This document shows positions 1 through 64,000 of a stretch of DNA of 64,000 nucleotides, piece by piece. Under the pieces are notes generated by a model. That model saw only the letters and a program-made list of their open reading frames with translations. It ran no database searches and had not been told where the DNA came from. The stretch lies in contig JANOQI010000062.1 in NCBI GenBank assembly GCA_031414775.1, positions 160,001 to 224,000 of the forward strand. Reading direction: 5' to 3'. Position numbers and translations under genes: made by a program. This stretch comes from Synechococcales cyanobacterium VAR_4_metabat_354. GTDB taxonomy: Bacteria > Cyanobacteriota > Cyanobacteriia > Cyanobacteriales > Chamaesiphonaceae. How positions within the stretch are numbered: the first letter of the stretch is position 1; the number at the start of each line of letters is the position of its first letter.

Positions 1-73
1 GATCGAGAAAGCTAGGCGCAATGTAATAGGTCATGCTGGGCGGAAATTGCAGAGTATTTCTAGTTTACGGGCA

Positions 74-1591
74 TCAGTACTGAGCATTAGCAGTTTGACG
101 AGCCAAAATTGCCGTTACCAGTCCTGGCAAGGTATATTCGGTGGCTTCGATATCTACTTTGCCAAATAATTCTTGGCAAGTCGCCGAAGTTTGCGGTCCG
201 ATCGAAGCAATCTTGACTCGATTCAACCAATCAGCTGGCAATTGATCACCGACTAATTGATGAAAGTGTCGCACCGTCTTAGAACTGGCAAAAGTAATAA
301 TATCGATCCGCTGTTGCTGAAGCGCGATTAAGACTGCTGGATCGATCGATTCTGGGCAAACTGATTCGTAAGCGGCAACTTCATCGACGATTGCTCCTTG
401 GCCAGTCAAGGCTTGGACAATTTCAGCGCGGCCACCGCTCTCCACCCGAGGAAATAAAATCTTTTGCTGAGCAGGCGATTCTGGAAAACTAGCCACCAAA
501 GCATCAGCCACAAATTCGGTAGGAATAAAGTCGGGATTCAGACCATGCTGGCGCAGCACTTCCGCTGTTTTACGACCAACTACCGCAATTTTCACCCCAG
601 CCAACGCTCTCGCATCTAAGCCAGCCGTCATTAACCTGTCGAAGAAATAATTTACGGCATTCGCTGAGGTCAAAATCAACCAATCATAGCTAGCTAATTG
701 ATCGATCGACTGGTCTAGTGCTTCCCAACTACTCGGTGCCCCAATTTCAATAGTCGGCATTTCCAGCACCCGACCACCTTGAGCTGTCAGCAACTGCCGC
801 AGTTCTGGAGATTGACTCAAAGACCGGGTAATAAGAATAGTTTGACCTTGCAAGGGCAAAGATGTTCGGCGTTCAGTCTGACTATTAATAAAAGGTCGGA
901 GCTTAACGACCTCCCCAATCACAATTACTGCTGGTGATAAAGACCGATCGCCAACTGCGGCCACCACCTGGCCTAAATCACTAACTAGTACTTCTTGCTG
1001 TGCCAAACTCGCCCACTTGATAATGGCGATCGGAGTATGGGGTGCTCGACCATGTTGCAACAGACCGCGCACTGTCGTAGCGAGGGTGGCGGTGCCCATT
1101 AAAATCACCAAAGTGGGCAATTGCACTAGAGCGTCCCAGTTTAAATCTTCTGGAGCATGAGCACTGACTACGGCAAAACCATAACTCAGTACTGGATCGG
1201 TGAGGGGAATGCCAGCTAGTAATGGTGCGGATAGTGCCGAAGATAGACCGGGTACTATTTCATATTCACAGCCAGCGGCACTTAAAGCATCAATTTCGCT
1301 GGTCGTGCGACCGAAGATAAAGGGATCGCCGCTTTTGAGCCGCACTATTTTCTGATCGCGCTGCGCCTGTTCTACTAAAACTTTGTTGATTTCCGTCTGG
1401 GTCATACTAGGCTGACCGCCTCGCTTACCGACATACAATCGCTGACAGTTGGCGGGTAAAAATTCCAGTAAAGTTTCGTCTACCAAAGCATCATAAATGA
1501 CTGTATCTGCTGTGGTTAGTAGGGTTTGGGCGCGTAAGGTTAAGTAGGATATGTCACCTGGTCCAGCACCAACGATATAAACTTTGCCCAT
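74..1591 (-). CDS. cobA: Uroporphyrinogen-III C-methyltransferase / uroporphyrinogen-III synthase fusion (CobA/HemD)
   Basis: N-terminal VYIVGAGPGD and RLKSGDPFIFGR motifs; C-terminal HemD domain (ILITRS, TSANAV, FASSKTV, SIGPQT). Confidence 0.95.
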   Translation of the reverse strand: MGKVYIVGAGPGDISYLTLRAQTLLTTADTVIYDALVDETLLEFLPANCQRLYVGKRGGQPSMTQTEINKVLVEQAQRDQKIVRLKSGDPFIFGRTTSEIDALSAAGCEYEIVPGLSSALSAPLLAGIPLTDPVLSYGFAVVSAHAPEDLNWDALVQLPTLVILMGTATLATTVRGLLQHGRAPHTPIAIIKWASLAQQEVLVSDLGQVVAAVGDRSLSPAVIVIGEVVKLRPFINSQTERRTSLPLQGQTILITRSLSQSPELRQLLTAQGGRVLEMPTIEIGAPSSWEALDQSIDQLASYDWLILTSANAVNYFFDRLMTAGLDARALAGVKIAVVGRKTAEVLRQHGLNPDFIPTEFVADALVASFPESPAQQKILFPRVESGGRAEIVQALTGQGAIVDEVAAYESVCPESIDPAVLIALQQQRIDIITFASSKTVRHFHQLVGDQLPADWLNRVKIASIGPQTSATCQELFGKVDIEATEYTLPGLVTAILARQTANAQY

Positions 1592-1705
1592 AGGATTTTT
1601 CTTATTTATCAGCCTTTTATTATCTGTCGATCTAGGGCTATCTGGGAGATTTGCTTATTGTTGCTTTACTTTAGCCAAAGGATAATAGCCATCCAGATCT
1701 GGTAA

Positions 1706-1939
1706 CTGATCCTCTGGGCAGACCGTCTCGATTGGTTCTTCGGCATCGACATGGGCATCTACTTCCATCCCGACCAACCCCCCATCGTCCCGGATGCCTT
1801 CTTGAGCATCGGTGTCGAAAGATTCTACGACGAAGAACTGCGTCCTAGCTATGTCCTGTGGGAAGAACAAGTAGTTCCCACGTTCGTATTAGAAGTGGTT
1901 TCTACCACTCCTGGCAGAGAACACACTTTAGATGACTGA
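1706..1939 (+). pseudogene. Uma2/DUF820 (PD-(D/E)xK-like) endonuclease fragment
   Basis: Frame reads LILWADRLDWFFGIDMGIYFHPDQPPIVPDAFLSIGVER...SYVLWEEQVVPTFVLEVVS, a typical cyanobacterial Uma2 core; in-frame TAA immediately upstream (1703-1705) and no C-terminal half. Confidence 0.8.
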
Positions 1940-2019
1940 GATGTTTTGCTAGATGAAGATGACTATAATAAATCTCTGCAACTGAGATTATTCCTAGCCG
2001 TAAGTGTAGACGAAATTTA

Positions 2020-2712
2020 ATGAATGACAACAAATGGTCGCGGCGGCAGATTCTACAGTGGGCAGGAGCTGGTTTACTATTCAACACTGCTGGTACCTTG
2101 CTGTATGATCCGATCGGACGACTGATCATGCCCATCAACAGCAAGTTGGGTGAAGTATTACTTTCGCCTAACCCCGTACCCGAATTCACCGCCGCCCAAA
2201 TTCAACCAGATAAACTAATTATTAATAGCTACAATGGCACCCCGCACATCGACCCCCAGAAGTTTCGTTTGCAAATAATCGGCCAAGTGGAAAGGCCATT
2301 GAGTTTAAGCCTCGCCGATCTTAGGCAATTACCCTTTACATCCACCATCATTCAACAGGTTTGTGTCGAAGGCTGGGCAGCTGTAGTGCAGTGGGGTGGC
2401 GTGCGCCTGTGCGATTTATTACAGATGGCCACCCTCCAAAGTAATGCTAAATATGTCTATTTCAGTTCAGCGGATGGCTACTACGAAAGCTGGGATTTAG
2501 CTTCCGCACTACATCCCCAAACCATGCTGGCCTACGAGAAAAATGGAGCACCTCTGCCACCCGACAATGGTGCCCCGCTGCGGCTATCAGCGCCGATCAA
2601 ACTTGGTTACAAACTTAGCAAATGGGTAACAGAAGTGATTGTGACCGATCGATTACTTCCCAAGCGGGGCTACTGGGAGGATCAAGGCTACGACTGGTTT
2701 GCTGGTATCTAA
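2020..2712 (+). CDS. Molybdopterin-dependent oxidoreductase (sulfite oxidase/MsrP-YuiH-like), Tat-type signal
   Basis: SRRQIL twin-Arg motif; CVEGW Mo-ligand Cys; NGAPLRL...KLGYKLSKWV; GYWEDQGYDW. Confidence 0.88.
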   Translation: MNDNKWSRRQILQWAGAGLLFNTAGTLLYDPIGRLIMPINSKLGEVLLSPNPVPEFTAAQIQPDKLIINSYNGTPHIDPQKFRLQIIGQVERPLSLSLADLRQLPFTSTIIQQVCVEGWAAVVQWGGVRLCDLLQMATLQSNAKYVYFSSADGYYESWDLASALHPQTMLAYEKNGAPLPPDNGAPLRLSAPIKLGYKLSKWVTEVIVTDRLLPKRGYWEDQGYDWFAGI

Positions 2713-2966
2713 GCAGCCAACAGATCATCCAGCTTGCCCGTGGACTCTAAGGCGTAGATATCATCACAGCCCCCAATATGCTGATCGTTAATAAAAATCT
2801 GCGGTACCGACCTACGACCATCGCCCCGTAACGCCATCTTCGATCGGGCGGCCTCATCGCCATCAATGCCATATTCTGTAAACTGCACCCCTTTTTTAGT
2901 AAGCAATCCCTTAGCTCGAATACAGAAAGGACAAGAACTCCAAGTATAAATTTCGACGTTTGCCAC
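2709..2966 (-). CDS. grxC: Glutaredoxin 3
   Basis: CPFC active site, SVPQIFI, IGGCDD. Confidence 0.95.
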   Translation of the reverse strand: MANVEIYTWSSCPFCIRAKGLLTKKGVQFTEYGIDGDEAARSKMALRGDGRRSVPQIFINDQHIGGCDDIYALESTGKLDDLLAA

Positions 2967-3110
2967 GGTTTAAGCTCCACATTGTTCAAAAAGCAGGGCT
3001 TCGCCCCTCTTGATGTAATTGTAGAATCCTCCCCAATTATTGAGCAAGGTTTTGCGATCGACTGGGTACAATAAAACAGAATGTGAACCCTCTATTTACA
3101 ACCTAATCTG

Positions 3111-3992
3111 ATGACCAGCAGCACACTGGATGAACAATTTCAGCTGCAATTTTGGGGCGTGCGGGGCAGTATTGCTTGTCCAGGAGCAGCGACTCTCCGC
3201 TATGGTGGCAACACCCCTTGCCTGGAAGTACGAGTGGGTGGGCAACGCCTAATTTTTGATGCTGGTACTGGTATTCGGCTCTTGGGTCAACAGATTTATA
3301 CTACCGGAAAGGCAACAGGGCATATTTTCTTTAGTCATTCCCATTGGGATCATATTCAGGGATTTCCTTTTTTCGCCCCAGCCTTCCAACCTGGTAATCG
3401 ATTTGATATTTATGGGGGCATGATGCCCGATAGCCCCTTGATCGAACAACGCTTAAACCATCAAATGATGGACCCTAATTTCCCGGTACCGCTGAACATC
3501 ATGGCCGCCGAATTACATTTTCATAATCTCCAAATGAGGGAAGTGGTGCAGCTAGGGGAAGTGCAAGTGGAAATTGGCCAACTGAATCATCCCGGCGGCG
3601 CTTATGGTTATCGGGTGAGTTGGCAAGGTCGATCGATCGCCTATGTCACTGATACCGAGCATCGCCCTGATCAGCTAGATGCTAATGTGCTGAAGCTTGC
3701 CCAGCAAGCTGATATTTTTATCTATGACTGCACTTACACCGATGCCGAATACCATGATCCAGTGAATAGTAAAGTGGGCTGGGGACATTCTACTTGGCAA
3801 GAAGGGGTCAGATTGGCCACTGCCGCTCAAGCCCAAGAATTAGTCATTTTTCATCACGATCCCAGCCATGATGATCAGTTCATGGATCGAGTCGGCCAAG
3901 AAGCTGCTCAACTTTTCCCACGGGTCACTGTGGCTCAGGAAGGAATGGTGTTTGATCTGTTGGCTAATTCTTATGCAGTAGCCAAGATTTAA
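3111..3992 (+). CDS. MBL-fold metallo-hydrolase
   Basis: FWGVRGSI, YGGNTPC, HSHWDHIQG metal-binding motif, WGHST, FHHDP. Confidence 0.9.
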   Translation: MTSSTLDEQFQLQFWGVRGSIACPGAATLRYGGNTPCLEVRVGGQRLIFDAGTGIRLLGQQIYTTGKATGHIFFSHSHWDHIQGFPFFAPAFQPGNRFDIYGGMMPDSPLIEQRLNHQMMDPNFPVPLNIMAAELHFHNLQMREVVQLGEVQVEIGQLNHPGGAYGYRVSWQGRSIAYVTDTEHRPDQLDANVLKLAQQADIFIYDCTYTDAEYHDPVNSKVGWGHSTWQEGVRLATAAQAQELVIFHHDPSHDDQFMDRVGQEAAQLFPRVTVAQEGMVFDLLANSYAVAKI

Positions 3993-6900
3993 TTTGCCAG
4001 GGTTTTACTGATTGGTTCTGGTCAGCATCGGACAGGGGTGTTTCCAGGAGATCGATCGCCTCCCCCATCTCCAAGGCCAAAGAATTTTGCAGATCGCAAA
4101 TCTCCACTTGCCCAGTGGCTTCGTAACAACGCATCACCACTTGGCCTAGATGATCATGGGCTGGCTGTAAGGCCATCAAAACCAGTTGCTCACTAGCAGC
4201 CCCTAGATCCAAGAAACTATGAGCGCTCGGTGCCAAACCAGTCTGCGCCGAGGCTAGCACTAACTGTAAAGGAGAATTCAACTCCACCCCGCGCCGGACA
4301 ATTTCGGCCTCCGACCAACTACCCCCATGCGGATAAATAACATAGGTAAACTGGTGTTGACCAATATCAGCCTGGGGATCAGGCCAAGTACTGCTACGCA
4401 GCAAAGTCAGACTGAGCTGATCTGGCTGATAGCTATAGCCATACTTGCAATCGTTTAAGAGGCTCACCCCATAATTCAGCTCCGAGCTGGTCAAATCCAC
4501 CCACCGATAAGCCGGGATTTCCCATTTAGCTTGGTCTAGAGGCTGTTCTGGTTGCGTCGGCCTAACCATTACTCCACAGGGCATCTCGCAAGTCACGGTG
4601 GCGGCGCTCCAGCTCAGCGGGAAAGTAGCTTTGACTAACACATGCTCTTCTTGCCAATCTACGCTGGTTTCGATCGACAACCCCGGTGAATGAGCTGCTA
4701 AGACATAATCTTGAGTGAAAGTAGACTTGCCGATCGATCTAACTACCTGCAGCCGTTGTTCGATCGAACTATCGTGAATCCATTCGATCGATTGAAGTTG
4801 CGCTGGCGGCAAAGGATGCTCGGCATAATGGGGGTCGATGTTCCAGGCATCCCAATACTGACCAGCATCGTTAAAAGACTGGAGTTGATTCCCCGGTGCA
4901 GATAAGATAGCGCGTTGCTGGATTTTGTCAAAAATGCTGGCAATATCGCCGGTTTGCGGATCGATCGTCACCTGCACATATTGATTTTCCAAACACCAAT
5001 GGTGGGGATGGGGGGAGGGTTCCGCCATGACAGCGGGCGCTAACCAAACCGACTGATAACCGACACTCGGTAAATCGGTGGCCACAAAAATCAATTCCCC
5101 CTGGCGGTGGACGCTGGGGATCAGCTGTCCCTGGTCATCCCAAACTTGCCAACTAGCATTCATATCGGTCACTGGCCAATGAATAACCGCCGTTCGCGAC
5201 CAACTGAGGCTATTGAAAATCACCAAGGGCACGGCATCCGGATGTGGTGGCTGCGCTAAATCAAGTTGCTGACAAATAGTGGTGATCGATCGATTAATTA
5301 CTTGGGTCGTTAGTTCTTGCACCATCGGCCATTCTTCATTAGCTGTAACATAGACGGCCTGAATGGCGCTACCAGGTAAAATATCGTGGAATTGATTAAA
5401 CAAAGTCAGCTTCCAGGCGCGCTCAATTTCCGGCAACGGCTGACAGTTACCTTGAAGCAATCCAGCGATCGTAGACCAAAGTTCGGCTTGATAAAGTAAA
5501 TCTTCGGCTTGGCGGTTGGCACGTTTTTGATCAGCATGAGTGGTATAGCAGCCCCGATGAAATTCGAGGTACAGTTCATCTTGCCAAATTGGTAACTGAT
5601 CATGCGCTTTATCAGCCAGGTATTGCTCGGCAGTGGTGAATTTTAGTGGTGGACAGCAGGGCGATTGCTGCCAGCGCTCTTGGATCGCCAACATATCGCG
5701 ACTGGGACCACCACCGTGATCGCCCACGCCAAATAGCCACAAAGCATCGGCGACCCCGGTGCTAGCCGTCCACTGGGCAGCATATTCGGCCATTTTGACT
5801 GGTTCGATTCCTTCGCCGATCGGCGAGGACATGTAACTTAAAATCTTGGTACCATCAGGGCTTTGCCACCAAAATAGCTGGTGGGGAAACTGGTTAGTAT
5901 CGTTCCACAAAAATTTCTGGGTCACAAAGTAATCAATCTGTCCCAGTTTCAATAATTGCGGTAATTGTTGACAGAAACCAAAGGTATCTGGCAGCCAAGC
6001 CACTCGATCGATCTTCCCGAATTTTTCTTGGACATAACGCTGGCCATAGATAATTTGGCGGGCGATCGATTCCCCACTAATCAAATTCAAATCTGGCTCA
6101 ATCCACATGCCGCCGACCACTTCCCAGCGCCCGGTCTTGACTTGCGCCTGAATCTGGGCAAAAAGCTGGGGGCGATGCTCTTCGATCCAAGCATACAAAG
6201 CGGGACTGGTATGGCAAAAAGTCAGCTGCGGATACTCGGCCTGCAACGCCAATACCGATTGAAAAGTCCGATCAGCTACCTCCCAAGTTTCCGAGACTTC
6301 CCACAGCCAAGCCATATCCAGATGGGCATGACCTAACAGAGAGATTTGGGTCGCTGGCGGCAATTTAATGTTACCAATCAGCCGCTGGCGCAGATTTTGG
6401 AGCTGCGCTTGGAAACCCGGTACTGAGGTTGCTAAGAGTTGCCAATCGATCGACTGCAATACTTTTTCAACCTCCGGATGATTGGGCAAATAAGCAGCGA
6501 GCACTGCCAATTCATCAGCCATAAATCCCGGCTCCGGCTGGGACAGGTCGTTAGATTCATAGATGGTGATCGACTGCATCAAAGCCCCTGGATCGTGGCC
6601 GGGACTCACTAACCTGATCCGAACATCCCAAGTATTTCCCGGCTGTACAGCTGACCCCAACAATACTCGTACTCGCGCATCAAACAAATCTCCGGCTTGC
6701 ACTAACTGACCATTGACATAAATTTGAACATCGATCGACCACCACACCAGCGACAAGCGCAAGGTCTGAAGCTGGGTCGGATATCCCTGCAACTGACTAG
6801 GCACCGTAATTACTTGGCCCAACCACTGCACTTGTCCGGCTGGCCAAGTCAAATACTGTTTTTCGTTCACCTCCCCGCTCATCCAAGTATTCAGATCGGC

Positions 6901-7032
6901 CTGGAGAGCTTCAGATATATCTAAATCAGCTGGCCAGTAGCGCCAACCACTGATGTTAGGCTGTTGACTCAATCCCCGTAAGCGTTCCAATATTGACTTG
7001 AAAATCGGGTTAAGATGTGCGATATCACTCAT
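3964..7032 (-). CDS. Alpha-mannosidase (GH38)
   Basis: GHAHLDMAWLW, WLPDTFG, GDHGGGP, ELYLEFHRG, NQFHDILPGS. Confidence 0.95.
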   Translation of the reverse strand: MSDIAHLNPIFKSILERLRGLSQQPNISGWRYWPADLDISEALQADLNTWMSGEVNEKQYLTWPAGQVQWLGQVITVPSQLQGYPTQLQTLRLSLVWWSIDVQIYVNGQLVQAGDLFDARVRVLLGSAVQPGNTWDVRIRLVSPGHDPGALMQSITIYESNDLSQPEPGFMADELAVLAAYLPNHPEVEKVLQSIDWQLLATSVPGFQAQLQNLRQRLIGNIKLPPATQISLLGHAHLDMAWLWEVSETWEVADRTFQSVLALQAEYPQLTFCHTSPALYAWIEEHRPQLFAQIQAQVKTGRWEVVGGMWIEPDLNLISGESIARQIIYGQRYVQEKFGKIDRVAWLPDTFGFCQQLPQLLKLGQIDYFVTQKFLWNDTNQFPHQLFWWQSPDGTKILSYMSSPIGEGIEPVKMAEYAAQWTASTGVADALWLFGVGDHGGGPSRDMLAIQERWQQSPCCPPLKFTTAEQYLADKAHDQLPIWQDELYLEFHRGCYTTHADQKRANRQAEDLLYQAELWSTIAGLLQGNCQPLPEIERAWKLTLFNQFHDILPGSAIQAVYVTANEEWPMVQELTTQVINRSITTICQQLDLAQPPHPDAVPLVIFNSLSWSRTAVIHWPVTDMNASWQVWDDQGQLIPSVHRQGELIFVATDLPSVGYQSVWLAPAVMAEPSPHPHHWCLENQYVQVTIDPQTGDIASIFDKIQQRAILSAPGNQLQSFNDAGQYWDAWNIDPHYAEHPLPPAQLQSIEWIHDSSIEQRLQVVRSIGKSTFTQDYVLAAHSPGLSIETSVDWQEEHVLVKATFPLSWSAATVTCEMPCGVMVRPTQPEQPLDQAKWEIPAYRWVDLTSSELNYGVSLLNDCKYGYSYQPDQLSLTLLRSSTWPDPQADIGQHQFTYVIYPHGGSWSEAEIVRRGVELNSPLQLVLASAQTGLAPSAHSFLDLGAASEQLVLMALQPAHDHLGQVVMRCYEATGQVEICDLQNSLALEMGEAIDLLETPLSDADQNQSVKPWQIKSWLLHKN

Positions 7033-7111
7033 AAATCTGGGAAATTAAAGAGTCCACTGGCAATTTCGGCAATTATAGTTTTTTTCACTCGCTTACTACC
7101 AACAAAGCATC

Positions 7112-8290
7112 ATGGCTGGGACTTATCAAAGCAGAGTATTTAACTTTATCAACGGCCAAACCAACCGGGTAAAGAATAGCCTTGGTCAGAGTTGGCGACA
7201 GATGAAAGTGTCGGTGCAGTGGACTGGACAAATTTTGTTGACTCCCCTGCGCTGGTTAAATTGGCTTCGCCCAGCGCCAGAAAGCCAGATTCCTGGTAAT
7301 AGCAGGTCACAATTACCGTTAGAGCAGTCAACATCCTTAGCTGTCGATCGCAAAGCTATTACCCATACCGCCAAGGAAGCCAATACCAAGCTCGAAGCCC
7401 TGTTAGCCACCGTCACCCAAGCGGGCTATGGTTTATTACCATCATCATCCTTACCTATTCCTATCCATGATGATTGGTCGGTGATTGACGAAAATGAATG
7501 GGACACTACTTTTTTGGACGAGAACCATCGTGATTTGGCTGGGTCAGCTCAGTCATCTTTGCCCCTGTTGCCTCTAGCTCCGGTAATTCAGGGATTAGCA
7601 ACTTTGTTATCTAACCGACATTTAGTATTGATCGATCAGCATAATCAAGTATTAGATGTGCTGTCGTCTAGTCAGCAGTTTCATATTCGTCAGCAAATTA
7701 GTCCCAACATCACGCCCGCTATCCATGCCGCTGTCGAGCAATTACCGGCAGCCACTGCTCGATTTTTGCCATCAGCACAGCCGATGGGTGTTTTAGCGCC
7801 CGTTCCTAACTTGCCGCGCACCACCTTCCAAAAAATTGGTTACTGGTGCAAGTTTTATCTGGAATATTTTAGGGTAGAAGACAGCAGCAAAACTTCACCA
7901 AGTCAACCGTTAGCGTTACAATCACCGCTGCAAAAATCGTTTGCCGTGACCCCAGCAGCAATTAATCCACTCTCACCAGCAGAAACCTCTTGGCCAGAGA
8001 CACCATCTGGATCTACCGAGTATCCCGTACCGCTGAGTGAAAACAGTAGCGAGCTAGCCCATCCAACAGCGTTAGGCTCCCACAAAGCAATCGATATCAA
8101 AACCACACCAGCTCAGTCGAAAGACCAATCCCAGGCTACTTTCCAGCCAAAATGGATTGATGCGCCGAGCGAAACACTGGGCTATGAAAGATCTCTGCTG
8201 CAGCAATTGTGGAACTGGATCGATCGACTAATGCTAAAAATCGAAAACTGGATTATTGGTCTTTACCACCAGCTAAAAAAATCGAAATGA
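7112..8290 (+). CDS. Hypothetical protein with low-complexity middle region
   Basis: 392-aa ORF; N-terminal YQSRVFNF and C-terminal W-rich amphipathic helix resemble cyanobacterial hypotheticals. Confidence 0.7.
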   Translation: MAGTYQSRVFNFINGQTNRVKNSLGQSWRQMKVSVQWTGQILLTPLRWLNWLRPAPESQIPGNSRSQLPLEQSTSLAVDRKAITHTAKEANTKLEALLATVTQAGYGLLPSSSLPIPIHDDWSVIDENEWDTTFLDENHRDLAGSAQSSLPLLPLAPVIQGLATLLSNRHLVLIDQHNQVLDVLSSSQQFHIRQQISPNITPAIHAAVEQLPAATARFLPSAQPMGVLAPVPNLPRTTFQKIGYWCKFYLEYFRVEDSSKTSPSQPLALQSPLQKSFAVTPAAINPLSPAETSWPETPSGSTEYPVPLSENSSELAHPTALGSHKAIDIKTTPAQSKDQSQATFQPKWIDAPSETLGYERSLLQQLWNWIDRLMLKIENWIIGLYHQLKKSK

Positions 8291-9282
8291 TCTAACCCTA
8301 TTGATAGAACTGGCAGGGGTAGACTTCTTGCTCAGCAATGATCCCCAATAAAAGCCAGCGATATTGGGCTTTTACGGCGATCAAATCAGACAATTGACCT
8401 GATAATATCTACGCTCTTTTTGTTTTGTAATTCACTGCTCCATTTTTGCTCAATCATTTGAGAAATAGTGTAATTAGTAGCACTGATATTAAATTATTAG
8501 TAATAACTATCTCTCTAGAATGTTACCCAAATTGGGCAAACCTCAGCAGCAGCAAACAACCAGACTAATAAAAAGATTATGTACATTTATTGCAAAGCCT
8601 TAATGCACATTGTAGTAATTTTTGATGTCAGCTAAATGGCTTAATTCATCTCGATCGCCATATCGAAATTCTGATGAGCAACTGTAAAGTTTTGAAAAAA
8701 TTCAGCTGTTTGATGCGCCATTTTCATAGTATCTATCTCTTGCTGATTGCAGCCTTTTTTTAGCAACTAGTATCTCTCTGCCTAGGTTGTGGAGATTTAA
8801 AGGATAGGAAAGACCTGTCTTTGACACCCTTCCTAAAACTAATGATGGTGAGCTATGGAAATTTCTAATGAGATTTTCACCTTAAGTAAAAAAGCGTAAT
8901 TTCTATCCAGGCACTTGAAAAATCACCCTAAATACACTAAGAAGCAAAGAAAATTTTGGGCATTTTTGTTTGTTCATCACCAACATAATTCAACCTAATT
9001 AATGCTAAGCAAAAAGACGTAAACCTTGCGCCATTCATTGACAATCGGGGGCAAAGGATATGAAATCAAGGAAAGGATATATATCAGTTTTACGGAAAAC
9101 AAGAAAAACGATGTGATTCTATAAAGTCTCTGTCGTAAATTATAGAAAATCTCCAAAAGTTTAAGTAAACGCCTGCCAACTTTACCAAAATTATAAATTT
9201 TTTCCGCGATCTAAACCTAGAGTTATGTCGCCGAACAGCCAGGATAAGAAGCACCATTAACCTTGATTTCTTTTATAGAAAA

Positions 9283-10026
9283 ATGAACACTCTGCAATCC
9301 AATATTAACTCCACTCCGCTAACATCTGAATGTGCAATCCTGCAAGCAATCGAGCTGCAAAACAAGATTCTCGTAGAAGGTTTGCGCTGGAATTTGATGA
9401 GTGAGTTTTTGACCATCGGCAAGTTTTATCTAGTAAAGCGTTGCATGGACTTCTCTATTGCCGCTTTGGTCATTTTATTTATTTGGCCGGTATACTTAAT
9501 CGTTGCTCTGGCAATTAAGCTAGATTCTCCCGGTCCAATATTTTTCAAGCAAACCCGAATGGGACTCCACGGTAAGAAATTTCAAGTGTGGAAATTCCGA
9601 ACCATGAGAACAGATGCAGAAGAACTGCAAAAGGGACTGGAAGAACGTAACGAAACAACCGACGGGGTCATCTTTAAAATCAAAGATGATCCTCGGATCA
9701 CTGGTATTGGGTTATTTCTCCGCCGTTATAGCCTAGATGAGCTGCCTCAACTATTTAATGTTCTATTGGGAGAAATGGCGTTAGTCGGTCCTCGCCCTTT
9801 ACCAATCAGAGATGTGGATAAATTTTCGCCTCATCATTTCTTCCGGCATGAAGTCTTACCTGGTGTCACTGGTCTTTGGCAAGTTTCTGGTCGATCTAAC
9901 ATCGTCGATTTCGAGCAAGTCATTCAGCTAGACTTCAACTACATAGAAAACTGGTCGCTGGCAATGGATTTACGGATTTTAATGAAAACCGTGATGGTAG
10001 TTTTGAAGAAAGAAGGTGCGTACTAG
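9283..10026 (+). CDS. Sugar transferase (WcaJ/WbaP-type priming phosphoglycosyl transferase domain)
   Basis: KRCMD, one TM, DSPGPIFFKQTR, KFRTM, DDPRIT, LDELPQLFNVLLGEMALVGPRP, PGVTGLWQV. Confidence 0.93.
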   Translation: MNTLQSNINSTPLTSECAILQAIELQNKILVEGLRWNLMSEFLTIGKFYLVKRCMDFSIAALVILFIWPVYLIVALAIKLDSPGPIFFKQTRMGLHGKKFQVWKFRTMRTDAEELQKGLEERNETTDGVIFKIKDDPRITGIGLFLRRYSLDELPQLFNVLLGEMALVGPRPLPIRDVDKFSPHHFFRHEVLPGVTGLWQVSGRSNIVDFEQVIQLDFNYIENWSLAMDLRILMKTVMVVLKKEGAY

Positions 10027-10027
10027 T

Positions 10028-10140
10028 CAGCTAATAATTATTAGCTGGTCTAGCTTGAGAAAGTATATTTAGCATTAAGTTAAGTTAGTACTAAATCTTT
10101 GCTAGAGTCCTGGTGCTGTCAAGCATGGGGACTTTTAGTT
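10028..10140 (+). terminator. Hairpins downstream of the sugar transferase (probable terminator/3' stabiliser)
   Basis: Perfect 20-bp palindrome CAGCTAATAATTATTAGCTG (10028-10047) right after the stop, then imperfect hairpin AGTCC..GGACT followed by T-run (~10106-10136). Confidence 0.5.
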
Positions 10141-10248
10141 TGCTTACTCATCCAAGTCTCAAATATATCGTCGGACAGTATTGCCAGCAGTGATCAAGAT
10201 TAAAGGGCATGATATTTAAACTACTAGAAATATTTGAGTTCATTCAGA

Positions 10249-11106
10249 ATGCGACCAACTGCCACCCTTCTTGTTTATTGTCCTAATCAGCGTGGCCTGG
10301 TGGCCAAAATCGCTAACTTTGTCTATGCTAACGGGGGCAATATCATTAGTGCCGATCATCATACCGATGTCACGGCCGACGTATTTTTGACTCGGATTGA
10401 ATGGGAGTTAGATGGTTTCCATTTGCCGAAAGAAATAATTAGTGCCGCCTTCGGAGCAATCGCTCAACCTTGGAATGCCACTTACGAACTACATTTTTCT
10501 GATGATGCACCGCGTTTGGCTATTTGGGTAAGTAAACAAGATCATTGCTTGTTAGATTTACTGTGGCGTTGGCGTGCTCAGGAATTTTCAGCAGATATCC
10601 CCTTAATGATCAGCAATCACCCGGACTTACAGGAAACTGCCGACCAGTTTGGGATGGCCTATCACTATCTACCGATTACTAAAGAAAACAAGCTGGAGCA
10701 GCAGCAACACCAATTGGAACTTTTAAGTAAATACAAAATTGACCTAGTAATTTTGGCTAAGTACATGCAAATCCTTGGCACAGAGGTGATCGAAGGGTTT
10801 GGCAGTAACCACATTATTAATATTCATCACTCTTTTCTACCAGCTTTTGTGGGTGCCCAGCCTTATCACAAAGCCTATGAACGCGGGGTGAAAATCATTG
10901 GCGCTACCGCTCACTATGCCACCGCTGATTTGGATGCTGGTCCGATCATTGAACAGGATGTTGTGCGCATTACCCACCGTCATGGTGTAGAAGATTTGAT
11001 TCGTAAGGGTAAAGACTTGGAACGGATGGTATTAGCTAGAGCAGTGCGCTTGCATCTTCAAAACCGGGTGTTGGTTTATGGGAATAAAACGGTGGTCTTT
11101 GATTAA
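10249..11106 (+). CDS. purU: Formyltetrahydrofolate deformylase
   Basis: ACT domain; LAKYMQIL, INIHHSFLPAFVGAQPY, GATAHY, LDAGPIIEQD; ATG 10249 preferred over TTG 10234. Confidence 0.96.
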   Translation: MRPTATLLVYCPNQRGLVAKIANFVYANGGNIISADHHTDVTADVFLTRIEWELDGFHLPKEIISAAFGAIAQPWNATYELHFSDDAPRLAIWVSKQDHCLLDLLWRWRAQEFSADIPLMISNHPDLQETADQFGMAYHYLPITKENKLEQQQHQLELLSKYKIDLVILAKYMQILGTEVIEGFGSNHIINIHHSFLPAFVGAQPYHKAYERGVKIIGATAHYATADLDAGPIIEQDVVRITHRHGVEDLIRKGKDLERMVLARAVRLHLQNRVLVYGNKTVVFD

Positions 11107-11174
11107 GAATCGGCCGGTAATTTTCGGCTGGAAAAAGCTTAAACTGAGTTTTGCAACTAAACCCAATCTACACA

Positions 11175-11957
11175 ATGCAGATACGAATTTTGATTTTGGT
11201 CGGATTTTTGTTTACTTCTTTAGCTTTGAATGGCTGTGACGCTACCAAAACTAGCTCTAATTTGAGTAGTCCAGCAGCTACCGTAATCAAGACGGAGGCG
11301 GCACCGAGCGCTTCCTATGAAACAGCTTCAGAAGTAGGTACACCCGTAGTAGCCACCGAAAAAGGTACGAACGCCCAATTTGCTAATCTCCCTCGTCTGG
11401 TAGGCAAAGCAACAGTCGTGTTAACAGTCAAGGGTAAGCCAATTACGATTGAGGTCGATGGTAACAATGCCCCCATTACTGCTGGTAACTTTGTAGAGCT
11501 AGTCCAAAAAGGGTTTTACAATAATCTCACATTCCACCGGGTGGAGCCAGCCTTTGTGGTGCAGGGCGGTGATCCCAAAGGCAACGGGACTGGTGGCTAT
11601 GTACCCAAAGGGGAATCTCAAGAGCGGCGCATTCCCTTAGAAATTAAAATCAAAGGCTCTCCCGCACCGACTTATAGCAAAGGATTTGAGCAATCACAGA
11701 TTGTCGCCCAGCCACCAGTACTCACTCACAAGCGGGGCGTGCTTTCAATGGCCCGTTCGCAGATGCCCGACAGTGCTTCATCCCAGTTCTATATCACTCT
11801 GACCCAAAAAGACTTCTTAGATGGTCAGTATGCGGTTTTTGGTAAAGTACTTAGTGGCATGGAAGTAGTTGATAGTATTAAAATTGGCGACAAAATCACC
11901 TCCGCCAAAGTCACTAGAGGTCAAGGAAATTTGAAATTGCCAAAATCGACTAAATAG
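11175..11957 (+). CDS. Cyclophilin-type peptidyl-prolyl isomerase, lipoprotein
   Basis: Lipobox [36 protein letters not shown]. Confidence 0.92.
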
Positions 11958-11969
11958 ATTTAACCAGTT

Positions 11970-13094
11970 TTAGCCAAACTGCTGAATTGGTTTAATGATT
12001 TCTTGATAAACCTGCTCAATGTGCGAAATATTGCCATTGAGCGTATAGGTTTGGATAACTCGATCGCGTGCGGCTTGCCCTAGGGTTTTTTGGAGCGCGG
12101 GATGAGCTTTGAGGAGTGGCAGAATCGTGCGTAGTTGGCTAGATACGCCTTGCGTATCAATTACAATTCCGGCTCCATTGGCTAATACTTCGCCGTCAGC
12201 ACCGGCATCGGTAGCGACGCAGGCTAAACCACAAGCCATTCCTTCCAGGAGTGATAGAGATAAACCTTCCACTAACGAAGGCAGCACAAAGACATCGGCA
12301 CCGCGTAAAATCTCAATCCGCCGTTGGTCATCTTCGATCGCACCGAGCCAAATTACACCGTCGGTTAGATCGTAAAACGGTTCTAAAGAAGTTTTGAGAG
12401 TCCCATCGCCCATAATAATCAGCTTGCAAGTGCCATCATTACCCATGCCAGACTTTTTCCAAGCTCGCAACAAAGATTCGACATTTTTCTCAGTAGAAAT
12501 TCGTCCTTGGTAAACAAAAAGCTGCTCAGCATTAAATTCTTGCTTACTATTCGATGAACCCGGCGCATATTTGTTTTCATCTACTCCATTGGGAATTACC
12601 ACAATCCGTTCGGCTGGAACTCCCATTTTGATCAGCAACTCGCGCTGTTCTTGACAGAAAATAATCGTTCGATCGTACTTAGCTAAAAATGGAGCATACA
12701 GCTGATAAGCCAGCAACTGGCTGCCCGAAGTGAGGTTGCGACGCTTGCCATCATAGGGCGTGTGGAAAGTGGCCACTAGTGGCAAATCTAGTTCTTGACA
12801 AATTTCTGGTAACAAAAAATCTAATGGCGACAAACTTAGCGAAGCATGTACAATGTCGGGACGGCGACGCTGCAGCGATTTCTCTAAGACTCGTTTGGCA
12901 CGAATTGTCGGAATGGTAAAGACTTGGGACTTATAAAGAAAAGGTAGCGGTACATCATCTCGATCGGCCTTAGTCTCGGTAAAATGCATAAAGCTGATTT
13001 TGTGTCCCCGTTGGGTCAGCCCGTTGGTTATTTCTCGACTATAGGTGACGTTACCGCAAAAAGGAGATTTCTTTCCAAGCCAAGCAATATGCAT
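11970..13094 (-). CDS. dgdA: GT4 glycosyltransferase, probable digalactosyldiacylglycerol synthase
   Basis: MHIAWLGKKSPFCGNVTY N-terminus, EGLSLSLLEGMACG GT4 motif; position in the deoC-recO-MFS-GT cluster as recalled for other cyanobacteria. Confidence 0.7.
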   Translation of the reverse strand: MHIAWLGKKSPFCGNVTYSREITNGLTQRGHKISFMHFTETKADRDDVPLPFLYKSQVFTIPTIRAKRVLEKSLQRRRPDIVHASLSLSPLDFLLPEICQELDLPLVATFHTPYDGKRRNLTSGSQLLAYQLYAPFLAKYDRTIIFCQEQRELLIKMGVPAERIVVIPNGVDENKYAPGSSNSKQEFNAEQLFVYQGRISTEKNVESLLRAWKKSGMGNDGTCKLIIMGDGTLKTSLEPFYDLTDGVIWLGAIEDDQRRIEILRGADVFVLPSLVEGLSLSLLEGMACGLACVATDAGADGEVLANGAGIVIDTQGVSSQLRTILPLLKAHPALQKTLGQAARDRVIQTYTLNGNISHIEQVYQEIIKPIQQFG

Positions 13095-13170
13095 TTTTTA
13101 TTTCAAACCACTCCCAATTGATAGCAGGCGTGAACGCCACTATTAGTTAATTCTAACCGGAGTTGGTCTT

Positions 13171-14538
13171 TTAGCTTTGGGGGTCAGGCGATCGCTGGCC
13201 GTACAAAAAGATGGTCAAAATCACTACGGCCAAAGATAAACCCAGTAAAACATTGGGAACTCCCAATATGGTCTCAGCCACTCCGGTCAGCGCCAAAGGC
13301 AGACTGAGGGCAATATTGGTGCCATTATTCTGGAGTCCAAACACCTTACCGCGCATTTCGGGTGGCGTTTCCGATTGAATGACAGTTTGCATGGGAATGG
13401 CGATCAAGGCTCCAAATACTCCCATTAAAATAATCATTGATACCGTTAACCACAAGCTATGGGTGAAAAGTGACATCCCCGCCAGGGTAGCGGCGACTCC
13501 GATCGAACCAAACATGGCTAGTTGATCGTGATCCAGCATTTTACCCAAATAGCTGATCAGAAAAGCGCCAATACCCATGCCAATGCCGCCAGTAGCCAGC
13601 AAAAAACCAAACTGGGAAGCTTTTATTTCGGGCAGAATTTCCGCTAGGCGCACGACAATAATGCTCATGGCCGCAAAAACTGAGAACAAAGTAACCAGTT
13701 GAATCATGGCTACTCGAATCGATCGATTAGTACCAAGATAACGAATGCCTTCTTTAATATCTTCGAGCACATGAACTTCTTCGCCTTTGGTTTGGGGTGG
13801 CTCATGAACTCTCAGCAACAGCAGTAGCAAACCCGCAACGATATAACTGCCACCCACCACCAACTCTTGACCAATATTGGCACCCAATCCAAAGCGGGTA
13901 GCTACTGTATCGGCCAAACCCAAAACTGGTTCCCCGACCGCGAAACCCACCACTAGCGAACCCATGGCCGTGGTCGTATACAAGGAGTTCGCCGATAACA
14001 AATCCTGCTTTTCGACAATTGTTGAAATGGTCGCCTGCTCTGCTGGGGAAAAGAACTGGCCAGAAGTAGAAATCACAAAGGTTACTAGCAGCAATAGTTC
14101 AAAGCCCAAGGGTAGCTTGGCCACCACGGCTCCATGGGAAAGCCATAGTAAGACTGGTACAGCGAGTACTAACAAACCACGCACAATATTGGTGCTAACT
14201 AATACCAGCTTTTTATTCCAGCGATCGACATAGACCCCAGCAAAAGCGCCGAACAAGATGGCCGGAATAGTGTTGGCAATCATAATTGCCGATACCCAGC
14301 CACTAATCGTCTGGTTTTCGGCTTGGAACTGGCTTTCGATGATCGCAATCATCAACACCAAGTACACTTTATCGGCTAGTTGCGAAAAGATCTGCCCACC
14401 CCACAAAGTGAGAAAATTCTTATTCTTTAGGACAGCAGAAATTCCCTGTGATTCCACTTTTTCAGTAGCTTCGGGTGCAACGGTGTCCAACTGCGGCTGG
14501 GCTGGTACTTCTGGATTGAGATCTTCGGATAATCGCAT
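13171..14538 (-). CDS. MFS transporter
   Basis: About 12 hydrophobic segments; GVYVDRWNKK motif A; RGKVFG. Confidence 0.9.
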   Translation of the reverse strand: MRLSEDLNPEVPAQPQLDTVAPEATEKVESQGISAVLKNKNFLTLWGGQIFSQLADKVYLVLMIAIIESQFQAENQTISGWVSAIMIANTIPAILFGAFAGVYVDRWNKKLVLVSTNIVRGLLVLAVPVLLWLSHGAVVAKLPLGFELLLLVTFVISTSGQFFSPAEQATISTIVEKQDLLSANSLYTTTAMGSLVVGFAVGEPVLGLADTVATRFGLGANIGQELVVGGSYIVAGLLLLLLRVHEPPQTKGEEVHVLEDIKEGIRYLGTNRSIRVAMIQLVTLFSVFAAMSIIVVRLAEILPEIKASQFGFLLATGGIGMGIGAFLISYLGKMLDHDQLAMFGSIGVAATLAGMSLFTHSLWLTVSMIILMGVFGALIAIPMQTVIQSETPPEMRGKVFGLQNNGTNIALSLPLALTGVAETILGVPNVLLGLSLAVVILTIFLYGQRSPDPQS

Positions 14539-14688
14539 GTAGCTGACAAGGGTAAGGAGCAGGAAAAATACTGCCACATTAGAAAATTTTATTCGATATT
14601 GGCTGAGGTTAAGAGATTATTCACCCAATCTCATCAATCTCTATAGTGTCCGGTTTGTCTGGACAAAAATTAGGGCTAGTTGGTTTGG

Positions 14689-15483
14689 TTATCTGCCGAA
14701 CATCAGTAAGTCAGCTGATCGAATGCTAGTTCCCAAATAGTGCCGGATATATTGACGGAGGACTTTTTCGATTTTCGACCAAGATTGTTGCAAGGTCACT
14801 GGCGGCAAATCACTCATCGCCCAGCTCCCTAAATCCTGAGCCGAAAGTTGTTGAAACAAGGCCAGCTCCAAGCCCGTTAGATAATATAGACCCGCTTGAG
14901 CTTTGTCGAGAATCGCTGTGGGATTCACCGTACCACCCGCATCAATACTAAAGCCAGTTTTCCAACGCGGTTCGGCCAAATTGGCCACCATCGCTGCACC
15001 AGTAGCACAACAGTTATGCACCTGCGGCGCAATTCCCCCCGCCGCCAGCAAGTGAAAAATTCCTTGGCAAAGATAGGCCAGAATTTCTGCTCCAGGCTGA
15101 ACGAGGCTATCCAAGCGTCCTAAATGAACAATAAATAGTTCATATAGTTCTGTTTGAGGTTGACCGCTGACAGCCTGACTGAGTAGAATCTCTGCCCAAT
15201 ATTGACTAATCGACAGCTTGGATAAATTAGCAGATAGATTCCGGTAGGTACGCAGGGTTTCGGCTTGGGTAATCCGATCGATCGACTTACCTTTCGCAAT
15301 CAATAGCTGATTAATCACAAAAATGCCACTACGGCCACCCAGACTAGATTTCGGTTTCCGCGCCCCCGGCGCAATGACTCGAATCAGGCCATGTTCAGAT
15401 GACAAAATAGTCAGCAGTCGATCGGCCTCCCCCATGGGCGTGGCCTTGAGATTAATACCAGTAGTTTGATAGGTGTTACTCAT
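14689..15483 (-). CDS. recO: DNA repair protein RecO
   Basis: [22 protein letters not shown]-fold; ATG 15483 overlaps the deoC stop. Confidence 0.93.
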
Positions 15484-16147
15484 CAGCTGGATTGTTGCGT
15501 TCGTGGAGCAAGGCCACCCCATTGGAAGTCCCCAGCCGCGTGGCTCCAGCTTGAACTAGTTCGATCGCTTGGGCATGAGTGCGAATTCCTCCCGAGGCTT
15601 TAATCCCGATCACGCCTCGCGTGATTTCGGCCAGCAGCTTTACATCAGCTACGGTAGCACCGCCGCTCCAGCCAGTACTGGTCTTCAAATACCTTGCGCC
15701 CGCCTCCATACAGATTTCAGCAGCAATTCGTTTTTCTTCTTCGGTCAATAAAGACATCTCCAGAATGGCCTTCACTGTCTGGCCAGTTTCCTCACAAATT
15801 TGAGCCAATTCCTTGTGTACCTCATCAATTCGCCCCGCTTTTAAGCTGGCCAGATCAATTACTACATCCAATTCTGTTGCCCCATTTTCCACTGCTTCTT
15901 GGGCTTCGTAAAGCTTGACGGTGGAGGTAGTTGCACCCGTCGGAAAACCAATCACCGTACAAACTTTTGGTTTTCTGTTGTTCAATAATTCGGCCACCAG
16001 CCGCACATAACGAGGATGAACGCAGACGGCAGCAAAGTTATATCGATCGGCTTCGGCACACCACTGGGCAACTTGTTCAGGGCTGGCCGTAGCGGTTAAC
16101 AGCGAATGATCGATGAGAGGAGCAATGTCTATTTCTTGGTCGCGCAC
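15476..16147 (-). CDS. deoC: Deoxyribose-phosphate aldolase
   Basis: [39 protein letters not shown]; start uncertain (GTG 16147 likely). Confidence 0.95.
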
Positions 16148-16356
16148 GGTCAGAAGAGGTAAAGGGTGCAGCTTTCCATTGTAGGCAAAAGATTTAATAT
16201 AAGCTGTCAGAGTCTGTATTCGAGATAACCTTTGAAGCACTGGGCATGCCAGAGATCTGGCGATATCAACAAGGTGAATTAGCGATATTTATACTGGTAG
16301 ATGGGCATTACCTCGCATCTGATTACTAGCTCCTTCTTTAACGATGGGTTCCACCA

Positions 16357-16935
16357 TCATGAACTACCCCACGGTTTAACATCCTCTGGATAATTCCAGT
16401 TAGTAAAAATCTGAGGAGTCAGCACAGGTATTGGTTCGATAATCTCAGCCTTTAACCATTTTTGAAAAGATTGGCCACCAGCCTGTATAAAACGATCTAA
16501 ACTGAGGCGACAGCTAGTACGATAACAACCACAGAGCGCTTCCCATCCTTTGGATTGGGGGGCAAGGTAGGCGATCGATCTCTCCTCTACGTTCTCTAAA
16601 TCTTTAATCCACCCCTGTATCACCACTTTATCCAGACAAGGTAGATCGCAGGCCAGTAATAAAATCCAATCAGCGGTAATTTGAGAAAGGCTCTGCTGGA
16701 AAGCTAGCAGTGGTCCTTGGTGCGGTAGATTTTCTATTAACCACCGACAGTTTACTGGTAATAAGTCCCGATATCTCTCCGGCCAAGGGGTGAGGATATA
16801 GACTTCAGGGGTGCAATCGATCACGACATCATAAACCCGTCGAATCAATGGTGATCCATTCACCATTAACAGCGCCTTATCTTGCTGCATCCGGCGACTT
16901 TGACCACCAGCCAGAATTACCGTCACGATCTTCAT
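16357..16935 (-). CDS. mobA: Molybdenum cofactor guanylyltransferase
   Basis: ILAGGQSRRMQQDKALL, GPL, LACDLP, NWNYPED. Confidence 0.92.
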   Translation of the reverse strand: MKIVTVILAGGQSRRMQQDKALLMVNGSPLIRRVYDVVIDCTPEVYILTPWPERYRDLLPVNCRWLIENLPHQGPLLAFQQSLSQITADWILLLACDLPCLDKVVIQGWIKDLENVEERSIAYLAPQSKGWEALCGCYRTSCRLSLDRFIQAGGQSFQKWLKAEIIEPIPVLTPQIFTNWNYPEDVKPWGSS

Positions 16936-17399
16936 TACTGACGAATCTTGGTCGTAAAGCCCGCTGCTTTAAATTTCTTGAGTTGTAAAGGCTGCGACGT
17001 ATTGCTCGGCACCGAAACCCGCATCTCAAAATCACTTACTCCGGGGGGTAATTTCTCAATGAGACCAACACGCGATCGATTCTGCAACACCAAATTATTA
17101 TCAGCATCATAAATCCGACCAAAGACATCTGCATCAAAGACCGTTTTACTGGAAGGATTCTGAGCTTTACCAATAATCAAAAAACAACTGGCTGTCTGGG
17201 TCACACCCCCACTCGTCACTGCGCCCTCGGCCATCTCCGCTGGGCAATCCTTATAAGAAACTTCTGATAGCTTAATTGGAGTCACCGCCCAGGCCGCTGG
17301 TGTCAATAGCAAGTTAATCATGGCAATGACCGTGAGAGTCAGAACCCACTGACTAATAACTTGCTGCCAATTCCTGACAGTGGAGAGAATACGCAGCAT
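16935..17399 (-). CDS. Conserved exported hypothetical protein
   Basis: Signal peptide (PAAWA), two Cys, DADVFGRIYDAD; stop overlaps the mobA start. Confidence 0.75.
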   Translation of the reverse strand: MLRILSTVRNWQQVISQWVLTLTVIAMINLLLTPAAWAVTPIKLSEVSYKDCPAEMAEGAVTSGGVTQTASCFLIIGKAQNPSSKTVFDADVFGRIYDADNNLVLQNRSRVGLIEKLPPGVSDFEMRVSVPSNTSQPLQLKKFKAAGFTTKIRQ

Positions 17400-17452
17400 A
17401 GATTTTCACCAGTTAGTACCATTTGCATGATACCGTACTGCTGCCTACAAAC

Positions 17453-17484
17453 AAGCGCTTCCAAACCTATGTTTGAAAGCGCTT
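17453..17484 (-). terminator. Rho-independent terminator hairpin downstream of tRNA-fMet
   Basis: AAGCGCTTCCAAAC-ctat-GTTTGAAAGCGCTT (one mismatch) with A/T-rich flanks. Confidence 0.7.
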
Positions 17485-17494
17485 AGTTTTTATT

Positions 17495-17571
<77 letters not shown>

Positions 17572-17717
17572 TCGTTTTTTAGTCAACCCACTAAATATAC
17601 GATGCTTCTCGGCAAATAGCAACCCCTTGACTGTAAGTTTGGCCAAAGAGAGTAAACTGAGAAACAATAATTCTAGATGCTCTATTAATTACAGCTGTTG
17701 CCAGCCTTTAGAAAATC

Positions 17718-18893
17718 ATGAAAAGAATTCTTTGCCTGAGTAATGGGCATGGTGAAGATCTGAGCGCCAGTCAGGTACTAAAAGCCCTGCGTACCGCCGC
17801 CCCCCATGTTGAAATAGCTGCTTTACCATTAGTGGGAGAAGGCAAAGCCTATCGCAGTCTAGATATCCCGATTATTGGCCCAACGCAGGGATTGCCTTCT
17901 GGAGGGTTCTTTTATATGGATTATCGACAACTGATAACAGATTTCAAATCGGGCTTAGTGGGACTGACGATCGAACAAATTAAAACTGTTCTCACCCAGC
18001 GTCAGCAATGCGATCTGATATTTGCGGTGGGGGATATTGTCCCGCAGCTCTTTGCTTATATTACCGGTCTACCCTATGCCTATTTCATGGTTGCTAGTTC
18101 GGCACACTACGAAGATCGGATTGACATCAATCCGTTAATGAAATCTGCTCGCTGTCTCGAAATATTTACCCGCGATGCTTATAGTAGCGAATATTTCAGG
18201 AAGCACAAAATAACTAAGGCGGCTTTTTTGGGCAATCCTTTTATGGATGTTTTACAGCCAACTGGTCAAGAGTTATTTTTGCAATCTGGCGTGCCGATGA
18301 TTGCTTTACTGCCCGGTAGTCGGCTACCGGAAGCTGCCCAGAATTTTGGTTTGTTGCTAAATCTTTGCGTGGAAACGGCCAGAGTATTTGAACCCCACCC
18401 AATTCAATTTCGAGCGGCCTTGGTACCCAGTATGATGCCGATGTTGCCAGCAATAGCGGCTACATATGGCTGGCAAGACTTAGGTCAAGGCAAACTACAA
18501 CACTTGGAGACAGGCACAATAGTGATGTGCTTCGATCGATCGTTTGCTGATATTCTACAAGTCTGCGATTTGGTGGTGGGCATGGCCGGGACGGCAGTCG
18601 AACAAGCCGTCGGCTTAGGGAAACCGATCATTCAAGTTGTTGGCCAGGGTCCCCAGTTTACCTATCGGTTTGCGGAAGCGCAAATGCGCTTGCTGGGCGA
18701 GTCGGTGAAAACAGTCGGCACAACTCCGGCCACACCAGCAATTTTGCAAGAAGCCGCTCAAAAAATCAAAAATACCTTAGCTAACACGGCTTATCTGGAA
18801 CAATGCCAGCAGCAGGGACCAGAACGGATAGGGGCGGCAGGAGGTTCATTAGTGATTGCGCACAGATTGATAACGATTTTAGAGACCATTTGA
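17718..18893 (+). CDS. Lipid-A-disaccharide synthase-related GT-B protein
   Basis: LSNGHGED, LPSGGF, GNPFMD, LLPGSR, MAGTAVEQAVGLGKP, GPQFT. Confidence 0.88.
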   Translation: MKRILCLSNGHGEDLSASQVLKALRTAAPHVEIAALPLVGEGKAYRSLDIPIIGPTQGLPSGGFFYMDYRQLITDFKSGLVGLTIEQIKTVLTQRQQCDLIFAVGDIVPQLFAYITGLPYAYFMVASSAHYEDRIDINPLMKSARCLEIFTRDAYSSEYFRKHKITKAAFLGNPFMDVLQPTGQELFLQSGVPMIALLPGSRLPEAAQNFGLLLNLCVETARVFEPHPIQFRAALVPSMMPMLPAIAATYGWQDLGQGKLQHLETGTIVMCFDRSFADILQVCDLVVGMAGTAVEQAVGLGKPIIQVVGQGPQFTYRFAEAQMRLLGESVKTVGTTPATPAILQEAAQKIKNTLANTAYLEQCQQQGPERIGAAGGSLVIAHRLITILETI

Positions 18894-18921
18894 ACCAATA
18901 TAGTGATCGAGAAAAATAACC

Positions 18922-20220
18922 ATGATGCAGTGGCCACAGCTTCTTACCCCCCAGCGTCTCGGAAAATCTCAACCCGAAGATCTCAGCTTGGCTCGTACCC
19001 CTTTCCAGCGAGACTTCGATCGATTGATTTTTTCAGCAGCTTTCCGGCGACTTAAAGACAAAACTCAAGTCTTTTCCCTCAGTCAAAATGACTATGTGCG
19101 CACGCGCCTCATCCATAGCCTAGAAGTCGCTAGCGTCGGTCGTTCTCTGGGGCGGATTGTGGGTGAACAGATTGTGGCTGAGCATCAGTTGGCAATTACC
19201 GCCGCCGATATTGGTGACATTGTGGCCGCCGCCTGCATTGCCCACGATATTGGCAACCCGCCCTTTGGCCATTCTGGCGAAGATGCCATTCGATCGGGCT
19301 TTGATTTTTGGCAACAGCAGCACCCTAATTTAGATCTGACTACCGCCCAACGCCTAGACCTAGAAAAATTTGAAGGCAATGCACAGGGCTTACGAGTCAT
19401 CTGTCGGCTGGAAATTCCCCATCGACGCGGTAGTTTGCAGCTTACTTGTCCGACTATTGCGGCTTTCACTAAATATCCTCGCGCCTCTGATGTGCCCGCT
19501 GGTACAGGACGCAGCACCCAAAAATATGGTTTTTTCCAGGCTGACCAACAGCTATTTGCCGAGGTAGCCACCGCCGTGGGGTTGATGCCGGGCACTGCTG
19601 GCCTTAGCTGGTGCCGTCATCCGCTGACTTTTTTGGTCGAAGCGGCTGACGATATTTGCTATTCCATTGTGGATATTGAAGATGGCTATCAGATGGGTTT
19701 TTTGACCTTTGCTGAAGTCGTGGCACTGTTGAATCCGATCGCACAGTTAGATCTCACCAAATCTGATGGTGCCGAGCCAGAGTTAGTGACACATCTACGA
19801 GCTAAATCGATCGATATACTAGTCCGCGAAGCTGCCCACAACTTTTTAGCCCAGGAACAGAATATTTTAAGGGCTGAATTTGATCAAGAATTGCTGTCTT
19901 TAAGTAGTTATCATGAGGCACTGCAAGCTATTCATGGCAAAGCCCGCAGTGCTATTTTTCAGCAACCCCAAGTGGTCGGAGTCCAAATTGCTGGCTATGA
20001 GGTGCTAGCTAAACTATTTACCGAATTTGCCAATGCCTTAATTCAGCCCCACAACACCAAAAGTAATTTGGTGTTGCAAATGATGCCAGCTACGCATCGT
20101 CCTCAACCAGGCGAGAATACTTACCAACAACTTTTACATGTGACAGATTTTATCTCTGAGATGACCGATTCTTATGCTACTAGGCTATTTCAACAATTCT
20201 CTGGTATTTCATTGCTTTAA
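18922..20220 (+). CDS. dgt: Deoxyguanosinetriphosphate triphosphohydrolase (HD family)
   Basis: RRLKDKTQV, RTRLIHSLEV, HDIGNPPFGHSGE, FEGNAQG, EAADDICY. Confidence 0.93.
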   Translation: MMQWPQLLTPQRLGKSQPEDLSLARTPFQRDFDRLIFSAAFRRLKDKTQVFSLSQNDYVRTRLIHSLEVASVGRSLGRIVGEQIVAEHQLAITAADIGDIVAAACIAHDIGNPPFGHSGEDAIRSGFDFWQQQHPNLDLTTAQRLDLEKFEGNAQGLRVICRLEIPHRRGSLQLTCPTIAAFTKYPRASDVPAGTGRSTQKYGFFQADQQLFAEVATAVGLMPGTAGLSWCRHPLTFLVEAADDICYSIVDIEDGYQMGFLTFAEVVALLNPIAQLDLTKSDGAEPELVTHLRAKSIDILVREAAHNFLAQEQNILRAEFDQELLSLSSYHEALQAIHGKARSAIFQQPQVVGVQIAGYEVLAKLFTEFANALIQPHNTKSNLVLQMMPATHRPQPGENTYQQLLHVTDFISEMTDSYATRLFQQFSGISLL

Positions 20221-20221
20221 T

Positions 20222-21184
20222 TTAGCCGCCAGAAGTAACCGACTGGCTGGCCTGTAATACTTGCTGGAGGTTATTCAAGGCGTATTGCACACCGGGGGCT
20301 GGATCGATCGCAATCCAACCGTCTGGAGTAGAGACCAGCATTTCAAAATGAAGGTGAGGACCAGTCGAGCGGCCAGTCGTACCTACGGCTCCAATCAATG
20401 TTCCTGCTTGTAATTCTTGACCCGGTTGCACTGTGATATTCGACAGATGCGCATAGCGAGTCTGGAGTCTGCCATCATGCTCAATTACGATAGTCTTACC
20501 ATATCCTCCCAGCCAGCCAGCCGAGACTACTCGACCGCCGGTGGCTGCTACCACCGGAGCACCTTCAGGCGCTGCAAAATCCATCCCGGCATGTAAGCGC
20601 TTTTTACCAGAGATTGGATGGACACGCCAACCAAACGGTGATCCGACTGGCGTTGGAGTACTCAGAGGATAAACAAAATCATCATTTCTAGTGGGTGCCA
20701 CAATTGGCTGTGCCGAATTCCTAGGATTAACTACTGGCTGTTGCAGAGATTTTGCCAGTAAATCGGTGTCAATGGGCTGCACGACTGGGATAGCTGCGAC
20801 TTCTTTCGCTGGAAGCGGCAATGGCTCTACCTTTAATGCAATCGTTGGAGAAGCAGGTCGATTGTCAGTAAGTGTTGCTGATTTCTCGGCTGTTCGCAAT
20901 GTGGGTTGATTCGGTTCAGTAGACAATGCTTCTGGAGTTGTCAGTGGCTTGTTTAGTACAGCTGGACTAGAAAAGGCCATTGAAGCAATACTGGAGGCTC
21001 CGATCGCCATTGCTAAACTCATAACTGAGTTTTTAGGGTGACCATGACGAGGGGAGTGCTTTAATAGTTCTGGAATCTGTCTTCCTTTAGCATCTACAGC
21101 TGTCGTTTCGAGCTGACTTTTCAGACCCATGTCATGAATAACAGGAGAAGGAATCTGAGTGCTTGGGGTAATTGCAGTTTTCAA
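20222..21184 (-). CDS. M23 family metallopeptidase
   Basis: FGWRVHP, HAGMD, YAHL, GRSTGPHLHFE; start codon uncertain. Confidence 0.9.
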   Translation of the reverse strand: MKTAITPSTQIPSPVIHDMGLKSQLETTAVDAKGRQIPELLKHSPRHGHPKNSVMSLAMAIGASSIASMAFSSPAVLNKPLTTPEALSTEPNQPTLRTAEKSATLTDNRPASPTIALKVEPLPLPAKEVAAIPVVQPIDTDLLAKSLQQPVVNPRNSAQPIVAPTRNDDFVYPLSTPTPVGSPFGWRVHPISGKKRLHAGMDFAAPEGAPVVAATGGRVVSAGWLGGYGKTIVIEHDGRLQTRYAHLSNITVQPGQELQAGTLIGAVGTTGRSTGPHLHFEMLVSTPDGWIAIDPAPGVQYALNNLQQVLQASQSVTSGG

Positions 21185-21600
21185 AAATAAACTCCCGAAT
21201 AGTTGATCACATCAAAGTTTGGAATGATATCCAAACTAGTTGGAAACTGAACGCTTCTTGCGTAATTATGACTAAGACTTTATGTCAGTATGTAAATTTT
21301 GGCAAGTCTTATGGCAATAATTGGCTAATTTAATGGAGCTGTTATGTGCTCAAAAGCTCTGCCAGACTAGATTTTAAAGATCTAACAATTTTTTAATAAA
21401 GTTTCTGGAGAAATTTTGTTAAAAAGTGTCATCATAATGTGCTTAAAGTCAACATTAATAATAAATATAGGTAGGATTGTGAAGTTAATCTCCTAATCAA
21501 TCCAATTTTTATAATTATGGCGCTTAATTAAATGGAATAAATAGTAAAGCAGATTTTTTATATTGTTACTTTGATAATTAGTACTTTTGCAAAATTAATA

Positions 21601-23310
21601 TCACTCCAATTTATCCGTTTCATAGTGGCGTGGTGTATATACCCAGGTTTTTTGATGAGGTTGTTGGATTAAGCGGGTTTTACTCGACCCGATCAAAATC
21701 ATCGTGCGCATATCGGCATCTTCACTCACCAAATCACCTAGAGTCTTGACGATCGAAGACTGCCCTGATCTGCCAACATTGCGAGCTAAAACAATTGGCG
21801 TATCTGGCTTACGCCATTTCAATAGTATTTCTTTAGCTTTAGTTAACTGCCAAGTCCGGTGACTAGAAATGGGATTGTAAAAAGCAATGACAAAATCACC
21901 CTGCGCTGCTGCGGTTAAACGTTGTTCGATCGCACTCCAGGGCTTCAAAATATCAGATAACGAAATTGCACAGAAATCGTGGCCTAAAGGCGCTCCCACC
22001 AAGGATGCAGCGGCTTGCATCGCCGAAATTCCTGGACAAATTTGAATTTCCACCCGCTGCCATAAGGGGTTTCGATCGCGATCGATCGCCTCTAATACCG
22101 CTGCCGCCATCGCATAAATCCCGGGATCGCCAGAAGACACTACGGCCACCGAACGACCTTCTGCCGCTAAATTCAAAGCCAACCGCGATCGATCTAACTC
22201 CACTCGATTATCAGAATCATGTCGCTGCTGTTTCTGTCGTAGTGGTTCCACCAAATTGAGATATGTCGAATAGCCTACCCAATCGGTGGCCTCTTGTAGC
22301 GCAGCCTTTACTTGAGGCGACATCCACTCCGCGCTGCCTGGACCAGTCCCAATGATCGATATTTTTCCTAAGCCCTGACCGATGGTGTTGATATCGATCG
22401 GTTGCGGGGCGATCGAGATGGCAATCTCATAACCCTGATGATTTTCTTGGACTAGGGAAGATGCGATTATCTGACTTAGTTCTCCGGCTGACTGCTGACT
22501 CGTGATGAATCTGAGCGGTACTTGGTATGATTGGGCGATCGATCGAATACCTTCGTCACCTACACAATCTTCATTAGTGATAATTCCCGCAATGCTGAGG
22601 GTCGATAACTGTTGATTAATTAATATCTCGGCTAATGCTGTAGTTAGAGACTCAGTGTTTTCTCCAGTTCGACAAATTGTGATAACTATAGTGCCTGGAT
22701 GATAAACTAAGCAGTCATGATCTGGCTGTATCGATTTATTGGTAACTTGAATTGATAACTTGCCCTGGGGATTTGTTGGCAGTTGCGCGGAATTCAACCA
22801 AGGAGCACTGCTTATCAAACGCAGTTTTTCACCAGCGATCAAATCTGAGATAAATTGTTTGCCATGTTGAGGATTAGCCAATTTGTAGCCAGCTGGTGGA
22901 GCCAGCAAAGTTGTTTGGAACCGAATATCGCCAGTAGTGGTAATGGCTGGAGATACTGCTAAAACAGCGGCAATCTGCCGTGCTAAGTCGTTCGCTCCAT
23001 GCAACCCACCCAGTAAAGGGACAACAGCACTACCATCGCTGGCCACAGCAATTACCGCTGGTTCATGGAGTTTATCTTGTAGGAGTGGGGCGATCGATCG
23101 AATCAAAATTCCAGCAGCACAAAGTCCCACAATTGCGACATCCTGGCTAAATAACTCCTGGACTGTCGTTTTGAAATGCTCGAAGCTGACATCTACGCCA
23201 GTGGTACGTTTGGCCGAACCATAGAGCACGGACTCTGGCAGCACGGTCATTAATTGCCGTGCTGTCGCTACACTATCTTGACTGAGCACTACTACTGCAA
23301 TTTTAGCCAT
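21601..23310 (-). CDS. cobJ: CbiG-like domain / precorrin-3B C17-methyltransferase fusion
   Basis: N-terminal CbiG-like (EPAVIAV, LGGLHGAN, ITTTGD); C-terminal IGTGPG, SSGDPGIY, APLGHDF, FYNP, TPRHY. Confidence 0.92.
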   Translation of the reverse strand: MAKIAVVVLSQDSVATARQLMTVLPESVLYGSAKRTTGVDVSFEHFKTTVQELFSQDVAIVGLCAAGILIRSIAPLLQDKLHEPAVIAVASDGSAVVPLLGGLHGANDLARQIAAVLAVSPAITTTGDIRFQTTLLAPPAGYKLANPQHGKQFISDLIAGEKLRLISSAPWLNSAQLPTNPQGKLSIQVTNKSIQPDHDCLVYHPGTIVITICRTGENTESLTTALAEILINQQLSTLSIAGIITNEDCVGDEGIRSIAQSYQVPLRFITSQQSAGELSQIIASSLVQENHQGYEIAISIAPQPIDINTIGQGLGKISIIGTGPGSAEWMSPQVKAALQEATDWVGYSTYLNLVEPLRQKQQRHDSDNRVELDRSRLALNLAAEGRSVAVVSSGDPGIYAMAAAVLEAIDRDRNPLWQRVEIQICPGISAMQAAASLVGAPLGHDFCAISLSDILKPWSAIEQRLTAAAQGDFVIAFYNPISSHRTWQLTKAKEILLKWRKPDTPIVLARNVGRSGQSSIVKTLGDLVSEDADMRTMILIGSSKTRLIQQPHQKTWVYTPRHYETDKLE

Positions 23311-24010
23311 TCATCCACTGCCATTCACTTGGAATCACGATCATCGCAAAATAAGGTACCTGCGTTGGATCAACTTCTGCGATCGGTACAATCCTTTGTT
23401 TTTCAGTAGTCGATCGTTCGATGTATTTTGCTCGTTCCCACAAACCAACTTCTTTTAATACATCACAAACCTTGGCGAAATTACGCCCCAGTTTCATAAT
23501 GACAGCGGCATCAGCAACTTTCAACCTGTCAGCAATTATCTCTGCTGGCAAAGTCCCAGTCAGTACAATGAATACATCGTTACGATAAGTCAAAGGCGTA
23601 CCGAGCATCCCGGCACTAGCCATTACCGAAGATACCCCTGGTACTACTTCGGTGGGGAATCGGTGAGACAGCCGATTGAAGGTATACATAAAAGTGCCAA
23701 AGAAAAAGGGATCGCCTTCACAGAGCACTGCTACATCCCGACCAGCCTCTAGATGCTGTGCTAATTCTTCGGCCATCTTGTCGTAATATGGCTGGGAGGA
23801 AATTTCTAGTTTAAAAGGCAGCACCATCGGAATTTCGATCTGCTCTGGCTTCAGATAATCTGCCACGACTGCCCGCGAGATACAGCGACCATCAGGAGAT
23901 GCCGGATAAGCCACTACCGGCACTGATTGTAAAATGCGGTATGCCTTCAACGTTAACAACTCCGGGTCGCCCGGACCCAATCCCAAACCGTATAGTTTAC
24001 CAACAGTCAT
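23303..24010 (-). CDS. cobI: Precorrin-2 C20-methyltransferase
   Basis: LYGLGLGPGDPELLTLKA, EGDPFFFG, IMKLG, PYF. Confidence 0.93.
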   Translation of the reverse strand: MTVGKLYGLGLGPGDPELLTLKAYRILQSVPVVAYPASPDGRCISRAVVADYLKPEQIEIPMVLPFKLEISSQPYYDKMAEELAQHLEAGRDVAVLCEGDPFFFGTFMYTFNRLSHRFPTEVVPGVSSVMASAGMLGTPLTYRNDVFIVLTGTLPAEIIADRLKVADAAVIMKLGRNFAKVCDVLKEVGLWERAKYIERSTTEKQRIVPIAEVDPTQVPYFAMIVIPSEWQWMNG

Positions 24011-24012
24011 AG

Positions 24013-24639
24013 TTATTCAGCCTCCTGAGCTAAAGCATTGATAGCGGCAGCAGTCATGGCACTACCACCCCGCCGCCCGTGAATCGTAATAAAAGGAATA
24101 CCGCGACTATTAGCTGCTAATTCAGCCTTGGATTCCGCTGCCCCCACAAAACCCACTGGCATTCCCACAATCAAAGCAGGCTGGCTAGCTCCAGCATCTA
24201 GTAGCTCTAGTAACCTAAAGAGGGCAGTAGGGGCATTGCCGATCGCCACTATAGATCCAGTCAAGTCTGGCAACCATAGTTCTAAAGCTGCTGCCGATCG
24301 GGTGTTGCCAATCCGTTGCGCTATTCCTGACACCTCGGTATGTTTAAGGGTACAAATAACCTTATTGTTGGCTGGTAAGCGGCTGCGGGTTATGCCATCA
24401 GCGACCATGTGAGCATCACAAAAAATGGCGGCACCGTTGCTTAGGGCTTTCCTGCCGATCGCTGCTGCTAGGGGCGAAGCCGCGATGTCACTAACAATAT
24501 CGGTGATGCCGCAGCCATGAATCATTCGCACCACGACTTTTTCCAAATCTGGTGGAATATTGCTTAAATCAGTCTCTGATCGAATGGTAGCAAATGATTT
24601 TTTGTAAATTTCTGCGCCGTCGCGAATGTAGTCCAGCAT
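24013..24639 (-). CDS. cobH: Precorrin-8X methylmutase
   Basis: IYKKSFATIR, NTRSAAA, IGNAPTAL, PVGFVGAAESK, GRRGGS. Confidence 0.95.
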   Translation of the reverse strand: MLDYIRDGAEIYKKSFATIRSETDLSNIPPDLEKVVVRMIHGCGITDIVSDIAASPLAAAIGRKALSNGAAIFCDAHMVADGITRSRLPANNKVICTLKHTEVSGIAQRIGNTRSAAALELWLPDLTGSIVAIGNAPTALFRLLELLDAGASQPALIVGMPVGFVGAAESKAELAANSRGIPFITIHGRRGGSAMTAAAINALAQEAE

Positions 24640-24644
24640 TAAGT

Positions 24645-26111
24645 TTAACTGTCAATTGGAATGGCAAAAAGTTGATGTAAATCAGAAAGGGAATGACGCT
24701 GTATGAAAGCAGCAAAAGATTCTTGGGTGGTGCGACGCTGTTGTTGGTAGATACTGATCATTTGCTCGATCATCGCAATTGCCTGCTCCACCGGCATCAT
24801 CGGCAATAACCGTTGACCAAAAGTTTGATTACCCGATCGCAGATAAATTTCATAGCTCTCGTTCTGTTCATCAGATATACCAAGTAGTGCAATATCGCTA
24901 CCAAGGGGGTGAGCGCAGCCTTTACCACAACCGCTGACATGGATTTGCAGGGGCTGATCTAATCGATCGATCAGCTTCTGAATCAAAATCTGAGCATGAG
25001 TATGACTGTCAGTTTCAGCAGCTTGGCAACCAGGTTTACCACGACAAGCGGCGATCGATCCGGCAGGATGATGAGCATTAGTTTGTAGACCCAATTCTTC
25101 TAGTGCCTGTATTAAATTGGGTAGTTCAGTATCTAAAACATTCGGTAAGATAACATTCTGCCAAGGCGTTAACCGCAAGCTACCGTCCCCATATTGGTCT
25201 GCTAAATGACCTAGACTGTGTAGCTGATCGATCGAGATTTGACCCAAAGGTAAAACTAATCCTAAATACGCATAACTAGTTTGCCGCTGGCGATGGATAC
25301 CTAAATGACTGCCAGGTTTACTGGCACTTGCTGGAATCAATTCATGACCATCATCGAAATCCGAGGCCAATAAGTTGCGCAACCAATCCAGACCCCAATG
25401 GGCTACTAATTGCCGCAGGCGGGGCTTTTTACTGCGGCGATATGGCTGGGATGTAATCGGTAAAGCTGCCGCATTTTCTAGATAAATATGATAAATTGCT
25501 GATACTAATTGCACAGCATCATCAAACGTACAGCCCAATTCAGTATCCAATTCCAGGCCATCGCCCATATTCAAAAACAATCGCATCCCTTGACGATGCG
25601 CCACCAATATCAAATCATTTGGGCGCTGCCGGATCGAGACTGCTTCACCGCCATCAATACCAATACTGCACTTGGCACTCAGACCAACTAATTCGGGATG
25701 GCTGGAAATATATCGATCGATCGCCCCAACAGTTGGTCTGGTATCAAACACGGCCTGCGCATCAATCCCCGCAGTAGGGCTAGCCATAATATTGCGCAAG
25801 TGATCGACGGCTGGGATGGGCGCGGCTAATTCAACAGCCTGTAATTGTTGAAAAATAGCGGGAGTCAGTGCTTGAGAGAGTTTTAACTGGAGATTGGCTC
25901 GGTTGGTGATCTGGATGCTGGCTAAACCGATATTAGCCGCCAAATCAACAATTATGCTCACCTGCTGACTACTCAGTAATCCGCCAGGTGTCCGAATCCT
26001 CGCCAAAATTCCATCTTGAGCCGCTGTTGGGTAAAACAAGCCAGGACAGGCTAGGGATTCTAAAGAAGTAGGTGAAGTAGCAATAAAGACCAAGTTTCTG
26101 TTCTTGTGCAA
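24645..26111 (-). CDS. cobG: Precorrin-3B synthase (nitrite/sulfite reductase-like Fe-S protein)
   Basis: ACPGLF, DGILARIRTPGG, TNRANLQ, LRLTPWQN, ACRGKPGC, HVSGCGKGC; first gene of the cob operon; start uncertain. Confidence 0.88.
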   Translation of the reverse strand: MHKNRNLVFIATSPTSLESLACPGLFYPTAAQDGILARIRTPGGLLSSQQVSIIVDLAANIGLASIQITNRANLQLKLSQALTPAIFQQLQAVELAAPIPAVDHLRNIMASPTAGIDAQAVFDTRPTVGAIDRYISSHPELVGLSAKCSIGIDGGEAVSIRQRPNDLILVAHRQGMRLFLNMGDGLELDTELGCTFDDAVQLVSAIYHIYLENAAALPITSQPYRRSKKPRLRQLVAHWGLDWLRNLLASDFDDGHELIPASASKPGSHLGIHRQRQTSYAYLGLVLPLGQISIDQLHSLGHLADQYGDGSLRLTPWQNVILPNVLDTELPNLIQALEELGLQTNAHHPAGSIAACRGKPGCQAAETDSHTHAQILIQKLIDRLDQPLQIHVSGCGKGCAHPLGSDIALLGISDEQNESYEIYLRSGNQTFGQRLLPMMPVEQAIAMIEQMISIYQQQRRTTQESFAAFIQRHSLSDLHQLFAIPIDS

Positions 26112-26137
26112 CGCAAGAGTCGATCGAACAACAACGC

Positions 26138-26245
26138 TGCATCGGTATTCTGACTCGTCAGCCTGGTGGCTGCTTTACAGTTGCGGCACAGTCTCGGAAT
26201 CTCACCGAACTTCCCCAATTTTCAGCTTCAGCAGCTTACCACAGA
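26138..26245 (-). promoter_or_regulatory. Cobalamin riboswitch
   Basis: Minus strand reads GGTAAG...GGGGAAGTTCGGTGAGATTCCGAGACTGTGCCGCAACTGTAA...GAGTCAGAATACCG (core motifs and B12 box) directly 5' of cobG; boundaries approximate. Confidence 0.9.
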
Positions 26246-26291
26246 CGGTGGAGCAAGCAGATCAGATCATAATTATTCTTCAGAAACAGAC

Positions 26292-26332
26292 TTGACAAGT
26301 ATCTTATGTAGCTACATATTAGGAGTTACAAT
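26292..26332 (+). promoter_or_regulatory. Promoter and palindromic operator of the BrnT/BrnA module
   Basis: TTGACA at 26292; perfect 14-bp palindrome TATGTAGCTACATA (26305-26318); TACAAT at 26327. Confidence 0.6.
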
Positions 26333-26352
26333 TAGGTTTGTGGGGGACGAGG

Positions 26353-26643
26353 TTGAAGTGGAAATGGGATGATGCCAAAAATCGAGAGAACAGTCGTAAG
26401 CATGGCTTGAGTTTTGAAGCTGCTCAATATATTTTTGCAGATCCGCTGGCTCTGAGCCGGATCGATCCATTTCCAGGTGAGGAGCGTTGGCAGACTATTG
26501 GCTTGGTTGGTCAGTTAACTGTGTTTGTGGTGCATACTTGGCCGGTGGTTGATCCGATAACGGGTGAAGAGATGGGGCGAATCATTAGTGCAAGGAAGGC
26601 AACAATTTATGAAAGGAGATCGTATGAAGAAGAGACGTTCTAA
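26353..26643 (+). CDS. brnT: BrnT family toxin (RelE-like ribonuclease)
   Basis: WDDAKNRENSRKHGLSFEAA, EERWQTIG, VVHT, RIISARKAT; TTG start after a G-rich RBS. Confidence 0.92.
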   Translation: MKWKWDDAKNRENSRKHGLSFEAAQYIFADPLALSRIDPFPGEERWQTIGLVGQLTVFVVHTWPVVDPITGEEMGRIISARKATIYERRSYEEETF

Positions 26644-26908
26644 TTCTGTTCCGCCAGAGATTCAGGCTGAAATTGATGCTTTGGCTGCTTTGCCGGAAGA
26701 GCAAATTAATACTGATGACATTCCAGAGGTGCGGGGTTGGGATGATGCTAAACGAGGGGTGTTTTATCGCCCGATTAAGCAGCAAATTACGCTGCGTTTG
26801 GATGCTGACCTTGTGGATTGGTTTAAGAATCATCATCAGCAGGATGAGGGTTATCAGACTAGTATTAATCGCGCTTTGCGGGAGTATGTTTCACAACATC
26901 GGTCTTAA
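26624..26908 (+). CDS. brnA: BrnA family antitoxin
   Basis: DDIPE, FYRPIKQQITLRLDADLVDWFK, GYQTSINRALREY; AAGGAG RBS; overlaps brnT. Confidence 0.92.
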   Translation: MKKRRSNSVPPEIQAEIDALAALPEEQINTDDIPEVRGWDDAKRGVFYRPIKQQITLRLDADLVDWFKNHHQQDEGYQTSINRALREYVSQHRS

Positions 26909-26931
26909 AGCCTGTTGGCGGGAGTATTGAT

Positions 26932-27207
26932 ATTGGTCAACTTAGAACCATTGATGAGTTTACTGAACAGTATTTTCGTGATCATCCTGAAGAGATTGAT
27001 GATTATCTAGCGGAAATCTTTCAAGAATTTGTGGAGGATAATGATACTGGTGCTTTGCTGGCATCGTTGCGGGTTATTGCTCGTGTTCAGGGGATTAGTG
27101 ATATAGCTGAACAGATTGTTATGACTAGACAAGGGGTGTAGAAGGCTATGGGTTATTGTTTTATGCCGCAAAAGCTACCGCGATCGTCTTTGGTGCAAGT
27201 GAATTGA
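26932..27207 (+). pseudogene. Degraded addiction-module antidote (HTH antitoxin)
   Basis: Frame reads IGQLRTIDEFTEQYFRDHPEEIDDYLAEIFQEF..DTGALLASLRVIARVQGISDIAEQIVMTRQGV*KAMGY; no ATG, premature TAG 27139-27141, and the usual GNP-containing segment is missing. Confidence 0.78.
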
Positions 27208-27252
27208 TTTTCCTACTCGGAGATGTTTTGCGAATGATTTGCTATCGAGATA

Positions 27253-28134
27253 TTAAAAATGCAACGAACCACCAATCATTCCTGCCAAAATCACCAACCC
27301 CAGCCAAACATTTTCCTTAAACATTTGACCATAGCTAGCTGCCGGTAACTCCGAGTGACGCAAGCGCCGAAATTGCGTAAACCATACCCCCGATCCGATC
27401 GATAGCGCCATCCAAAAAATAATATTTAAGTGCATGGCCTGACCAGTGAAAGCCATGAAAACAAAAGTCAGTAAATAAAAGATGCCCACCGCTAACGGCA
27501 CCTGATCGCCAAAAAACAAAGCACTAGAATTCACCCCAATCCGCCGATCATCCGATCGATCTGGCATCGCATACACCGTGTCAAAGCCCAGCGTCCAAAA
27601 CACCGTCGCCGCCCACAGATACCACGTCGCAGGCTGCAAACTCGCCGTCACCATCGACCAGCTAATTAATACCGCAAAACCCCAGGCGATCGATAGCACC
27701 AATTGAGGTACTGGAAAAACTCGTTTAGCAGCCGGATATAACAAAATTACTGGCACCGCCGCCACGCACAGCCAAAAAGTCAGCGGGTTTAGATACAAGG
27801 CCAGCACGCATGCACAAGCCAGAGAAACCAGCAAAATTCCGACACCTACTTTAACAGAGAGCGATCGAGCGGCCAGTGGACGGTTTTTAGTGCGTTCTAC
27901 TTGAGGATCGATGTCTTTGTCCCACAGATCATTTACGACGCAACCAGCGGCGCTAGTTGCCAAAGTACCCAACACAATTACGCCAAGCAATGGCCAACGA
28001 ATAGTGCCTAGCTGCACGGTCGCTAAACAAAATCCCCACAATGCTGGAATCAATAATATCAAACGCCCGGTGGGTTTGTCCCAGCGCAGGAGCCGGATGA
28101 TGGTGAGCCAGGTGGGGGGAGGGGCAGGAGTCAT
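27253..28134 (-). CDS. plqA: 4-hydroxybenzoate solanesyltransferase (UbiA family)
   Basis: LRWDKPTGRLILLIPALW, NDLWDKDIDPQVERTKNRPLA, FDTVYAMPD. Confidence 0.92.
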   Translation of the reverse strand: MTPAPPPTWLTIIRLLRWDKPTGRLILLIPALWGFCLATVQLGTIRWPLLGVIVLGTLATSAAGCVVNDLWDKDIDPQVERTKNRPLAARSLSVKVGVGILLVSLACACVLALYLNPLTFWLCVAAVPVILLYPAAKRVFPVPQLVLSIAWGFAVLISWSMVTASLQPATWYLWAATVFWTLGFDTVYAMPDRSDDRRIGVNSSALFFGDQVPLAVGIFYLLTFVFMAFTGQAMHLNIIFWMALSIGSGVWFTQFRRLRHSELPAASYGQMFKENVWLGLVILAGMIGGSLHF

Positions 28135-28259
28135 AGCAGGAAATGAGGCGGACTTTACAAATCTTAGCTTAACTGCGATCCACCTGGCTGGTGATTAGGC
28201 GTTGCTTCTGGCCAATTAACTAAGCTAAGATTTTAACAACTGCCTATATCCTGAGTTTC

Positions 28260-29615
28260 ATGTCTCTCCCCACCCAACGAGCTACAGACTTAGCCACCGC
28301 TTACAAAATATCTGATGTGCAGCCATTATCAGGAGAGGATCTCGATCGATACTATGTGGATTTGGGGGCAGCACGGAAAAACGATGCGATCCTTAATATC
28401 AACTCCACTTTAGAATTGCAAGAAGCCGAGCAGCATAGCGCAATATTATTTACTGGGCATCGCGGTTGTGGCAAAAGCACCGAACTGCGATTATTGCAAC
28501 GCAGGTGGCAACAGTACTTTCATGTCATTTATTTAGAATCTGACAAAATAACGGACATTAATGATGTTCAGTACACTGATCTCTACCTTCTAATTGCCCA
28601 GTATCTGGAATATGAGATGCGTCAGCTCAACATCGAGCTTGATAGCAGAATCGTGCAAGACATAGAGCAATGGTTTTCTGATGTCATTAAAGAATTAGAA
28701 ATGTCCAAAAACATTGAGGTTGCCGTTGCTGGTGAAATTACCATTAGTAACAGTGGTCTTTTGCCCATACCACTACTTGCCAAGTTTTTAGCTAAATTGA
28801 CCTCACAGATCAAGGGAGCATCCAGAGATAAAACAACAATTCGCCGCGCTATTGAAAAAGATATATCGATCTTGATGACTAGCCTGAATTTATTGTTACA
28901 CGATGCCGAAAAAAAATTGATTAATAAATATCCACACTACAAAGGAATTTTAATCGTATTCGATAACCTCGACAGGTGTCCGCCTCATGTTGCCGACAAA
29001 CTGTTTTTTGATTACGCTGCCCAGCTGCAAGCGATCGATTGCACGATCGTTTATACGGTGCCTATTGCTTCACTTTATTCATCACGAGGCATCGCCAAAA
29101 CCTTTGATAAACCTTATATAGTTTCGATGGTGAATATTTATCAATATTCAGATAAGTCAAATTTACTCAATCACCTCGATACTGGATTGAATTCTTTAGT
29201 GGAGCTGCTCGATAAACGGATCGACACTAAGCAAGTCTTTGCAAATAGCGAAATCTTGTTAGATATTGTTCGGGCTAGTGGCGGACATGTACGGGATCTG
29301 ATGAAAATGGTTAGGCAAGCTTGTCTGATGGCGAAGGGGCGAAAACATCACAAAGTACAGACAGATGATGCTCTCTATGCCATAAATCAGGCGCAATTCA
29401 GCTTCGAACGCGAGATTCCGGACACTCATTATCCGATTATTGCCGAAACTTTTTTAAAGAAACGAGCCCCCAGTAACGAGCTGGGTCAAGATTGTTTATT
29501 CTATACCTATGTGTTGGAATATAACGGCGACAAAAGATGGAATTATCCTCATCCTACGGTGATAAAAATCGATGCTTTCCAAACAGCCCTCACCCAGCTC
29601 CAACAGCAGCCTTGA
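28260..29615 (+). CDS. P-loop ATPase (KAP/STAND-like)
   Basis: Walker A GHRGCGKST, Walker B LIVFDNLDR, SGGHVRDLM lid-like motif. Confidence 0.85.
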   Translation: MSLPTQRATDLATAYKISDVQPLSGEDLDRYYVDLGAARKNDAILNINSTLELQEAEQHSAILFTGHRGCGKSTELRLLQRRWQQYFHVIYLESDKITDINDVQYTDLYLLIAQYLEYEMRQLNIELDSRIVQDIEQWFSDVIKELEMSKNIEVAVAGEITISNSGLLPIPLLAKFLAKLTSQIKGASRDKTTIRRAIEKDISILMTSLNLLLHDAEKKLINKYPHYKGILIVFDNLDRCPPHVADKLFFDYAAQLQAIDCTIVYTVPIASLYSSRGIAKTFDKPYIVSMVNIYQYSDKSNLLNHLDTGLNSLVELLDKRIDTKQVFANSEILLDIVRASGGHVRDLMKMVRQACLMAKGRKHHKVQTDDALYAINQAQFSFEREIPDTHYPIIAETFLKKRAPSNELGQDCLFYTYVLEYNGDKRWNYPHPTVIKIDAFQTALTQLQQQP

Positions 29616-30996
29616 TACTGAGTTTCTACAGCACAATGCTGAAGAATTAGACAGTATTGAGTTATTTGCTGAACTGTCTGAAGGATTTACGATCGCTTTT
29701 ATGGAAGTTAATTCCGACACTGATCGAGCGGTAGTGATTGAATATCTTAAAAATAGTGACAGGTTCCCTAAGGTGCAATGGGTTCTTATTTCTTTGGTTG
29801 ATGAGGATTTGCGGTATTTTGGTTTGGAGGTGCGAGAGCGGTTAGAGGCTGCCCCGTTAATACCTGATCGCCAGCCAGTATTGTTGATTTCTGGATTGGA
29901 GCGATCGATCGGTGTTGCTGGCGAATATCCAGAGGTTTTGAGCAATCTCAATATGGAACGGGATAGCTATCCGCGTATTTTGCCGTATCCGATCGTTTTG
30001 CTTTTGCCGAGCTATGCGATTACCCGTTGTGCCCGCTTTGCTCCAGATTTTTGGTCGTGGAAGTCAATCGAGATACGACTACAAAGTGAATTACCCAACC
30101 CAGATATCAGCTTTAGCACTAATCCAATTGTCACTGATGCCGTCGCTATCAAACCAGTATCTCAGTCTCGCTTTGATTTACTGACTGAGTTGTTAGCCGA
30201 AAACTCTGCACCGACGATCGATCGAGCCAGGTTGCTGGGTCAACTTGGCGATGCCTATTGCTCTATCTATAAAAACGATGAGGCTGAATCATCCTATCGA
30301 TCAGCTCTGGATATTTACGACAATTTTCCGCCCAGCCTCGACCAAGCCAATACCTGTGATGGTTTAGCAGGGTTGTACAATCGGCAAGGAAAATATGCAG
30401 CAGCTCTTCAGCTATTGCAACAAGCCTTAGAAATTCAACAAGAGATTGGCGATCGGCGAGGGGAAGCGGCTTCTCTCCATCAATTGTCCATGATTTACGC
30501 ATTCTCAGGCGATTACCCCCAAGCTCTTACCCTCTCTCAGCAATCGATCGAGATACAAAAAGAAATCGGCAATCGGCAAGGAGAAGCGGCTTCTCTCCAT
30601 CAATTGTCGATTATTTACCAAAACTTAGGCGATTACCCCCAAGCTCTTACCCTCTCTCAGCAATCGATCGAGATAAAAAAAGAGATAGGCGATCGGCAAG
30701 GAGAAGCGGCTTCTCTCCATCAATTGTCGATTATTTACTACAACTTAGGTGATTATCCCCAACCTCTCTCCCTCTCTCAGCAATCGATCGAGATATTACA
30801 AGAAATCGGCGATCGGCGAGGAGAAGCGGCTTCTCTCCATCAGTTGTCGAGAATTTACGCAGCCTTAGGCGATTACCCCCAAGCTCTGAAACTCTCCCAG
30901 CAATCGATCGAGATATTACAAGAAATCGGCGATCAGCCAGCTGTGGTAATTGCTCTTGATCAATCGTTTAAAATCAAACAGGCCATGGAGTTATAA
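29572..30996 (+). CDS. Tetratricopeptide repeat protein with N-terminal alpha/beta domain
   Basis: 40-aa repeats (EAASLHQLSxIYxxLGDYPQALxLSQQSIEI); N-terminal domain ending APDFWSW; overlaps the ATPase by 44 nt. Confidence 0.88.
   Translation: MLSKQPSPSSNSSLDTEFLQHNAEELDSIELFAELSEGFTIAFMEVNSDTDRAVVIEYLKNSDRFPKVQWVLISLVDEDLRYFGLEVRERLEAAPLIPDRQPVLLISGLERSIGVAGEYPEVLSNLNMERDSYPRILPYPIVLLLPSYAITRCARFAPDFWSWKSIEIRLQSELPNPDISFSTNPIVTDAVAIKPVSQSRFDLLTELLAENSAPTIDRARLLGQLGDAYCSIYKNDEAESSYRSALDIYDNFPPSLDQANTCDGLAGLYNRQGKYAAALQLLQQALEIQQEIGDRRGEAASLHQLSMIYAFSGDYPQALTLSQQSIEIQKEIGNRQGEAASLHQLSIIYQNLGDYPQALTLSQQSIEIKKEIGDRQGEAASLHQLSIIYYNLGDYPQPLSLSQQSIEILQEIGDRRGEAASLHQLSRIYAALGDYPQALKLSQQSIEILQEIGDQPAVVIALDQSFKIKQAMEL
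30421..30934 (+). repeat. Coding tandem repeat, 120-bp unit, about 4.3 copies
   Basis: GAAGCGGCTTCTCTCCATCA recurs at exact 120-nt intervals; units near-identical at the DNA level. Confidence 0.95.
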
Positions 30997-31091
30997 AATA
31001 ACCGAACATTCTAATCATCCACTCCTGGCCAGATCGTGACACAATTGGGCTTCAGCCCAAATTTTGCCCTTACCTTAGCCAGGATTCAACC

Positions 31092-31319
31092 ATGTGGAAA
31101 GTCACAATTCAATGCTCCGATGATAGCTGGCGCATCCAGGCCAATGCTTTCAAAGCGATCGCCGAAAAATATCCTGGTACCCTCCTCTCCTCCAAAAAAA
31201 TGCCCGGAGACGATCGAAGGATTATGTCTTACCAGCTCGAAGACGTTAGTGATGCCGAAGAATTTACCGCCGAATGTATGACTCTAGATGGCTTGAGTGC
31301 CATGTTTGAATCTCTTTAG
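31092..31319 (+). CDS. Small hypothetical protein
   Basis: 75-aa ORF with AGGA RBS, co-oriented with the downstream SDR gene. Confidence 0.7.
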   Translation: MWKVTIQCSDDSWRIQANAFKAIAEKYPGTLLSSKKMPGDDRRIMSYQLEDVSDAEEFTAECMTLDGLSAMFESL

Positions 31320-31347
31320 ATATCTTTGCTAGCCAATATTCTCAGCC

Positions 31348-32229
31348 ATGACCCGCAAAAAAATATTAATTACGGGAGCCACCGGCTTTTTAGGCTGGTA
31401 CCTTTGTGCCGCTGCTCACCAAGAATGGGAAGTCTACGGCACCACTCATTCTACGTCGGCCAAAATTCCGCACACTAAATTATTGCCCGTTGATCTCACC
31501 AATACAGCAGCGCTAGCCGAGTTGTTTCAGACTGTGCAACCAGATGCCGTCATTCACGCTGCTGCCCTCTCTCAGCCCAACGCCTGCGAAGTACAGCCTG
31601 AAAATTCGTGGGCAATTAACGTGCAAACTTCTTGGCGCATCGCCGAACACTGTGCTGCTTTAAACATTCCCTGTGTCTTTACTTCCACTGACCAAGTATT
31701 TGATGGCCAGCGGGGCAACTACCGCGAAACCGATCCGGTGGCACCAGTGAATCGCTATGGCGAGCATAAAGTTCTAGCTGAAGAGGGTATGCGATCGCGT
31801 TATCCTCAAGCCATCATTTGTCGGTTGCCTTTAATGTTTGGGGCTACGCCTCATGCGCCCAGCTTTTTGCAAGGATTTGTGGCTAAGTTGCGCCAGGGTG
31901 AACCGCTCCAGCTTTTTACCGACGAATACAGAACCCCGGCTAGTGGGGAATCGATCGCTCAAGGAATTTTGCTGGCTCTAGCTTCGGATATCTCCTGTTG
32001 GCATTTGGGGGGTCAAGAACGTTTATCGCGCTATGAATTTGGACAACACTTGGTGGAAACATGGCAATTACCAGTGAACCTGCTACAACCCTGTTTACAA
32101 GCAACTGTACCGATGGCTGCGCCGCGTCCAGCTGATGTTTCTTTGGATAGTTCGTTGGCTTTCAGCAAAGGATATACCCCATCAGGAATTGGACAAGAAC
32201 TACAAAAGCTAAAGATTCAACTTGGTTAG
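31348..32229 (+). CDS. RmlD-like NAD(P)-dependent oxidoreductase (extended SDR)
   Basis: ITGATGFLG, STDQVFDG, YGEHK, FTDEYRTP, RPADVSL. Confidence 0.9.
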   Translation: MTRKKILITGATGFLGWYLCAAAHQEWEVYGTTHSTSAKIPHTKLLPVDLTNTAALAELFQTVQPDAVIHAAALSQPNACEVQPENSWAINVQTSWRIAEHCAALNIPCVFTSTDQVFDGQRGNYRETDPVAPVNRYGEHKVLAEEGMRSRYPQAIICRLPLMFGATPHAPSFLQGFVAKLRQGEPLQLFTDEYRTPASGESIAQGILLALASDISCWHLGGQERLSRYEFGQHLVETWQLPVNLLQPCLQATVPMAAPRPADVSLDSSLAFSKGYTPSGIGQELQKLKIQLG

Positions 32230-33206
32230 TTTTTGACCAGACAATTTTGTAAGCTGTGGCCAATGGCTTGCTCATCTAGACCCTTGCCAATGAATACTAT
32301 TTGGTTTTTTGGTGTGCCTCGCCAATTGTCACTATTGATGTCATAGCGTTTGCCGCAGAGCTGAAAAACATGACGTTGCTCGCTTTCTTGAAACCATAAA
32401 ATTCCTTTGCTGCGAAAAATATTATCAGCTAAGCCTGTGATGAATTCTTGAAACTTGGCAATTTGCAATGGTCGATCGAACTCAAAGGCGATCGACATCC
32501 AATGGTCAGCGGCTAAATGATCGCTGTGCTGATGGTGAGCATGATCATCCACCGTATTACTATCCAAACTTGCCAGCTGTACATCCAAGAGCAAAGATAG
32601 CGGCACCTGACACCGCTGGGTTTCTATTACCATGGCATCAGTTTTCAAGGTTGCTAATTTAGCTTGCACGTTACCTAACTGCGTTCGATCGACTAAATCT
32701 ATTTTATTAACCAGCAACAAGTCGCTATGAATCAGCTGATTCCGAACAGCATCACTGTGATAGTACTCAGCATCAAAGTTCATGGCATCCACTACACCTA
32801 CAACCGCATCTAAGCGCGTCAGCCCGCGCAGATCCGAATTTTTTAGCGTGGCTATAATCGGCACCGGGTCAGCAATGCCGCTAGTTTCAATTACCAAATA
32901 ATCAATTTTTTGCTCACTGGTGAGCATCTTAAACACTGCTGCTACCAAATCTTCATTAATGGTGCAACAAATACAGCCATTACTGAGCTGCACCATGCCT
33001 TCTTCGATCGATTCCAATAGTTGGCTGTCAATATCAATCTCGCCAAATTCATTGACCAGCACCCCCATCTTCAAACCATGTTCGCCAGTCAAAATATGGT
33101 TGAGCAAGGTTGTTTTACCGCTGCCTAGAAAACCGGTGATAATCGTCACTGGCATTCCTCGCTTCGGAATCTTGATGCTGGCGGGACCGATCGGCATGGT
33201 TGGCAT
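32226..33206 (-). CDS. COG0523/CobW-family metallochaperone GTPase
   Basis: GFLGSGKTT, NEFGE, GCICC, ETSG, NKID, His-rich linker, RSKG. Confidence 0.93.
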   Translation of the reverse strand: MPTMPIGPASIKIPKRGMPVTIITGFLGSGKTTLLNHILTGEHGLKMGVLVNEFGEIDIDSQLLESIEEGMVQLSNGCICCTINEDLVAAVFKMLTSEQKIDYLVIETSGIADPVPIIATLKNSDLRGLTRLDAVVGVVDAMNFDAEYYHSDAVRNQLIHSDLLLVNKIDLVDRTQLGNVQAKLATLKTDAMVIETQRCQVPLSLLLDVQLASLDSNTVDDHAHHQHSDHLAADHWMSIAFEFDRPLQIAKFQEFITGLADNIFRSKGILWFQESEQRHVFQLCGKRYDINSDNWRGTPKNQIVFIGKGLDEQAIGHSLQNCLVKN

Positions 33207-33208
33207 AG

Positions 33209-35068
33209 CTAGCTTCCCAGCATTTGGAGTTGATGTAAGCTGGCATAGAGTCCCCCAGCTTGGATTAGCTCCTCGTGACTACCCGCTTCGGCTAGCGAAC
33301 CTTGCTTTAAAACCAAGATCCGATCGACATAGCGAATGGTCGAGAGGCGATGGGCAATAATAATGGCGGTGCGATCGATCAGTAGTTTATTGAGAGCATC
33401 TTGAATTAAGGCTTCGGTGCCCACATCTAAGTTGGCGGTGGCTTCATCGAGTACCAATACCTTGGGGTTGCGAATGGCAGCGCGAGCAAAGGCCAGCAGC
33501 TGTTTTTGACCGCCAGAAAGATTTGTTCCTCTCTCTCGTAACTGAGTGTTATAGCCTTGGGGTAAATCTTCCAGCAGTCGATCGATATTAGTAATCTGGG
33601 CGGCTTTCTGGACATCCTCGATCGAGTAGTTTTCCCCTAGGGTGATGTTACTTTTGACATCCCCGGCAAACAGAAAACCATCTTGTAAAATCACGCCCAG
33701 GTAGCGGCGCAGTTGTTGCTGTGGCAAGTTGCGAATATCTATACCATCAATTAATATCCGGCCTTTAGTGGGTTCGTAGAGCCGACAAAGTAGCCGGACA
33801 ATAGTACTTTTACCCGCGCCAGTAGGACCGACCAAGGCGATTTTTTCGCCGGGACGAATCGTAAAATCTAGGTCTTGAATGACATAATCATCATCTTTGT
33901 AAGCGAACCAGACATGCTCAAACTGAATTTCGCCACGACTGCCTTGATCGGGGTGGGCAAACTGCGAAGCTAATTTTAAGGCCGTGGCATTTTGAATATC
34001 TTTAATCTCGATCGGCTCCCGCAAAATATCACTAACTCGCTCTACCGCTGTAAACCCAGACTGGATCGCGGTAAATTTTTCGCCGAACTGGCGCAGCGGT
34101 TCAAATAACCGTTGGGCAAAGATAATAAACGCCGATAGGGTACCAATATCTACCTGTTTGCCTACAATCATGTCGGCTCCCAACCACAGCACCACGGCGA
34201 TCGCCACCAGCGAAATCCACTCTAACGTGGCCGAAATAGCCGAATCGTGGAAATTGGTTTTGTCTACCTCAATTACATATCTTTGGTTGATCGATCGAAA
34301 CTGCTCAGCGTTATATTGCTGCCGCCGAAATAGCTGCACCACATTCATCCCCGTCACATTCTCCTGGAGGGTAGCATTCATCGTCGATAATTCTTCCCGG
34401 GCGCGGTAGTTGGCTTTGCGGTACTCATACTGAAAATACACAATCAAGGCACTAACCGGTACCAACATCACGGTCAGAGCCGCTGCCAGTTGCCACTGAG
34501 TAAAAAACATGGTCACTGCCAAAATCACCAACGAAAATAAATCGCTGACAATCCCGATCGCGCCAGTCGTGAAGACATCGCCCAAAGCTTCTACATCATT
34601 GGTGAGCCGGGTAATTAGCTTACCCACGGGCGTATTATCAAAAAAACGCACTCCCAAAGAAGTCACATGATCAAATAAATCCTGACGAATATCGGCGGTG
34701 ATTTGTTGGCCAATCCGCTGAACAGTGTAGCCCTGGATTGCCGACAAGACCAGCCTAATCATCACCGTCACCATCAAAATAAGCGTCAGGGAGTTGAGGG
34801 CATCGGGCAAAGCCATCGCACTAATAAACGACCAAGTAGTCTCTTGCCGAATCCGGGAAATCACCTGACCAATGAGCAAAGGTTGGACAGCATTAGATAC
34901 CGCCAAAGGCACCATAATCAGCAGTGAAAAGAATAATAGCGAACCGCTGCGCCGGGCGTAGGGAATCAGGCGCAAAAACAGCCGCCAGTCTGTCTCTCGT
35001 GGTTGATGAATATCGGACTGTACAGCATTTACCGAGGTAGAAGACATATGAAGACGTAAGGAACCCAT
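33209..35068 (-). CDS. ABC exporter, fused permease/ATPase
   Basis: TM domain, GPTGAGKST, LSGGQKQ, LDEAT, IAHRLST. Confidence 0.94.
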   Translation of the reverse strand: MGSLRLHMSSTSVNAVQSDIHQPRETDWRLFLRLIPYARRSGSLLFFSLLIMVPLAVSNAVQPLLIGQVISRIRQETTWSFISAMALPDALNSLTLILMVTVMIRLVLSAIQGYTVQRIGQQITADIRQDLFDHVTSLGVRFFDNTPVGKLITRLTNDVEALGDVFTTGAIGIVSDLFSLVILAVTMFFTQWQLAAALTVMLVPVSALIVYFQYEYRKANYRAREELSTMNATLQENVTGMNVVQLFRRQQYNAEQFRSINQRYVIEVDKTNFHDSAISATLEWISLVAIAVVLWLGADMIVGKQVDIGTLSAFIIFAQRLFEPLRQFGEKFTAIQSGFTAVERVSDILREPIEIKDIQNATALKLASQFAHPDQGSRGEIQFEHVWFAYKDDDYVIQDLDFTIRPGEKIALVGPTGAGKSTIVRLLCRLYEPTKGRILIDGIDIRNLPQQQLRRYLGVILQDGFLFAGDVKSNITLGENYSIEDVQKAAQITNIDRLLEDLPQGYNTQLRERGTNLSGGQKQLLAFARAAIRNPKVLVLDEATANLDVGTEALIQDALNKLLIDRTAIIIAHRLSTIRYVDRILVLKQGSLAEAGSHEELIQAGGLYASLHQLQMLGS

Positions 35069-35334
35069 CTCAAATCATAGACTTTTTCCTCATTGCTGTC
35101 CGGCGGTAACTGACAATCACTTTTTTGAGTTACTTTTACGGAGAAATGTTGATCCAAGACATAATTTCAGCGATCTGACTCAAAACTTCATCCGTCAACC
35201 AGCTGTAATTTTGAAGCATTGCTAGCCGGATCGTCGTGAGGGGTGTGCAACAAGCTAAAATGGTATAGATTTTAATACGAAGTACTGTCTTGATCCATGT
35301 ACTCAGACATTGAAGGCCACTTCAGGGAGCGTCA

Positions 35335-37281
35335 ATGATTCGCGTTCTACTAGTAGATAACCAAAAGAGTGTTAGAGAAACGCTTAAATCAATCCTCGAA
35401 TTAGCTACCGATTTTGACATTGTGGGCATGGCTGATAGTGGCTTGCAGGCGATCGAACTAGTTCAGCAGCTTCAGCCGGATGTGGTGCTGATGGATATGG
35501 AAATGCCCGGTCTAGATGGAGCCACGGCCACCAAGATGATTGCCCAGGGGGAACTAGGCGCGAAAGTTAAGGTGTTGATTGTCAGTAGCCACAACAATAG
35601 TGAATATGTGGTGCGGTCAATGCAGGCCGGAGCCAAAGGCTATCTGCTCAAAGGTGCATCTGCTGAAGAAATTCAACGAACAGTACGCTATGTCTACCAA
35701 GGAAATTCCCCAACTACTCCGGAGGCATCAGTGGCTGATAAGCCGTTGGGATTGAGCGAAAAAGAAAATGATGATGACCAGTCCACAAATTTGTTCTCAG
35801 ATCAGCCTACAGATATTGCTTCAGACTTATTTTCAGACCAGTCAACAGATTTGGAAGCAGGGCAGACCACAAATCTAGGAGTTTTGACACTCACTGGCTT
35901 TCACACCAAGCCAGATATTCCCCCGGGAAATTCTTCTAATTTTGAGGAACTTCAAGCATCGGAAATGTTGATAGACGTGGTGCCGATCAGTGTTTCTGTC
36001 AGTTCAGGCATTCGATCGCCACGCTGGCGGAAAGTACCAGCAATAGTTATCGCTCTCTTGAGCCTGGGTGGGGGTCTGTATTGGCTCCGTCAATATCTGC
36101 GTCAGGTAGTGCCTCCAGAAACGATGGCCGCAGCGAAATCTGAGCAACCTTCGCCCTTGTCTAATATTCTTTTCACCGGCAAGATTGAGCCAGCCCAAGT
36201 AGTGCCAGTTAATGCTACTACTTCAGGCTTGATTCAGAACATTAAAGTGAAAATTGGCCAGCAAGTAAAAATTGGTGAATCTTTATTAGCGATCCGCAGT
36301 GTGGAAGCCGAACCAGCTCGTCCAGCTCCAAAATCACCAAATTCTGAGGCGGAGCAGCAAGATTTATTGAAAAAACAGAAAGCACTGGCACAGCAACAGC
36401 AACTTTCCCAACAGCGAATTGGTAACTTACAACAAGAAATTAGCAGTAACAAGAAAAAAATTGCTTTGTTGCGCTCTAGCGTTGCCAACGGCTCACGTAT
36501 TCAACAACCACCCAATCAAATTGCTTTGATTCAGCAACAAAAAGAGATGGTTCAGTCAACGAAGGCTAATTATAAGCGCCAACAAATCATTTATCAACGG
36601 AAACAGATGAATGTTACGGCGCAACGTGGTGCTGCTCGTGAACCAAGTGAGCGATTGGTGGCTGAGGTGGAAAGTGCTCGAGTAGAAATGGAATATGCTC
36701 GGTCAAACTATGAAAATGCTCAACTCGCTTTTCAAGAGACTAGAGAAGTACCGACTGATATTCCGTCTGTGACATCTCCAGGTTTTGACGTTCAACAACA
36801 GCTAAACCAGGAAGATAACTTACGTAAATTCGAAGAACAGCTGCGTCAAGAACAGCTCAGCCATAAGCAGCTAACGAATAACTTGCAATCTTTACGGCAG
36901 AAAAGTGATACAGCTTCAATCCCGCAGGTAAGTACGATCGCTAGTGTCCAACCGTTATCAGTAGATGTTGTTGCCAATAAGTCTGGTCATGTAGTAGACC
37001 TTTTAGTTCAAGATGGTACTAAAATCTTTACTAGTAACAAGCTAATGGGAATTGCCCGTAGCCTAAAAGTCTCTACTGACGTGGAGGCAGCCTTGCCACC
37101 GGAACTTCAAGTAGGCTCGAAGTCGATCGTACAAGTAACCGATGGTCAGAAATTCACTGGTGAAATTGTCTCTATCACACCACTGCCCGACCAGCGCAAG
37201 CAAAAAGTAGAGGTCAGTTTTACGACTGCTCAAAATTTCTTAATTGGGCAGTCAGCAACAGTTTCTTTTCCCATGCAATAG
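35335..37281 (+). CDS. Receiver domain fused to a TM-anchored HlyD-like adaptor domain
   Basis: REC (VLMDMEMPGLDG, GYLLK), one TM (IVIALLSLGGGLYWL), lipoyl-like half motifs around a Q-rich coiled coil, C-terminal beta-barrel. Confidence 0.8.
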   Translation: MIRVLLVDNQKSVRETLKSILELATDFDIVGMADSGLQAIELVQQLQPDVVLMDMEMPGLDGATATKMIAQGELGAKVKVLIVSSHNNSEYVVRSMQAGAKGYLLKGASAEEIQRTVRYVYQGNSPTTPEASVADKPLGLSEKENDDDQSTNLFSDQPTDIASDLFSDQSTDLEAGQTTNLGVLTLTGFHTKPDIPPGNSSNFEELQASEMLIDVVPISVSVSSGIRSPRWRKVPAIVIALLSLGGGLYWLRQYLRQVVPPETMAAAKSEQPSPLSNILFTGKIEPAQVVPVNATTSGLIQNIKVKIGQQVKIGESLLAIRSVEAEPARPAPKSPNSEAEQQDLLKKQKALAQQQQLSQQRIGNLQQEISSNKKKIALLRSSVANGSRIQQPPNQIALIQQQKEMVQSTKANYKRQQIIYQRKQMNVTAQRGAAREPSERLVAEVESARVEMEYARSNYENAQLAFQETREVPTDIPSVTSPGFDVQQQLNQEDNLRKFEEQLRQEQLSHKQLTNNLQSLRQKSDTASIPQVSTIASVQPLSVDVVANKSGHVVDLLVQDGTKIFTSNKLMGIARSLKVSTDVEAALPPELQVGSKSIVQVTDGQKFTGEIVSITPLPDQRKQKVEVSFTTAQNFLIGQSATVSFPMQ

Positions 37282-37299
37282 CTAGTTGCTATTTTTTAG

Positions 37300-38349
37300 C
37301 TAACTCGGTTTTTTGGCTAAGATTGCGGCTAACAGTGGCTCTGCCCCAAACCGTACCGCATCGGTGCAGGGTAAGCCTGTTTCTTGGGTGACTAGATCGA
37401 GATATGCTCGCAATTCATCATCACCAAGATTTACGCCGTTGATGGCAATGGCTACTACTGGGGCGGGTTTAAAGGCGCCAGCAGCGCTGGCCAGCTGTTC
37501 ATAAAGCTGTACGACGGCAGACAAGGGTGGGATCGTGATCTGGGGGCAGTTTCTGACCGTGGTTTGACCTGCTCTATGCACCAAAATTAGCTGAGTGGGC
37601 TGGCTGCCCCGCAACAGCGGCAAAGTAGCGGTAGAACCAGGATGAAGAATAGAACCCTGCCCTTCTACGATCAATAGATCTTGACCGGGGCTATGGTCCA
37701 GAATGGTCTGTTCGATCGATCCAGCGGCATGATCAACCTTAATCGCATCCAAGGCCACACCCGAGCCGGAAATCATCAAACCTGCTTGGCCAGTAGCCAC
37801 GAACTTCGACTTAATACCTTGAGCTATACAAACTTTTTGGAGTTCTAAACCGGTAGACATTTTGCCGATCGCCATATCGGTGCCCACCATCAAAACTCTT
37901 TGGCAGGTCAAATCTTGGGCTGCTCCACTACCAATCCGGATGGTGCTCGGTGGCTGGCGCACATCCCAAATCCATTGACCAGGTTGGAGTGCTGGTAATT
38001 GCGGATGGCTGTTCAGCTTAGTGTGTAAGCCATTAATGATCGAAATGCCACTGCTGACCGCAGCTTGCAACTCTGGCCACCAATCATCAGGAATTAAACC
38101 ACCGGAAGGAGCGATGCCAATCACCAAGGCATCGGGCTGGTAGGCTAAAGCCGCCGTGATATCACCGACTATCGGCACTTCCCGCTGAATGCCAGTATTC
38201 TTGACCACCGATTCGCCGACGGCCTCTCGATCGATCACCACTACCACCGGGTTAGGACTATAACGGAGAACTGTCAACCCCGTCTTACCTTGATTGCCTT
38301 TAATCCCATCGTGAAGTAGAACAGCAAGGCGATGGTGTGGTAAAAGCAT
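37300..38349 (-). CDS. DUF1611 family P-loop protein
   Basis: GKTGL, GIAPSGG, NGLH, VGTDMAIGKMST, ATGQAG, EGQGS. Confidence 0.9.
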   Translation of the reverse strand: MLLPHHRLAVLLHDGIKGNQGKTGLTVLRYSPNPVVVVIDREAVGESVVKNTGIQREVPIVGDITAALAYQPDALVIGIAPSGGLIPDDWWPELQAAVSSGISIINGLHTKLNSHPQLPALQPGQWIWDVRQPPSTIRIGSGAAQDLTCQRVLMVGTDMAIGKMSTGLELQKVCIAQGIKSKFVATGQAGLMISGSGVALDAIKVDHAAGSIEQTILDHSPGQDLLIVEGQGSILHPGSTATLPLLRGSQPTQLILVHRAGQTTVRNCPQITIPPLSAVVQLYEQLASAAGAFKPAPVVAIAINGVNLGDDELRAYLDLVTQETGLPCTDAVRFGAEPLLAAILAKKPS

Positions 38350-38518
38350 AGGATGTGATAATCGGCGACAACCCTGCATTATAGGCTAAAATTTCCTGAA
38401 GATTTCATGGGATTTTCATTTTCCAGTGTCAGTCTAAAACTTAACTAGCAAAATTTGTGATCCCTAGTAATATTGCCACAGAGTTTAAAACTAAGTTTAT
38501 TAAAGGAAGAATATCACC

Positions 38519-38656
38519 ATGATTAATTTACTCTCGGTAAAACCAGCGATTATTCGCGACAACCTACCAGCTACGGCCATTACCTTCACTCGCAAATATG
38601 GTAACAAGCATCTAATCCGGCCAGTCAAATTTGTTCAGCAGAGCTTGTCAGTCTAA
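38519..38656 (+). CDS. Putative 45-aa small protein
   Basis: MINLLSVKPAIIRDNLPATAITFTRKYGNKHLIRPVKFVQQSLSV, preceded by AAAGGAAG; below the ORF-track cutoff. Confidence 0.35.
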   Translation: MINLLSVKPAIIRDNLPATAITFTRKYGNKHLIRPVKFVQQSLSV

Positions 38657-38739
38657 GAATTCAATAATTGGCCATATCTGCGGTTGATTGCACCGTGTCA
38701 ACTGCGGTACAGTGGCAGCAGCAGTTACAGTAATCCCCT

Positions 38740-38913
38740 ATGATTCTCCCCGGTTCTGTCGTCAAAATCATCAACAAGAACGATACCTACTATAACTTTC
38801 AAGGTTTTGTGCAAAGAGTTACCGATGGCAAAGCAGCCGTTGTTTTTGAAAACGGTAACTGGGACAAACTAGTGACATTTCGGCTCAGTGAGCTAGAAGA
38901 AATCAAAAAGTAA
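38740..38913 (+). CDS. ndhS: NAD(P)H dehydrogenase (NDH-1) subunit S
   Basis: Manual translation [57 protein letters not shown] (57 aa, absent from the ORF track). Confidence 0.95.
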
Positions 38914-38979
38914 GGCGTTGATCTTCATTGGTGCAGCTCGTTAAGATGTAAGTAATTACCTCGCAGCGACCTTCTTGAC

Positions 38980-40323
38980 ATGGTTAATATCACTGACATC
39001 TCTACCACCGCCCAAACTATTGCTACCAAACTGGGCATCCAAAAGTTTGATATTTACGGTTCTACTGTAGATGAAACTAGTGTGCAGGTGGAGCGTGGCG
39101 AATCAAAGCAAGTTAAAGCCTCTAATCGATCGGGTGTGACGGTGCGGGTCTGGAATGAAGAAAATACGGTTGGTACTACTAGCACCACTGATATCGACCC
39201 CACTGGTTTGGAACTAGCTCTGAAAACAGCCTACGAAGCTAGTTTCTTTGGTATTAAAGAACATGCTCCCGACTTTAGCCCCGAATCCACCGCCCCAGTA
39301 GCAGAAGTAAAGTTAGAAGTAGCTGAGCCAGCCACTGTCCCGGAATTGGTGGCGAGCCTGATTGCTGCCGAGAAAGAATTACTGGCAGCTCATGAAGCGA
39401 TCGAGAGTGTACCGTACAACGGCCTTAGCCAGCGCCAGGTCGAGCATTTTTATTTAAATAGTCAAGGCGCTAATCGCCACGAAACCCGCTCCTTATCAAC
39501 GATCTATCTCTATACCAAGACCGAGCAAGAGGGCAAAAAGCCGCGCAGTGCTGGCGCTTTTGAGATGAGTGAGAGTTTCCAGAAACTCAAAACTGCCGAG
39601 TGCATAGCTGAAGCGGCGGCTAAAACCATTAGCCACCTGAATTATCAGCAAGTTCCCACCGGTAAATATTTGGTAGCTTTTGCGCCAGAAGCCTTTCTCA
39701 GCTTGCTGGGAGCCTTCTCTAATATTTTTAATGCCCAAAGCATTTTAGATAAGCAAAGCCTTTCCACTCCAGAATCCTTGGGTCAGTCGATCGCCTCACC
39801 GTTGTTATCGATCGCTGATGATGCCCTACACCCTGACAATATTGGAGCCGATACCTTTGATGGCGAAGGCACCCCCACCCGACGAGTGACGCTATTAGAA
39901 AAAGGCATAATTAGCAGTTTTATCCACAGTGCAGGTACTGCCCAACGGCTGGGAACATCTTTGACTGGTCATGCCAATATGGGTTCTAAAATCACCGTTT
40001 CACCGCATTTCTATCATGTCTATGCCAGTGACGAGCCAGCCGCCCAGACTTACAGTTTAGCTGAGGCTGAGAATGTTATTTTGATTGATGATTTACAGGC
40101 ACTCCATGCTGGTGTGCAATCTCTCCAAGGTTCTTTCTCGTTACCTTTTGATGGCTGGTTGATAAATAAGGGTGAGAAGGTCAGCATTGATGCCGCCACT
40201 GTTGCGGGAGACTTTTTGACATTGTTGAAGCAGATTGTTTATGTGGCACCAGAGGCCGAGTTAACTTCTGGTGGTCTCTGTCCAATGGTGTGGGTGGAGG
40301 GTTTATCGATTACTGGCGAATAA
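38980..40323 (+). CDS. pmbA: TldD/PmbA family protein (PmbA/TldE-like)
   Basis: FDGEGTPT, SGVTVRV, GSFSLP, TVAGDF; no HExxxH motif. Confidence 0.85.
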   Translation: MVNITDISTTAQTIATKLGIQKFDIYGSTVDETSVQVERGESKQVKASNRSGVTVRVWNEENTVGTTSTTDIDPTGLELALKTAYEASFFGIKEHAPDFSPESTAPVAEVKLEVAEPATVPELVASLIAAEKELLAAHEAIESVPYNGLSQRQVEHFYLNSQGANRHETRSLSTIYLYTKTEQEGKKPRSAGAFEMSESFQKLKTAECIAEAAAKTISHLNYQQVPTGKYLVAFAPEAFLSLLGAFSNIFNAQSILDKQSLSTPESLGQSIASPLLSIADDALHPDNIGADTFDGEGTPTRRVTLLEKGIISSFIHSAGTAQRLGTSLTGHANMGSKITVSPHFYHVYASDEPAAQTYSLAEAENVILIDDLQALHAGVQSLQGSFSLPFDGWLINKGEKVSIDAATVAGDFLTLLKQIVYVAPEAELTSGGLCPMVWVEGLSITGE

Positions 40324-40860
40324 TTACGGGGTGGGAACGATCCGGCGAAGAGTGAGACTAATGCGTCCTTCGGTCACATTTGCTCTTTTGAGGGCATGGC
40401 TCCAAAACTCTTGGGTGCGTTGGCTCATATACAACAACGAACCATGGGGCAACAAATAGGAGCAGCGTTGGGCATAATCAGCTTTCGATCGAAAGGAAAG
40501 TTTCCGCTCGGTACCCAAAGAGATAATGATAATATCGGTGCCGTCTTCTAGATTATCTATTTCATCGGAATGGAAGCCCATCTTGGAGCGACCATCTTCG
40601 TAGTAATTAATCAGACAACTGTTGGGTTCAAATCCCAATGTTTCTACTAATCGTAGGCACAAAGGCCGGAGCAATGGATGCATTGGCTGACTGGCATAAA
40701 TTAAGCCTGAGTAGTTATAAGGTAGACCGAAACAAGCGGTTTTGCGGGCACTGATCCGTTCATCCCAATTTATTCGATCGCGTAATTGTAGGTATAGGTC
40801 GGTGGCGGCGGTTGGCGATAGATAATTGGGGCGAATTGTAACTTCTGGCTCAGTCATCAT
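40324..40860 (-). CDS. AlkB-like 2-oxoglutarate/Fe(II) dioxygenase
   Basis: NSCLINYYEDG..MGFHSD, ISLG, WSH, RISLTLR. Confidence 0.9.
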   Translation of the reverse strand: MMTEPEVTIRPNYLSPTAATDLYLQLRDRINWDERISARKTACFGLPYNYSGLIYASQPMHPLLRPLCLRLVETLGFEPNSCLINYYEDGRSKMGFHSDEIDNLEDGTDIIIISLGTERKLSFRSKADYAQRCSYLLPHGSLLYMSQRTQEFWSHALKRANVTEGRISLTLRRIVPTP

Positions 40861-40928
40861 GGCGTAAATTAAGACTTGATTGGTCAGGTGGACTTTTTGT
40901 TAAGTATATTCTTCAATAGTCTGTCCGA

Positions 40929-41561
40929 TTAACGTTGACCAAGCATCAAGTTCATTAAGCTATCAATCAGTCGATCGCGTGATAAAGGCACAGTTTCTTT
41001 GCCATAAAAAATCTCTTGCGCCACCACATAAGAAACTAGCGAACCCACAAATATTTGAGCAATCGCCTCTGGATCGGTAAAGCCCAGTTCGGGGTGCCGC
41101 CGAAAGTAATCAGCCACCAAATATCGCCCCTGCTGAATCACTGTGCTGCTATAGAGTTTGGCTAAATGGGGGAAGCGGGCTGACTCGGCCAAAATCAGCC
41201 GAAAGAGCGCTACGTATTCTTCATCCACAATATTGTTGAGATAGGCTTCAGCGAACTGCCGCAGCAGTACTTCTGGTTCACCTTGCAGCGTGGCCGTATG
41301 GAATGCCTGCTGAAACCGCCGGATCGTCATTCGTTCCATCAGGGCTTTGAACAACCCTTCTTTATCCTGAAAATTGCTGTAGATCGTTTGCTTGGATACC
41401 CCGGCTTCGGCAGCGACTCGATCCATACTGGTACCCGCATAACCCGATCGCAAAAACATCTGTACGGCTCCCTGCAAAATCGCTTCTTGCTTGGGCGTAT
41501 AGGTCGTAATATCGGAGTTTTGCAGGAGAGGAGCTGCGAGAGCAGTGTTCTGGTTCGGCAT
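40929..41561 (-). CDS. TetR/AcrR family regulator
   Basis: GYAGTSMDRVAAEAGVSKQTIYSNFQDKEGLF HTH; divergent from the efflux operon. Confidence 0.94.
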   Translation of the reverse strand: MPNQNTALAAPLLQNSDITTYTPKQEAILQGAVQMFLRSGYAGTSMDRVAAEAGVSKQTIYSNFQDKEGLFKALMERMTIRRFQQAFHTATLQGEPEVLLRQFAEAYLNNIVDEEYVALFRLILAESARFPHLAKLYSSTVIQQGRYLVADYFRRHPELGFTDPEAIAQIFVGSLVSYVVAQEIFYGKETVPLSRDRLIDSLMNLMLGQR

Positions 41562-41638
41562 AAGCCAATTATCTATCAACAGAGGTTAATTTGATGGTAT
41601 CTAACGGCCTGATGTTAACTTCTTGCATAGTTCATTTC

Positions 41639-41663
41639 ATCATACTAGACAGTCTAGTATGAT
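41639..41663. promoter_or_regulatory. Probable TetR operator
   Basis: Perfect inverted repeat ATCATACTAGAC-A-GTCTAGTATGAT between divergent tetR and hlyD genes. Confidence 0.8.
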
Positions 41664-41707
41664 TAGATGGATGATTCGATCGCCTGACATCTTTAGAGAT
41701 AGTTGGT

Positions 41708-43096
41708 ATGAATAAAACTTTTTCTACTCCTGAATCCACCGGTTCACCAGATGCTCCGGCATTAACGACTGATTCTGAGGTGACTGTACTCGAAGAAAGT
41801 TCGCCTTCATCAACTGTTGATGCTGAAGTAACGGTACTCGAAGAAAAGCCGTTGACTAAGCCCCAGCGTCAGTTCCAGCTGCGTTTCCTGCTACCGATGG
41901 TCGCAGTGCTGGCTGTGGGCTATTGCGGCTGGCAGTATTTTGCGCCTAAACCAGCCGCTACATTCATCCCGGTCAGTGGGCGGATTGAAGCTGATGAAAC
42001 CGATATCGCCGCTAAAACTGGTGGCCGGATCGTGGCGATCCTAGTGCGGGAAGGCGATCTGGTGACGGCTGGACAAGTGGTCGCCAAAATTGAAGATTTA
42101 GAGGTGAACGAGCAGCTCAAAGGTGCGGCGGCTCAGGTCAATTCGGTTAAGCAAGAAGCGGCGCAAGCCCAGTTAGAAGTGGCCGTGGCCGATAGCCGTA
42201 TTCAAGAAGCAGCGGCCAACTTAGCCCAGTCCAAGGGGGATTCGCGCGGGCGAGTAGACCAGGCCAATTCCACAGTAGCGGTGGCTAAGGCTCAACTTGT
42301 CCAAGCCCAAGCCCAAGTGGGCGAGGCGCAGGCTCAAATTAGACAGGCCAGGGCTGAATGGCAATTGGCGCAAAAAAATCGCGACAGGTACAGCCAATTG
42401 GTGAAAGAAGGAGCCGTCAACCGTCAACAGTTTGACCAAGCTGAAACTACTGCTGACACTGCCCAGGCCAAGTTGGATAGTGCTCGGGCTGGTCTGGCCG
42501 TGCGCCTAGCAGCGGTAAAAACCGCTAGCGATCAATTTACCGCCTCTCAAGGTGGTCTTACCCAAAACCAATCTACTCAACTGAATCCAGTTATTCGGAA
42601 CAGCCAACTGGCGGCCTATCAGCAGCAAAAACAACAGGCTTATGCCAAACTAGCCGCAGCTCAAGCTAAGGTTCAAAACGCCGTAGCTAGCCAACAACAA
42701 GTCCAAAAACGCCTGGATTCTTTTCAGGTGAAGTCGCCCGTGGCCGGGGTGGTACAGTCTCGGACTCTGGAACCGGGAGCTGTCGTCGCCACTGGCAAAA
42801 CTCTGTTAACAGTGGTTGACCCCAAAACCGTGTATCTACGTGCTTATGTACCAGAGGGGGATCTGAGCAAAATTCATATCGGTCAAACCGCTCGCATTTT
42901 GTTGGATACCGACTCGAAACAAGCACTGACCGCGAAAGTTAGTTCGATCGATCCCAAAGCTTCTTTCACCCCCGAAAATATCTACTTCAAAAAAGATCGA
43001 GTCCGCCAAGTATTTGGCATCAAACTATCGATCGATCAAGACCGCGACTATGCTAAGCCCGGCATGCCTGCCGAGGCTGAGATCGATCTGAAGTAG
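41708..43096 (+). CDS. HlyD family efflux adaptor (YbhG-like)
   Basis: TM, SGRIEA, VREGD, long coiled coil, ASFTPENIY, KPGMPAE. Confidence 0.92.
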   Translation: MNKTFSTPESTGSPDAPALTTDSEVTVLEESSPSSTVDAEVTVLEEKPLTKPQRQFQLRFLLPMVAVLAVGYCGWQYFAPKPAATFIPVSGRIEADETDIAAKTGGRIVAILVREGDLVTAGQVVAKIEDLEVNEQLKGAAAQVNSVKQEAAQAQLEVAVADSRIQEAAANLAQSKGDSRGRVDQANSTVAVAKAQLVQAQAQVGEAQAQIRQARAEWQLAQKNRDRYSQLVKEGAVNRQQFDQAETTADTAQAKLDSARAGLAVRLAAVKTASDQFTASQGGLTQNQSTQLNPVIRNSQLAAYQQQKQQAYAKLAAAQAKVQNAVASQQQVQKRLDSFQVKSPVAGVVQSRTLEPGAVVATGKTLLTVVDPKTVYLRAYVPEGDLSKIHIGQTARILLDTDSKQALTAKVSSIDPKASFTPENIYFKKDRVRQVFGIKLSIDQDRDYAKPGMPAEAEIDLK

Positions 43097-43121
43097 CAGT
43101 TCTGAAATATGAGGTAAGGCC

Positions 43122-45116
43122 ATGCTGGAATCAGCAACTGAACTAACCAGGGATCTGGCTGTTGATCGATCGCTCCTTCCCCCAGTCATTCAAGTAACCG
43201 GACTACAAAAACACTACGGCAAATTGCTAGCCATCAAAGGAATTAACTTTGAGGTCTATCCCGGCGAAATCTTCGGCCTCATCGGACCCGATGGAGCCGG
43301 AAAAACCAGCACCTTCCACATCCTCGGCGGCGTAATGGAAGCCTCCGCAGGCACCATTGATGTTTTAGGCAAGAAACCGCGCAACGCTCGCCTCAATGTC
43401 GGTTACTTAACCCAGCAATTTTCCCTGTATCTGGATCTGAGCATTGATGAGAATCTCCGCTATGTCGCGGGGCTGCGGCGGGTAGCGGAGGAAGATTTCC
43501 AGCAACGGCGACAGCAGTACCTAAAATTAATGGGACTAGAGCAGATTGGTGACAGGTTAGCCGGTCAACTTTCTGGGGGTATGAAGCAAAAACTAGCCTT
43601 GTGTTGTGCGCTGATTCCCCAGCCCCAAATCTTACTACTGGATGAACCAACCACTGGTGTGGATCCGGTTTCTCGGCGGGAGTTTTGGGATGTGTTAGCA
43701 GCACTGGCCAACACTGGTATGACAATTGTAGTGGCTACACCCTACCTCGATGAAGCCGAACGCTGTAATCGGATTGCGCTGATGTACGAAGGGCAAATCC
43801 AAGAAATTGGTACCCTACCGCAACTGCGGGCTAATTTGGGACTACAACGTTTGGAAATCCGGACTAAAAAAATTGCTGCCATCGAACAGGCGCTATTAAA
43901 CTTAGTGGACTTCGATCGCACCGGCATTGCCGATGTTCAAACCTTTGGCGATCGACTAGATGTTTTAGTGGCCGATCCACAGGCTGCTGAAAGACAAATT
44001 CGGTTAGCACTGGCGCACTTTGACCTGGATAGCATTCAAACCACCGAAACCACCCTAGAAAATGTCTTTGTGACCCGGCTGCGCCAGCAAGGCTCCGATC
44101 CGCCGTTTATTCCTTTACCCGGCCTGGTGAGCAGATCTGGTTTGACCAAAAATAAATCATCAGATGATGTTCGATCGATCGCCATCGGTGCCCAAAATCT
44201 GCACAAAACCTTTGGCAATTTTCGGGCAGTCAAAGGAGTGAATTTGGACATTCACTACGGTGAAATTTACGGTTTACTGGGTGCCAACGGTGCTGGCAAA
44301 ACTACGGTTATTAAAATGCTGTGTGGATTACTGCCGCCCAGCAGTGGCCAACTGTCCCTAGCCGGACAAACTCAAGATCTGCGTAATGGCGATCTAAGGC
44401 GACGGATTGGTTACATGAGCCAAAAGTTCACCCTCTATGATGACTTGACCGTGGTGGAAAACCTAGAATTTTATTGCGGCATCTACGAAGTACCCACCAG
44501 GCTACGCCAGCAGAAAATTAACTGGGTGCTGGAGATTTGCGGCCTAGTCGGACAAGAGAAAATGCTGACCGGACGGCTACCAGGGGGGTGGAAACAGCGA
44601 GTGGCCTTTGGCGCTTCGGTGATGCATGAACCGGAAATTTTATTTCTGGATGAGCCAACCTCTGGCGTCGATCCCTTGGCGCGGCGACAATTCTGGCGCT
44701 TAATTGAAAATTTAGCCCAGCGTGGTACTGCCGTCCTTGTCACCACCCACTACCTGGAAGAAGCCGAGCAGTGCAACCGGATGGGCTTTATGGTCGCTGG
44801 AGAAGTGGTGCTGCAAGGTTCACCCAGCGAAGTCAAAGCTGCCCAACGGGGGCAGCTGGTCGAACTGCGGGTAAGTCGTAATCAACAAGCCTCCCATGTT
44901 TTGAGGTCTTATTTAGAGAGCTGGCGGGTATCGATCTTTGGCGACAGGTTACATGTGGTGCTAGATCATCCTGATCGCGAAATCCCCCAAATCCAATCCC
45001 TGTTAGATAATGCCCAGATCCAAGTCCAATCAGTTCGCCCGGTGCCCTTTTCCCTCGAAGATGCTTTCATTAGCGTCGTCCAACGGGCAGGAGCGGGTGG
45101 ACATGCTGCCGAATAG
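43122..45116 (+). CDS. ABC transporter ATP-binding protein with two NBDs (YbhF-like)
   Basis: GPDGAGKTS/LSGGMKQK/LDEPT and GANGAGKTT/LPGGWKQR/LDEPT. Confidence 0.94.
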   Translation: MLESATELTRDLAVDRSLLPPVIQVTGLQKHYGKLLAIKGINFEVYPGEIFGLIGPDGAGKTSTFHILGGVMEASAGTIDVLGKKPRNARLNVGYLTQQFSLYLDLSIDENLRYVAGLRRVAEEDFQQRRQQYLKLMGLEQIGDRLAGQLSGGMKQKLALCCALIPQPQILLLDEPTTGVDPVSRREFWDVLAALANTGMTIVVATPYLDEAERCNRIALMYEGQIQEIGTLPQLRANLGLQRLEIRTKKIAAIEQALLNLVDFDRTGIADVQTFGDRLDVLVADPQAAERQIRLALAHFDLDSIQTTETTLENVFVTRLRQQGSDPPFIPLPGLVSRSGLTKNKSSDDVRSIAIGAQNLHKTFGNFRAVKGVNLDIHYGEIYGLLGANGAGKTTVIKMLCGLLPPSSGQLSLAGQTQDLRNGDLRRRIGYMSQKFTLYDDLTVVENLEFYCGIYEVPTRLRQQKINWVLEICGLVGQEKMLTGRLPGGWKQRVAFGASVMHEPEILFLDEPTSGVDPLARRQFWRLIENLAQRGTAVLVTTHYLEEAEQCNRMGFMVAGEVVLQGSPSEVKAAQRGQLVELRVSRNQQASHVLRSYLESWRVSIFGDRLHVVLDHPDREIPQIQSLLDNAQIQVQSVRPVPFSLEDAFISVVQRAGAGGHAAE

Positions 45117-45247
45117 CTAAGTGGCAATACATCGAGTTTATTTGTAAATAAAACTAACAATATAGTCCCAGTACAGTGATGTACTTATATTATTTCCTAT
45201 AATAGGTAAAATCTACTATAGATACAGACAAGATCACCTGCAATTTT

Positions 45248-45973
45248 ATGATTTATCCTTTACCACCAAAAGTAAGTAAGTTATTGCCTGATCTGCTAAA
45301 TAAAGGAATGATTCAGCTTGATTTAGATGGCGAAATACCAATTTTTCGAGCATCTACAATTATGCAAAAAAGAGTGGCTATTTTACAAGAATCCAGCGAT
45401 TCCAATAAATTACTAGAACAAGAAGAATTGCTTTGTCATGAAGAGATGCAGGCTTATCTTTCTTTTGTAGAACAATCTTTGCATAAAATATCTGAAAGAG
45501 AGCAAAATCATTTAATTGAGCAGTATAAAATTTGTATCGAAATGGCAGATAGAGTCACGGAGAGAAGAACCAAGATAAGTAGTTTTTATCTTTCTGTTTT
45601 GACAGGCCTATTAGTATTTTCATCCCTTCCTTACTTCAAAGATAGTATTGTTATCAATCCTAGTAGGCAAATAACGCTAATGACTAGTTTCACTGGTGCA
45701 TTTATCTGTATCTTGTGGTGGATAAATATAGCATCTTATAAAAATTTAAATTCTATCAAATTCACAGTTATTCGTGAAATGGAGAAAAACTTGCCATATC
45801 CCTGCTTTGAAAGAGAATGGGATACAAAATCTTCTAATGTCGAGAAGTACAAAAAGCTAAGAAAAGCAGAATCGTTCGTCCCCATAGTAATAGCAATTCC
45901 TTTTCCTTATCTCATCATTTCACTTACTAGTATTTATGATTTATTTTCATTGTTCTTAAATAGATCCAGATAA
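45248..45973 (+). CDS. Membrane protein: N-terminal soluble domain + 3-TM domain resembling the 'RipA/octameric membrane protein' type
   Basis: EQYKICIEMADRVTERR..SSFY, W...IASYKNLNSIKFTVIREMEKNLP..EREW; three hydrophobic segments; family name recalled, not searched. Confidence 0.65.
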   Translation: MIYPLPPKVSKLLPDLLNKGMIQLDLDGEIPIFRASTIMQKRVAILQESSDSNKLLEQEELLCHEEMQAYLSFVEQSLHKISEREQNHLIEQYKICIEMADRVTERRTKISSFYLSVLTGLLVFSSLPYFKDSIVINPSRQITLMTSFTGAFICILWWINIASYKNLNSIKFTVIREMEKNLPYPCFEREWDTKSSNVEKYKKLRKAESFVPIVIAIPFPYLIISLTSIYDLFSLFLNRSR

Positions 45974-46002
45974 CTTAAAACACCATATTACGAGGTTGGA
46001 TT

Positions 46003-48066
46003 ATGCATACAAATGAAACTAGAAGAATTTTTATATCTTGGTCTGGTAAATGGGGTAGAGAAATCGCTGATTTTCTCAGCGAAAGAATGTTTGCAATTAA
46101 TGGTTACGAAGCATGGGTTTCCTTTAGAGATATTCAAAGAGGAGCAGAATGGTATTCTGCAACTATGGAAAAACTAAGTGAATCTGATGTGGGAATTTTT
46201 TGCTTTACACCTGGAGTGTTAACTAGTCCTTGGTTCAATTTTGAGGCTGGATACATGGCAGGCAAAGGATATATAGAAAGCAGAGAATCAAGACAGGAAA
46301 ATAACGAAAACCAAAGACAGTCTCATAGACTTTATGTTATTCAATTTGGAGACGAAAATATATATACCCCTCTAGATCGATATCAATCTACAACGGCGAA
46401 TCAAATAAATGATTGGGTAGATTTAGTTTCACAAATCACAGATGATCCAAATTTTAGTAGAACGTGGGTAAATGATAGGTATCCTGAATTAGAGAGACTA
46501 CTAAGAAAGAATGAAAAACCACCTTTGAAATATTTTAATGATTTGAATAAAACATTAGTTGATATATGCAAAACTATTGATATACTCAACAATAGAAATC
46601 AAGTTGCAATGGAAAACATATGTTTCCATAAAATTATTTTAGAATCTTATCAAGATATCAAAAATAGAACGAAGAAAATAAGTAATAGCTACTCAATTCC
46701 ATCTTATTATTATGCACCTTCCTTATTTTCTTTGCAAGATGATGTTAATATACAGCCAATAGTTAAAGCTATCGCTTTAGTTAATATGGAAGAACAATTT
46801 TGGTCACAGTTAGCAGGTAGAGAAATACTTCGTACTTCCAAACCTGAAAATATTCGCATATTTGTTTTTAAAGATGATAAAGATTTTAATAATTTTTATG
46901 AGACTTTAAGTGTACATTCTAGAAAATATCAAGTTTATGCAATCAGTAGTAAAAATTTATTAGATATCGTTGGTGCAGATTATGCAACTGATTTTTCAAT
47001 TATACAATCTTCAATCAATGGAGATCGTATTCTTGCTCTTTATGAGGATGCAAATAATCTGCTCGACAAAGGGATTTGTTTCACATGTGATCAAGATCAT
47101 ATAAATGAATATGAAGACAGATTCCAACATATTTTAAATTTTAAATATCTTGTCAATATCTCTATAATTATAGAAACGAATACTATTGAGGATCTGAGTA
47201 AGACAATCTTCCAATCGACAAATACACTTTTGAAAAAACCGATAGAAATGTCTGCATATATTGATATAACAGATTATGATAGGCATGAGGAAAATCATGC
47301 TTACTATCAAGATATGATGCAACATATGATTTATATCTGCTTAGATCACTCCCAAAAGTTGAATAATAATTCAATATCTATTTTAGAGATGGGAGCTGGC
47401 ACGGGGATCTTCAGTCTTCGGCTAATTGAAAACATAAATAGTCTAGTTAAGCTTGATATTATTGAAATCGACTGGCATTGTTTTCATCTTCTAAAATCCA
47501 AAATAAAAGAATGTTTTAACGCAAATACAATTATTTCTGATGTTGCCGACAAACTTGAAATAAATATTGAACACCGTGAACGCAATACTCGTATCAATGT
47601 TTATCACAAAGATAGTAGATGGTATGACCCAAATGGAAAATTTGATTACATTGTTTCGTCTTTCGCCGATCATCATATTCACGATTTTGACAAGCAAAAA
47701 TATTTCGATAATGTCAAAAGAAATTTAAATTCTAATGGATTATTTATTATTGGAGATGAATTTTTAAGGGTATATGATCAAAATAAAACAGATGACAAAA
47801 GAAATGCTTTAGAAGACTATCATAATCATATTATAAATATTGCTAAAAGAGAAGGACACCATGTTCTTGTCTCTTTAGAACAAGCAGCTTTAGAATCAGG
47901 AATTAAAGGAATAGGTGATTTCAAAGTTTCTTGTGAAGAATATGAGAGATATTTAGATAATGCTGGTTTTAGATTTGATGAGCCTCAAAAAATAGGTCCG
48001 TTAGAACTAGATAATGTTGGAGGAATTTACGTTTACAAATGTAAATTCAGTAAGAACGAAGATTGA
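46003..48066 (+). CDS. TIR domain - central domain - class I SAM-dependent methyltransferase fusion
   Basis: TIR: RIFISWSG, WVSFRDIQRGAEW, SPWFNFEAG; MTase: ILEMGAGTG, IIEID, FDYIVSSFADHHI, LNSNGLFIIGDEF. Confidence 0.85.
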   Translation: MHTNETRRIFISWSGKWGREIADFLSERMFAINGYEAWVSFRDIQRGAEWYSATMEKLSESDVGIFCFTPGVLTSPWFNFEAGYMAGKGYIESRESRQENNENQRQSHRLYVIQFGDENIYTPLDRYQSTTANQINDWVDLVSQITDDPNFSRTWVNDRYPELERLLRKNEKPPLKYFNDLNKTLVDICKTIDILNNRNQVAMENICFHKIILESYQDIKNRTKKISNSYSIPSYYYAPSLFSLQDDVNIQPIVKAIALVNMEEQFWSQLAGREILRTSKPENIRIFVFKDDKDFNNFYETLSVHSRKYQVYAISSKNLLDIVGADYATDFSIIQSSINGDRILALYEDANNLLDKGICFTCDQDHINEYEDRFQHILNFKYLVNISIIIETNTIEDLSKTIFQSTNTLLKKPIEMSAYIDITDYDRHEENHAYYQDMMQHMIYICLDHSQKLNNNSISILEMGAGTGIFSLRLIENINSLVKLDIIEIDWHCFHLLKSKIKECFNANTIISDVADKLEINIEHRERNTRINVYHKDSRWYDPNGKFDYIVSSFADHHIHDFDKQKYFDNVKRNLNSNGLFIIGDEFLRVYDQNKTDDKRNALEDYHNHIINIAKREGHHVLVSLEQAALESGIKGIGDFKVSCEEYERYLDNAGFRFDEPQKIGPLELDNVGGIYVYKCKFSKNED

Positions 48067-48157
48067 TATTTATATTGATCTATCCCTGATTTATCACTCT
48101 AAAATCTTCTAGCCTTATTTCTTCACCTTTAGTCAATAAATGTAGGGCTTAATATCT

Positions 48158-49258
48158 ATGTCTCGCATTATTACTCAATGTCGTAAAGAACTAGCACAGT
48201 TCCGACGCGATCAATTAACCCTCGCTTTGGCCTTTGTTCTGCCGTTTCTAACCTTGCTGATTTTTGGTTTTGCGATTCGCTTAGAAGCCAAGGATATTCC
48301 CTTGGTCGTGCAAGACTTCGATCGCAGTAATTTGAGTCAACGCTACACCGAACGCTTATTTACTACCAATCAGTTTATCCCGGTGGCCTGGAGTGGTGAT
48401 GCTGAGATAGCCTTGGATCGAAACATGGCTAAGGCTGTAGTAATTGTGCCACCAGATTTCAGCCGTTATTTGACCGCCGAAAAACCCACTGAAATCCAAG
48501 TTTTAGTTGATGGCACCGATGCCAATAACGCCCGGGTGATTAAGAACAGCATAAAAGCAATCACTCAATCCTTTCTACAAACCGAAAAATTGATCCCTAA
48601 CACAGTTCCCATTACCACCCATACCCGTCTGTGGTTCAATCCGGGGCGACAGGAATCGCTTTATATCGTACCGGGGGTGTATGCCGTAGTCCTTTGGATT
48701 TTCCCCTCCCTATTGTCCGCGATCGCGATGGTACGCGAAAAAGAAAAGGGCACGATTTTACAAGTCTACGCCTCAGATATGAGTGCTGAAGAATTGATTC
48801 TAGGTAAGGTTTTAGCCTATTCGATCGTCGGCTTAGGAATGACGATCGGCACCATGGGCCTAGGTGCTCTGATCTTTCAACTCCGTTTAGCTGGCGACCC
48901 CACTCCGCTGCTGATTGGCACACCACTATATGTGGCGACCAGTGTGATGTTTGGCACTATGCTCGGTGCCCATGCCAGTAATCAAAATGCCGCTGTCCAA
49001 GGAGTATCACTAGTGGGTTTCTTGACGGCTTTACTCCTGTCGGGGTTTATCTATCCCCTCAACAATATTCCCTTTCCCCTGTCACTGGTCTCTAATATTA
49101 TTCCTGCCCGCTATTTTATTACTATTACCCGTGATGCCTATGTACGTGGGGTGGGCTGGCCGGGAGTCTGGTTTAGCTTGCTGATGATTTTAGTGTTGGG
49201 ATTGTTGCTGTTCAACGTGGCGCGGAAATCTCTCAGTCGGATGCAGTTAGGAGATTAA
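48158..49258 (+). CDS. ABC-2 type transporter permease (YbhS-like)
   Basis: KELAQFRRD, DGTDAN, WFNPG, REKEKGT, LSGFIYP. Confidence 0.92.
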   Translation: MSRIITQCRKELAQFRRDQLTLALAFVLPFLTLLIFGFAIRLEAKDIPLVVQDFDRSNLSQRYTERLFTTNQFIPVAWSGDAEIALDRNMAKAVVIVPPDFSRYLTAEKPTEIQVLVDGTDANNARVIKNSIKAITQSFLQTEKLIPNTVPITTHTRLWFNPGRQESLYIVPGVYAVVLWIFPSLLSAIAMVREKEKGTILQVYASDMSAEELILGKVLAYSIVGLGMTIGTMGLGALIFQLRLAGDPTPLLIGTPLYVATSVMFGTMLGAHASNQNAAVQGVSLVGFLTALLLSGFIYPLNNIPFPLSLVSNIIPARYFITITRDAYVRGVGWPGVWFSLLMILVLGLLLFNVARKSLSRMQLGD

Positions 49259-49259
49259 C

Positions 49260-50381
49260 ATGATCTTTAAACATTTTTTTGCCAGTCGCTTTTGGGCTTT
49301 AGTTCGCAAAGAAATTAACCAGATTTTGCGGAACAGGCAGTTAATCGTTTTACTAATTATTCCACCAACAATTCAGTTGTTGATTTATGGCTTTGCCCTA
49401 AACCCCGATGTGAATCATATCAAGCTGGGGATCGTGGACTATGCCCGCACCAACGAGAGTCGAGAATTAGTCTCCGCCCTCACTGTCAATCGAGTATTTG
49501 ATGCCCAAGCGCTGCTGTTGAACGAAAATGTTTTAGCCCAACAAGTGGAAACTGGCCAACTTTCTGCTGGGATCGTGATTCCGCCAGAATTCAGCCGAAA
49601 TCTTGCTGCTGGTAAAGCGGCTGACATTCAGGTGGTGATTGATGGCGTAGATGCCAACACCGCGGGGATTGCTAGCGGCTACATCAGTCAAATTGTGCGG
49701 CAGTTTAGCCAACAATATTTGAATCCTAGGGCGGTCGCCCCTCTGAGTACCCAAGTTGTTTTTCTCTATAACCAAGGGCTAACTAGTAGTTGGTTTTTTG
49801 TGCCGGGGGTGATGGGTCTGGTGCTTACTTTGATTGGATCGATCGTATCTTCTGTCACCGTCATTAAAGAAAAGGACACCGGTACCTTAGAGCAGCTTTT
49901 GATGACACCAGCCGAACCTTGGGAGATTTTGCTGGCTAAAGTAGTACCCCTATTTTGTTTATTGATGGGTGATGTGTTACTGGCACTGACCATCGGCACC
50001 ATCATTTTTAGTGTGCCATTTCGCGGTAACTTCCTGTTGTTTATGGGCTTATCTGGGCTGTATGTATTTGTGGGAATTGGGGTGGGCATTATGCTGGCGA
50101 CGGTTTGCCAATCGCAGCAACAAGTGGTGTTAACTACCTTTTTCATCAACTTGCCAATGGTGCAACTTTCCGGGGCAATCGCTCCGATCGAGACGATGCC
50201 AACTTTCTTCCAAACCCTATCACTGCTTAATCCGCTGCGTCATTACATTGCGATCGTCCGGGGAATTTTGCTCAAAGGTGTCGGGTTAGAGGCTCTCTGG
50301 ATGCACGCTCTGGCGCTGGCCTGTTTTGCGGTGGTGCTATTAACAATTAGCACCAACCGCTTCCGCAATCAAGTTGGCTAG
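49260..50381 (+). CDS. ABC-2 type transporter permease (YbhR-like)
   Basis: KEINQILR, DGVDAN, KEKDTGTLEQLLMTP, LSGAIAPIETMP. Confidence 0.92.
   Translation: MIFKHFFASRFWALVRKEINQILRNRQLIVLLIIPPTIQLLIYGFALNPDVNHIKLGIVDYARTNESRELVSALTVNRVFDAQALLLNENVLAQQVETGQLSAGIVIPPEFSRNLAAGKAADIQVVIDGVDANTAGIASGYISQIVRQFSQQYLNPRAVAPLSTQVVFLYNQGLTSSWFFVPGVMGLVLTLIGSIVSSVTVIKEKDTGTLEQLLMTPAEPWEILLAKVVPLFCLLMGDVLLALTIGTIIFSVPFRGNFLLFMGLSGLYVFVGIGVGIMLATVCQSQQQVVLTTFFINLPMVQLSGAIAPIETMPTFFQTLSLLNPLRHYIAIVRGILLKGVGLEALWMHALALACFAVVLLTISTNRFRNQVG
50296..50381 (+). repeat. Left copy of an 86-bp direct repeat (3' end of permease)
   Basis: 77/86 identical to 54105-54190 by manual alignment. Confidence 0.93.
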
Positions 50382-50495
50382 AAATACCTATGCAATAGAT
50401 ATTCAGTACTTTGTGACATTCTCGGTTAAACAGCTTATTTTGAATAACTTCACAATTTATTTCACACTGCTGTTATAAGATACATATATTAGGGA

Positions 50496-51362
50496 ATGAT
50501 ACGAATACTCACATGTTCCATTCCCGTAACATGTCTGCGAAACTCGCAAAAGGCAAGTATTACAGTGAATAATACAAATCCACTGATCGCACCACCACCG
50601 CTAGAAGTGCCATTGAAAAATGCACCTTTGGTGAGAGCAATAGCGCAAGTAAGGTTTCCGCCGATTTTATCGATCGAGGAGCAAAAATTTGTAGGTCCCT
50701 TTCAAGAGGCAATTCGGGAAAAATATCCGATTTTAGAGCCAATCCAAACCCAAAACGTAATATTCAACACTGAAGGTGTGTTGGTAAATCCTCCGACACC
50801 TCAGACTACTTGGTGTTTTTGGAATGTAGATCGGACTTGGCGGATTTCATTGGCAAGTAGTGCTGTATCAATTGAGACAACTAAATATACTAGTCGCAGT
50901 GACTTTTTATCTCGGTTAGAAAGTTTACTTGTAACACTTCATAGTAGTTTTCGCTTGTCGCAGATCGATCGATTGGGACTGCGCTATATTGATCGGATTG
51001 TCGGTCAAAATTTGCAAGATATTTCTCAATTAATTAGACCCGAAATGGCTGGTATTATTTGTAGCGATCTTCAGGAGTACGTACATCAAGTTTTACATGA
51101 ATCATTATTTTTGTTGCCATCAGGAGAAGCACAAATCGCCGCCAGATGGGGTGTTATGCCTGCAAATTATACTTTTGATCCCTACGGAATAGAAGCTATT
51201 CCCGAGAGTAGTTGGATACTCGACCTAGATATGTCTGCGGTAAAAGTCCAAGAATTCAGCGTTGAATCTCTAATGCAACAGGCTAACAATTTTACTGAGA
51301 GACTTTATACATTCTTTCGCTGGGTAGTAACTGATGAATTCTTACAACGCTATGGTGGTTAA
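50496..51362 (+). CDS. TIGR04255-like family protein
   Basis: LKNAPLVRAIAQVRF, ETTKYTSRSDF, RLGLRYID, WILDLD, FFRWVVTDEF; real start may be GTG 50565. Confidence 0.8.
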   Translation: MIRILTCSIPVTCLRNSQKASITVNNTNPLIAPPPLEVPLKNAPLVRAIAQVRFPPILSIEEQKFVGPFQEAIREKYPILEPIQTQNVIFNTEGVLVNPPTPQTTWCFWNVDRTWRISLASSAVSIETTKYTSRSDFLSRLESLLVTLHSSFRLSQIDRLGLRYIDRIVGQNLQDISQLIRPEMAGIICSDLQEYVHQVLHESLFLLPSGEAQIAARWGVMPANYTFDPYGIEAIPESSWILDLDMSAVKVQEFSVESLMQQANNFTERLYTFFRWVVTDEFLQRYGG

Positions 51363-51364
51363 TC

Positions 51365-52054
51365 ATGAATACTCTTTTAGAAAAAACGACTAATCAAAGA
51401 CTATTATCAAAGTGCCAAAGACCAGCATTAGACAGTAGATTTATATCAAATGTTGCAATTTTTGTTGTCGATTACAGTACAACAGTCAGGAGAGAAACCG
51501 ACTATCTTCATCTTTCAGCTGCCCTAAAGATGACCACCAGTGGTGTAGAAATACGATCGACTGTCTCACAAGTATTACTATCAACTCCGCCAGGAAGAAC
51601 TACGCAGCAAGCAATAAATGAATTAAGAAAATTAAGTGGATTAACTTGGGAACAACTTGCCACCCTCTTCAATGTTTCTCGCCGTAGCGTTCATTTTTGG
51701 GCAAGTGGACAACCCCTTACTTCTGCAAATGAACAGAAATTAAATCGAATTCTGGACGTAGTTGAGTACATTTCTCGTAGTATTTCCAGTCGCAATCGCA
51801 GTTTACTGATGGACATTGCTAATGATGGGAAATCCTACCTAGATCTGCTTGCAGCAGGTGAATACGATCAAGTCAAACATTTGCTCGGTGCGGGTAATGC
51901 ACCAGCAAAACCCAAACTAGGGCAACTATCACCCGCCGCAGAAATGTCGCGACTACCACCAAATCCAGCAGATCTGGTAGATGCCCTCCAAGATTCAATT
52001 CATCATGAAGTGGGCAAATCGAGAGCGGCTAAAAGTGTGAGGAGTCGAAATTAA
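51365..52054 (+). CDS. XRE-type HTH protein with long N- and C-terminal extensions
   Basis: INELRKLSGLTWEQLATLFNVSRRSVHFWASG; starts 2 nt after the upstream stop. Confidence 0.82.
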   Translation: MNTLLEKTTNQRLLSKCQRPALDSRFISNVAIFVVDYSTTVRRETDYLHLSAALKMTTSGVEIRSTVSQVLLSTPPGRTTQQAINELRKLSGLTWEQLATLFNVSRRSVHFWASGQPLTSANEQKLNRILDVVEYISRSISSRNRSLLMDIANDGKSYLDLLAAGEYDQVKHLLGAGNAPAKPKLGQLSPAAEMSRLPPNPADLVDALQDSIHHEVGKSRAAKSVRSRN

Positions 52055-52229
52055 TAGTGACGAGCAATGAGCGTGACAGTTGGATTTCAGCCATAGATTC
52101 CACTTTGAGCAAATGGTCTCAAGGGGATTGTACGATCGGAGACGATCACTGGTTCATTACTCGATTCGATCCGAAACGTCCCTTAACACCAGATTCTAAA
52201 GACGTTGTAGAATCAGATGCCAATGCTGA

Positions 52230-53372
52230 TACCAATTTAAATTGAATAGGTGACAAACAAGATAAACTAAAAATGTTGTAATTGAGATATTTGAGATGGC
52301 TGGAGTGACTGCAATTATCGTGAAAGAGAGCTTGGATGAAATATCCGAACGATTACGTCAAGCTAGCCAACCGATTGTTAAAGAGCGCCTACAAATGCTG
52401 TACTGGCTGAAACAGGAAAAGGCACCAAGTATCAGTAATATAGCGAAAGCCATAGGGAGACATCGAGGCACATTACAAGAGTGGTTAAGAATCTATCGAG
52501 AAGAAGGACTACCCGCATTGGAAATAGTTAAAAGTAAACCTGGTGGAGGAAGAAGAATTATCCCCAAATGGGCAGAGGAGGCTTTATCGAAGCGTTTGCA
52601 AGAGCCAGAAAACGGTTTTGTGAGCTATGGAGCAGTTCAACAATGGTTAGCCGAGACATTAGGCGTAGAAGCTGAGTATCATGCAGTTTATCAAATGACT
52701 CGTTATCGGCTCAAAGCTAAGCTGAAAGTAGCACGGCCTAGACATTACAAGCAAAGTCAGGAGCAGAGAGAGGCTTTTAAAAAAACCTCGCCGATGACCT
52801 AGAGCTATTAATGGTACACGACCAGAAGAACAATCGACCTATTAGATATTTTGCTCAGGATGAGAGTCGCTTTGGACTAAAAACTTTAGTAGGTAGAGTT
52901 CTCACAGCCTGTGGAATCAAACCAATTGGAGAATGGCAATGGTTGTTTAAGGCATTCTGGCTATATGGGGCTGTGGAACCTGCTACAGGAGAGTCTTTTT
53001 TTCTGCAATTTTCTCATGTCGATACTGAGTGCTTTCAGATATTTTTGGATAAATTCTCTAAGGCTTATCCGGATAGCCTCAATATTATTCAGGTGGACAA
53101 TGGCCGTTTTCATGCCAGCAAGAAGTTGGTGGTACCAGAGAATATCATTTTGTTGTTTCAGCCTCCTTATTGTCCAGAGTTAAATCCGATTGAGCACTTG
53201 TGGCAATACCTCAAAGCTGATTTACGGTGGGCTTCTTTTAAAAACCTAGAGCAACTTCAAACCAAATTAGGACAACTTTTAGCGCAGTTGACTCCTGAAG
53301 TTATTACTTCCGTTACAGGATATCCCTTTATTCTGGATGCTCTATCCGTCGTTAATGCTATTTAAATTGGTA
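52230..53372 (+). mobile_element. IS630-family insertion sequence (1143 bp)
   Basis: Terminal inverted repeats TACCAATTTAAAT / ATTTAAATTGGTA; flanked by TGA on both sides; DDE transposase inside. Confidence 0.93.
52296..53365 (+). CDS. IS630 transposase, two ORFs joined by a probable programmed -1 frameshift
   Basis: HTH ORF 52296-52802; catalytic ORF with QDESRFG, DNGRFH, PELNPIE; slippery TTTT-A7 at 52775-52785 and the -1 frame stays open (KNLADDLELLMVHDQ). Confidence 0.9.
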
Positions 53373-54104
53373 TGATTTAGCAGAGTCAGCAGTCAGAGGT
53401 TTTGTTATTGTTACTCAGACATGCGATCTAGTCCGTTCTTGTAAAGATCGCCCTTTCGTCGAAATCTCGCCATTAGTAGAAGTTGATGCCGAATGGTTGG
53501 CAGAAATTAAAAGACTGAAGCGACCCAACTATTCTTATATTGCAGGAGTTGCCGATCTCTTTTTGGTCGCTGACCTTGATCGAGTGATGACAATCGAAAA
53601 GGCTGTTGTTGCAACATGGGAAAAAATACCAGGATGCCAAAGTGATGCAGATATTCGATCGCTGGGAGAGGCATTATCACGAAAACGTAGTCGATTTGCT
53701 TTTCCTGATGATTTTAATAAATTAGCTCAAAAGCTACAAAAACGAATGCAGGACAAACACGAAAAAACTAGCCCTGAAGGTAAGGCTCTTCGTGCTTTAG
53801 TTGAAATCAGAGTAAGGGCGGCACCATCTTGGGGTGATGAGAAAAAAGTAGAACTATTTTTCTGGTTTATTTGTACAGAGGAAGAGGATTGCTCTAAAGA
53901 CATGGAATGGCATAAACGATTACCTGAGTGGCTGAATCTACTCCCTACATCGGGAAGATTTACAACCGTGGATGGCTCGGTAGTAAAGTTGGAAGATATG
54001 ACAGCTAAAGATTACGCGCAAAGTGATCGACTCGATCTTGATCGGCTATCTTCCCATTGAATGACATTTATAGAAGTCAACTATCAGTGTAGGACTGAAA
54101 GTCA

Positions 54105-54190
54105 TCTGGATGCACGCTTTGGCACTGGCCTGTTTTGCGGTGGTGTTATTAGCCATTAGCACCAGCCGTTTCCGTAATCAAGTTGGCTAA
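54105..54190 (+). repeat. Right copy of the 86-bp direct repeat (orphan permease 3' end)
   Basis: Encodes WMHALALACFAVVLLAISTSRFRNQVG*; its TAA directly abuts the stop of the convergent gene at 54191. Confidence 0.93.
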
Positions 54191-55201
54191 TTAGCGCTTG
54201 GCAACTTTGGCTTTTGGGGCATTGAGAGCACTGATATTTTCTACTTGGGTGTCATAGATGCGCCACTGGCCATTAGTTTTGCGGACGGTGTTGATCGTCA
54301 CCAGTTGGCTATCAGTGAATTCGCCACCTTTGATTTTTTTGACGTTGGCAATCAGTTTGACTACCGCTTCTTGTTTACTCAATGCTACAATTTCGACAGT
54401 TTTTAGATCGTATTTGAGGTCATAGTTTTTGAATAGTTTTAATGTCGATGCCTTAGTTGCAGTGTAGTTAGGTGATGCGACATCGAGAGTGGCTAAGTAG
54501 TCGCCTAACTTTTCTTGATTGAGAGCGCGTAAATGTTTGGCGAAAACTTGCTGAAATATCTTGCGATCACTAGCCATGATTTTTAGGCCAGATCTAGAAG
54601 TTCCTCTAATATCACTAACTGATAAACCAGCTACTGGTTGAAACTTATTACCAATCATGGCTAAAATTAGCCAACGACCATTAGTTTTCTCTAACTTAAT
54701 AGTACCAGTAGAGACCTGAGGCTTATCATAATTAACGTTTGAACGGATCGAAGTCGTTGTAACTGAACCATCCTTGCCGATCTTAGTCCCAGACTCTTTT
54801 TTAAGTCGCTCCATTTCAGGGATTAGCCCCGTTTTACCCAGCGTAGCTAAGACTTTAACTTTGACTGATGCTTGATTATTAGAAACTTGGATGTCATCAA
54901 ATTCTTTGACGCTATAAATTAGTCCCAATGCTTGTAAAAATTTTATGCTCGATGGATCTTTAGCAACTTCTTTATATTCTTTGCTAACTGGAGAAATGGT
55001 ACTGAGGAAGCTAGCACTATCGCCAGTATTCATAGAACTGATATTCTTTTCGATAATTTTTTTGATTTCTAGCTTATCTTTATCAAGATTGATATTCACA
55101 ACCACCGATGTTTGAGCTGGCTTGGCGAACACTATCGAGGGGAAAAATAAAGTTGTAGTAGCGATCGCCACCAAAGGCAGTAGAAAAATTTTGTTAAACA
55201 T
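54191..55201 (-). CDS. Secreted protein with two NTF2-like domains
   Basis: Signal peptide (SIVFA); two internally similar halves each ending KTNG.W.I. Confidence 0.65.
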   Translation of the reverse strand: MFNKIFLLPLVAIATTTLFFPSIVFAKPAQTSVVVNINLDKDKLEIKKIIEKNISSMNTGDSASFLSTISPVSKEYKEVAKDPSSIKFLQALGLIYSVKEFDDIQVSNNQASVKVKVLATLGKTGLIPEMERLKKESGTKIGKDGSVTTTSIRSNVNYDKPQVSTGTIKLEKTNGRWLILAMIGNKFQPVAGLSVSDIRGTSRSGLKIMASDRKIFQQVFAKHLRALNQEKLGDYLATLDVASPNYTATKASTLKLFKNYDLKYDLKTVEIVALSKQEAVVKLIANVKKIKGGEFTDSQLVTINTVRKTNGQWRIYDTQVENISALNAPKAKVAKR

Positions 55202-55290
55202 AGCAGATGCAAAAGCTAATGACTGTGATGAAAGGCAAGTTTGCCTCCAACATAGCAACTCCACTTCAGCTCCGAGATCCGTGGTTCTAC

Positions 55291-56268
55291 CTAAACTAAA
55301 CCTAACTCTCGCTTCAATAAACTAATCGACTTCTCCCCAACATAGTTTTCGCTTTCAATCACCTTGGGGATCCGAATCAAATCATCACTAGCCCGTTCGA
55401 TCGCCTTATGCACTCGCGCCAAACTAGCCTTATCACTAATAATTATATTAGCCCGATGCACGATTGCCTTTAGTTTATAGCTATCAGTAACTTGGCAGGT
55501 ACTAATTAAAATTTCGTCGCCGCGCATACTATAAACAATCATTTCTGCGATCGCCAAAATTCCGATACTGACACTAACAATGCCCACATAGCTTTTGTTC
55601 GGAATCTTTTTGACCACGGCTAGCTCCTTGCCATAGTCTTGGAGATCCACTGGTAATACTCGGACATTGCGTTTTGCTGTAATTGCTTCAACTGCCGTAA
55701 TAAAATAGCGACTGGTCACCACCGTTCCGGAATGAGTTTGCGCCAGTACTTGATCTAAATCCTCGATCGTTACCAATTCCACCGGTATACCCAAAGTTTG
55801 CTCTAATTCTTGAGTCATCAATTCCCCGGCTCCAATATCATTTTTGGGTACCGAGACAAAGACTCGCGCACTACAACGCAATCGCCAGTCAATTTCAGCC
55901 AGAAATAACTCTCTAGCCTCACGCAGCGAAGAACCTTGTAATAACAGGGTATTGAGGCTTTGACTAACCAGTGCTAGAGCATTTTCCTGAATTTCAGTAG
56001 CTGGCAAATCTACGTCACCGCTTTCATGACCCAGGGAGCGTACATAGATACCGGATCCTGCTTGAGACTCTACCATGCCAGTGGCTTCTAACTGGCCATA
56101 GACCTTGCTGATAGTATTTCGATGTAAGCCCGTTTGCATCGCTAGCTGACGCGTACTGGGCAAACGATGACCAGGTGGAAACTGCCGGGAAGCGATCGCA
56201 AACAATAATTGGTCATATAGCTGTTTGGAAACAGGAATATCGCTGTCAGATTGAATTTGAAACTGCAT
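55291..56268 (-). CDS. plmA: GntR family regulator, cyanobacterial PlmA type
   Basis: MQFQIQSDSDIPVSKQL, LPSTRQLAMQTGLHRNTISKVY, EIDWRLRCSARV, LLKRELGL. Confidence 0.88.
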   Translation of the reverse strand: MQFQIQSDSDIPVSKQLYDQLLFAIASRQFPPGHRLPSTRQLAMQTGLHRNTISKVYGQLEATGMVESQAGSGIYVRSLGHESGDVDLPATEIQENALALVSQSLNTLLLQGSSLREARELFLAEIDWRLRCSARVFVSVPKNDIGAGELMTQELEQTLGIPVELVTIEDLDQVLAQTHSGTVVTSRYFITAVEAITAKRNVRVLPVDLQDYGKELAVVKKIPNKSYVGIVSVSIGILAIAEMIVYSMRGDEILISTCQVTDSYKLKAIVHRANIIISDKASLARVHKAIERASDDLIRIPKVIESENYVGEKSISLLKRELGLV

Positions 56269-56285
56269 GGCGATCAACTCTAAAT

Positions 56286-56310
56286 AAAAAAGGTCTGGAA
56301 ACCAGACCTT
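56286..56310 (-). terminator. Terminator-like hairpin between the deacetylase gene and plmA
   Basis: Perfect 9-bp stem AAGGTCTGG-3nt-CCAGACCTT followed on the minus strand by a T-tract. Confidence 0.65.
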
Positions 56311-56347
56311 CGGATAGCATGATTTTTTGATATTCTTCGATGCTGTT

Positions 56348-57247
56348 TTAAGTAGCCGGACTAGCTGGGGTTGTAGTCTCTGGAGTTACTTCTGGCGTGG
56401 TGACTTGAGTGATCTCTAGCAATTCCGTAGTATTTACAAATCGATAGCCTTCAGCACGTAATTTTTTGATAATTATTGGTAGAGCCTTGGCGGTATTGTC
56501 ATGCTTGCCGCCTCCATCATGCATCAGCACAATCCCACCGGGTTTAGCCTGTGAGATCACATTTTTGACAATCTTTTCTACCGAAGGGCGGCGAGGATTA
56601 CTATCACCCGAGTCTACCGACCACATCAACACAGCATCATTCAGTTTGTGGGCATAGGCTACTAAGCCATTGGTGAGCACACCGCCTGGTGGTCGGAAGT
56701 AATTGGTTTTAACGTTCAAGGTTTCCAAGATGATTTTATTTGTATCATCGATTTCCCGTTGCGCCACTAGAGGTGACATTTTGTGGTACCAGTGGTGGGC
56801 TGTGTGATTAGCAATCTCATGACCATCGCCAACAACTTTTTTGGCAATTTCGGGAAAAGATCGCAAGGGCTGACCAATCATAAAAAATGTAGCTTTAACA
56901 TCTTCTTTCTTGAGAGTCGCCAAAATATTTTCGGTGGTTACTGGCCAAGGTCCGTCATCAAAGGTGAGGGCAATTACTTTTTCTGCGGTTGGTACGCTGG
57001 CTAGTGTGACTGCTTGGTAGCTACGGGGTACCTCAAACTCGATCGGAATGCTTTCCAAGGCTTTTTGATTGACGCCAACAGAATCGGCTATACCTAAGCT
57101 CGCAAATGCTGTCTGCGCCTTGCCATCCATAAATTGGCTGATACCAAAGAATATCCCTACAACCGAGGCCAGTGCTGCTAATACTAACCCTGTAAAGAAT
57201 ATCCTTCTACGAGAGGCAGCGGATATCTTCCGACTTTTTTTGTACAT
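56348..57247 (-). CDS. Polysaccharide deacetylase (CE4), N-terminally anchored
   Basis: ALTFDDGP, HEIANHTAHH, FRPPGG, VLMHDGG. Confidence 0.93.
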   Translation of the reverse strand: MYKKSRKISAASRRRIFFTGLVLAALASVVGIFFGISQFMDGKAQTAFASLGIADSVGVNQKALESIPIEFEVPRSYQAVTLASVPTAEKVIALTFDDGPWPVTTENILATLKKEDVKATFFMIGQPLRSFPEIAKKVVGDGHEIANHTAHHWYHKMSPLVAQREIDDTNKIILETLNVKTNYFRPPGGVLTNGLVAYAHKLNDAVLMWSVDSGDSNPRRPSVEKIVKNVISQAKPGGIVLMHDGGGKHDNTAKALPIIIKKLRAEGYRFVNTTELLEITQVTTPEVTPETTTPASPAT

Positions 57248-57601
57248 ATAATTTGATTATACCGGTAAAATATATAAAAATATATTAAGATGAACCGTCT
57301 CGCTGTATATCCATTAATTGCTAGCGTGGATATTTTCTGGAAATTTCAGAAGAAATTATGACCAAATTATTATGCCCTAAAATCAAGTAATCATATCTAG
57401 TTGATTTGGCGGTGCTGATGATGCTTCGGCTTGGGACTAATTCCCGCTGGTGCCCATAGATCGATCGAGCTATAATCCGACAACAGCTACAGAGACCTAA
57501 TTATCAGATATAAAACCATTGTGGTAGTGATAACTGCAATCTTTTTCTCTGGGTTTTGGGTATGCTAGATCTGTGCAGTTTGATTTTATATTTGTTGTCC
57601 T

Positions 57602-58486
57602 ATGCCACCCAAATCTACCTCGTCCACCTTTTCAATGGATGATTTTGCCAAAGCCTTAGAATCCGAAACAGTTAGTTTCGAGAAAGGCACTGTGATCAAA
57701 GGCAAAGTATTTAGCCACGATACTAACGGGGCATACATAGACATTAAAGGAAAATCTTTGGCTTTTGTATCGATCGAGGATGTCGGTTCCGATTTAGATA
57801 CACTATTGCCGATCGGGGAAGATTTTGATTTTTTGGTAGCTCGCGAACAGGATGCTGATGGCCAAGTGACTCTCTCTCGGCGGCAACTGCAAATTAAGTA
57901 TGCCTGGGATAAGGTGGCCGATATTCAAGAAGCAAAAGAATCTATTACTGTCAGAGTTACGGGTGTGAATAAAGGCGGGGTCACTGTCGATTTCCAAGGT
58001 TTGCGGGGCTTTATCCCTAAGTCGCAGCTTTCAGAGCGAGATTTGAACTCTTTGGTAGGGAGCAGTGTTACAGCCTTGATTATTGAAGCCGATCAAGAGC
58101 GCAATAAGTTTGTATTGTCTCAGCGGCAAGCTAGTCGCAGTGAAAACTTTAGTCGGCTTCAGCTTGGTCAGCTGATCAGTGGTCAAGTGGTAAGCATTAA
58201 GCCCTTTGGGGCGTTTGTAGATTTTGATGGTACGACTGGTTTATTGCACATTAAGCAAATCAGCCAAGAATATATCCCTGACTTGAATGTAGTGTTCTCG
58301 ATCGGACAGGAGCTGAAGGCTTTAATTATTAGTTTGGACGAGGGATCAGGTAAGATTGCGCTCTCGACGCGGGTACTAGAAAACAAGCCTGGTGAAATGA
58401 TCAATGACCAAGCTGAAGTCATGAACTCGGCTGATGCGCGTGCACCTCGCGCTGCGCAGAAGCTTTTTGGTGGTGCTGAGGCTTAA
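57602..58486 (+). CDS. S1 RNA-binding protein (ribosomal protein S1 homolog B type)
   Basis: Three S1 domains (GAYIDI, NKGGVTV..LRGFIPKS, KPFGAFVD..GLLHI). Confidence 0.88.
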   Translation: MPPKSTSSTFSMDDFAKALESETVSFEKGTVIKGKVFSHDTNGAYIDIKGKSLAFVSIEDVGSDLDTLLPIGEDFDFLVAREQDADGQVTLSRRQLQIKYAWDKVADIQEAKESITVRVTGVNKGGVTVDFQGLRGFIPKSQLSERDLNSLVGSSVTALIIEADQERNKFVLSQRQASRSENFSRLQLGQLISGQVVSIKPFGAFVDFDGTTGLLHIKQISQEYIPDLNVVFSIGQELKALIISLDEGSGKIALSTRVLENKPGEMINDQAEVMNSADARAPRAAQKLFGGAEA

Positions 58487-58687
58487 GCTAAAGCATTGCT
58501 TCTGTTCAGTACTGTTGATTTTTAGACTGCCTTTACCAGAAGTCAGCCCAGGTTAGAGTGCAAGAATAAGCGTTGCATCGAACCTGAACCAAACAAAACT
58601 GTTCACAGTAGCTCTCTGCTCTACATGCCGAAGAAAGGCTGGAGAATGAGGGCGAAATTTTAGGATAGTATTTTATTTTTGTCTTCC

Positions 58688-59299
58688 TTAATAGCCGCGC
58701 CAAATACCCACTAAAGTACCTTGCAGTTCCACCTGATCAGCAGGTGCTTCGATCGGCAGGTATTGGGAATTAGCTGGCTTCAGTGTTACCTGACTACCTT
58801 CGATGTGGTAGTGCTTGAGAGTAGTACCTTGACCATCAACCCTAGCCGCTACAATCGTGCCGTTCTTCACATATTCAACATTCTTGACCGGCTGCATAAT
58901 CACCATGTCCCCCTCGGTAATCATGTCCTCAATCATGCTGTCACCAGTTACCCGCAGGGCAAAATGATCAACACCCTGGAAAAAGCCCTGAATATCTAAT
59001 CTTTCCACTTCATCCAGATAGGGATCGACTAAACCACCGGCAGCGATTGCACCGAGCACCGGAATACCGCTAGTACTATTTTTTAAAATTTGGATGGTGC
59101 GAGCTTGGCCTTCCGCCCACTGAATATAGCCTTTGTTACGTAAATGTTCCAAACGGCTTTGAATTGGAGCTGGGGACTTCAAACCCATCGCGATCATCAT
59201 TTGCCGAATAGAAGGAGCATGTTGCTGGTCTCGAATGTATCCGACTAACCAATCGTATAGTTCTTGTTGGGCTTTTGTTAAATTGGGGTTCAATACCAT
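58688..59299 (-). CDS. lexA: LexA repressor
   Basis: PSIRQMM..MGLKSPAPIQSRL HTH; Ala-Gly cleavage site (IAAG), catalytic Ser (GDSM) and Lys (TTLK) present. Confidence 0.95.
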   Translation of the reverse strand: MVLNPNLTKAQQELYDWLVGYIRDQQHAPSIRQMMIAMGLKSPAPIQSRLEHLRNKGYIQWAEGQARTIQILKNSTSGIPVLGAIAAGGLVDPYLDEVERLDIQGFFQGVDHFALRVTGDSMIEDMITEGDMVIMQPVKNVEYVKNGTIVAARVDGQGTTLKHYHIEGSQVTLKPANSQYLPIEAPADQVELQGTLVGIWRGY

Positions 59300-59500
59300 G
59301 AGCTTTTCCTAATAGGGGATTGAGTTAGAAGAAAATACTTCTAACCAAAATGGTTGGAATTGACGCGCTCACGAGATTGCAAAAGAGTTACTTCTGTCTC
59401 ACCAAAATTCTTTCCATGTGAATATGGATCTACTATAGATCCTAAGTACTATTAAGATCAACTACTTTTTAGTACAAAGTATTTAATAACCTAAATTTCA

Positions 59501-60427
59501 CTAGTAGGACATGCCTAACAATGCTACTAGTAAAGCTTTTTGGGCGTGGAGACGATTTTCGGCCTGATCCCAGACGGCTGATCGATCGCCTTCTAATACT
59601 TCCTCGGTGATTTCTTCTTCGCGGTGGGCGGGCAGACAATGTAAGACGATTGCTTGCGGATCTGCCCAGCTCATCAAAGTAGCATTTACCTGATAAGGCA
59701 TAAAGACTGGAATGCGGCTGGTTGCCTCATCTTCTTGCCCCATACTTGCCCAGACATCGGTATAGACAATTTGGGCACCGTGCACAGCGGTTGCGAGGTC
59801 GGTAGTCACCATAATCTGGGAATTAGTTTGAGCAGCAATCTGTTGTGCTTGAGCCACAATCTGGGGGTTCGGCATAAAATTACTCGGCGCCGCAATGGCC
59901 ACATCCATCCCCACCAAGGCACCGCCCAACAGCAGGGAATGGGCCATATTGTTGCCATCACCACAATAGGTGAGCTTCAAGCCCTCCAAAGTGCCAAATT
60001 TTTCTTGGATGGTCTGGAGATCGGCGAGGACTTGGCAGGGATGTTCTAAATCAGTCAAAGCATTAATAATCGGCATTTTGGCGTACTTGGCGTATGCTTC
60101 TAAATCCTGCTGGGCAAAGGTGCGGATTGCTAAGATATCGAGATAGCGATCGAGCACCCGCGCCGTATCCTGTAGGGGTTCGCCCCGACCAATTTGGGTA
60201 GAGTTAGGGTTAAGGTCGATGACCTGGCCGCCCAATTGATACATGGCAGCAGTAAAGCTAACACGGGTGCGGGTGGACGATTTGGTGAAAAGCAGTCCTA
60301 AGGTTTGACGAGTTTGGGGATTGACTTGGCGCGTTTTGAGGGCGATCGCCAGGTCGATAAGTTTGAGCAGCTCCGCGCTGCTCAAGTCAGCCATTCCCAA
60401 TAAGTCTCTTCCCTTTAGGCTTTCCAT
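59501..60427 (-). CDS. argF: Ornithine carbamoyltransferase
   Basis: SSTRTRVSF, HPCQVLAD, GDGNN, DVWASMG, HCLPAHR, QAENRLH. Confidence 0.97.
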   Translation of the reverse strand: MESLKGRDLLGMADLSSAELLKLIDLAIALKTRQVNPQTRQTLGLLFTKSSTRTRVSFTAAMYQLGGQVIDLNPNSTQIGRGEPLQDTARVLDRYLDILAIRTFAQQDLEAYAKYAKMPIINALTDLEHPCQVLADLQTIQEKFGTLEGLKLTYCGDGNNMAHSLLLGGALVGMDVAIAAPSNFMPNPQIVAQAQQIAAQTNSQIMVTTDLATAVHGAQIVYTDVWASMGQEDEATSRIPVFMPYQVNATLMSWADPQAIVLHCLPAHREEEITEEVLEGDRSAVWDQAENRLHAQKALLVALLGMSY

Positions 60428-60802
60428 AAGCGGCCACAATCCCAGCGAAAAACGTATATTTTACTGGATTTAGCACCATACTTACCAGCTCACATCTATA
60501 TTTCCGCCCAAACCCCACTAAAATATCCGCACCAGCATAGTGGATTCTTTTCAGTAATGCCCTCTAAGTTCTAGGATTGTTCATCAGTTAAGCTGGCGAC
60601 AGTGCCTAAAAAGAAGTCATAGTGCTCTAGCATCAATCAAGCCTTTCGTTCTACCATAAATCTTTCAGCTGGGCTAGATTCAGATAAAATCTAATTGTTT
60701 GTCAAGAAATACTTTCCAAGACATAACTATCAGACTTACGTCTGTTAGACAAGCTCTAGATTCTACTGTGGCTCTATTCATCGTTTACCCCTATCTAACA
60801 CT

Positions 60803-61480
60803 ATGTCTAATACATCAGGGACAGAAGAAAACAATTTAAATGTCGATTTACTACTATCGACCTTTCTTAAAATCGAGCCACAATCTAATGAATTCGCAAC
60901 AACTTTTTACAGGATTTTGTTTGATAAATATCCCCAAATACTGCCGTTGTTTTCAGCCACCAACATGGAACAACAAAAAATCAAGTTGATTCAATCATTG
61001 GAGTTGGTTATTGCCAATGTTCACAATACAGAAACTCTCCGTGAAGTTTTGAGAGCTTTGGGAGCAAGGCATGTAGAGTATGGAGCAGTATTAACTGACT
61101 ATCCTTTAATTGGTGATTCTTTACTGCAAGCTTTGGAAAAACATCTAGGTGAAGATTGGAATGTAGCTGTTAAACAAACCTGGACTGCGGCATATCAGCT
61201 AATTGCCCAGCTGATGACAGAAGGTGCCCAAGCAGTGACCAAAAATGTTAGTGAAAATCATGCAGGTGCAAATTTAGATGCTAAGTTCAATCTAAAAGAT
61301 AAAGCTCCAAGTAATCAAACAATTATTTATAGCGGCACGTCTAAGAACGTTTTTGCTAAATTAATTCCCTTAGCCATCGTGGGCATGGCGGTAGTCTGTG
61401 GATACATTGTATGGGCGATGACACAAAATCAAAATCAACCGAACGAAACCCCTCCAACTTTTTTAGACCGAACTAGATAA
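60803..61480 (+). CDS. Single-domain globin with C-terminal TM helix
   Basis: FYRILFDKYPQILPLF, EQQKIKL, LGARHVEYG (proximal His), WTAAY; TM LIPLAIVGMAVVCGYIVWAM. Confidence 0.85.
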   Translation: MSNTSGTEENNLNVDLLLSTFLKIEPQSNEFATTFYRILFDKYPQILPLFSATNMEQQKIKLIQSLELVIANVHNTETLREVLRALGARHVEYGAVLTDYPLIGDSLLQALEKHLGEDWNVAVKQTWTAAYQLIAQLMTEGAQAVTKNVSENHAGANLDAKFNLKDKAPSNQTIIYSGTSKNVFAKLIPLAIVGMAVVCGYIVWAMTQNQNQPNETPPTFLDRTR

Positions 61481-61486
61481 CTAAGA

Positions 61487-61852
61487 CTATTTTCTGGTAC
61501 AAGACAGAGCAGCATCAAATGTTGCCAATTCAGCCGCTCTAGTCTCGGATTTGGTAGTTACCAAATAAATGCCACCTTTTTGTCTAATGATCGATTGCCC
61601 CTTGAGACCACCAGTCTTAAATCGATAGGCTAAACCAACTGTTTGATAGTTTCCCCCCACTACTTTTTGAACAGTGGAAGTGGCGCTGTATGTCTGGTTT
61701 GCCTTGAGCATGACATTTACTCTCGACCCTCTGGTGAGGCAATTGAAGGTTATTGATTTAGCTGGTTTATTGTTGCCTGTCATTTCAGCATAGGCTGTGG
61801 TACTGGTGTCCATCGCCAGCAAACAACTCAAAAGTAGAACAATTTTTTTCAT
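61487..61852 (-). CDS. Small secreted hypothetical protein
   Basis: Signal peptide (AYA), two Cys in the mature part, beta-rich. Confidence 0.65.
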   Translation of the reverse strand: MKKIVLLLSCLLAMDTSTTAYAEMTGNNKPAKSITFNCLTRGSRVNVMLKANQTYSATSTVQKVVGGNYQTVGLAYRFKTGGLKGQSIIRQKGGIYLVTTKSETRAAELATFDAALSCTRK

Positions 61853-61994
61853 TTTCTGGAATAGATAATTTAAAGTTACCTGTAGGAGAAGAATCGCTAG
61901 GCTTTTGAGATGTTCCTCTGATTTGGAGAGGTAATAGATCGATCGCCACCAAATAGTACTAGAATACTGCTAGCAAACTTCACTTCCTAACCTG

Positions 61995-64000
61995 ATGGCT
62001 GAGTCCGAAAACGCTGTAGACCTGACTGGTCTGCGGACTACCCAAAACCAGATCAATAACGCCGACTACAGAGCGATCGACATCAAACTGCTCTCACCGA
62101 TGTTTCAGCATTTTGTCTCGGTAAAAGAACAATATCCTCATGCCCTGTTGCTGTATCGTTGTGGTGATTTTTTTGAGACTTTTTTCCAAGATGCGGTGAC
62201 TATTGCCCGAGAATTGGAGTTGGTACTGACCAGCAAGGAAGGTGGCCGAGAGGTCGGCCGGGTACCGATGACGGGGGTACCGCACCATGCCGTTGACAGA
62301 TATTGTGCCAGCTTGGTAGAGAAGGGTTATGCGATCGCCGTCTGCGACCAAATGGAGGAAGCGTCAGCCAGTGTGGGTTTGGTGCGCCGGGAAGTAACTA
62401 GAGTTTTGACTCCCGGCACGGTCATGGAAGAATCTCTGCTTACCGCTCGGCGCAACAACTTTTTAGCGGCGATCGTAATTAGTAACGACCATTGGGGTTT
62501 GGCCTATACCGATATTTCTACTGGTGAATTCATTGCCACCCAGAGTAATGGCTTAGAAATTCTTAGCCAAGAGTTATTACGCCTCCAGCCAGCAGAAATC
62601 TTGTTACCTACAGCCACACCAGATATCAATCGACTACTACGGGTCGGCGAAAAAAATGACCAAATTCCGGCTGCCTTGCCTAATCAGTTTTGCTATTCCT
62701 TACGATCGCCGAAGCCCTTTACAATCAGCGAAGCCCAAGAACGCTTATTCGAGTATTTTCGACTGAAGTCACTAGAAGCCACCGGCTGTGACCAAATGCC
62801 CTTGGCAGTGCGAGCGGCGGGTGGCCTGTTGGAATACCTAGAAGATACCCAACGGGGCAATCCGGTGGATTTGCAACTACTCCGATCGTATTCCCTAGCC
62901 GATTATTTGGTCTTAGATTATCAATCTCGCCGCAACCTCGAAATTTTCCAAACCTCCCGCGATGGCAACTTGCGCGGATCTTTGCTGTGGGCGCTCGATC
63001 GTACCGGTACCGCCATGGGTGGTCGCGCCCTCCGGCGTTGGTTATCTCAGCCCTTACTCGATGTTCAACAGATTACGACTCGCCAATCATCAGTGGCGGA
63101 GCTGATCGAGAATACTTTTCTGCGCCAAGATCTGCAACAACTCCTCAAAAATATCTACGACCTAGAAAGATTAACCGGTAAAGCCGCCGCTGGCCGGGTC
63201 AATGCACGGGAATTACTAGCCTTAGCTGATTCTTTGAGCCGTCTACCAGAACTAGCCGCACTTGTGGCTAGTGCCACCTCCCGCTTTTTAAAAAATCTTC
63301 AACAGTATCCGATCGAACTTGTCACCCTCGGTAAACAAATCCAGGCTTATCTGGTAGAAAGTCCGCCCTTGCTATTAACCGAAGGTGGCATTATTCGGGG
63401 GAGTATCAGCGGCCAGCTAGACGAACTACGGGCAGCGGCAGTGGAAGATCACCAGTGGTTGGCTAATTTAGAGACTGTCGAACGGGAGCGCACCGGCATC
63501 CCTAATCTAAAAGTGGGGTTCAATAAAAGTTTTGGTTACTACCTCAGCATCACCAGAGCCAAGGCCGATCAAGTGCCCGATGATTACCTGCGCAAGCAGA
63601 CCCTCACTAATGAAGAGCGCTACATCACCCCCGAACTCAAAGAGCGGGAAGCCCGAATTTTAAATTCTAAAGATGATGTCAACCAACTAGAACACGAAAT
63701 TTTCTGTGAACTGCGCACCGAAGTTTCTAGCTACGCCGAACAGATTCGGGGAATGGCCAAGCGGGTTGCGGCGGTGGATGTGTTGTGTGGACTGGCCGAA
63801 GTGGCGGTGCAGCAAGGTTACTGCTGTCCCGAAATCACCGCTGGCCGGGAAATTAGGATTGTGAGTGGCCGCCATCCGGTCGTCGAACAATCCATGCCTG
63901 CTGGTTTCTTTGTCCCGAACTGCGCCGATTTAGCCACGGAGCCTACTGGTACGGATTTAGTCGTGTTGACCGGACCCAACGCCAGCGGTAAAAGTTGCTA
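61995..64000 (+). CDS. mutS: DNA mismatch repair protein MutS (runs off the window end)
   Basis: Manual translation: [56 protein letters not shown]; not in the ORF track because no stop is reached. Confidence 0.96.

Follow-up and report, generated by a model that had tools for sequence, protein, structure and literature searches.

A low-GC cyanobacterial insert encoding a TIR–pseudo-PLD–methyltransferase protein and an 8xMP membrane protein: a candidate variant of bacterial immune signalling

A small insert in the genome of the cyanobacterium VAR_4_metabat_354 carries two genes, one for an 8xMP membrane protein (gene 1) and one for a TIR–pseudo-PLD–methyltransferase protein (gene 2), and by their domain content the pair looks like an undescribed variant of bacterial immune signalling. 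The window, by which we mean the whole stretch of DNA analysed, has 64,000 nucleotides; the features discussed here are collected in Table 1. We are confident that the two genes work together, and an anti-phage or anti-element role is probable. Our best explanation, held tentatively as a whole mechanistic chain, is that they form a mobile module for immune signalling, Thoeris-like but equipped with its own metabolite sensor. A system combining TIR–pseudo-PLD–methyltransferase with 8xMP is absent from the literature that we searched (most subscription journals lie outside it).

Table 1. Features of the insert and its flanks, in window coordinates.
Feature	Position	Strand	Notes
Host flank, double ABC ATPase of interrupted exporter operon	43122..45116	+	
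Low-GC insert	45117..48157	.	Between ABC ATPase gene and first permease gene; insertion hotspot
Gene 1, 8xMP (RipA-family octameric membrane protein), predicted effector	45248..45973	+	241 aa, PF24838
Gene 1 N-terminal ~80-aa domain	45248..45493	+	Homologous to free-standing small cyanobacterial protein
Gene 2, TIR–helical dimerisation linker–pseudo-PLD/TrmB–class I SAM methyltransferase	46003..48066	+	687 aa
TIR domain, TIR_2 type	46021..46452	+	Pfam TIR_2; catalytic Glu81 at 46243-46245
Two long helices, residues 176-225, predicted homodimer interface core	46528..46677	+	Secondary structure, homodimer score
PLD/TrmB-fold domain without HKD	46678..47172	+	VIA-align, Foldseek
Class I methyltransferase, nearest MM_2633/BelI/CysG	47233..48051	+	
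GAGTG motif, residues 464-468	47392-47406	+	
His557-His558	47671-47676	+	
Conserved Asp639	47917-47919	+	
Host flank, first ABC permease of interrupted exporter operon	48158..49258	+	

The insert is 3.0 kb long with a GC of 0.307 vs 0.456 genome-wide, and none of the 1187 non-overlapping 3-kb genome bins has a GC of 0.32 or less. This composition and the open reading frames bear out the AT-rich island of two co-oriented genes, 29 nt apart, described in an initial annotation made from the sequence. The ABC-exporter operon interrupted by the insert is uninterrupted in relatives. In two same-genus genomes the site is empty, with the flank matches 54 bp (G001) and 34 bp (G007) apart, and in G003 and G014 the identical site holds a different cargo of ~0.8 kb. 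Because full-length gene 2 is not found among 60 relatives, and the site is either empty or otherwise filled, the two-gene insert is a recent gain at a cargo hotspot and its genes are foreign. Scans of the insert for promoters, terminators and repeats stay at chance level, and neither terminal repeats nor a mobility gene are found in it. An assembly artefact is ruled out: one contig of run X1, possibly the source run, matches 44500-48700 without a single difference; contigs of run X4, from the same study, overlap across both edges of the island, again without a difference, and leave a gap at 46632-46706; and there are independent homologues 72% and 69% identical. The interrupted operon goes beyond the initial annotation, as do the assignment of gene 1 to a catalogued family with an extra N-terminal domain and the third gene described below.

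Gene 1 matches the 8xMP family PF24838 over residues 90-224 (E 5.4e-30; 104.4 bits vs a gathering cut-off of 30). It has a full-length homologue that is 69% identical (P0213), and the ESM Atlas clusters of another homologue (L005) bear the 8xMP family name. Three hydrophobic stretches at ~109-135, 141-163 and 205-239 (Kyte-Doolittle) agree with the three-TM partner first annotated, of which a stricter threshold retains the last two. The family is rare: of the 301 genomes of the phylum that were searched, six exceed the cut-off outside one small-genome family, and in those six the 8xMP gene belongs to a TIR–pseudo-PLD–methyltransferase system twice and lies beside a ThsB_TIR gene once. A short TIR gene sits directly upstream of 8xMP in five of eight plasmid records examined (of 21 matches), and both of the two such TIR genes scanned are of the ThsB_TIR type. 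An effector role for 8xMP, which had been proposed at the outset, is plausible since 8xMP follows short TIR genes elsewhere. PADLOC is without a family for 8xMP. No PF10028 (DUF2270) match to gene 1 appears at E up to 1, PF10028 is absent among 25 of the 30 families listed for 24 8xMP proteins, and a DUF2270 search returns 0 of 201 genomes. A distant kinship with SLATT is possible from the profile matches (SLATT_1 at E 0.00088 in 2 of 24 relatives; SLATT_4 to gene 1 at 13.6 bits, cut-off 55). Of 60 relatives, 17 have a match to the N-terminal domain, the best at E 8e-12. Its homologue, a free-standing small cyanobacterial protein, is often encoded immediately before a putative HNH-like nuclease gene, so labelled by motif; in 4 of the 7 loci read this ORF begins 2 nt downstream.

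Gene 2 has an AlphaFold model with mean pLDDT 89.6. The N-terminal TIR and the C-terminal class I methyltransferase read from the sequence initially are upheld by matches to Pfam TIR_2 (E 2.4e-8, residues 9-86) and Methyltransf_23 (E 2.6e-9, residues 453-590), and the catalytic Glu81 lies within SPWFNFEAG. The TIR also gives profile matches to the bacterial TIR structures 7uxr, 7uwg and 8g83. The glutamate is kept in 112/114 non-extended homologues and in all 14 rows from loci with 8xMP or the AstE-type gene, vs 2 of 27 N-terminally extended proteins. From these alignments its loss appears almost confined to HTH-fused forms, a contrast that comes for the most part from a single cyanobacterial HTH clade, so that the rows are not independent. 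At E up to 1 the TIR matches TIR_2 only and not ThsB_TIR (PF08937), and its best NCBIfam Thoeris match, ThcB4, scores 25 bits vs a cut-off of 220. A known PADLOC system was considered and set aside, the matches being to partial domains only: TIR-TM at 1.9e-15 (81/293 positions) and mad2. Across PADLOC, NCBIfam and the literature searched, the original statement that no named system fits the pair holds.

The two long helices following the TIR form the predicted core of a homodimer, with a score of 0.71 vs 0.00 for the best of three controls, in runs with contact agreement of at least 84% and pLDDT of at least 80. Of 30 solved pairs, 20 attain the mark, and of 23 single chains, one does. A resemblance to TrmB-type dimers of solved structure may account for the score. 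In the predicted model, dimerisation of central gene 2 through the helices would place two TIRs side by side. The domain after the helices had been guessed to be a dead PLD/TrmB-like fold, and the fold searches agree. Its best VIA-align matches are SauUSI (Z 11.5, rmsd 3.4, 152 aligned), TrmBL2 (Z 11.0) and Nuc (Z 10.9), with PLD-fold proteins throughout ranks 1-22, and Foldseek finds TrmBL2 at E 4.7e-5. The BFVD fold search returns generic PLD proteins only, none at E 0.001. An active PLD nuclease is ruled out, as the HxKxxxxD (HKD) motif is absent; the equivalent strand, placed from the fold, reads TDFSII and contains a conserved Asp330. The conserved residues E264, W267, R285, H305, Y309, D330 and Y347 fall outside the predicted dimer interface and are a candidate ligand face. 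In the ESM Atlas, the best scores of the central domain are 0.81, and one cluster is 12% DUF6879, which we treat as a lead only; nothing on DUF6879 was found in the literature searched, again with most subscription journals outside it. In the TrmB/TrmBL2 regulators (2f5t, 3qph, 5bpd; Z 9.4-11.0), as in gene 2, long helices for dimerisation precede a PLD-fold domain that is non-catalytic, but in gene 2 a TIR replaces the HTH, and the identity is 5-10%.

The best solved relatives of the methyltransferase are CysG/BelI and MM_2633 (PDB 9fcd, 9fce, 3dtn; profile E 2e-16 to 8e-14; 16-19% identity). CysG and BelI are metal-dependent O-methyltransferases (PMC11408123), and their metal-site His-His is kept in gene 2 (SALSIHH aligned with SSFADHH). 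His557 and His558 are each present in 126/131 rows. Asp639, a candidate for the third metal ligand (Asp191 in CysG), is present in 122/131 but lies 82 residues past His557, vs 69 in CysG. By spacing alone, the equivalent of the carboxylate-binding Arg22 of CysG appears to be the conserved Glu429, which would argue against a carboxylate substrate. In five loci (L021, L022, L024, L025 and L027) the methyltransferase is a separate downstream gene, which fits a diffusible link between it and the rest. A methyltransferase gene near a GAF-type relative (L165) is generic and was left out of the counts.

The initial annotation expected the two genes to co-occur. They do among the nearest homologues: of the nine closest distinct loci, all at 39% identity or above, eight have 8xMP adjoining the gene 2 homologue, and this pairing spans several cyanobacterial families with differing flanks. 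Family-wide the pairing is in the minority, with 8xMP adjacent in 9 of 40 non-HTH loci. Its absence from the available DNA of the other 31, or from 22 of the 28 with adequate flank, we count against the Thoeris-like model. None of the ten HTH-type loci with a dead TIR has 8xMP, and in 8xMP-less loci no other recurring partner gene was found. A quick tree has two separate 8xMP lineages paired with gene 2. Chance adjacency of genes 1 and 2 is ruled out by the rarity of 8xMP together with the locus counts. Six loci add a third gene, a dedicated AstE/AspA-type zinc hydrolase, which the insert lacks; L002, L006 and L052 are of this three-gene type. Its subfamily has 23 proteins at E 1e-20 with the HxxE, NR, H and E motifs kept, and its sole match in 401 class genomes lies between 8xMP and gene 2. 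Defence neighbours appear scarce: among the two nearest genes on each side, true defence genes (Eco29kI-type and type II REases, Lamassu, GmrSD-like and a weak IIG fragment) occur at ~5 of 37 loci as a raw count. No gene 2 relatives were found in the viral contigs or plasmids searched. Both results are also counted against the Thoeris-like model, as is the TIR being of the TIR_2 and not the ThsB_TIR type.

The family is widespread yet rare. It reaches cyanobacteria, Acidobacteriota, Actinomycetota, Bacteroidota, Chloroflexota and one archaeal methanogen; the central domain occurs in 5 of 401 class genomes. One family cluster, of 151 members, draws on cultured cyanobacteria, so material is available. 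Its tree is a quick version and poorly resolved. Broken copies are frequent. The pseudo-PLD core, with or without the methyltransferase, also carries other heads, each of which, TIR apart, rests on one or two proteins: a CAP12-type TIR (P0103, P0109), a class III cyclase (P0102), EAD1 (P0122), an NDT-like domain (P0105, P0184) and a hydrophobic N-terminus (P0147, P0154). An HTH head occurs as well, and in six proteins the tail is replaced by two GAF domains.

Among the closest known systems is type V Thoeris, in which a ThsB TIR and ThsF (DUF2270) work through 3'cADPR (10.64898/2025.12.03.692087). Both have a catalytic TIR gene beside a three-helix membrane protein with a predicted ring, a heptamer for ThsF vs an octamer, by family name, for 8xMP. 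The effector is PF10028 there and PF24838 here, where the TIR_2 domain is moreover part of a 687-aa pseudo-PLD–methyltransferase protein and the three-gene form adds an accessory AstE-type hydrolase. In the main text of that report 'methyl' has 0 occurrences; plain TIR + 8xMP may figure among the untested effectors of its Fig. 1C and Table S1. Thoeris in general shares the catalytic TIR glutamate but uses a ThsB-type TIR (PF08937) instead of TIR_2, and type VII has a SLATT-domain effector, whereas gene 1 is under the SLATT_4 cut-off. A Thoeris TIR gene also lies in a conserved operon with a separate effector gene, which its NAD-derived messenger activates on infection; adjacency to 8xMP in 8 of the 9 nearest loci but 9 of 40 non-HTH loci resembles this in part. 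In type II Metis, MisB is a HAD phosphatase and MisC a 3-TM predicted octamer gated by m6dAMP (10.1101/2025.11.05.686725). The parallels are a three-helix octameric effector, a hydrolase that clears basal signal and methylation in the signal logic, MisC being likened to 8xMP by description (3-TM, octamer) and not by sequence. In place of a HAD gene and a DNA adenine methylase we have a TIR and a small-molecule-type methyltransferase, with no HAD gene in the insert or among the scanned neighbours of 8xMP loci. The CBASS effectors TIR-STING and TIR-SAVED join a TIR to a dimeric ligand-binding domain. The gene 2 core likewise bears CAP12-type TIR or membrane heads, but its ligand domain has the PLD/TrmB fold with a methyltransferase attached, and no CD-NTase, pyrimidine cyclase or STING, SAVED or cNMP-binding sensor is found in the window or the scanned neighbours.

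We favour the Thoeris-like model on the strength of the 8xMP pairing in the closest loci, the rarity of 8xMP elsewhere and its short TIR neighbours on plasmids, the kept TIR glutamate, the head swaps on one core, the predicted homodimer, the AstE subfamily and the recent gain at a hotspot. Three-TM ring effectors gated by small nucleotides also have precedent, in type V Thoeris (10.64898/2025.12.03.692087) and type II Metis (10.1101/2025.11.05.686725). By analogy with the TrmB effector-binding domain, the pseudo-PLD domain would bind a small ligand whose level the methyltransferase would set, making or removing it with SAM. Infection, through a nucleotide-pool change or SAM loss, would tip the ligand balance and activate the TIR, which would convert NAD+ to an ADPR-type messenger; this would open the 8xMP ring and lead to cell death or arrest. 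Where a lineage lacks 8xMP, the TIR would probably just deplete NAD+. The AstE/AspA-type hydrolase would be an accessory that erases basal ligand or signal and that the two-gene copy can do without.

A less likely alternative is that the methyltransferase itself makes a methylated signal, with TIR–pseudo-PLD a ligand-gated NADase like TIR-STING and TIR-SAVED, 8xMP another effector that responds to this signal and the AstE-like enzyme its remover. No part of gene 2 is more conserved than the methyltransferase, the partner gene is needless in most loci, and effector-type heads (CAP12-type TIR, membrane helix) sit on the same core; MisC would be a precedent for a methylated nucleotide as gate. 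That parallel is one of description, however, and 8xMP is elsewhere paired with short TIR genes with no methyltransferase adjoining and is missing from dead-TIR loci even though most of these retain the methyltransferase. Rather improbable is a metabolic or stress role outside defence, in which gene 2 would sense a methylatable metabolite as a TrmB-like one-component system, TIR, HTH or cyclase heads would give the regulatory output and 8xMP would be a regulated channel or exporter. The TrmB fold, regulator-like HTH-pseudo-PLD and HTH-deadTIR-pseudo-PLD-GAF-GAF relatives, mostly housekeeping neighbours and stand-alone methyltransferase relatives in a biosynthetic cluster (L039) all agree with it, but the traits seen here are those typical of conflict systems: a very patchy spread, extreme low GC, insertion at a cargo hotspot, many broken copies and the pairing of TIR with 8xMP. 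Least probable of all is a protein-level guard without a diffusible messenger, in which the gene 2 protein would act directly on 8xMP or on a phage protein, by binding or methylation, and the gene 1 N-terminal domain would be a built-in inhibitor: the antitoxin-like position of its small homologue before HNH-like genes and the carboxypeptidase fold of AstE/AspA enzymes speak for it, the occurrence of the N-domain–8xMP fusion in 2 proteins only and a methyltransferase nearest small-molecule enzymes against.

How Thoeris-type TIRs sense infection is, to our knowledge, mostly unknown. The Thoeris-like model puts a candidate sensor and the TIR in the same polypeptide, which makes trigger and output testable in one purified protein. 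If the model is true, a non-catalytic PLD/TrmB fold would join STING, SAVED and SLOG as an immune ligand sensor, and the uncharacterised 8xMP family would gain a function; the system might also reveal a methylated messenger. We give a modest chance to methylation-controlled immune signalling, in which a SAM-dependent enzyme would write or erase a methyl mark on a metabolite or TIR product, the TrmB-like domain would read it, the zinc deacylase would remove it, and the TIR and 8xMP pore would be gated by it. If true, bacterial immunity would gain both a messenger chemistry and a sensor fold that are new to it, and the pathway could guard against phage SAM lyases.

Gene 1 and gene 2, co-oriented and separated by 29 nt, lie in an island with a GC content of 0.307 (0.456 for the genome; 0 of 1187 3-kb genome bins at 0.32 or below), in agreement with the initial annotation of an AT-rich two-gene island. 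The island, whose assembly is backed by sequencing-run contigs, sits between the ATPase and the first permease of an ABC-exporter operon. The flank matches are 54 bp apart in G001 and 34 bp apart in G007, two genomes of the same genus. The related genomes G003 and G014 carry a different cargo of ~0.8 kb at this place, so the site is a hotspot; from its motifs, we take that cargo to be a PIN-type pair and a Uma2-like gene. No full-length gene 2 was found among 60 relatives. Starting 2.4 kb downstream, a second foreign-looking cassette contains three genes: one of the TIGR04255 family, one encoding an HTH protein, and one interrupted by an element that, from its ORF pattern, is presumably IS630-like.

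Features and family variants
Feature	Position	Strand	Length or proteins
Gene 1 ORF	45248-45973	+	241 aa
Gene 2 ORF	46003-48066	+	687 aa
Low-GC island	45117-48157		
Second cassette	50496-54060		
Inserted element	52296-53365		
Open frames of split third gene	~52070-52243, ~53380-54060		
Short TIR + 8xMP operons	L146:3543-4438, L147:3540-4480, L148:3463-4450, L149:3531-4459, L151:3561-4438, L121:1387-2414		
HTH - dead TIR - pseudo-PLD - GAF - GAF	L165:5008-7806		~900 aa; also P0120, P0125, P0134, P0139, P0141, P0144
Stand-alone methyltransferase, Nanoarchaeota	L036:3110-3856		
Stand-alone methyltransferase, Omnitrophota	L039:8019-8765		
cpYpsA SLOG-domain gene	L063:1160-2359		
Split three-gene operon	L001:2990-4443		
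Head: CAP12-type TIR			P0103, P0109, P0188
Head: class III cyclase			P0102
Head: EAD1			P0122
Head: NDT-like			P0105, P0184
Head: hydrophobic N-terminus			P0147, P0154
Head: sigma-70 region 4 HTH			P0158, P0169

The proposed anatomy of gene 2, a TIR, a PLD-like domain without an HKD motif, and a methyltransferase, is confirmed. Pfam places TIR_2 at residues 9-86 and methyltransferase families at 453-590. The AlphaFold model has a mean pLDDT of 89.6 (90.9 for the central part modelled alone). Against solved structures the central part scores Z 11.5 with SauUSI, 11.0 with TrmBL2 and 10.9 with Nuc; structural ranks 1-22 are PLD-fold proteins throughout, and the Foldseek top match is TrmBL2 (E 4.7e-5). 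The HKD motif is absent, and E264, W267, R285, H305, Y309, D330 and Y347 are conserved. Two copies of residues 176-410 are predicted to pair with a score of 0.71, to which resemblance to solved TrmB-type dimers may add (best of three controls 0.00; the pairing mark is attained by 20/30 solved pairs versus 1/23 single chains), with at least 84% contact agreement between runs and pLDDT of at least 80. The modelled interface consists of two long helices and one domain edge and spares the conserved central-domain residues, which suggests a TrmB-like layout with the TIRs at the head and the candidate ligand face free.

The methyltransferase is the best conserved portion of the protein; among solved structures it comes closest to MM_2633, BelI and CysG. 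In CysG, His122-His123-Asp191 hold a metal and Arg22 binds the substrate carboxylate (sections of PMC11408123 used here). The His-His aligns with gene 2, occurring in 126/131 rows, and Asp639 could supply the third ligand. Judged by spacing, Glu429 appears to occupy the place of Arg22, and the substrate may therefore be something other than a carboxylate. Stand-alone relatives may hint at the substrate: one in Nanoarchaeota, two genes from a TrmB regulator on the opposite strand, and one within an Omnitrophota radical-SAM/sugar biosynthetic cluster.

A search with the gene 2 protein gave, besides the query itself, 57 long homologues at 31-72% identity and one TIR-only match (59 proteins in all), and a central-domain profile search gave 145 representatives. 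The 188 collected proteins, among which the short ones are in many cases fragments, comprise 112 TIR-PLD-MT, 28 TIR-PLD, 19 PLD-MT, 28 PLD only and 1 TIR only. Scanning 30 proteins for head and tail domains revealed the heads listed in the table; two GAF domains replace the methyltransferase in six proteins, and in several Nostocales-type loci it stands as its own gene downstream. These arrangements fit a sensing core that stays constant while its outputs are exchanged. The TIR glutamate is kept in 112/114 non-extended proteins, 31/31 plain locus rows and 14/14 rows from 8xMP/AstE loci (including duplicates and the window), and in only 2/27 proteins and 1/13 locus rows of the N-terminally extended forms, mostly a single clade. 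We take the extension to be an HTH; one has a weak GerE match (E 0.0027). The dead-TIR proteins ending in two GAF domains are probably a regulator from the same scaffold. P0184, a distant NDT-like - PLD-like - methyltransferase protein, has a methyltransferase of another subtype, and the three-part layout may have more than one origin. The SLOG-domain gene of L063 lies 400 bp 3' of a methyltransferase that has an identical counterpart in the three-gene locus L055. In L001 a transposase gene splits the three-gene operon, with gene 2 present as two ORFs; together with the broken-looking L020, L023, L031, L041 and L042, this suggests frequent inactivation.

Gene 1 matches Pfam 8xMP (104 bits; cut-off 30), and Atlas clusters label its family 'RipA family octameric membrane protein'; no solved relative was found, and PADLOC has no 8xMP model. 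The N-terminal 80 residues are matched, in 17/60 relatives, by a small cyanobacterial protein that stands free; an HNH-like gene follows it directly in 4/7 loci inspected. The fusion is retained in P0213 (69% identity). For this protein and P0216, a cluster-mate of gene 2's 72% homologue, the longest contig measures 6085 bases in each case, an agreement that hints at a single locus.

The expected co-occurrence of the two genes holds among the closest relatives (8/9 loci) and is in the minority across the family. We surveyed 42 genome and 34 metagenome loci; excluding weak methyltransferase-only rows (L043-L050, L085-L096) left 50 distinct central-domain loci besides the window. 8xMP adjoins the gene 2 homologue in 9/40 non-HTH loci (6/28 with adequate flank) and 0/10 HTH-type loci. 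An AstE/AspA-family gene adjoins in 7/40 non-HTH loci, in six together with 8xMP, most commonly in the order 8xMP, AstE-like, gene 2. The AstE-like subfamily (23 members at E 1e-20, zinc-hydrolase motifs intact) has one match in 401 class genomes, inside such an operon; none was found in the window's genome. One small-genome family set aside, 8xMP exceeds the cut-off in 6/301 phylum genomes, two with the present system and one with ThsB_TIR upstream. Among 21 plasmid records with 8xMP, eight were examined: in five a short TIR gene immediately precedes 8xMP, in one a TIR gene is three genes off, and in two there is none. The short TIR + 8xMP operons occur in one genome and on plasmids from five genera, and type I RM, PIN, HEPN or TIR-caspase genes neighbour some of them; judging from sequence, they are a candidate Thoeris type. 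In a quick tree, system-linked 8xMPs fall in two groups. Divergent solo 8xMPs (L123-L143, ~30 genomes of the small-genome family) lack an adjoining TIR in the genomes scanned; 8xMP may thus have a non-immune role as well.

We propose that the pseudo-PLD and methyltransferase would sense a small molecule whose level is set by SAM-driven methylation and altered by infection; the dimeric TIR would then convert NAD+ to a messenger that opens the 8xMP ring, with the AstE-like hydrolase as an optional eraser. We hold this whole chain at slightly under an even chance: the results are anatomy, conservation, the predicted dimer and gene associations, from which we infer all biochemical steps. Its main rival, in which a TIR NADase and 8xMP act in parallel as effectors that both respond to the methyltransferase product, is distinctly less probable. 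Counting against our proposal, the majority of family members occur singly with housekeeping genes around them, and no gene 2 copies were found in searches of viral or plasmid sequences. The anticipated defence-gene neighbourhood proved scarce, a real defence gene lying near ~5/37 loci (L006, L060, L062, L067, weakly L018; 125 neighbours scanned, a raw, uncontrolled count). L026 has a SLATT gene downstream. Regulation unrelated to defence we consider improbable, and a guard acting at the protein level more improbable still.

Yirmiya et al. describe Thoeris types V-XI; the type V effector is a three-helix, heptameric, 3'cADPR-gated DUF2270 protein (10.64898/2025.12.03.692087, main text), whereas gene 1 has no match to DUF2270. 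The word 'methyl' is absent from that main text. MisC of Osterman et al., for which an octamer of three-helix subunits is predicted, is gated by m6dAMP and accompanied by a hydrolase that clears the signal (10.1101/2025.11.05.686725, sections used here); unlike that system, our locus has no HAD gene. The gene 2 protein is not described in the sections used of PMC10853773 or 10.1101/2024.12.20.629578, and literature searches found no account of it. Compared with the main text of 10.64898/2025.12.03.692087, the system is outside every described Thoeris type. In its clade it would be Thoeris-like in working, with an undescribed candidate sensor module.

Follow-up and report, generated by a model that had tools for sequence, protein, structure and literature searches.

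Layout of the locus

The window, which is the whole stretch of 64,000 nucleotides analysed here, carries a repeat-bounded islet with three genes, the third of which is split by an insertion element. Features (positions in the window):

50296..50380, + strand: left island boundary, one copy of the 85-nt direct repeat, formed by the 3' end of the ABC-2 permease gene
50461..50490, + strand: best sigma-70-like promoter match (10/12), upstream of gene 1; not above chance
50565..51362, + strand: gene 1, TIGR04255 family, about 265 aa from a probable GTG start (longest open reading frame from 50496)
51365..52054, + strand: gene 2, 229 aa; proposed antitoxin
52057..52229, + strand: gene 3, 5' piece with the WSQGD motif and the start of the predicted MazF-like domain
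52230..53372, + strand: IS630-family element with two open reading frames, terminal inverted repeats and a 3-bp TGA duplication
52296..52802, + strand: IS630 open reading frame, HTH
52811..53365, + strand: IS630 open reading frame, DDE_3
53373..54060, + strand: gene 3, 3' piece with the TQTCD motif, the remaining predicted MazF/CcdB-fold domain and a C-terminal MNT-like domain
54105..54189, + strand: right island boundary, second copy of the direct repeat, worn down to about 25 nt in genome G001

The first-pass annotation had described three genes with 2-nt gaps inside a repeat-bounded island, and both points were confirmed: the open reading frames span 50496–51362, 51365–52054 and 52057–52245, with the 3' piece of gene 3 ending at 54060; the two 85-nt copies are 91% identical and duplicate the 3' end of the ABC permease gene; genomes G007 and G003 have the empty site. 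One contig from another sample skips exactly 3809 bp between the repeats, which gives an island-free allele. Among 54 other triad loci only 5 have direct repeats on their flanks, so insertion between repeats is not the rule; no integrase belonging to the cassette itself was found. The promoter scan upstream of gene 1 gave 7 sites (9.5 expected).

Insertion element and intact alleles of gene 3

The element that splits gene 3 has TACC...GGTA ends, 19-nt inverted repeats and TGA on each flank; DDE_3 was matched at E 2.8e-19, NF033545 spans both open reading frames, and the target duplication is 3 bp here, where TA would be usual. In one study, two runs have contigs that skip 1146 bp (from 52226 to 53373), that is, the 1143-bp element and the 3-bp duplication; because they skip the two exactly, an uninterrupted gene 3 allele exists. 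The rebuilding of gene 3 across the element to about 285 aa, proposed earlier, was borne out by G001 of the same genus, which has a 285-aa gene 3 free of the element at the same site; the motifs WSQGD and VIVTQTCDL are both present. The cassette is inactivated in this genome by IS630 in gene 3. The view that gene 3 is the breakable gene held as well: it is disrupted in 4 other loci, with in-frame stops or insertion elements in 4/94 loci for gene 3, 0/79 for gene 1 and 0/91 for gene 2 (P about 0.03 given the genes' shares of the length); stops seen in metagenome contigs may be assembly errors.

Conservation and mobility of the triad

Recurrence of the triad in other genomes was confirmed in metagenome loci, on plasmids and in 6 of 301 phylum genomes, where gene 3 stands each time beside TIGR04255. 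Gene 1 lies upstream of gene 3 in 62/62 evaluable metagenome loci; two metagenome loci first scored as lacking gene 2 also carry all three genes, and the order TIGR04255, gene 2, gene 3 was found in every complete locus read. TIGR04255 lies about 1.5 kb upstream in 6/6 plasmid matches of gene 3 (Cyanobacteria, Alphaproteobacteria, Actinomycetota). Presence is sporadic (36/301 phylum genomes; 44 TIGR04255 loci), and triads occur on plasmids, prophage-like contigs and repeat-bounded islets; gene 3 was not found in the GenBank phage set and was found in 5 IMG/VR contigs. The triad is a mobile three-gene cassette, conserved and coupled. The ESM Atlas search returned unnamed clusters only; PHROGs and PADLOC gave no useful match for the window triad or 37 relatives, except HEPN.

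Gene 1 (TIGR04255 protein)

Gene 1 belongs to TIGR04255, as had been noted (E 2.6e-51; 174.9 bits, cut-off 30; profile positions 2–250 of 252). The annotated open reading frame from 50496 is present; its ATG was left without support from relatives, and the start is probably GTG 50565 (265 aa), since most relatives start there. The ATG of the genus type, at 50531, is out of frame (one extra base relative to G001).

The protein is predicted to be a broad beta-sheet alpha/beta protein. No Pfam match was obtained at E ≤ 1, and PDB sequence search gave nothing meaningful. Among the structural matches listed, McsB and phosphagen-kinase catalytic domains are the only whole-length ones (Z 8.2–8.4, rmsd 3.8–5.0, 173–187 aligned, identity 6–12%); Z of 8 is in the range that the structure tool calls a common arrangement, and TBP, AdoMetDC and Med20 score about equal. 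No McsB homologue was found in the 301 phylum genomes. SecB is absent among the listed matches, which does not exclude a family that is not listed. In 36 divergent members the polar residues R137, N/D140, D217, D219 and Y105/Y138 are retained; the family as a whole has no invariant residue. The secondary structure suggests an internal duplication; profile comparison does not detect one (prob 0.12). The predicted complex of gene 1 with full-length gene 2 (ipSAE 0.00 and 0.02, mark 0.32) speaks neither way on binding.

Gene 2 (Xre/MbcA-like HTH protein)

Gene 2 consists of a variable Ser/Thr-rich N-tail (about 1–75), an Xre/MbcA-like HTH body (about 76–175) and a conserved C-tail. The N-tail is fast-evolving and 26% Ser+Thr; the Thr in its TTSG is nearly invariant. 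It is not aromatic-rich (FWY 4.5%; body 5.0%). The profile of gene 2 matches MbcA at E 0.039, in an alignment that covers the HTH and the body and includes the 'P.DL...GEY..V' stretch; weak Xre-like-HTH (PF20432) matches were found in 37/48 members (best 6.4e-5), the window protein scoring 15.9 bits, below the 25.8 cut-off. No match to the Xre/MbcA C-terminal family was listed. The MbcA alignment and the PF20432 matches agree with the antitoxin-like character proposed for the HTH protein at first, and from its sequence gene 2 is likely a DNA-binding antitoxin.

Gene 3 (predicted MazF/CcdB-fold protein)

The model was built on the intact G001 copy (pLDDT 93.8). Residues 16–166 match MazF/CcdB/Kid (best, 8zws_A: Z 10.2, rmsd 2.8, 102 aligned); all top 10 listed structural matches are PemK/CcdB SH3-like barrels; Foldseek E 2e-4. 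The PemK/MazF fold suggested by the first reading of the motifs stands as a predicted structure, but for about the first 165 residues only, to which an MNT-like domain is fused. No Pfam family, PF02452 (PemK) included, was matched at meaningful E by either window piece or by intact gene 3; set against 17 local PemK proteins, the gene 3 profile gave no significant match (prob 0.85), and PDB sequence search gave nothing meaningful. The C-domain has a modest fold match to minimal nucleotidyltransferases (MNT; Z 5.2–5.9), and its best structural match is the immunity protein MafI2 (Z 6.8). Conserved GS and DxD, which we take to be the catalytic motifs of minimal nucleotidyltransferases, were sought in the C-domain, and neither was found (columns 200–225); the domain is predicted to be degenerate nucleotidyltransferase-like.

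Positions 65 and 92, the counterparts of the catalytic Arg in the RP motif of MazF and of the Thr in its PxT motif, were assigned by motif, not by residue-level structural alignment; position 65 is R in 12/127 sequences, position 92 is T in 6/127 and V in 76/127. Invariant residues are Q22, D24, C74 and R164. Because the catalytic positions are not conserved, gene 3 is probably not a canonical MazF RNase; it is doubtful that it is an ordinary MazF mRNA interferase, and a CcdB-like poison, or an RNase with another active site (Q22, D24, C74, R164), appears more likely.

TIGR04255 operons with other third genes

The third gene was recorded at all 44 TIGR04255 loci of the 301 cyanobacterial-phylum genomes: 6 are of the present gene 3 type, 15 are short MazF-like QxCD genes, 17 encode unnamed small proteins with an R..S..H pattern, and the remainder are 2 HEPN, 1 PIN, 1 MBL, 1 other unnamed and 1 decayed gene. 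In these three-gene operons the first gene, TIGR04255, stays constant and the toxin-like end is exchanged. Short relatives have no HTH partner. For the 17 unnamed proteins the R..S..H pattern suggests the label ADP-ribosyltransferase/RES-like, which found no support: Pfam, NCBIfam and PDB gave no match, and the two subgroups do not align. The AbrB-like look of the second gene at one locus (L235) has no Pfam support; PDB sequence searches with profiles A1, A2, A5 and A6 gave nothing meaningful.

Seven third-gene loci had no earlier tie to TIGR04255; in 4 of these the first gene is absent, as judged from 1.5 kb upstream only, and gene 2 is short. In one (L240) only residues 100–207 of the 207-aa form of gene 2 remain; in two others (L226/L228) 21 residues of gene 1 are fused to the last 41 residues of gene 2. 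Loss of the gene 2 tail accompanies loss of TIGR04255 in 2–3 independent events only, and these loci may be decaying remnants.

Comparison with known systems

The first-pass annotation had likened the layout to TACs (gene order toxin-antitoxin-chaperone) in reversed order; the likeness held, the proposed order here being partner-antitoxin-toxin. SecB is absent from the listed structural matches of gene 1. As in the TACs (HigBAC, MqsRAC, CmdTAC; 10.1101/2024.02.24.581848, PMC11618068, in the parts available), there are three coupled genes, a constant partner with swappable toxin-antitoxin pairs, mobility and a link to defence, and a variable disordered antitoxin tail that is missing where the partner is missing. 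Natural loss of the gene 2 tail where gene 1 is missing parallels the removal of ChAD, which in the accessible part of the same source makes a TAC pair chaperone-independent (10.1101/2024.02.24.581848). Unlike ChAD, described there as C-terminal and aromatic, the gene 2 tail is N-terminal and Ser/Thr-rich, and the C-tail is conserved; the partner is a TIGR04255 protein of ~260 aa whose listed structural matches are not SecB, and the effectors of TIGR04255 operons include MazF-like, HEPN, PIN and MBL proteins.

DS-42 (PRO1), from an E. coli prophage, is a validated three-gene anti-phage system according to tables S6–S8 of PMC13092281, with a modest screen value (−log EOP 1.1 on Bas1); its ~240-aa first gene overlaps a ~190-aa tailed second gene, and an effector follows. 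Unlike the present triad, whose layout it shares, DS-42 has an MBL hydrolase as effector, and its second gene does not encode an HTH protein. In one operon a DS-42C-like MBL follows a true TIGR04255 gene (hhalign 98.8%), and elsewhere a TQTCD gene stands behind a DS-42A-like gene (71% and 87.7%). No homology of DS-42A itself to TIGR04255 was detected (prob 0.1–0.3, within shuffled scores).

With MazEF, PemIK and CcdAB gene 3 shares the predicted fold of residues 16–166; unlike MazEF/PemIK it has no PemK Pfam match, an insertion of ~35 residues after the first strand, a QxCD motif with an invariant Cys, variable catalytic Arg/Thr positions, a fused MNT-like domain, and a partner that is Xre/MbcA-like, not MazE. 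Like the MbcA/ParS/Xre antitoxins, gene 2 has an HTH and helical body that align with MbcA; it differs in its long N- and C-tails, scores below family cut-offs and pairing with a MazF-fold protein instead of a RES toxin. GajC of Type II Gabija, a split MazF-like protein, is another divergent MazF-like domain in phage defence; its partner is a UvrD helicase, and its likeness to gene 3 is by description only (PMC13069673, in the part available).

Defence context

Defence families lie within 2.5 kb of triads at 15/128 open reading frames (10/29 loci), compared with 0/140 control open reading frames from 20 arbitrary cyanobacterial regions not matched for mobility; the enrichment includes RM/Abi genes. 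At 19/29 loci there is no clear defence neighbour within this distance, and many triads stand among housekeeping genes. Table S4 of PMC13092281 (DefensePredictor) has 8 TIGR04255 proteins among its predicted defence genes (log-odds 4.7–9.3). TIGR04255 is named in no main text searched; it may be named in subscription papers, in bioRxiv supplements, or in Table S1 or the supplementary PDF of PMC13092281. No main text with DefensePredictor and DS-42 together was found, nor was any description of the TIGR04255 operon family in the literature searched, including the available part of 10.1101/2025.09.30.679545.

Proposed mechanism and alternatives

On the observed gene content, coupling, conservation, mobility and family co-occurrence, and on predicted folds, we propose with a probability of about one half that the cassette is a tripartite toxin-antitoxin switch for phage defence. 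Gene 3, with its predicted MazF/CcdB fold and degenerate nucleotidyltransferase-like domain, would be the toxin; gene 2 would be the DNA-binding antitoxin that neutralises it; the TIGR04255 protein would act as tail guardian, binding and protecting the unstructured N-tail of gene 2, from which a phage signal would displace it. A wider proposal, more tentative, is that TIGR04255 may form a second class of toxin-antitoxin guardian, one independent of SecB: it would be a phage sensor of wide occurrence that captured many unrelated pairs through an N-terminal addiction tail on the antitoxin, the MazF-fold QxCD proteins would be a new toxin family, and DS-42 would be a distant member.

With the same toxin-antitoxin core, gene 1 could be an enzyme (distant guanidino-kinase/ligase fold) that modifies gene 2 at its Ser/Thr-rich tail, or a binder of a nucleotide signal, and not a holdase. 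The whole-length kinase-domain matches, the polar residues kept in 36 divergent members and the 26% Ser+Thr tail with its TTSG Thr speak for it; the Z of 8 is, however, a common arrangement at 6–12% identity, equalled by TBP, AdoMetDC and Med20, and the missing Pfam match and the lack of a family-wide invariant residue also make this role unlikely. Somewhat harder to uphold is a three-component toxin-antitoxin module, selfish or responding to stress, that would stabilise mobile DNA and play no part against phage: location on plasmids, prophage-like contigs and repeat-bounded islets, the lack of an own integrase and the 19/29 loci without a clear defence neighbour agree with it, whereas sporadic presence (36/301 genomes), swapping of effector types, RM/Abi neighbours, DefensePredictor scores and the DS-42 layout fit defence.

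CalpT is a MazF-like anti-sigma, and gene 3 might similarly be a non-toxic regulatory or sensing protein in a transcription switch run by the HTH protein, to which the non-conserved catalytic positions and the MafI2 match of the C-domain (Z 6.8) would correspond; this is very improbable, given that only gene 3 was found broken, that the same slot elsewhere holds HEPN, PIN and MBL nucleases, and that the short relatives lack an HTH partner.

Under the tripartite defence switch, the widespread and unstudied TIGR04255 family would gain a candidate role, and a modular defence class is predicted, with at least 7 effector types in 44 cyanobacterial-phylum loci and unflagged by PADLOC v2 in the members scanned. 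If the tail does depend on its partner, immunity gated by a chaperone evolved on at least two occasions, and, as in TACs, sensors and toxins could be recombined by experiment. A MazF-fold protein that has an invariant Cys and lacks the canonical catalytic pair may act on a new target. The natural intact, IS-broken, island-free and gene-1-less versions are ready comparisons.

Interrupted cassette and its alleles

The source genome comprises 3.56 Mb, and the window is located on its contig C62. Three genes spaced by 2-nt gaps follow an ABC-2 permease gene, an 85-nt copy of whose 3' end sits beyond the third of them; empty sites were found in two other genomes (G007 and G003). The repeat-bounded three-gene island of the first-pass annotation was recovered with the following features:

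50565..51362, gene 1, TIGR04255 family (profile match)
51365..52054, gene 2, tailed HTH protein, proposed antitoxin
52057..52229 + 53373..54060, gene 3, predicted toxin
52230-53372, IS630, interrupting gene 3; TGA on each flank

The same island with intact gene 3 is present in the same-genus genome G001; the product is of 285 aa, in agreement with the ca. 285 aa that had been reconstructed across the IS. In public runs, contigs ~99% identical to the window omit 1146 bp at the IS (IS-free allele; 2 runs, one study), and one such contig omits the 3809-bp island entirely. dN/dS versus G001: 0.15 (gene 1), 0.19 (gene 2 body), 0.57 (gene 2 tail), 0.36 and 0.20 (two gene 3 pieces); these values argue that the cassette was under purifying selection up to a recent insertion.

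The IS630 copy (52230-53372) shows a 3-bp TGA duplication; elsewhere in the genome, TA borders several other ends of this element. Gene 1 starts likely at GTG 50565. At 50531-50572 the genus-type start is one base out of frame relative to G001, and therefore either gene 1 begins at a later start or decay is also under way there.

Product of gene 3

The model of intact G001 gene 3 (pLDDT 93.8) resembles MazF, CcdB and Kid over residues 16-166 (Z 10.2 to 6.8), as anticipated from the motifs (PemK/MazF-like fold); the best structural counterparts of residues 167-280 are MafI2 (Z 6.8) and, less closely, minimal nucleotidyltransferases (Z 5.2-5.9), the GS/DxD motifs being absent from this C-domain. 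Invariant are Q22, D24, G66, C74 and R164. By motif, MazF 'RP' corresponds to 'xG' and 'PxT' to 'PLV'; the catalytic Arg and Thr of these MazF motifs are rare at the matched positions, and gene 3 does not count as a canonical MazF. Profile comparison (hhalign 96%, E 5e-9) shows it to be homologous to a family of shorter, stand-alone proteins that carry RQG[DE] and [TS]QxCD.

The proposal that only the putative effector is inactivated was supported: a stop or IS was found in gene 3 at 4 of 94 loci, in gene 1 at 0/79 and in gene 2 at 0/91. These loci were chosen by best gene 3 matches, and a frameshift in the tail of gene 2, which was not aligned, would have escaped the survey.

Conservation of the triad

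A search of representatives clustered at 50% identity gave 1177 relatives of gene 3 (E<=0.001). Of 80 loci from metagenomes, 62 had sufficient flank to look for TIGR04255, which stands upstream in all 62; the HTH gene stands upstream in 67/69, the two misses being artefacts of gene 3 stops (both genes are present there); genes 1 and 2 overlap by ATGA in 43/48 complete triads. The triad was found on 6/6 plasmids with a gene 3 match (Chroococcidiopsis, Rhizobium, Sinorhizobium, Sphingomonas, Kocuria), on viral contigs and, as more divergent forms, in Paenarthrobacter, Robbsia, Meiothermus and Mesorhizobium. It is conserved across genomes and sporadic (6/301 phylum genomes), and the sporadic distribution ascribed to TIGR04255 holds as well: 36/301 phylum genomes, 44 loci; control genomes 0/14.

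All 44 loci were read individually. A same-strand three-gene set headed by TIGR04255 occurs at 43 (one with a 1.2-kb gap ahead of gene 3); the remaining locus is decayed. Third genes: 6 of the window type, 15 short QxCD, 17 unnamed small proteins, 2 HEPN, 1 PIN, 1 MBL, 1 other. The 17 unnamed proteins form two groups with an R..S..H pattern, which may mark a putative ADP-ribosyltransferase/RES-like enzyme class. Second-gene bodies are unrelated, most with a low-complexity tail at the start (by eye). The window's own genome carries a second, intact triad (C31:140975-142634) with another second gene and an unnamed 137-aa R..S..H third gene, one of these 17.

Triads at two other loci, with different target genes, are likewise flanked by long and nearly perfect host-sequence duplications: 189 bp at 97% in L105 (1636-1824 upstream, 185-373 downstream; no integrase seen) and 108 bp at 98% in L141. 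On a Rhizobium plasmid (L059:2147-7129) a TIGR04255 triad adjoins a multi-ubiquitin / ThiF / DUF6527 operon; its third gene is another unnamed protein, resembling that of L182 by eye.

Gene 2 and apparent loss of its tail

Gene 2, with the HTH at residues 85-128 (domain search), consists of a variable N-tail, a conserved body and a conserved C-tail (top-residue share 0.36, 0.69 and 0.61); the N-tail is 26% Ser+Thr, with TS..G and TTSG motifs. The profile alignment of the body with MbcA antitoxin (E 0.039) and weak matches to Xre-like-HTH and RES/Xre antitoxin families are suggestive of a relation short of family membership.

The 301 genomes were searched with two profiles of third genes, which matched 21 and 11 times. 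Seven loci without a prior TIGR04255 tie comprised two with a divergent first gene, one remnant and four without a first gene within 1.5 kb, gene 2 being short in these four: in L240 its 118 aa correspond to residues 100-207 of the version with a tail (71%); in L226 and L228 (one genus) the first 21 residues of gene 1 are fused to the last 41 of gene 2 ahead of an intact QxCD gene; in L235 it is unrelated. Tail and gene 1 partner therefore appear to have been lost together in 2-3 independent cases. The divergent first genes (L229:170-946 and L232) head QxCD operons and pass no TIGR04255 test; the superfamily is therefore probably wider than the HMM.

Reading of the operon

According to 10.1101/2024.02.24.581848, a disordered tail makes the antitoxin of toxin-antitoxin-chaperone systems (TACs) depend on SecB, for which phage proteins compete; removal of the tail frees the toxin-antitoxin pair. 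A TAC-like layout in reversed order had been suggested, and the order partner, tailed putative antitoxin, putative toxin was found; the triad differs from TACs in gene order and in tail and is not a TAC by membership. The constant partner (gene 1) would be translated first, in direct coupling with the tailed antitoxin, and the exchangeable toxin last. TAC-like logic built from different parts is, by this analogy, the simplest reading (probability ca. 0.5), and the triad would serve as a tripartite toxin-antitoxin system in defence.

Gene 1 was modelled as a wide sheet with helices behind (pLDDT 90.6); the structure comparison gave no close solved relative. Best match: the N-domain of spermine synthase (Z 9.0, over half the length), with Med20, AdoMetDC and TBP also among the best; whole length: McsB/phosphagen kinases (Z 8.2-8.4); one unnamed viral protein: TM 0.50/0.62. 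That gene 1 is an enzyme, as some of these matches might suggest, is unlikely. Around 29 triads, clear defence families account for 15/128 ORFs at distances up to 2.5 kb, versus 0/140 control ORFs (Fisher P about 1e-5; control not matched for mobility): RM, AbiE, HEPN, GmrSD, RloB, AIPR, PIN_8, AAA_15, HTH-M78. The control ORFs (140/180 sampled) came from 20 regions chosen arbitrarily in 10 cyanobacterial genomes; 6/134 candidate neighbours were excluded as duplicates of another locus or overlapping frame, and Uma2, SNF2, HerA and XPB matches were scored ambiguous in both sets. Beside this enrichment, an addiction module with no defence role is rather improbable; a non-toxic regulator is the least credible.

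In Table S4 of DefensePredictor (PMC13092281), 8 proteins of the TIGR04255 family are scored as predicted defence genes. The layout of DS-42, the validated E. coli prophage system of that paper, is the same as that of the TIGR04255 triads; its exact proteins were located for comparison. The MBL of DS-42 shows homology (98.8%) to one that follows a TIGR04255 gene scoring above the cut-off, and one TQTCD operon begins with a DS-42A-like gene; no significant alignment of DS-42A with TIGR04255 was found by profile comparison. Literature: 'TIGR04255' occurs in no searched main text, and topic searches gave no description of the operon family; supplements and subscription papers might hold either.

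One triad adjoins a reverse transcriptase + bAvd pair (L124:4634-6045; diversity-generating retroelement-like). In the window, a low-GC (29-34%) insert at 45248-48066, between ABC ATPase and first permease, holds two genes, one for a membrane protein of 8xMP/SLATT-like type (E 5e-30) and one for a 687-aa protein with TIR_2 and methyltransferase parts; it is probably a second defence islet within the same operon.
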